This document shows positions 1 through 14,994 of a DNA stretch of 14,994 nt, one piece after another. Location: contig JBFMCO010000027.1 of assembly GCA_040754495.1 (NCBI GenBank), positions 1 through 14,994 of the forward strand. Reading direction: 5' to 3'. Source of the DNA: Candidatus Micrarchaeota archaeon. Lineage in GTDB: Archaea; Micrarchaeota; Micrarchaeia; Anstonellales; Bilamarchaeaceae. Under the pieces are notes generated by a model. That model was not told the origin of the DNA. It saw nothing but the letters and a program-made list of their open reading frames with translations, and made no database searches. Within the stretch, counting starts at the first letter, position 1. Each line of letters starts with the position of its first letter. The position numbers and the translations under genes were made by a program.

Positions 1-168
1 GAGCCGAAAGCCGCCTACACGTACGACGCGGGCCCGAACGCTGTCGTGCTCACCCTGGAGAAGCACGAGAGGGACGTGCGCTCCATCCTTGAGGGCATAG
101 TAGGGGAGAACGTCACCGCGACGCGGATGGGCGAGGGGGCCCGCACCGTGACGGGCCATCTGTTCTGA
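1..168 (+). CDS. mvaD: Diphosphomevalonate decarboxylase (GHMP family), C-terminal fragment, 5'-truncated by the window
   Basis: Manual translation of frame 1: EPKAAYTYDAGPNAVVLTLEKHERDVRSILEGIVGENVTATRMGEGARTVTGHLF*. It contains the family motif (A)YT(F/Y)DAGPN and lies 10 nt upstream of a phosphomevalonate kinase. Confidence 0.88.
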   Translation, partial: EPKAAYTYDAGPNAVVLTLEKHERDVRSILEGIVGENVTATRMGEGARTVTGHLF

Positions 169-178
169 AGGTGCGTTC

Positions 179-1327
179 ATGAAGGTCACTGCTCCGGGGA
201 AGATTCTTCTGCTTGGCGGGTTTGCGGTGCTTGAGCACCACCCGGGCCTCAGCATCGCGCTCCTCGACAAGGACTCCATGGGGGCGAGCGCCACCGGAAC
301 TAAGGGAGCGCTCAGGATAATATCGAAGGAGTTCGGAATAGACAGGGAGCTTCGCGCAGAAACGCCCCTTGCGGCCATAAATTCCGCAACGGGCGGCGAG
401 AGGATTGCGGTCTGCGCCTACGCGACCGCGCTTGCTTACCTGTCAGAAAAGGGCATCAGGCCGGAGCCGGTCGCAATCGAGCTTGAGAACAGCCCCATCT
501 TCGGGGCAAAGGACGAGAAGAGCGGCCTCGGAAGCTCGGCCGCCTCGACCGTCGCGCTCATCGCATGCGCGCTCGGCGAGAACGGCATCGACATAAACTC
601 AGAACGCGAAACAGTCCATCGCCTCGCCCAGGTATCCCATGCGGTCGCGACCGGCAAGGTCGGGGGAGGCTTTGACATAGCGACCTCGGCCTATGGCACG
701 ATAAAATACTCCAGATACAGGAAGGGCGTCATCCGCATCAACCCGGAATCGTCGGACGAAGCATCTTTCCGCAGGGACGTCCTGCGCATCGTAGCCGGGG
801 AGTGGCCGGGGCTTTCCATCGAGCCGATTCCGGCCGGGAAATTCGACATCCTCGCGTTCAACATAAAAGGGGCGAAGACCTCGACCGTCTGCGCCGTGCG
901 CGCGCTTGTGAAGCTCGCTGAATATGCGCCGGAGCTGTATTCCACGCTCCTCCGGGCCCAGGCCGAAGGCGAGGCCGTCGTGTTCCGGGGCCTCGCGGAG
1001 GGCGACAAGGCAGGGGTTCGGGGGGGGATGCACATGGCAAGGGCCGCCCAGCGCCGCATGAGCGAGTGGGTGGTCCGCGTGGGCATGATGTTCTTCGACC
1101 CCATCGAGCCTAAGGAGCTGACAGCCATAATCGACGAAGCCGAGAAGCTGGAGGGTGTGGTGGCCGGCAGGTGCCCTGGCGCAGGGGGATATGATAGCGT
1201 TGCTTTTCTGGTGGAGAAGGCCGATGCGAAGACGATAAGCGCCATCCGGGAGATAGCAAAAGGCAAGGGCCTCTCACTTGAGCATATAGACGCGAGAATC
1301 AGCAGGGACGGATACCGCGCGCTCTAG
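179..1327 (+). CDS. ERG8: Phosphomevalonate kinase, ERG8 (fungal/plant)-type GHMP kinase
   Basis: Motifs TAPGKILLLGGFAVL, KSGLGSSAA, GKVGGGFDIATSAYGTI and PGAGGYDSV match the ERG8-type pattern (APGK.LL.GG..VL, KTGLGSSA, GK.GSGFD.A.A.YG, PGAGGYD). Adjacent to mvaD. Confidence 0.85.
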   Translation: MKVTAPGKILLLGGFAVLEHHPGLSIALLDKDSMGASATGTKGALRIISKEFGIDRELRAETPLAAINSATGGERIAVCAYATALAYLSEKGIRPEPVAIELENSPIFGAKDEKSGLGSSAASTVALIACALGENGIDINSERETVHRLAQVSHAVATGKVGGGFDIATSAYGTIKYSRYRKGVIRINPESSDEASFRRDVLRIVAGEWPGLSIEPIPAGKFDILAFNIKGAKTSTVCAVRALVKLAEYAPELYSTLLRAQAEGEAVVFRGLAEGDKAGVRGGMHMARAAQRRMSEWVVRVGMMFFDPIEPKELTAIIDEAEKLEGVVAGRCPGAGGYDSVAFLVEKADAKTISAIREIAKGKGLSLEHIDARISRDGYRAL

Positions 1328-1331
1328 CGGG

Positions 1332-1703
1332 TTATCCTGTTTCCAGCGGGCAGCCAGTCTTGGTGGAGAGCTCCCGGAAAGACATCAGGCCGCTTTCCCT
1401 GCTCCCGTCTTCGAACTCCCATGTCGGGTAGCCCTTGATGCCGGCCGCGGTGCACTCGGGCTTCTGCGAGCCGTCCGGCTCAGAGCACTCGATGTAATTG
1501 ACATATTTCCAGCTGTTCCCGAACGCCTCCTTCTGGTCCTTGCAGTGCGGGCACCAGTAAGCGCCGTACATCTTCGCCCCCTTGTCGCTGAGGCATTGCG
1601 CGAAATCATCGTACTGGCCAGGGGTGTTCGCCAGCAGGAGGAAAGCCGCGGCAAGGACCACGACAATGACGCCCGCTATTATGACTGGCTGGGAAACTTG
1701 CAT
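1332..1703 (-). CDS. Membrane-anchored thioredoxin-fold protein (resembles the Trx domain fused to cyanobacterial VKOR)
   Basis: N-terminal hydrophobic anchor, YGAYWCPHC redox motif, YIEC...C..AGIKGYPTW with the cis-Pro motif, and a terminal GC. Confidence 0.85.
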   Translation of the reverse strand: MQVSQPVIIAGVIVVVLAAAFLLLANTPGQYDDFAQCLSDKGAKMYGAYWCPHCKDQKEAFGNSWKYVNYIECSEPDGSQKPECTAAGIKGYPTWEFEDGSRESGLMSFRELSTKTGCPLETG

Positions 1704-1725
1704 GGTACGTATCTTCCGGTGATGG

Positions 1726-1733
1726 TTTAAATA
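1726..1733 (-). promoter_or_regulatory. TATA box for the thioredoxin-fold gene (probably leaderless mRNA)
   Basis: Minus strand reads TATTTAAA, ending about 22 nt before the ATG at 1703. Confidence 0.55.
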
Positions 1734-1736
1734 CTT

Positions 1737-2543
1737 TCAGTCCGGCGTCCGCGGCCGCTCCATGCCGCCTGCAATCCCGGAGAACACGACCTTCCCGTCC
1801 CTGAAAACCACCAGGTGGCCTTTCGAGAACGGTATCCAGGGCTCGTTCGTAAGGGGGCATGTCGCGACCACGAAGCCGTGCACCCCCTTGTGCGCGTCCC
1901 TGCCCAGGTCTATCTCGAAATCCTGGTCGAGGAGCTTCACCTTTCCATAGGGCGGCACCCTGCTGACAAGGTAAAGGGGGCGCTTCCCGTCCGCGCCCCG
2001 GTAGGCGAACAGGTGCTCGCCGTCCGAGAGGAGGCAGTTCATGAAGCCGAGCCTGTTTATGCGCGAGAGTTGCGAGAGCAGCCAGCGGAAATCCTCCGCG
2101 CCCCAGGACCGGACTCCGCGCTTCCTGATGCGCTCGAGAAGATGGCAGAACGCGTGCTCCGAATCGGTCGTGCCGATGGGGCGGTAGGCCCCGAGTGCCA
2201 GCCTGCCATACCCTTTCAGGGTCCCGTTGTGCGCGAAAACGTAGTCCCGGCCGCCCATCTCCCTCTCGAATGGGTGGGTGTTCATCCGGTTGTGGCTGCC
2301 GACTGTCGCGTGCCGGACGTGCGCGAGGACGATTTTCGAGCGGAGGTTCTCGTAGCCTTTCAGGAAATTCGACAGCCTGCTCGCGCCTGCGTTGATGGGC
2401 TCCTTGATGACCTGCGCGGAATGGTCCGGATAGAATGCCACGCCCCAGCCGTGGCGGTTGATGCGGCCCCTGCTCCGGAATCCCGTGAAAGAGATGCTGG
2501 GCCGGATAGGGCTGTTGAAGCTCATGCCAAGCAGTTCGCACAT
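1737..2543 (-). CDS. Class II glutamine amidotransferase, YafJ/EgtC-like (GATase_4)
   Basis: N-terminal nucleophile Cys (MCELLG), HGWGVAFY, AHVRHAT, NTHPF, FAHNG, GTTDSEHAF and LLSDGE motifs. Confidence 0.9.
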   Translation of the reverse strand: MCELLGMSFNSPIRPSISFTGFRSRGRINRHGWGVAFYPDHSAQVIKEPINAGASRLSNFLKGYENLRSKIVLAHVRHATVGSHNRMNTHPFEREMGGRDYVFAHNGTLKGYGRLALGAYRPIGTTDSEHAFCHLLERIRKRGVRSWGAEDFRWLLSQLSRINRLGFMNCLLSDGEHLFAYRGADGKRPLYLVSRVPPYGKVKLLDQDFEIDLGRDAHKGVHGFVVATCPLTNEPWIPFSKGHLVVFRDGKVVFSGIAGGMERPRTPD

Positions 2544-2580
2544 GTTATCCCTTCTGCTATCGCACGATTTCTGGTCGAAA

Positions 2581-2588
2581 TATTAAAA
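2581..2588 (+). promoter_or_regulatory. BRE/TATA promoter of the cupredoxin gene
   Basis: CGAAA followed by TATTAAAA, about 25 nt before the ATG at 2614. Confidence 0.55.
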
Positions 2589-2613
2589 AGCGTTGCCCGC
2601 CTTTCCAGGAATT

Positions 2614-2985
2614 ATGAAAAAGCTGCTGGTATTGTTGGCATTTGGAATACTGCTGCTCGGCTGCACGCAGAGCGGCGGCGGGGCGCCTGCCGGAGGGCAG
2701 CCCTCAGGCGGGGGAGCGGGTTCGGGAGGCAGCGGCGGAAGCGGCACGTCCGTGACCATACAGGGCTTCGCTTTCAGCCCGGCTGACCTCACGGTGGCCA
2801 AGGGCACGACCGTGACCTGGACGAACCAGGACAGCGCGCCGCACACCGTGAAATTCGGCGACGGCACGGAATCCCCGACGCTCTCGAAGGGGCAGAGCTA
2901 CAGCCGCACCTTCAGCGAGGCCGGGGAGTTCTCCTATATATGCGGCATCCACCCCTCGATGACCGGCAAGGTCAAGGTGTCGTAG
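2614..2985 (+). CDS. Plastocyanin/azurin-family blue copper protein with lipoprotein-type signal
   Basis: MKKLLVLL...LLGC signal, a Gly/Ser linker, and type-1 copper ligands in APHTV and YICGIHPSM. Start moved from 2593 to 2614 to fit the signal peptide and promoter spacing. Confidence 0.9.
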   Translation: MKKLLVLLAFGILLLGCTQSGGGAPAGGQPSGGGAGSGGSGGSGTSVTIQGFAFSPADLTVAKGTTVTWTNQDSAPHTVKFGDGTESPTLSKGQSYSRTFSEAGEFSYICGIHPSMTGKVKVS

Positions 2986-2997
2986 CCCGGCTTGCCC

Positions 2998-3013
2998 TCT
3001 TCTTTTTTCTTTT
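2998..3013 (+). terminator. Oligo-T archaeal terminator after the cupredoxin gene
   Basis: TCTTCTTTTTTCTTTT starts 12 nt after the stop codon. Confidence 0.5.
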
Positions 3014-3069
3014 AAGTGATAGAAAATGAACATATGTATATAAAGACTTCAGGGCAAACAGTATAGATT

Positions 3070-3852
3070 ATGCGGGTATGGCCGTTCAGCAGGCCCAGGC
3101 TGAGGGATGTCGAGGAATGCCAGCCCGAGCTGCAGAAATCAGGCAAGGTCCTTTTCTTCGCGCCGCACACGAGCGAGCGCATGGCCACGCTTCCGCTGAT
3201 TTCCAGGCTCAGCAAGGGGCTGGGGGAGGCGGGCCTGGAATGCCAGACCCACTCGATTGACGACATGAACGCCGCAGTCCTGAGCGTGTCCGCGCATTTG
3301 TCATCGGAGAGGTTCTCCAGGCGCGAGAGGAATACGCTCGATGGCATGTTCAGGCTGAAGGACGCGATGACGAGGCTTTCCATAGCCTGCAGGATGCTGA
3401 TTGCGAACCCGGATGCCCTGATGCTGGAGATGCATGCCTTGGACCGGGACTACCAGGAAAAGGACCGGTTCGATGCAGGCAGCTATTTTTACCGGATACC
3501 TGGCAGCCGGGTTCTTTACCTCAGGGATTACGAGGGGGAGTATGCCGGGCCGGTAAGGCGGGGCCTGAGGCTGCTCGGGGAAGGCGGGGGCAGGGGCCTC
3601 ACAGAGGCGAAGGCAGTCCTTTGCCTTGACGGGCGGGAAATCAGCGAGTCGGCCCTGACGATGCTGTCGATATTGAGGCTTAACCTGCAGAGGGCGGCGC
3701 TGATAGAGATACCCGCGCCGTCCGTCCATGAGAACGAAGACGAGCATTTCGGGGCCGGAACGCGGTTCGAGAAGGCGTATGCGCTGAGCGCCTCCCTCAA
3801 GCACACGCTGGGCGAGGGGGACATATCCGCCATCATGCGGGCGATTATCTAG
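3070..3852 (+). CDS. Hypothetical alpha/beta protein
   Basis: 260-aa ORF filling the gap, with an upstream TATATAAA (3047-3054) and GC-rich third positions. No family recognised with confidence. Confidence 0.7.
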   Translation: MRVWPFSRPRLRDVEECQPELQKSGKVLFFAPHTSERMATLPLISRLSKGLGEAGLECQTHSIDDMNAAVLSVSAHLSSERFSRRERNTLDGMFRLKDAMTRLSIACRMLIANPDALMLEMHALDRDYQEKDRFDAGSYFYRIPGSRVLYLRDYEGEYAGPVRRGLRLLGEGGGRGLTEAKAVLCLDGREISESALTMLSILRLNLQRAALIEIPAPSVHENEDEHFGAGTRFEKAYALSASLKHTLGEGDISAIMRAII

Positions 3853-3854
3853 CC

Positions 3855-4640
3855 TCAGCGCATCCGGTTCCATTCCTCTTTCCGATAACGCGACCCTGCA
3901 AGCTCCTCTGCCCGGGATATCTCGCTTGCGGACAGCGCACCGAATGCCACTTCCTTGCCGGCGCTGAAGCCCGAGAGGAGGGCGCGGTAGAGCTCGTCGC
4001 GGCTTACGCTCTTCTGCTGCCTGACGGACGTGACGCGCTCCTTGACGGAGCTGATGAGCTTGTCCTTTATCTTCTCGTCCGAAACCCTGAGGAGGGAGAA
4101 CATGCGCTCCGCATCGACCCCGTACAGGATGGTGCCGTGCTGGAGAAGGACGCCGCCCCGCCGCGTCTGGGCGTTTCCTGATATTTTCTTCCCTCCCACT
4201 ACGATGTCGTTGATGGGCCTGAACTCGGAAGGGATGCCGAGTATGGAGAGCGAGTCCGTAATCCAGCCGCAAATCAGCCGGTATGAGGCAATGATGTCCT
4301 TCGGGAAAAGCGCTTCCCGGCCGATGACGCTGTATGTTATCTCGTCTATCGTGTCGTGATAGACCGCGCCGCCGCCGGTCCTGCGCCTCACGATGTCCAC
4401 TCCTTCCTTCGCGCACCTTGCCGAATCCACCTCTTTTTCCAGGCTCTGGAAGTAGCCGATGGACACCGCGGACGGCTTCCAGCCGTAGAAGCGGACGGTG
4501 GGCAATGACGCTCCGGACGCGACGGCCTCGCTCACGGCCTCGTCTATCGCCATGTTGAGGAATGCATCGTTCTCCGTATAATCGATGACGCGCCACCTCA
4601 GCGAGGGTCCCCCGTTTCCGGTTCCCGGTTTCGTGTTCAT
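3855..4640 (-). CDS. lplA: Lipoate-protein ligase A, catalytic subunit
   Basis: NMAIDEA, RRRTGGGAVYHD, KKISGNAQ (catalytic Lys) and LQHGT motifs. Confidence 0.93.
   Translation of the reverse strand: MNTKPGTGNGGPSLRWRVIDYTENDAFLNMAIDEAVSEAVASGASLPTVRFYGWKPSAVSIGYFQSLEKEVDSARCAKEGVDIVRRRTGGGAVYHDTIDEITYSVIGREALFPKDIIASYRLICGWITDSLSILGIPSEFRPINDIVVGGKKISGNAQTRRGGVLLQHGTILYGVDAERMFSLLRVSDEKIKDKLISSVKERVTSVRQQKSVSRDELYRALLSGFSAGKEVAFGALSASEISRAEELAGSRYRKEEWNRMR
4613..4633 (-). repeat. Three degenerate heptamers (CGAAACC GGGAACC GGAAACG) in the 5' end of lplA
   Basis: Read directly. Same consensus as the arrays at 6919 and 10191. Confidence 0.55.
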
Positions 4641-4912
4641 CCGCCCACCGCCTTCCTGAAAATCCTCGCGAGGTCGCCGCAGGTGGCGCCTATCAGGAGC
4701 GCGCCGCCGAGGGCCGCACTCAGCCTTTCTGCTGCTTCCGCTTCCGGAATCGAGAGCGGGGCGCTGACCAGCGCCTTCTCCAGCGCGTCTATGGCCTCTT
4801 CTGGGTGAAGGAAGAAATCGCCGGTTATCCTAATTTGCGCGACCTTACCGCCCTCTGCCCGCACTTCTATGCATACGAGCTTGCCGCCAGGGACTTTCTC
4901 CTCGCACCTCAT
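4637..4912 (-). CDS. lplB: Lipoate-protein ligase accessory subunit (stand-alone C-terminal domain, LplB)
   Basis: KVPGGKLV...I.ITGDFFLHPEEAI..LE..L motif. Its stop overlaps the lplA start (ATGA). Confidence 0.88.
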   Translation of the reverse strand: MRCEEKVPGGKLVCIEVRAEGGKVAQIRITGDFFLHPEEAIDALEKALVSAPLSIPEAEAAERLSAALGGALLIGATCGDLARIFRKAVGG

Positions 4913-4942
4913 GAGCTGATATCCGCGGGAAAGGATAATAAT

Positions 4943-6100
4943 TCATCCGGCAGGCTCTGCAGAGATGACGGCGCGCCCGAAGGCCACGAAGAGGAGGAGG
5001 GAAAGGGAAAGGACGATGAAGAGCGGGGCGAAGCCGAAATTGGCCACAAGGAGGCCGCCCATGGAGAGGAAGAGGAACTCGGCGATTTTAAGCGGGGAAT
5101 AGAGCACCCCGATGTCCGTGGACACGTCCTTGCTCCTGAAAACCTGGTCCACGAGGAGGTATTCGCCGATGATGTTGCCGCATCCCATGCCGAGGGCGAC
5201 AAGCGCGAGCAGCGGAAGCGCCTCATGCGCCCCGAACGGGATGAGGGCGAGCGCCGGGACGCTGAGCAGCGTGAGGAGGAGGACGGTCCTCTTCGAGAGG
5301 TGCATCTTCATGAAGAGCAGAGCGAAGGCCGCCGTGGCTATCGACATGAGGGCAAGGACGAGGCCGACCTCCGCATAGCCCATCTTCAGGGAGGTTATGA
5401 GGTATATAGGTATGACGAATCCTATTAGCATGTTGTAGGGGAGCCAGACCAGGAGCTGCAGTATGGCGGCGTGCCAGAACGTCGGCGGGCGCTGCTTGGA
5501 TATGCGCTGGAGGTTGTGTTTCCCGAGACTCAGGGTTCTTCCGCCCTTGGTGCGGGGCCACATTATCAGGCCCGCCAGGACGAGCGACAGGAGGAGCAGG
5601 AATTCGAATGCCCCCTCGAAAGCGAGATAGGCGAGCAGGAAGCCGATTGCGAGCCGGCCAAGGCCGTCGGCAAGCTGCCTCATGTTGGAAAAACGCGCGA
5701 GGGCGGTTCCCGGGTCGGCGCCTTTGAGCCTTTCGAATACCTCGGTGCGGGCGATCGCCCAGAAGCCCGATGCCCTCGCGCCTTCTGCAAGCGTCGCCAC
5801 CGCGAACCCGAGCGGGGAGACTACGAGCAGGTAGAGCATGAAGGACGCCAGGTTGGAGGCCGAGTATATCGCGGATATCGCCTTCGTGCCGATTTCATCC
5901 GCCATGCTGGCAAGAAGGATGCGTATTACCATGAACGAAAGCGGCCCCACTGAAAGGATGACGCCTATCCAGGTGATATCCACGTCGCGGTCGACGAGGT
6001 ACAGGGGCACGGCGACCGCCATGGCTGCCACTATGAACGTATAGAGCATGTGCCGGACCAGGAGCTGCTGGAGCTCTGGATTGTCATGGCCGTCGTCCAT
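4943..6100 (-). CDS. Major facilitator superfamily transporter
   Basis: 385 aa with about 12 hydrophobic segments in two halves, and an MFS motif-A-like LASMADEIGTK loop. Confidence 0.85.
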   Translation of the reverse strand: MDDGHDNPELQQLLVRHMLYTFIVAAMAVAVPLYLVDRDVDITWIGVILSVGPLSFMVIRILLASMADEIGTKAISAIYSASNLASFMLYLLVVSPLGFAVATLAEGARASGFWAIARTEVFERLKGADPGTALARFSNMRQLADGLGRLAIGFLLAYLAFEGAFEFLLLLSLVLAGLIMWPRTKGGRTLSLGKHNLQRISKQRPPTFWHAAILQLLVWLPYNMLIGFVIPIYLITSLKMGYAEVGLVLALMSIATAAFALLFMKMHLSKRTVLLLTLLSVPALALIPFGAHEALPLLALVALGMGCGNIIGEYLLVDQVFRSKDVSTDIGVLYSPLKIAEFLFLSMGGLLVANFGFAPLFIVLSLSLLLFVAFGRAVISAEPAG

Positions 6101-6172
6101 TCTTACACCCGGGAGGGGTGATGATGGTTACACTCCTCCGGGTTAAAAGGATTTGGCTGGAAAATTGCATCC

Positions 6173-7045
6173 GTGGACATCGAGATCGCCGGGAAAAAGT
6201 ATGCCGTGGAGCGCACCCTCAGCAGGAACAGGAACGCCTGGGCAAGGCTGAGACGGGGCACAATACGCATCAGCATCCCTGCCCGCTGGCCCGCGCATGA
6301 GCGCGAGAGGACGGGCGAAGACCTGCTCCGGAGGGCGATACGCTCCATCGAGACCGGCAGGTGGAAAGACGATGCGAACACGAAGGTCGGGTTCCGGAAC
6401 GGCCAGCGGATTTCCGCGATGGGAAGGGATTTCGGGGTGGAGTTTCTGCCTTCGGGAAGGTTCGGGTGCCGTCTTGATGGCGGGCGCATATCGGTAAGGG
6501 TGGTGGAAACGCACCCGGACAAGGAGAAGAAGGCGTCAGCGCTCATCCGGCGCAAAATCGTGGAGGCCGTCATGGATGATTTGCTCGCGCGGGTGCATTC
6601 GCTCAACCGCCAGCATTTCAATTCCGAAATCCGAGGCGTCAGGATTCGGGACAACACGAGCAGGTGGGGGAGCTGCTCCCGCGACGGCTCGATCAGCCTG
6701 AATTTCAGGCTCCTCCTCATGCCGCAGGAGATACTCGATTACGTCATAATCCACGAGCTTGCGCATACAAGATACCGGAGCCACGGGCCGCGGTTCTGGG
6801 CCCTTGTAGAGAAGGCTGTCCCTGACCACATGGAAAGGAGGAGGTGGCTGGGGGAGAACGGCTGGAGATATCCGGATTCCGGTTTCCAGCCGCCAGTTTC
6901 CGGTCCCGAAACCCAAGGCCAAACCCAAAACTCAAAACCCGAAACCGAAAACCCGCCCGTGCAAGACCGGAAACCGGATGCCGGGAACGGAAACCCCCCT
7001 CCCGGCCAGCAGAAGCTCGAGGACTTTTACGAAGAGCCATACTGA
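6173..7045 (+). CDS. ygjP: YgjP/DUF45 (M48-like/SprT-like) zinc metalloprotein with low-complexity C-terminal tail
   Basis: SRWGSCS, ISLNFRLL, DYVIIHELAH (HExxH) and HGPRFWALV motifs. GTG start. Confidence 0.88.
   Translation: MDIEIAGKKYAVERTLSRNRNAWARLRRGTIRISIPARWPAHERERTGEDLLRRAIRSIETGRWKDDANTKVGFRNGQRISAMGRDFGVEFLPSGRFGCRLDGGRISVRVVETHPDKEKKASALIRRKIVEAVMDDLLARVHSLNRQHFNSEIRGVRIRDNTSRWGSCSRDGSISLNFRLLLMPQEILDYVIIHELAHTRYRSHGPRFWALVEKAVPDHMERRRWLGENGWRYPDSGFQPPVSGPETQGQTQNSKPETENPPVQDRKPDAGNGNPPPGQQKLEDFYEEPY
6919..6953 (+). repeat. Five tandem degenerate heptamers (CCAAACC CAAAACT CAAAACC CGAAACC GAAAACC) within the ygjP tail
   Basis: Read directly. Further GGAAACC-like units flank it on both strands (about 6879-6996). 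Confidence 0.7.
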
Positions 7046-7049
7046 AGCG

Positions 7050-7463
7050 TCATTCTCCGATTACCTTCACGAGCACGCGCTTCTGCCTCTGCCCGTCGAA
7101 CTCGAAATAGAATATCTGCTCCCATGTGCCGAGGTCGAGCTTCCCGCCCGTTACCGCCATGACCGCCTGGTGCCCCATGAGCTGGCGCCAGATGTGCGCG
7201 GCTGCGTTATCCTCCCCCGTGTCGTTGTGCCGGTAATCCGCGCCGTATGGGACGAGCTTCTCCAGGATGCGGAGGTAGTCCCCGTGGAGGCCTGACTCGT
7301 TGTCGTTCACGATGACCGCGGCGGTTATGTGCATCGGATTGACCAGCACGAGCCCTTCCTTCACGCCGGAATCGCGCACGACATCCTCGACCTTGTCCGT
7401 TATCCGCACAATCTGGAGCTTCTTCTCGGTCCTGAATGTCAGGTAGGCGGTCTTGGATTTCAT
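7050..7463 (-). CDS. yjbQ: YjbQ (UPF0047, secondary thiamine-phosphate synthase-like) protein
   Basis: [25 protein letters not shown] and [14 protein letters not shown] motifs. Start set at 7463, which is preceded by a GGTGA ribosome-binding site. Confidence 0.92.
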
Positions 7464-7467
7464 CGCA

Positions 7468-8790
7468 TCACCGCGGCTGGGGATATGCATAAGGGGATAT
7501 CGCATCGCGCGCCTTGGCGAACTGCGCCTTGGCTGCTGCGAAATCCTTCGCGTCCAACGCCCCCACTGCCTTGTCCAGAGCTTCCAGCACCGGGCCGAGA
7601 TAGCCGTCCGGCTCCTTCGACAGCTCCTCCAGGATGAAGTGCGGCTTGTTCGCCTTCACGAACAGGATGAGCGAATCCACATGCTCTCTCGCCCTTGCCT
7701 TGTCGTCCTTCAGTATGCACCTGTAAATCGCCCTGAAGCGCCCGAGCTGGTAGTCCACGTTCATGCCGACCTTCGGCTGCACGCCGGATTCCGCAAGCGC
7801 TATCAGGCGCTCCGCATCGCGGCCATCGCGCCTTTTCACCTGGAACTGCCCCGCGTTCTCCTTCATGAAATCCAGGACTGGCTGCTTGTGCTTCCTGTAG
7901 CGGAGCTTCCTGCGCAATTGCGCGAGAACTTCCAGTTTGGCATTGTCCTTCTCGCAATAATCGCGGATGATTTCCGGAATCTCGGCAAAACGGGCGAACT
8001 GCGCGAAAAGCCACTTGTCGCGCTCCGGGCGCATCGAGCATTCCCGGAGGCTGTTGTGCTCGACGATGCCTGCCACCTGCTTGTCCCGCCAATCGCCGAG
8101 CCGGTTGCGGACCGCCACGAAAAGCGAGCACGCTGCCCCGACCGTGAAGCCCCTCTTGTCTTCCGGCCTCGCGAGGGCCTCGTCGAGCTTCCGGATTGTC
8201 TCTTTTATCCTTGCCGGGGCGACCACTTTCTTGACCACGACTTCCTTGCTCTCGAGCGCCGCGGCGACCGATTCGAGGACCGCAACCGCCCCCCTGAGCT
8301 CGGCATCCGTATAGCGCACCTTTCCGTCCGCGCCTTTCTTCCTGTTTGCAAGCTCCAGGTTCGCCTGCGTGAGCGCATCCACGAGCTCGTCGGTCTTTGC
8401 CATTTCAATCTGGTAGCTCTGCCGCACGTGCTTGAGCACGCGCACCGCGCTGATGATGTGCGTGTCGAAGCGGACGAGCTTCCTCGGGATGTCGCCGTCC
8501 TTGAGCCTCGCCTCGATTTCCGGCCAGGGCTTCCCCTCGAGCTTCTCCTTGTCCTCTTTCTTGAAGCCCATGCGGACGTACCAGCGGTCGACGACTATGT
8601 GGAACGCGCCATGGCGCCGCGTCTCCCGGACCCTTCCTTCCTCGTCCCTGCCGAGCGCGAAATCCCCGCTCCTTCTTGCGAGCCCTTCGTGCTGCTCGCG
8701 GCCCGCCCGGAATTTCGATGCCCTATCTGCGGCGCGCCTCTGATTTGCCGCCTGGAATTGTGTGCTGACCGTATTTCCCATGCAAGACAC
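7468..8790 (-). CDS. Hypothetical, predominantly helical and basic protein (start may be 8781)
   Basis: 440-aa ORF with natural composition. Its stop codon lies inside the yjbQ ribosome-binding site. Confidence 0.8.
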
Positions 8791-8855
8791 TTCCGGTCAA
8801 TGGTTATTTATTCTCCGTCTCCCGCCCTTTCAGTACGGCCGCAGCCAGCAGGAAT

Positions 8856-9512
8856 TCATAATGCCTGTGCCCTGCCCCCCCGGGGCGCTTCCCTAAATGA
8901 AAGCAGGACATCCCGGACTGCCTGCCGCGCCCCATCAGGGCCGGTCTCTATGACCAGGTAGAGCACCCCGGCCGCCGCGTAGCGCACCTTGGGACGCTCG
9001 TCCCCGATAAGCCCGGCAAGAAGGGAGATTGCGCTCCCGTTTCCTGCGGTCGCTCTCGCCCCGAGGGCGTCGAAGGCCTCCCTGCGCATGAATTCGTCAT
9101 CCGGCTCAAGGGCCTCGAGCAGGACGCTTCCCCGCCCGGAATTGACCGCGAACAGCGTGAGGGCGCGCGCGGACAGGCAGCGCATGTTCTTGTCCTCGGA
9201 CATAAGTCCGGCCTCGAGAGCCGGGACCGCCGTTATTATGTCTATTCCCTCGCGCGCCGCTGCGCCGAGCGTCCAGCATGCAGGGATGGAATAATCAGGG
9301 TGCGAGAGTAGCAGCGACGCCTGTTCTATCCTGCCTGGCGAGGCACGCATCATGCCCACGGCCTTGAGCCTGTCTCCGCCGAAAAGGATGCGCTTGAACG
9401 CTTCGGCTTCCGTGTCCGTAGCCGGCCGCTCGGAATGCGGCATCAGGGACCGGAAGAAACGTCTGACCGATTCGCACATGCCGCCCGCCTTCGGGCCGCC
9501 CATCTTCTCCAT
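8856..9512 (-). CDS. HEAT-repeat protein
   Basis: Repeats such as LMSEDKNMRCLSARAL, LEPDDEFMRREAFDAL and LIGDERPKVRYAAAGVL. Start trimmed from 9659 because the extension crosses an AT-rich promoter region. Confidence 0.75.
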   Translation of the reverse strand: MEKMGGPKAGGMCESVRRFFRSLMPHSERPATDTEAEAFKRILFGGDRLKAVGMMRASPGRIEQASLLLSHPDYSIPACWTLGAAAREGIDIITAVPALEAGLMSEDKNMRCLSARALTLFAVNSGRGSVLLEALEPDDEFMRREAFDALGARATAGNGSAISLLAGLIGDERPKVRYAAAGVLYLVIETGPDGARQAVRDVLLSFREAPRGGRAQAL

Positions 9513-9716
9513 GCTGCCTGCCAGAAAAGCCACCTCAGTGCAGGAAGATGCATAAAAGGTCTTATAAAGACATTTTTTCACACTCGAATCCGCAGGTCGG
9601 GATGCGGTAGGACTAGGCTGATGCATAGGAATCATGAGCAATATTGTTGCATACCACATATTTCATCCAAAAAAATATATATAGCCAGCGAAATCCTGGC
9701 TATTCCGGGGGATGAT

Positions 9717-10091
9717 ATGGGCAAGCTTGGCGCCGGGGCTTTCGGACTGATAGCAAAGCTATCCCCACACCTAGAGAAGGCCTCGGCCCTTCTTGCTCCC
9801 TTCTTGCGGCGCAAGCCGATAGAATTCGAGCCAGAGGAGAGGCTTGCCATCTATCTGAGGCTCAGGGAGATGCGGAGGAAGATGGGCATCCCTGAGCCAG
9901 AACACCAGGATTCGGAGGAATTCCATGAAAGGCCAGCTTTCAGCCGAGATGCTGATAATGATAGTGGTGATAATGGCGGTCGTGGCGATAGCCGCCACCC
10001 AGCTTATAGGGACCGCGAAGGAGACCGGGGAGAACATCAAGAACCAGACAAAGAGCCTGAACGAACTCACTGCCAAGGCGCTGAAGGGTGA
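9717..10091 (+). CDS. Small hypothetical protein whose frame runs 167 nt into the pilin gene
   Basis: TATA-like ATATATAT at about 9675-9682, GGGGATGAT before the ATG, and an amphipathic/basic first 70 aa. Confidence 0.45.
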   Translation: MGKLGAGAFGLIAKLSPHLEKASALLAPFLRRKPIEFEPEERLAIYLRLREMRRKMGIPEPEHQDSEEFHERPAFSRDADNDSGDNGGRGDSRHPAYRDREGDRGEHQEPDKEPERTHCQGAEG

Positions 10092-10161
10092 GTCCGGGGA
10101 GAGATGCGTTGTTGACGACGATTGCCTGAGCGGGGGCTGTACGCATTACAGGTGCGACTAG
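9925..10161 (+). CDS. Class III signal-peptide (type IV pilin-like) protein with a C-terminal four-Cys motif
   Basis: MKG|QLSAE prepilin peptidase site followed by a hydrophobic helix, a GGAGG ribosome-binding site, and C-terminal CVVDDDCLSGGCTHYRCD. Confidence 0.88.
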   Translation: MKGQLSAEMLIMIVVIMAVVAIAATQLIGTAKETGENIKNQTKSLNELTAKALKGESGERCVVDDDCLSGGCTHYRCD

Positions 10162-10190
10162 AAGAGAACTTGAAACCGTAGCCTCAGACC

Positions 10191-10218
10191 GGAAACTGAA
10201 AACAGGAAACACAAAACC
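10191..10218 (+). repeat. Four tandem degenerate heptamers (GGAAACT GAAAACA GGAAACA CAAAACC), intergenic
   Basis: Read directly. U-rich when read on the minus strand. Confidence 0.65.
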
Positions 10219-10255
10219 CATTAGACGTACCTGGATTACATTGGAGAAACAGATT

Positions 10256-10485
10256 TGCACCCGGGAAACGGGGCACGCCACAATTTCGCGGCACGCCCCT
10301 GCACCCTCAAGGTCCGGGCGAAGCACGACCAACTGCCTTCTACAGCAGCCGGCCAAAGCCACACGGGCAGCCTACCAACGCTCTGGCAAGCGGCGACGGG
10401 GCAAGCCCTCAGGGGGAAAAGCCCTCAGTCAAGCGCCGTTGCAACCGGCGATCGGTTGCCGCCACACCCGAAATGCCCAGGTGCA
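10256..10485 (-). ncRNA. Unassigned structured RNA candidate (about 230 nt)
   Basis: 10-bp terminal helix UGCACCUGGG/CCCGGGUGCA encloses at least four hairpins. At least 12 non-Watson-Crick positions become G-U on the minus strand (A-C on plus). TATA box about 22 nt upstream, and no credible ORF. Confidence 0.65.
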
Positions 10486-10506
10486 TAGGATAATGCGATT
10501 TTTTCA

Positions 10507-10514
10507 TTTATAAA
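10507..10514 (-). promoter_or_regulatory. TATA box positioned to start transcription at the 5' end of the RNA candidate
   Basis: TTTATAAA ends about 22 nt before position 10485. Confidence 0.6.
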
Positions 10515-10529
10515 TGTTACACCGGAAAG

Positions 10530-10563
10530 TTTGACATCCGTCAAACGTTAGACGCATGTCAAA
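10530..10563. promoter_or_regulatory. 34-bp palindrome made of two tandem TTTGAC-N4-GTCAAA-type operators
   Basis: TTTGACATCCGTCAAA (10530-10545) and TTAGACGCATGTCAAA (10548-10563), lying between divergent promoters. Confidence 0.7.
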
Positions 10564-10603
10564 GTAGCCGCCTTTTTTTAACCTTGCACCAGAATCAGCA
10601 TCG

Positions 10604-11593
10604 ATGATAATCGAGATCGCCCTGGTGCTCGTTGGCCTCTACCTCATATTGAAAGGCTCTGACTGGGTGACCGACGCCGCAGTGCCCCTTGCGGCATTCC
10701 TGAATACGACCTACGTTGCCGTAGGCCTCGTGCTCGTTTCCGTCCTATTGAGCCTCCCGGAGCTCCTGGTCTCCCTCAGTTCGCTCATCAAAGGGCATAC
10801 GGACATAGGGGTAGGCGTCATCATCGGCTCGGTAATAGTCAACCTTGGCCTTATAATCGGCATCTCCGCCCTCATCAGGCCCCTCAGGATACCCAGGCAC
10901 GTGATAACCCGCGACGCGGTGTTCATGCTCGTCGCCACCATGGTAGTTACGCTCGTGGTGCTAGAGGACCTTCAGGTAACGGCAAGGGACGGCATCGTGT
11001 TCCTGCTTCTGTTCATCCCGTATCTCGTAAACGTCTGGGAGCAGGAGAAGAACCTGGCTGCGAAGGAGAGGAGGAAGGAATCCGAGATGATTTCGAAGAC
11101 GCTGCAGTTCGTGGGGAAGCTGGGCGGGGCCGAGGTCATCATCCATGACAGCAGGGTGATATTCGTCATTGGGATGCTTATGCTTCTTGCCGGCACCGAG
11201 CTTTTCACCGGCTCGATGATAAGCCTTGCTGCCATCCTCAACATCCCGGAGATTTTCATCGGCCTCACGCTAGGCGCCATCGGCCCGAGCATCCCGAACC
11301 TCGCGGCCGCGGTCCAGGCGGTGAGGAGGGGCTACGACGAGCTCGCGGTATCCGAAACTATAGGCTCCAACATATTCACCCTCCTCATCACGCTGGGCAT
11401 CCTGGCCATCGCCCGGCCCTTCACCATAGACCTTGTAACGGCAGGGGTGACCGGCCCGGCCCTGCTCCTCGTTACCGGCACTTTCTTCGTCTTCGCCTTA
11501 AGGGGCACGATAAGCCGCTCTTCCGGCCTCGTCCTCATCACGCTTTATGGCATTTCCCTTGCCGCCGAGTACCTGTTCAGGATAGGGCTGTAG
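10604..11593 (+). CDS. Cation/Ca2+ antiporter (CaCA, YrbG/NCX_Mj-like) with atypical alpha-repeats
   Basis: Two hydrophobic halves with alpha-1 LSLPE/GSVIVN and alpha-2 GPSIPN/GSNIFT. TATA-like T-tract plus AA at about 10573-10581. Confidence 0.88.
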   Translation: MIIEIALVLVGLYLILKGSDWVTDAAVPLAAFLNTTYVAVGLVLVSVLLSLPELLVSLSSLIKGHTDIGVGVIIGSVIVNLGLIIGISALIRPLRIPRHVITRDAVFMLVATMVVTLVVLEDLQVTARDGIVFLLLFIPYLVNVWEQEKNLAAKERRKESEMISKTLQFVGKLGGAEVIIHDSRVIFVIGMLMLLAGTELFTGSMISLAAILNIPEIFIGLTLGAIGPSIPNLAAAVQAVRRGYDELAVSETIGSNIFTLLITLGILAIARPFTIDLVTAGVTGPALLLVTGTFFVFALRGTISRSSGLVLITLYGISLAAEYLFRIGL

Positions 11594-12277
11594 CTATTTC
11601 ATTACCTTGAAATTGAACATCGGCGTCTGGAGGGCGCCCCAGAGCCTGAGCCATATCGGAAGGAGCATTTCGGTCCCTCTTGCCGTCGTGATGTCGCCGA
11701 GGTCTATTACGTTCTTCCACCCGTACCACTCCCCGAGCAGCCGCACGACCTCCTTCTTGGCGCCGGCATCGTTTCCGCTCACGAAAACGTGGTGGTCCCC
11801 GCCAGCCACGAGCGCCGGTGCCACCTGGAGCATGGCGTTCACGGTGTTCAGCGTCTTCACGACGCGGGCTGCAGGGAAGGAGCGCTGAATCCTCTCGCCG
11901 AGGGAGTCCGTATTGCAGAAAAGGAGCGAGGGCGGCATACCTTTCGAGAAATCGAGGGGGTTGGAGATGTCGATTAGTATTTTTCCCCTGAGATTTTTCT
12001 CGCCGGCCGTCTTCAGTGCGTCCATGGAGTGCTCGCCTTTCGTGGCATTGATGACGATTTCCCCATGCGCGGCCGCCTCCGGGAACGTGCCGAGATTCAC
12101 TTTCTGGTTCTTTGCCATCCACTCCCTGATGGGAGGGTTCCCGAAAGCGTCCGGCTTCCGGTTCGCGAGCGTCTTCATAACGTCCCTGGTGCCGATAATG
12201 ACGTCGTGGCCGAGGCCGCTTAGTTTGGCGGCGTGCGACTGCCCCACTGTGCCCGTGCCCAAGATTCCGATTTTCAT
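11594..12277 (-). CDS. F420-dependent NADP oxidoreductase-family (Fno/NpdG-like) protein
   Basis: Rossmann motif GILGTGTVG, plus IDISNPLDF, VVKTLNT and DLGDITTARGTE. Minus-strand ATAAATA about 22 nt upstream. Confidence 0.87.
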   Translation of the reverse strand: MKIGILGTGTVGQSHAAKLSGLGHDVIIGTRDVMKTLANRKPDAFGNPPIREWMAKNQKVNLGTFPEAAAHGEIVINATKGEHSMDALKTAGEKNLRGKILIDISNPLDFSKGMPPSLLFCNTDSLGERIQRSFPAARVVKTLNTVNAMLQVAPALVAGGDHHVFVSGNDAGAKKEVVRLLGEWYGWKNVIDLGDITTARGTEMLLPIWLRLWGALQTPMFNFKVMK

Positions 12278-12479
12278 GGGATGCAGTCTCCAGGGCGGTA
12301 TTTATGTTTTGCCAGTGAGAAAAAAGACACGCGAAATAAGGAGAAAAAAGCCGCGTAAGAGGTTTATCCTTTTAGCGCAAAGCCCTGCGATTTCGTACAA
12401 CATCCAGCATTTTTACACAGGATATCGCATAAAGACTTCTTAAAGATGCGTTGAAATGCCTGGCTCGACCCGATAATCA

Positions 12480-13103
12480 TTACTTCTTCTCCTTCCTTTT
12501 CAGCTTAGATAAAATCGGGACATCAAGCTTGAAGGTCTGGCTAAATGCTTCAAGGCGCCTGACAAAAAGCGCTCTTAAATCATCGGCTAAAGATTGCGAA
12601 TTCAATTCGTCCTCGATGACCTTCCAGTTGAGGTCTGGATACAAAACCTGCATGTCCGGCAGATCCCTTTTCCTGCCTTCACTGGCCAACCCCTTGAAAA
12701 GGAAAATGTCCTCTTTTGAGAGGAGGTAAACGGAAAGGTCGCCATACTTCTTGAACAATTCGGCTCTCGTGATCATCGGGTGGGATAAAACCAGCTTATT
12801 TATCACCTGCATCACGAACAGATCGAGATGGAACCCGTCTTTGTTTTCGAACATTCTTGTTGCATGGAGAAGCTCGTGTTCGCTTTTGACCGTGAAGGGT
12901 TCGACATACTGGGCTCCGAACAAAGCGTCGCAGAAGAGTTCATAATCAGCGTTATCCCTAAAGACGATATCGATATCATTTGTGGTTTCTTTCAGATTGC
13001 GGAAAGACATTGCGCAGCCGCCAATAAGGTAAATGCTGACGGGTCTCTTGACCCTAGCTCCTATCTTTCCAAGTTCCTGATCGATATACGTCGCATCAAA
13101 CAT
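12480..13103 (-). CDS. Nucleotidyltransferase, DUF6036/AbiEii-like; putative type IV toxin
   Basis: YLIGGCAM...TTNDIDIV (GG...DxD Pol-beta-like motif) and KG.A..GRKRDL.D. ATG at 13103 follows a GGAGG-rich ribosome-binding site and overlaps the upstream stop. Confidence 0.8.
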   Translation of the reverse strand: MFDATYIDQELGKIGARVKRPVSIYLIGGCAMSFRNLKETTNDIDIVFRDNADYELFCDALFGAQYVEPFTVKSEHELLHATRMFENKDGFHLDLFVMQVINKLVLSHPMITRAELFKKYGDLSVYLLSKEDIFLFKGLASEGRKRDLPDMQVLYPDLNWKVIEDELNSQSLADDLRALFVRRLEAFSQTFKLDVPILSKLKRKEKK

Positions 13104-14007
13104 GTGCAACCCCCTCCACCTCCTCCCAGGTCGGGAACCCTGATGGGGAAGACTTTCCTTTTGAACGCATGAATTCGATGAGGTCGTTTATGAACTCTTC
13201 ACCCAATCCAAAGCGCTGCTTTTTTTCTAAGAGCCGCTTCAGGTCCAGATCATTCTTTAACATGAGGGCGCCGACATAGGCAATGCTGCGGGCATCGTTC
13301 GAGATGGCTAGCGTATGGAGTATAATGTCGGCTGGTTCTGGACGGATATTTGCATAATAGTATTTTCCGGCAAGGATCAGCGATATCCCGTATCGGGCAA
13401 ATGCGCTGTAGGCTGTTGGCCAGTATCGATTGGAGCTGATTTTTTTATCGGTGACAAAGACAGCCTCTAGACCTTTGGCGCTGTTGAACGAAAATCGGGT
13501 TTCCTTTACTGCTCCGAGTTCAGCTTCAGCTTCGGCGAGATATAGGTGCATAAGCACTCGACGCGAGAAGTCAGCGAGGGGGTAGGCGTCTTCGCGTAGT
13601 TCGTAAATTCCCTTGGAAGCCATGAAAACGATACCGAGCGACCGAAGTTTTTTCAGCATCCTTTTGGCAGTCACGGCTGGCAGGTCAATCTCTGAAAGTC
13701 GAAATGAGGTCTTTGTACTAAGGAAACTCAAAAGGAATGGCACAGCGCCAATCAGAATATCAGCTAGCCGGATTGAAGAAAATCCGGCTTTGGCGCTGGC
13801 AAAACCGAATGACAGTTGTGGATCGATGCGTATCTCTGTATTGCGGCCTATTTTCGCAATGATTACCAAGCGAAGCTTAACGAGTTTTCGCAGGTATTTC
13901 GAAAGATTGGATTTTTTTATGCCTAAGGCTGCTGAGAGCTCCTTGGCGGTTGCCTTTTTTCCAAGGACGAAATCGAGTATCTCGGCTTCTCGTTTGCTTA
14001 GCTTCAT
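13096..14007 (-). CDS. Winged-helix transcriptional regulator, putative AbiEi-like antitoxin
   Basis: N-terminal wHTH (TAKELSAALGIKKSNLSKYLRKL), a second HTH-like segment, and a C-terminal domain. Overlaps the nucleotidyltransferase gene by 8 nt. Confidence 0.78.
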   Translation of the reverse strand: MKLSKREAEILDFVLGKKATAKELSAALGIKKSNLSKYLRKLVKLRLVIIAKIGRNTEIRIDPQLSFGFASAKAGFSSIRLADILIGAVPFLLSFLSTKTSFRLSEIDLPAVTAKRMLKKLRSLGIVFMASKGIYELREDAYPLADFSRRVLMHLYLAEAEAELGAVKETRFSFNSAKGLEAVFVTDKKISSNRYWPTAYSAFARYGISLILAGKYYYANIRPEPADIILHTLAISNDARSIAYVGALMLKNDLDLKRLLEKKQRFGLGEEFINDLIEFMRSKGKSSPSGFPTWEEVEGVAHV

Positions 14008-14058
14008 CGTATCAAATTATATAACTATAAGCATATAAAGTTATGTTTTTTGATACGA
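14007..14058. promoter_or_regulatory. 52-bp imperfect palindrome enclosing the TATA box of the wHTH/nucleotidyltransferase operon
   Basis: TCGTATCAAA (14007-14016)/TTTGATACGA (14049-14058) plus ATAACT (14021-14026)/AGTTAT (14039-14044). Minus-strand CTTTATAT at 14033-14040. Confidence 0.65.
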
Positions 14059-14065
14059 AAATGCG

Positions 14066-14107
14066 AAGTTAACAAAACCCTGTCAAAATTGTTAACTTTG
14101 TTAACTT
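14066..14107. promoter_or_regulatory. 11-bp perfect inverted repeat with three GTTAAC cores
   Basis: AAGTTAACAAA (14066-14076)/TTTGTTAACTT (14097-14107), with an extra GTTAAC at 14091-14096. Confidence 0.55.
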
Positions 14108-14231
14108 GTTGGCATGTAGGCCCTGGAGAGTACCAGACTAAGTATTTATAGTTGCTGTTTATATATATTTGTGTTCTTAATTCTATATTATTATACACAT
14201 ATTTGGTTTAGATATAAACGGGGGACAATGC

Positions 14232-14930
14232 ATGCAAAATCTTGATAGGAAAAGGCTGGCTGAAAAAGCCAATTTTCCTAAACTTAGGGAAGTTGTCGTA
14301 GGAGTTTCTCTTATGTTATCCGGCCCACTTTCAGGGTGCGGCTCTGACCTTTCAACAGCAGATCGTGGATATCATACGCCTATGCCCAGAGTAGATTATT
14401 CTGATATAAGCGAGGTTGAGGGCCGACTGGTTTCCATTGTGCGGAATTCGCAAAACCGGGAAGACATACTTAGGGCTATTGATGGGCTAAGCCGTTTAGT
14501 TTGCGACCCGAACGCGACACTTGGCGCAGGAGCGTTGGTGATCGTTGCAAGATGGTCGGAATCAGACTTGGCCAGGTCAGCGGCGGTAGGCCGTCTCGCG
14601 GGAAATGCAGACGCCTTGGCGGAGGTCCTTGTTTACGCCTACCCGGAGGATACCAGAGAAGAGGCGCTTGGCCACCTTTTACGGATACTTAACAATCCAA
14701 ACATCTCAATGAGCAAAGAAACGCTGATTATAATAGCGACAGAGATAGACGCCCTTGCCACCGAGGGAAGATTCATAGATTCCACCTATTCTGCTGCGAG
14801 AATTGCCGCAGTCAACCGCCTTCGGGAGGATGCCGGTGCCCTGGCAGAGATTGCAGAATATTCCGAATTCGAGGACAGCGAGCGGCTTGCACGCCGCTAT
14901 TTGCGCGAGCTAGGTGTCCAGACCCAGTGA
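14232..14930 (+). CDS. Putative lipoprotein/secreted protein with duplicated HEAT-like helical repeat
   Basis: Basic N-region, hydrophobic stretch and LSGC. Internal duplication ARSAAVGRLAGNADALAEV / ARIAAVNRLREDAGALAEI. Confidence 0.75.
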   Translation: MQNLDRKRLAEKANFPKLREVVVGVSLMLSGPLSGCGSDLSTADRGYHTPMPRVDYSDISEVEGRLVSIVRNSQNREDILRAIDGLSRLVCDPNATLGAGALVIVARWSESDLARSAAVGRLAGNADALAEVLVYAYPEDTREEALGHLLRILNNPNISMSKETLIIIATEIDALATEGRFIDSTYSAARIAAVNRLREDAGALAEIAEYSEFEDSERLARRYLRELGVQTQ

Positions 14931-14942
14931 AGGGGAATCTGG

Positions 14943-14984
14943 CAAAAAAAGAATAAAAAGCCGGGTAAGGGAGATATTCTCCCT
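14943..14984 (-). terminator. Possible terminator of a convergent gene beyond the window
   Basis: 7-bp hairpin AGGGAGA-TAT-TCTCCCT (14968-14984) followed on the minus strand by T-tracts. Confidence 0.3.
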
Positions 14985-14994
14985 GGATAGGAAT

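Follow-up and report, generated by a model that had tools for sequence, protein, structure and literature searches.

The window we analysed, a stretch of 14,994 nucleotides, comes from a DPANN archaeon of the family Bilamarchaeaceae, in the genus that holds Ca. Bilamarchaeum. A gap of 442 bp in it separates a gene for a 78-aa pilin-like protein (9925-10161, plus strand) from one for a Na_Ca_ex (CaCA) antiporter (10604-11593, plus strand; Pfam E 2e-45). The pilin-like protein has a class III signal peptide and a Cys-rich C-terminus, and its Pfam matches are weak. Read on the minus strand, the gap holds two palindromic boxes, a TATA box and a GC-rich stretch whose initial G, at 10484, is the first paired G of a structured RNA. 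Our results show that this is a previously undescribed noncoding RNA gene of about 230 nt, on the minus strand and with its own promoter. No transcript data exist for it; expression is inferred from the conservation of the promoter. We consider it very likely that the gene is real, that it is new and that it is controlled by an operator of its own.

Delimited by its terminal helix, the RNA occupies 10256-10484 (229 nt, minus strand). The core shared across the family is 10300-10484, which our covariance model R1 scores at 155.9 bits. The 3' end is not fixed: it is possible that the transcript ends further down, at U-rich tracts around 10250-10197, of which those just past the RNA are short (UUU at 10249-10247 and UUUU at 10216-10213). 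The minus strand of 10485-10256 (230 nt) folds at -124.3 kcal/mol, compared with -106.3 ± 4.8 kcal/mol for dinucleotide shuffles (z -3.73), and none of 200 shuffles was as good. The plus strand of the same stretch has an ordinary fold (z -0.43). Hence, the structure belongs to the minus strand. No open frame is conserved across homologues, and 15 of 34 have none at all; the frames that do occur are mechanical products of the GC-rich stretch. By blastn and the covariance model the source genome carries a single copy of the RNA.

The promoter consists of a TATA box, TTTATAAAT (10506-10514, minus strand), centred at about -26.5 from the RNA start, and the spacing between the box and the 5' end of the RNA is fixed in 26 homologues. 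Upstream lie two copies of a palindrome with the consensus TWGAC-N4-GTCWA, 18 bp apart. The proximal box, TTTGAC-N4-GTCAAA (10530-10545), is centred at about -53.5 and sits upstream of the BRE and TATA box; the distal one, TTTGAC-N4-GTCTAA in the minus-strand reading (10548-10563), is centred at about -71.5. Among 35 loci nearly all have the left edge of the proximal box at about -60, and in most homologous loci the second box is found at -78, whichever gene lies upstream.

Archaeal activators such as Ptr2, LysM and Ss-LrpB typically bind just upstream of the BRE, with further sites upstream (PMC2995911). Our operator resembles their promoters in having a palindromic, dimer-type site a few base pairs upstream of BRE/TATA and a second site further up. 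It differs in its dimensions: their boxes are 13-15 bp long and lie two to three turns apart, whereas ours are 5+4+5 bp with 18 bp from centre to centre, a spacing unlike the 2-3 helical turns typical of sites for Lrp-type activators (PMC2995911). It also differs in that its target is an RNA gene and that no regulator family can be assigned to it.

The operator is closely tied to the RNA. Genomes of the genus have 0-4 matches to the strict 16-bp pattern, nearly all of them at the RNA gene, and the five genomes without the RNA have none. When 176 genomes of the order were searched, the twin box turned up in 25, each time exactly once; all 25 are from this family and they represent five genera. 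A reversed control pattern had no match in the same 176 genomes. A regulon search with the strict palindrome did not find a gene for the regulator.

To describe the RNA family we collected full-length homologues in the same genus by blastn and nhmmer, and built R1 from 26 of them. The family fold consists of a closing stem, a long irregular arm tipped by a near-invariant hairpin domain of 65 nt, and a side hairpin, P6. All helices are on the minus strand. The 5' strands of the closing stem, P1 and P2, together span 10466-10484. P2 pairs 10472-10466 with 10319-10313; 97% of its positions are paired and five of its seven pairs have changed on both sides. Its 3' strand is followed by GGGUGCA (10306-10300; together 10300-10319), which in relatives without a 3' extension is the partner of P1 and closes the molecule directly. 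In the arm, P3a is formed by GGCGGC (10458-10463; V1) and 10371-10366; its 3' strand GCUGCC and the 3' strand of a short ACC/GGU extension make up V2 (10366-10376). In 31 of 34 sequences V1 cofolds with V2; the two vary in length together (r 0.85), and cognate pairs reach -12.7 kcal/mol versus -9.3 for non-cognate ones. P6 (10321-10361) contains three helices that are 91-92% paired, and all six pairs of the inner one show compensatory changes.

The most conserved part is the P3-P4 hairpin domain at the tip of the arm (10383-10448; 73.5 bits with R2, a covariance model of the domain alone), where the invariant positions of the RNA are concentrated. It contains P3 (10448-10444 with 10387-10383; 92% paired), P4a (CGCCG with CGGC; 10438-10435 with 10394-10391; 98.6% paired), UG/CG pairs, a 5-nt bulge ACUGA (10429-10425) of which CUG is nearly invariant, P4b (GGGC/GCCC; 10424-10421 with 10402-10399), an asymmetric internal loop and P4c (CCC/GGG; 10416-10414 with 10408-10406). 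The sequences of P4b and P4c are themselves nearly invariant.

Two elements of the source RNA are not part of this common fold. The P7 hairpin (10270-10299; 12-13 bp) and the terminal helix P1 (10484-10476 with 10265-10257) are additions of a subclade of about 11 species. P7 covaries there, and so does P1, whose 3' strand CCCGGGUGC (10257-10265) shows compensatory changes at three pairs.

The family structure is not the optimum for the source sequence: forcing it gives -115.4 kcal/mol, compared with -124.4 for the minimum free energy fold, a cost of 9 kcal/mol. Some local pairings that exclude it are also well kept, among them a 5' hairpin (92% paired) and, in the subclade, a 7-bp hairpin. That several mutually exclusive pairings are fairly well kept could reflect a folding pathway or a switch; we see this as no more than a possibility.

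A preliminary description of the locus, made from sequence alone, had proposed a structured minus-strand RNA gene with its own promoter, and this held: the fold energy (z -3.73), the conserved TATA box and the covariation presented below all support it. Also borne out are the canonical TATA distance, kept in the 26 homologues with the centre at about -26.5, and the count of at least 12 G-U positions (about 13 G-U pairs in the family-derived fold). The U-rich tracts it placed after the 3' end exist, short as they are (UUU and UUUU). Its individual hairpins fared unevenly. Covariation bears out the terminal helix and the 13-bp hairpin (10299-10270), though only within the 11-species subclade, and the 10-bp hairpin is the conserved P6. 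The 7-bp hairpin held in part: it is in the minimum free energy fold of the source sequence and is kept in the subclade, but family-wide only 63% of its cells are paired. The 8-bp hairpin failed as a family feature; it belongs to the minimum free energy fold of the source sequence, and its strands are parts of P3 (92%) and of V1:V2. A longer-range GUGGCG/CGCCGC helix is weak (75% paired) and is replaced by P4a (CGCCG/CGGC) and P3a (GGCGGC/GCUGCC).

The structure is also supported by strong covariation. In 36 distinct aligned sequences 94.4% of pair cells hold standard pairs, compared with 82.5% after shuffling, and both partners have changed in 36 of 44 pairs. The score for covariation, 0.473, drops to 0.06-0.12 when partners are slid by 1-3 columns. 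In a scan of all columns against all others, the eight best covarying pairs are all in the consensus structure. These figures are generous: the sequences are from related MAGs, and the alignment was fitted to the model's own structure. Despite that bias the signal is far above its controls.

The RNA is confined to few genera of the Bilamarchaeaceae. R1 finds it in 34 of 40 genomes of the genus (14 of the 16 high-quality ones) and in one genome of a sister genus, g24, and it finds none in the other sampled genera of the order. Relatives have one or two copies each. Five genomes of the genus, 73-94% complete, lack the RNA, as do 18 other genera of the family. R2 recovers the same genomes as R1 and, across 21 other genera of the family, has no further match. 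An exact search for the domain motif in one genome each of 185,579 species returned 16 loci, all in Micrarchaeota-type MAGs. It should be kept in mind that all of the genomes are MAGs, so that tallies for the family are samples of incomplete genomes. The placement of the source organism is supported by the antiporter gene, whose relatives are found in Micrarchaeota MAGs, including LFW-283_2 and one Ca. Bilamarchaeum sp., both in the genus of the window. We take LFW-283_2 to be the genome of Ca. Bilamarchaeum dharawalense. NCBI taxonomy places Ca. Bilamarchaeum in the Micrarchaeia, Anstonellales, Bilamarchaeaceae.

The family also varies in the copy number of the 65-nt domain. The source RNA carries one domain. 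One relative (G018) has two in tandem inside one RNA, and P3 has changed, with compensation, between the copies. Another (G011) has a second RNA gene on its contig C14, again with two tandem domains, in one of which P4b has gone from GGGC/GCCC to GAAC/GUUC. At the other extreme is a minimal RNA of about 105 nt in G045, which is little more than the domain. There the promoter and the RNA (145 bp) are duplicated exactly and flank an inserted RelE/ParE-like toxin-antitoxin cassette. Across the family RNA sizes range from about 105 to more than 250 nt. Because of these three natural variants, we regard the domain as the working unit of the RNA.

None of the established RNA families that we searched for accounts for the locus. 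Rfam 15 has no match anywhere in the window at gathering scores, and a permissive scan of 10100-10650 (E<=10) gave only chance-level scores of 11-20 bits. ARAGORN finds no tRNA or tmRNA in the window. The housekeeping RNAs for which the region could be mistaken are encoded elsewhere in the genome: RNase P RNA has a full-length RF00373 match on contig C61 (336-643; 71.4 bits, E 5e-20) and none at our locus, SRP RNA a full-length RF01857 match on contig C66 (5182-5433; 46.8 bits, E 1e-9) with neither RF01857 nor RF00169 matching here, and 5S rRNA (RF00001) a match on contig C62 (16232-16346; 77.4 bits). The RNA does share with archaeal SRP RNA (RF01857) and other rod-and-junction housekeeping RNAs a similar size, the closing stem of 5' and 3' ends, a three-way junction and a long arm with conserved asymmetric loops near its tip. 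It differs in that it fails the SRP model, occurs in few genera only and is missing from some genomes of its own genus.

Other classes were rejected as well. A MITE, REP or other dispersed repeat is not compatible with a single copy in conserved synteny without target-site duplications, and a coding region does not fit with ORFs that relatives fail to keep open. Box H/ACA or C/D guide sRNAs were dismissed because there is no ACA, no UGAUGA and no match to an Rfam guide family; a second CUGA in the RNA sits in a loop that varies between species. Inspection of the P4 domain by eye for a K-turn, bulge-helix-bulge, H/ACA, C/D or hammerhead motif revealed no tandem GA opposite, ACA, UGAUGA or GAAA. 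A cis-acting leader, riboswitch or other, is not supported by the position of the RNA: the next gene is convergent in 25 of 35 loci, and neighbours differ between genera. Finally, a type I toxin-antitoxin antisense RNA was rejected since the neighbouring protein has a class III (pilin-type) signal peptide and is found neither next to the second RNA copy nor next to the RNAs of sister genera.

The preliminary description had left two interpretations standing, a new ncRNA class and a housekeeping RNA too diverged for standard models. The first is supported by the lack of an Rfam match, the strong covariation, the single syntenic copy, the lack of a conserved open frame and the fact that no paper describing the RNA was found. 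The second is not, since RNase P, SRP and 5S RNAs lie elsewhere in the genome and the RNA is confined to few genera. Of the checks it had proposed, the Rfam scan gave no match, the test for covariation gave a strong signal, the search for copies typical of a MITE found none, and the SRP and RNase P RNAs were identified elsewhere.

In 25 of the 35 loci of the genus the pilin-like gene is syntenic and convergent with the RNA, and no gene follows the RNA on the same strand. On the upstream side there is a CaCA antiporter gene in 14 loci and a DUF211 and VIT1 pair in 17 others. We considered a link to metals or cations on the basis of these neighbours and downgraded it, since in the sister genera g28, g30 and g32 the operator adjoins unrelated genes. 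These include a gene for a membrane protein with a PAL motif and, judged by eye without a Pfam run, a convergent Trm5-like gene and, in g32, one for a CBS-domain-like protein; the pilin-like gene is absent. The cation-transporter neighbourhood within the genus is therefore likely to be mere local synteny. With neighbours unrelated in the sister genera, the promoter and RNA behave as an autonomous module.

Downstream of this operator and of a TATA box, each of these three genera has another GC-rich, well-folding RNA. Taking the first run of five T's as the end, these RNAs are about 115-560 nt long, and the one in g32 contains two tandem domains. None has a match to an Rfam family, and the R2 domain model does not match them either. 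There is some resemblance at the level of motifs: a helix, a 5-nt NUAUW stretch, CCC, a loop, GGG and a helix recur in this order, and g30 has a GGCUC..CCCGUC..ACCGC stretch close to that of the source RNA. Homology of the RNA bodies is possible on these grounds; it is not demonstrated.

What could such an RNA do? In the interpretation we favour, a dedicated DNA-binding regulator, as yet unidentified, would sit on the twin boxes. It would most likely activate transcription, because the boxes lie upstream of the promoter. From a dedicated activator on these boxes, itself inferred, it would follow that one signalling pathway has this RNA as its main output. Action of the RNA in trans is inferred from the fact that no gene follows on the same strand, that the next gene is convergent, and that neighbours change within the genus and between genera. 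The working part would be the 65-nt domain, most likely as a specific protein-binding site, with the rest of the molecule serving as a variable scaffold, and the RNA would act by sequestration or as an RNP scaffold. As a whole, a regulator-controlled, trans-acting RNA with a protein-binding domain is our best reading, and we would put it as no likelier to be right than wrong.

The protein-binding mechanism taken by itself deserves a little less confidence than that; it is inferred, no partner has been identified, and we lean slightly towards its being wrong. A protein partner is favoured for the following reasons. First, conservation of the stems extends to their sequence and not just to their pairing; P4b and P4c are near-invariant, as expected if a partner reads the sequence of the helix. 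Second, the copy number of the domain varies. Third, the arrangement recalls the design of the GacA-Rsm system, with one regulator and one RNA. Against this, a small-molecule pocket or tertiary contacts would explain the near-invariant stems and the conserved bulges equally well. It also speaks against a protein sponge that the domain is present just once or twice, far below the many repeats of classical sponge RNAs.

Two further parts of our interpretation can be challenged. Because the 18-bp spacing is atypical of Lrp-type activators, the boxes could bind a repressor, or could, at this locus, also serve the divergent promoter of the antiporter gene. And a simple scaffold has no need for the alternative hairpins that are kept, namely the 5' hairpin and the 7-bp hairpin of the subclade.

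Among the closest known parallels are the GacA-dependent RsmX/Y/Z and the CsrB-type sRNAs of bacteria. These are stand-alone noncoding genes with a palindromic regulator site upstream, as here. They are also almost the sole target of their regulator, and consist of a structured unit that is repeated a different number of times in different relatives. One criterion for a CsrB/RsmZ-like RNA, a predicted regulator site upstream of the sRNA promoter, is met by the twin palindrome, whose regulator is unidentified. The differences are considerable. The RNA family described here has an archaeal TATA/BRE promoter and one or two complex 65-nt domains in place of many GGA hairpins; no CsrA/RsmA-like partner is known for it, and neither its sequence nor its structure resembles theirs (no Rfam match).

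Of the alternatives to the regulator-controlled RNA, the one that survives best is a trans-encoded sensor RNA, though we consider it unlikely. Here the 65-nt domain would work as an aptamer whose ligand, a small molecule or a metal ion, would shift the balance between the long-range fold and the local hairpins. Several observations fit. The conserved nucleotides cluster in the bulges, internal loops and junctions of one compact domain, and its tandem duplication, seen also in g32, recalls tandem riboswitch aptamers. Exclusive pairings are both maintained, the 5' hairpin versus P1/P2 and the 7-bp hairpin versus P3 and V1:V2, and in this genus the gene upstream of the RNA invariably belongs to a cation transporter (CaCA or DUF211 and VIT1). 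However, the RNA is not a 5' leader: no ORF follows on the same strand and the next gene is convergent. The link to transporters is gone in sister genera with the same operator, no known riboswitch class in Rfam 15 is matched, and the evidence for alternative hairpins rests mostly on wobble changes.

It is similarly unlikely that the RNA regulates by base pairing, be it as an antisense RNA to the convergent pilin-like gene through overlapping 3' ends or as a trans-acting sRNA with unpaired seeds. For this explanation speaks that the RNA and the pilin-like gene are adjacent and convergent, 15-300 nt apart, in 25 of 35 loci, where read-through would produce an antisense overlap, and that a single sRNA gene under one regulator is a common design. 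Yet conservation is found in the 5' and central core, which is highly paired, and is lowest in the 3' extension that faces the pilin-like gene. Long single-stranded stretches are few. The second RNA copy in G011 and the RNAs of the sister genera have no pilin-like neighbour, and gene order shared within a single genus says little about a functional link.

A third possibility, very unlikely in our view, is a constitutive RNP component: a structural or catalytic RNA specific to the lineage, for example of a processing or modification RNP, with no regulator involved. Its presence in 14 of the 16 high-quality genomes of the genus, the complex multi-helix fold with an invariant domain, and the retention of a similar promoter-RNA unit across five genera would all be expected of such an RNA. 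Against it count its absence from five genomes of the genus (73-94% complete) and 18 other genera of the family, the divergence of the RNA body between genera beyond recognition by the covariance model, a size that varies from about 105 to more than 250 nt, and the dedicated operator, which points to conditional expression. A DNA-level element that merely happens to fold, such as an array of protein-binding palindromes or the remnant of a mobile element, could explain the GC-richness, the many inverted repeats and the 145-bp duplication around the toxin-antitoxin cassette in G045, and is all but excluded by G-U pairs and a fold energy that are strand-specific, by compensatory changes that keep pairs up to 170 nt apart (DNA palindromes need none), by the conserved TATA box at the right distance, and by a single syntenic copy without target-site duplications.

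Returning to the regulator-controlled, trans-acting RNA, a bolder reading is possible, though we consider it less likely to be right than wrong. The twin-palindrome promoter and the RNA might together form a signalling module of DPANN archaea with one regulator and one RNA, in which a dedicated transcription factor turns on expression of a modular RNA that uses its 65-nt domain to capture a specific protein or ligand. If this were true, it would be an archaeal counterpart of the RNA-based global control exerted in bacteria by GacA-Rsm or 6S-type systems, with an RNA body that evolves so fast that only the operator stays recognisable across genera.

Very few structured ncRNAs are known in archaea beyond the housekeeping set. 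For DPANN archaea we found none described in the literature we searched, nor anything relevant on ncRNAs of DPANN, Micrarchaeota or Bilamarchaeum. The RNA presented here is unusually well supported for a gene known from sequence alone, with a promoter, a dedicated operator and dozens of compensatory changes. Its functional module has been marked by nature, duplicated in some genomes and almost all that is left of the RNA in another. It also offers a handle on regulation in uncultivated organisms, since the operator may lead to the regulator and the 65-nt domain to its partner. That the operator outlives the sequence of the RNA across genera suggests that fast-evolving RNA genes could be found through their control sites.

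Two occurrences of the strict box lie away from the RNA. The only other match in the source genome is between rpS12 and rpS7, and one relative (G055) has an extra strict box before the gene for an unknown protein of 179 aa.

The twin palindrome and TATA box that precede the window's RNA also precede structured RNAs in three further genera of the family (g28, g30 and g32), and these RNAs are unlike the window's (L185:1576-1729 and L183:1576-1943 on the plus strand of their loci; L186:1343-1457, L187:1340-1457 and L182:896-1457 on the minus strand). In two of them a domain of about 100 nt occurs twice in tandem. None of the other-genera RNAs matched an Rfam family, and none is picked up by the covariance model of the window's P3-P4 hairpin domain. 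It is possible that they are homologues of the window's RNA that have diverged fast.

The gene upstream of the RNA in g28 and g30 encodes a multi-pass membrane protein with a terminal PALPP motif (L185:569-1498, plus strand; 803-1486 and 3-806 on the reverse complements of L186 and L187, respectively). The protein recalls proteases of the presenilin or signal-peptide-peptidase type, a resemblance seen without a Pfam search. Downstream of the RNA, and convergent with it, lies a gene that by its look, again without a Pfam search, encodes a Trm5/Taw22-type tRNA methyltransferase.

In genome G045 a unit made up of half an operator, the promoter and a minimal RNA of about 105 nt is duplicated as an exact direct repeat of 145 bp (L097 2311-2455 and 1571-1715, which are 722-866 and 1462-1606 on the reverse complement). 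The repeats flank an insert of about 600 bp encoding two small proteins that resemble a RelE/ParE-type toxin-antitoxin pair.

Operator-type boxes are also found away from the RNA. The window's own genome has a single further perfect palindrome of this type (contig C25:159-174), between the genes for ribosomal proteins S12 and S7 and immediately upstream of the S7 ribosome-binding site; this may be coincidence. On a contig of genome G055 (C67; L154:768-1368), one box and a TATA box stand ahead of a gene for a 179-aa protein of no Pfam family, after which comes a DUF763 gene. This gene could be a second target of the inferred, unidentified regulator, a possibility that rests on a single genome.

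Elsewhere in the window, a winged-helix protein gene (13096-14007; HTH_5/MarR and HVO_2833 C-terminal domains) is overlapped by a 209-aa ORF without a Pfam match, the pair spanning 12480-14007 on the minus strand.

Convergent with the window's RNA are a small ORF, which starts at about 9717 after an AT-rich TATA-like patch and has no Pfam match, and a 78-aa pilin-like gene (together 9717-10161, plus strand). The two overlap in different frames, and both are conserved within the genus. The pilin-like protein has a signal peptide of class III and, at the C-terminus, a motif of four cysteines.
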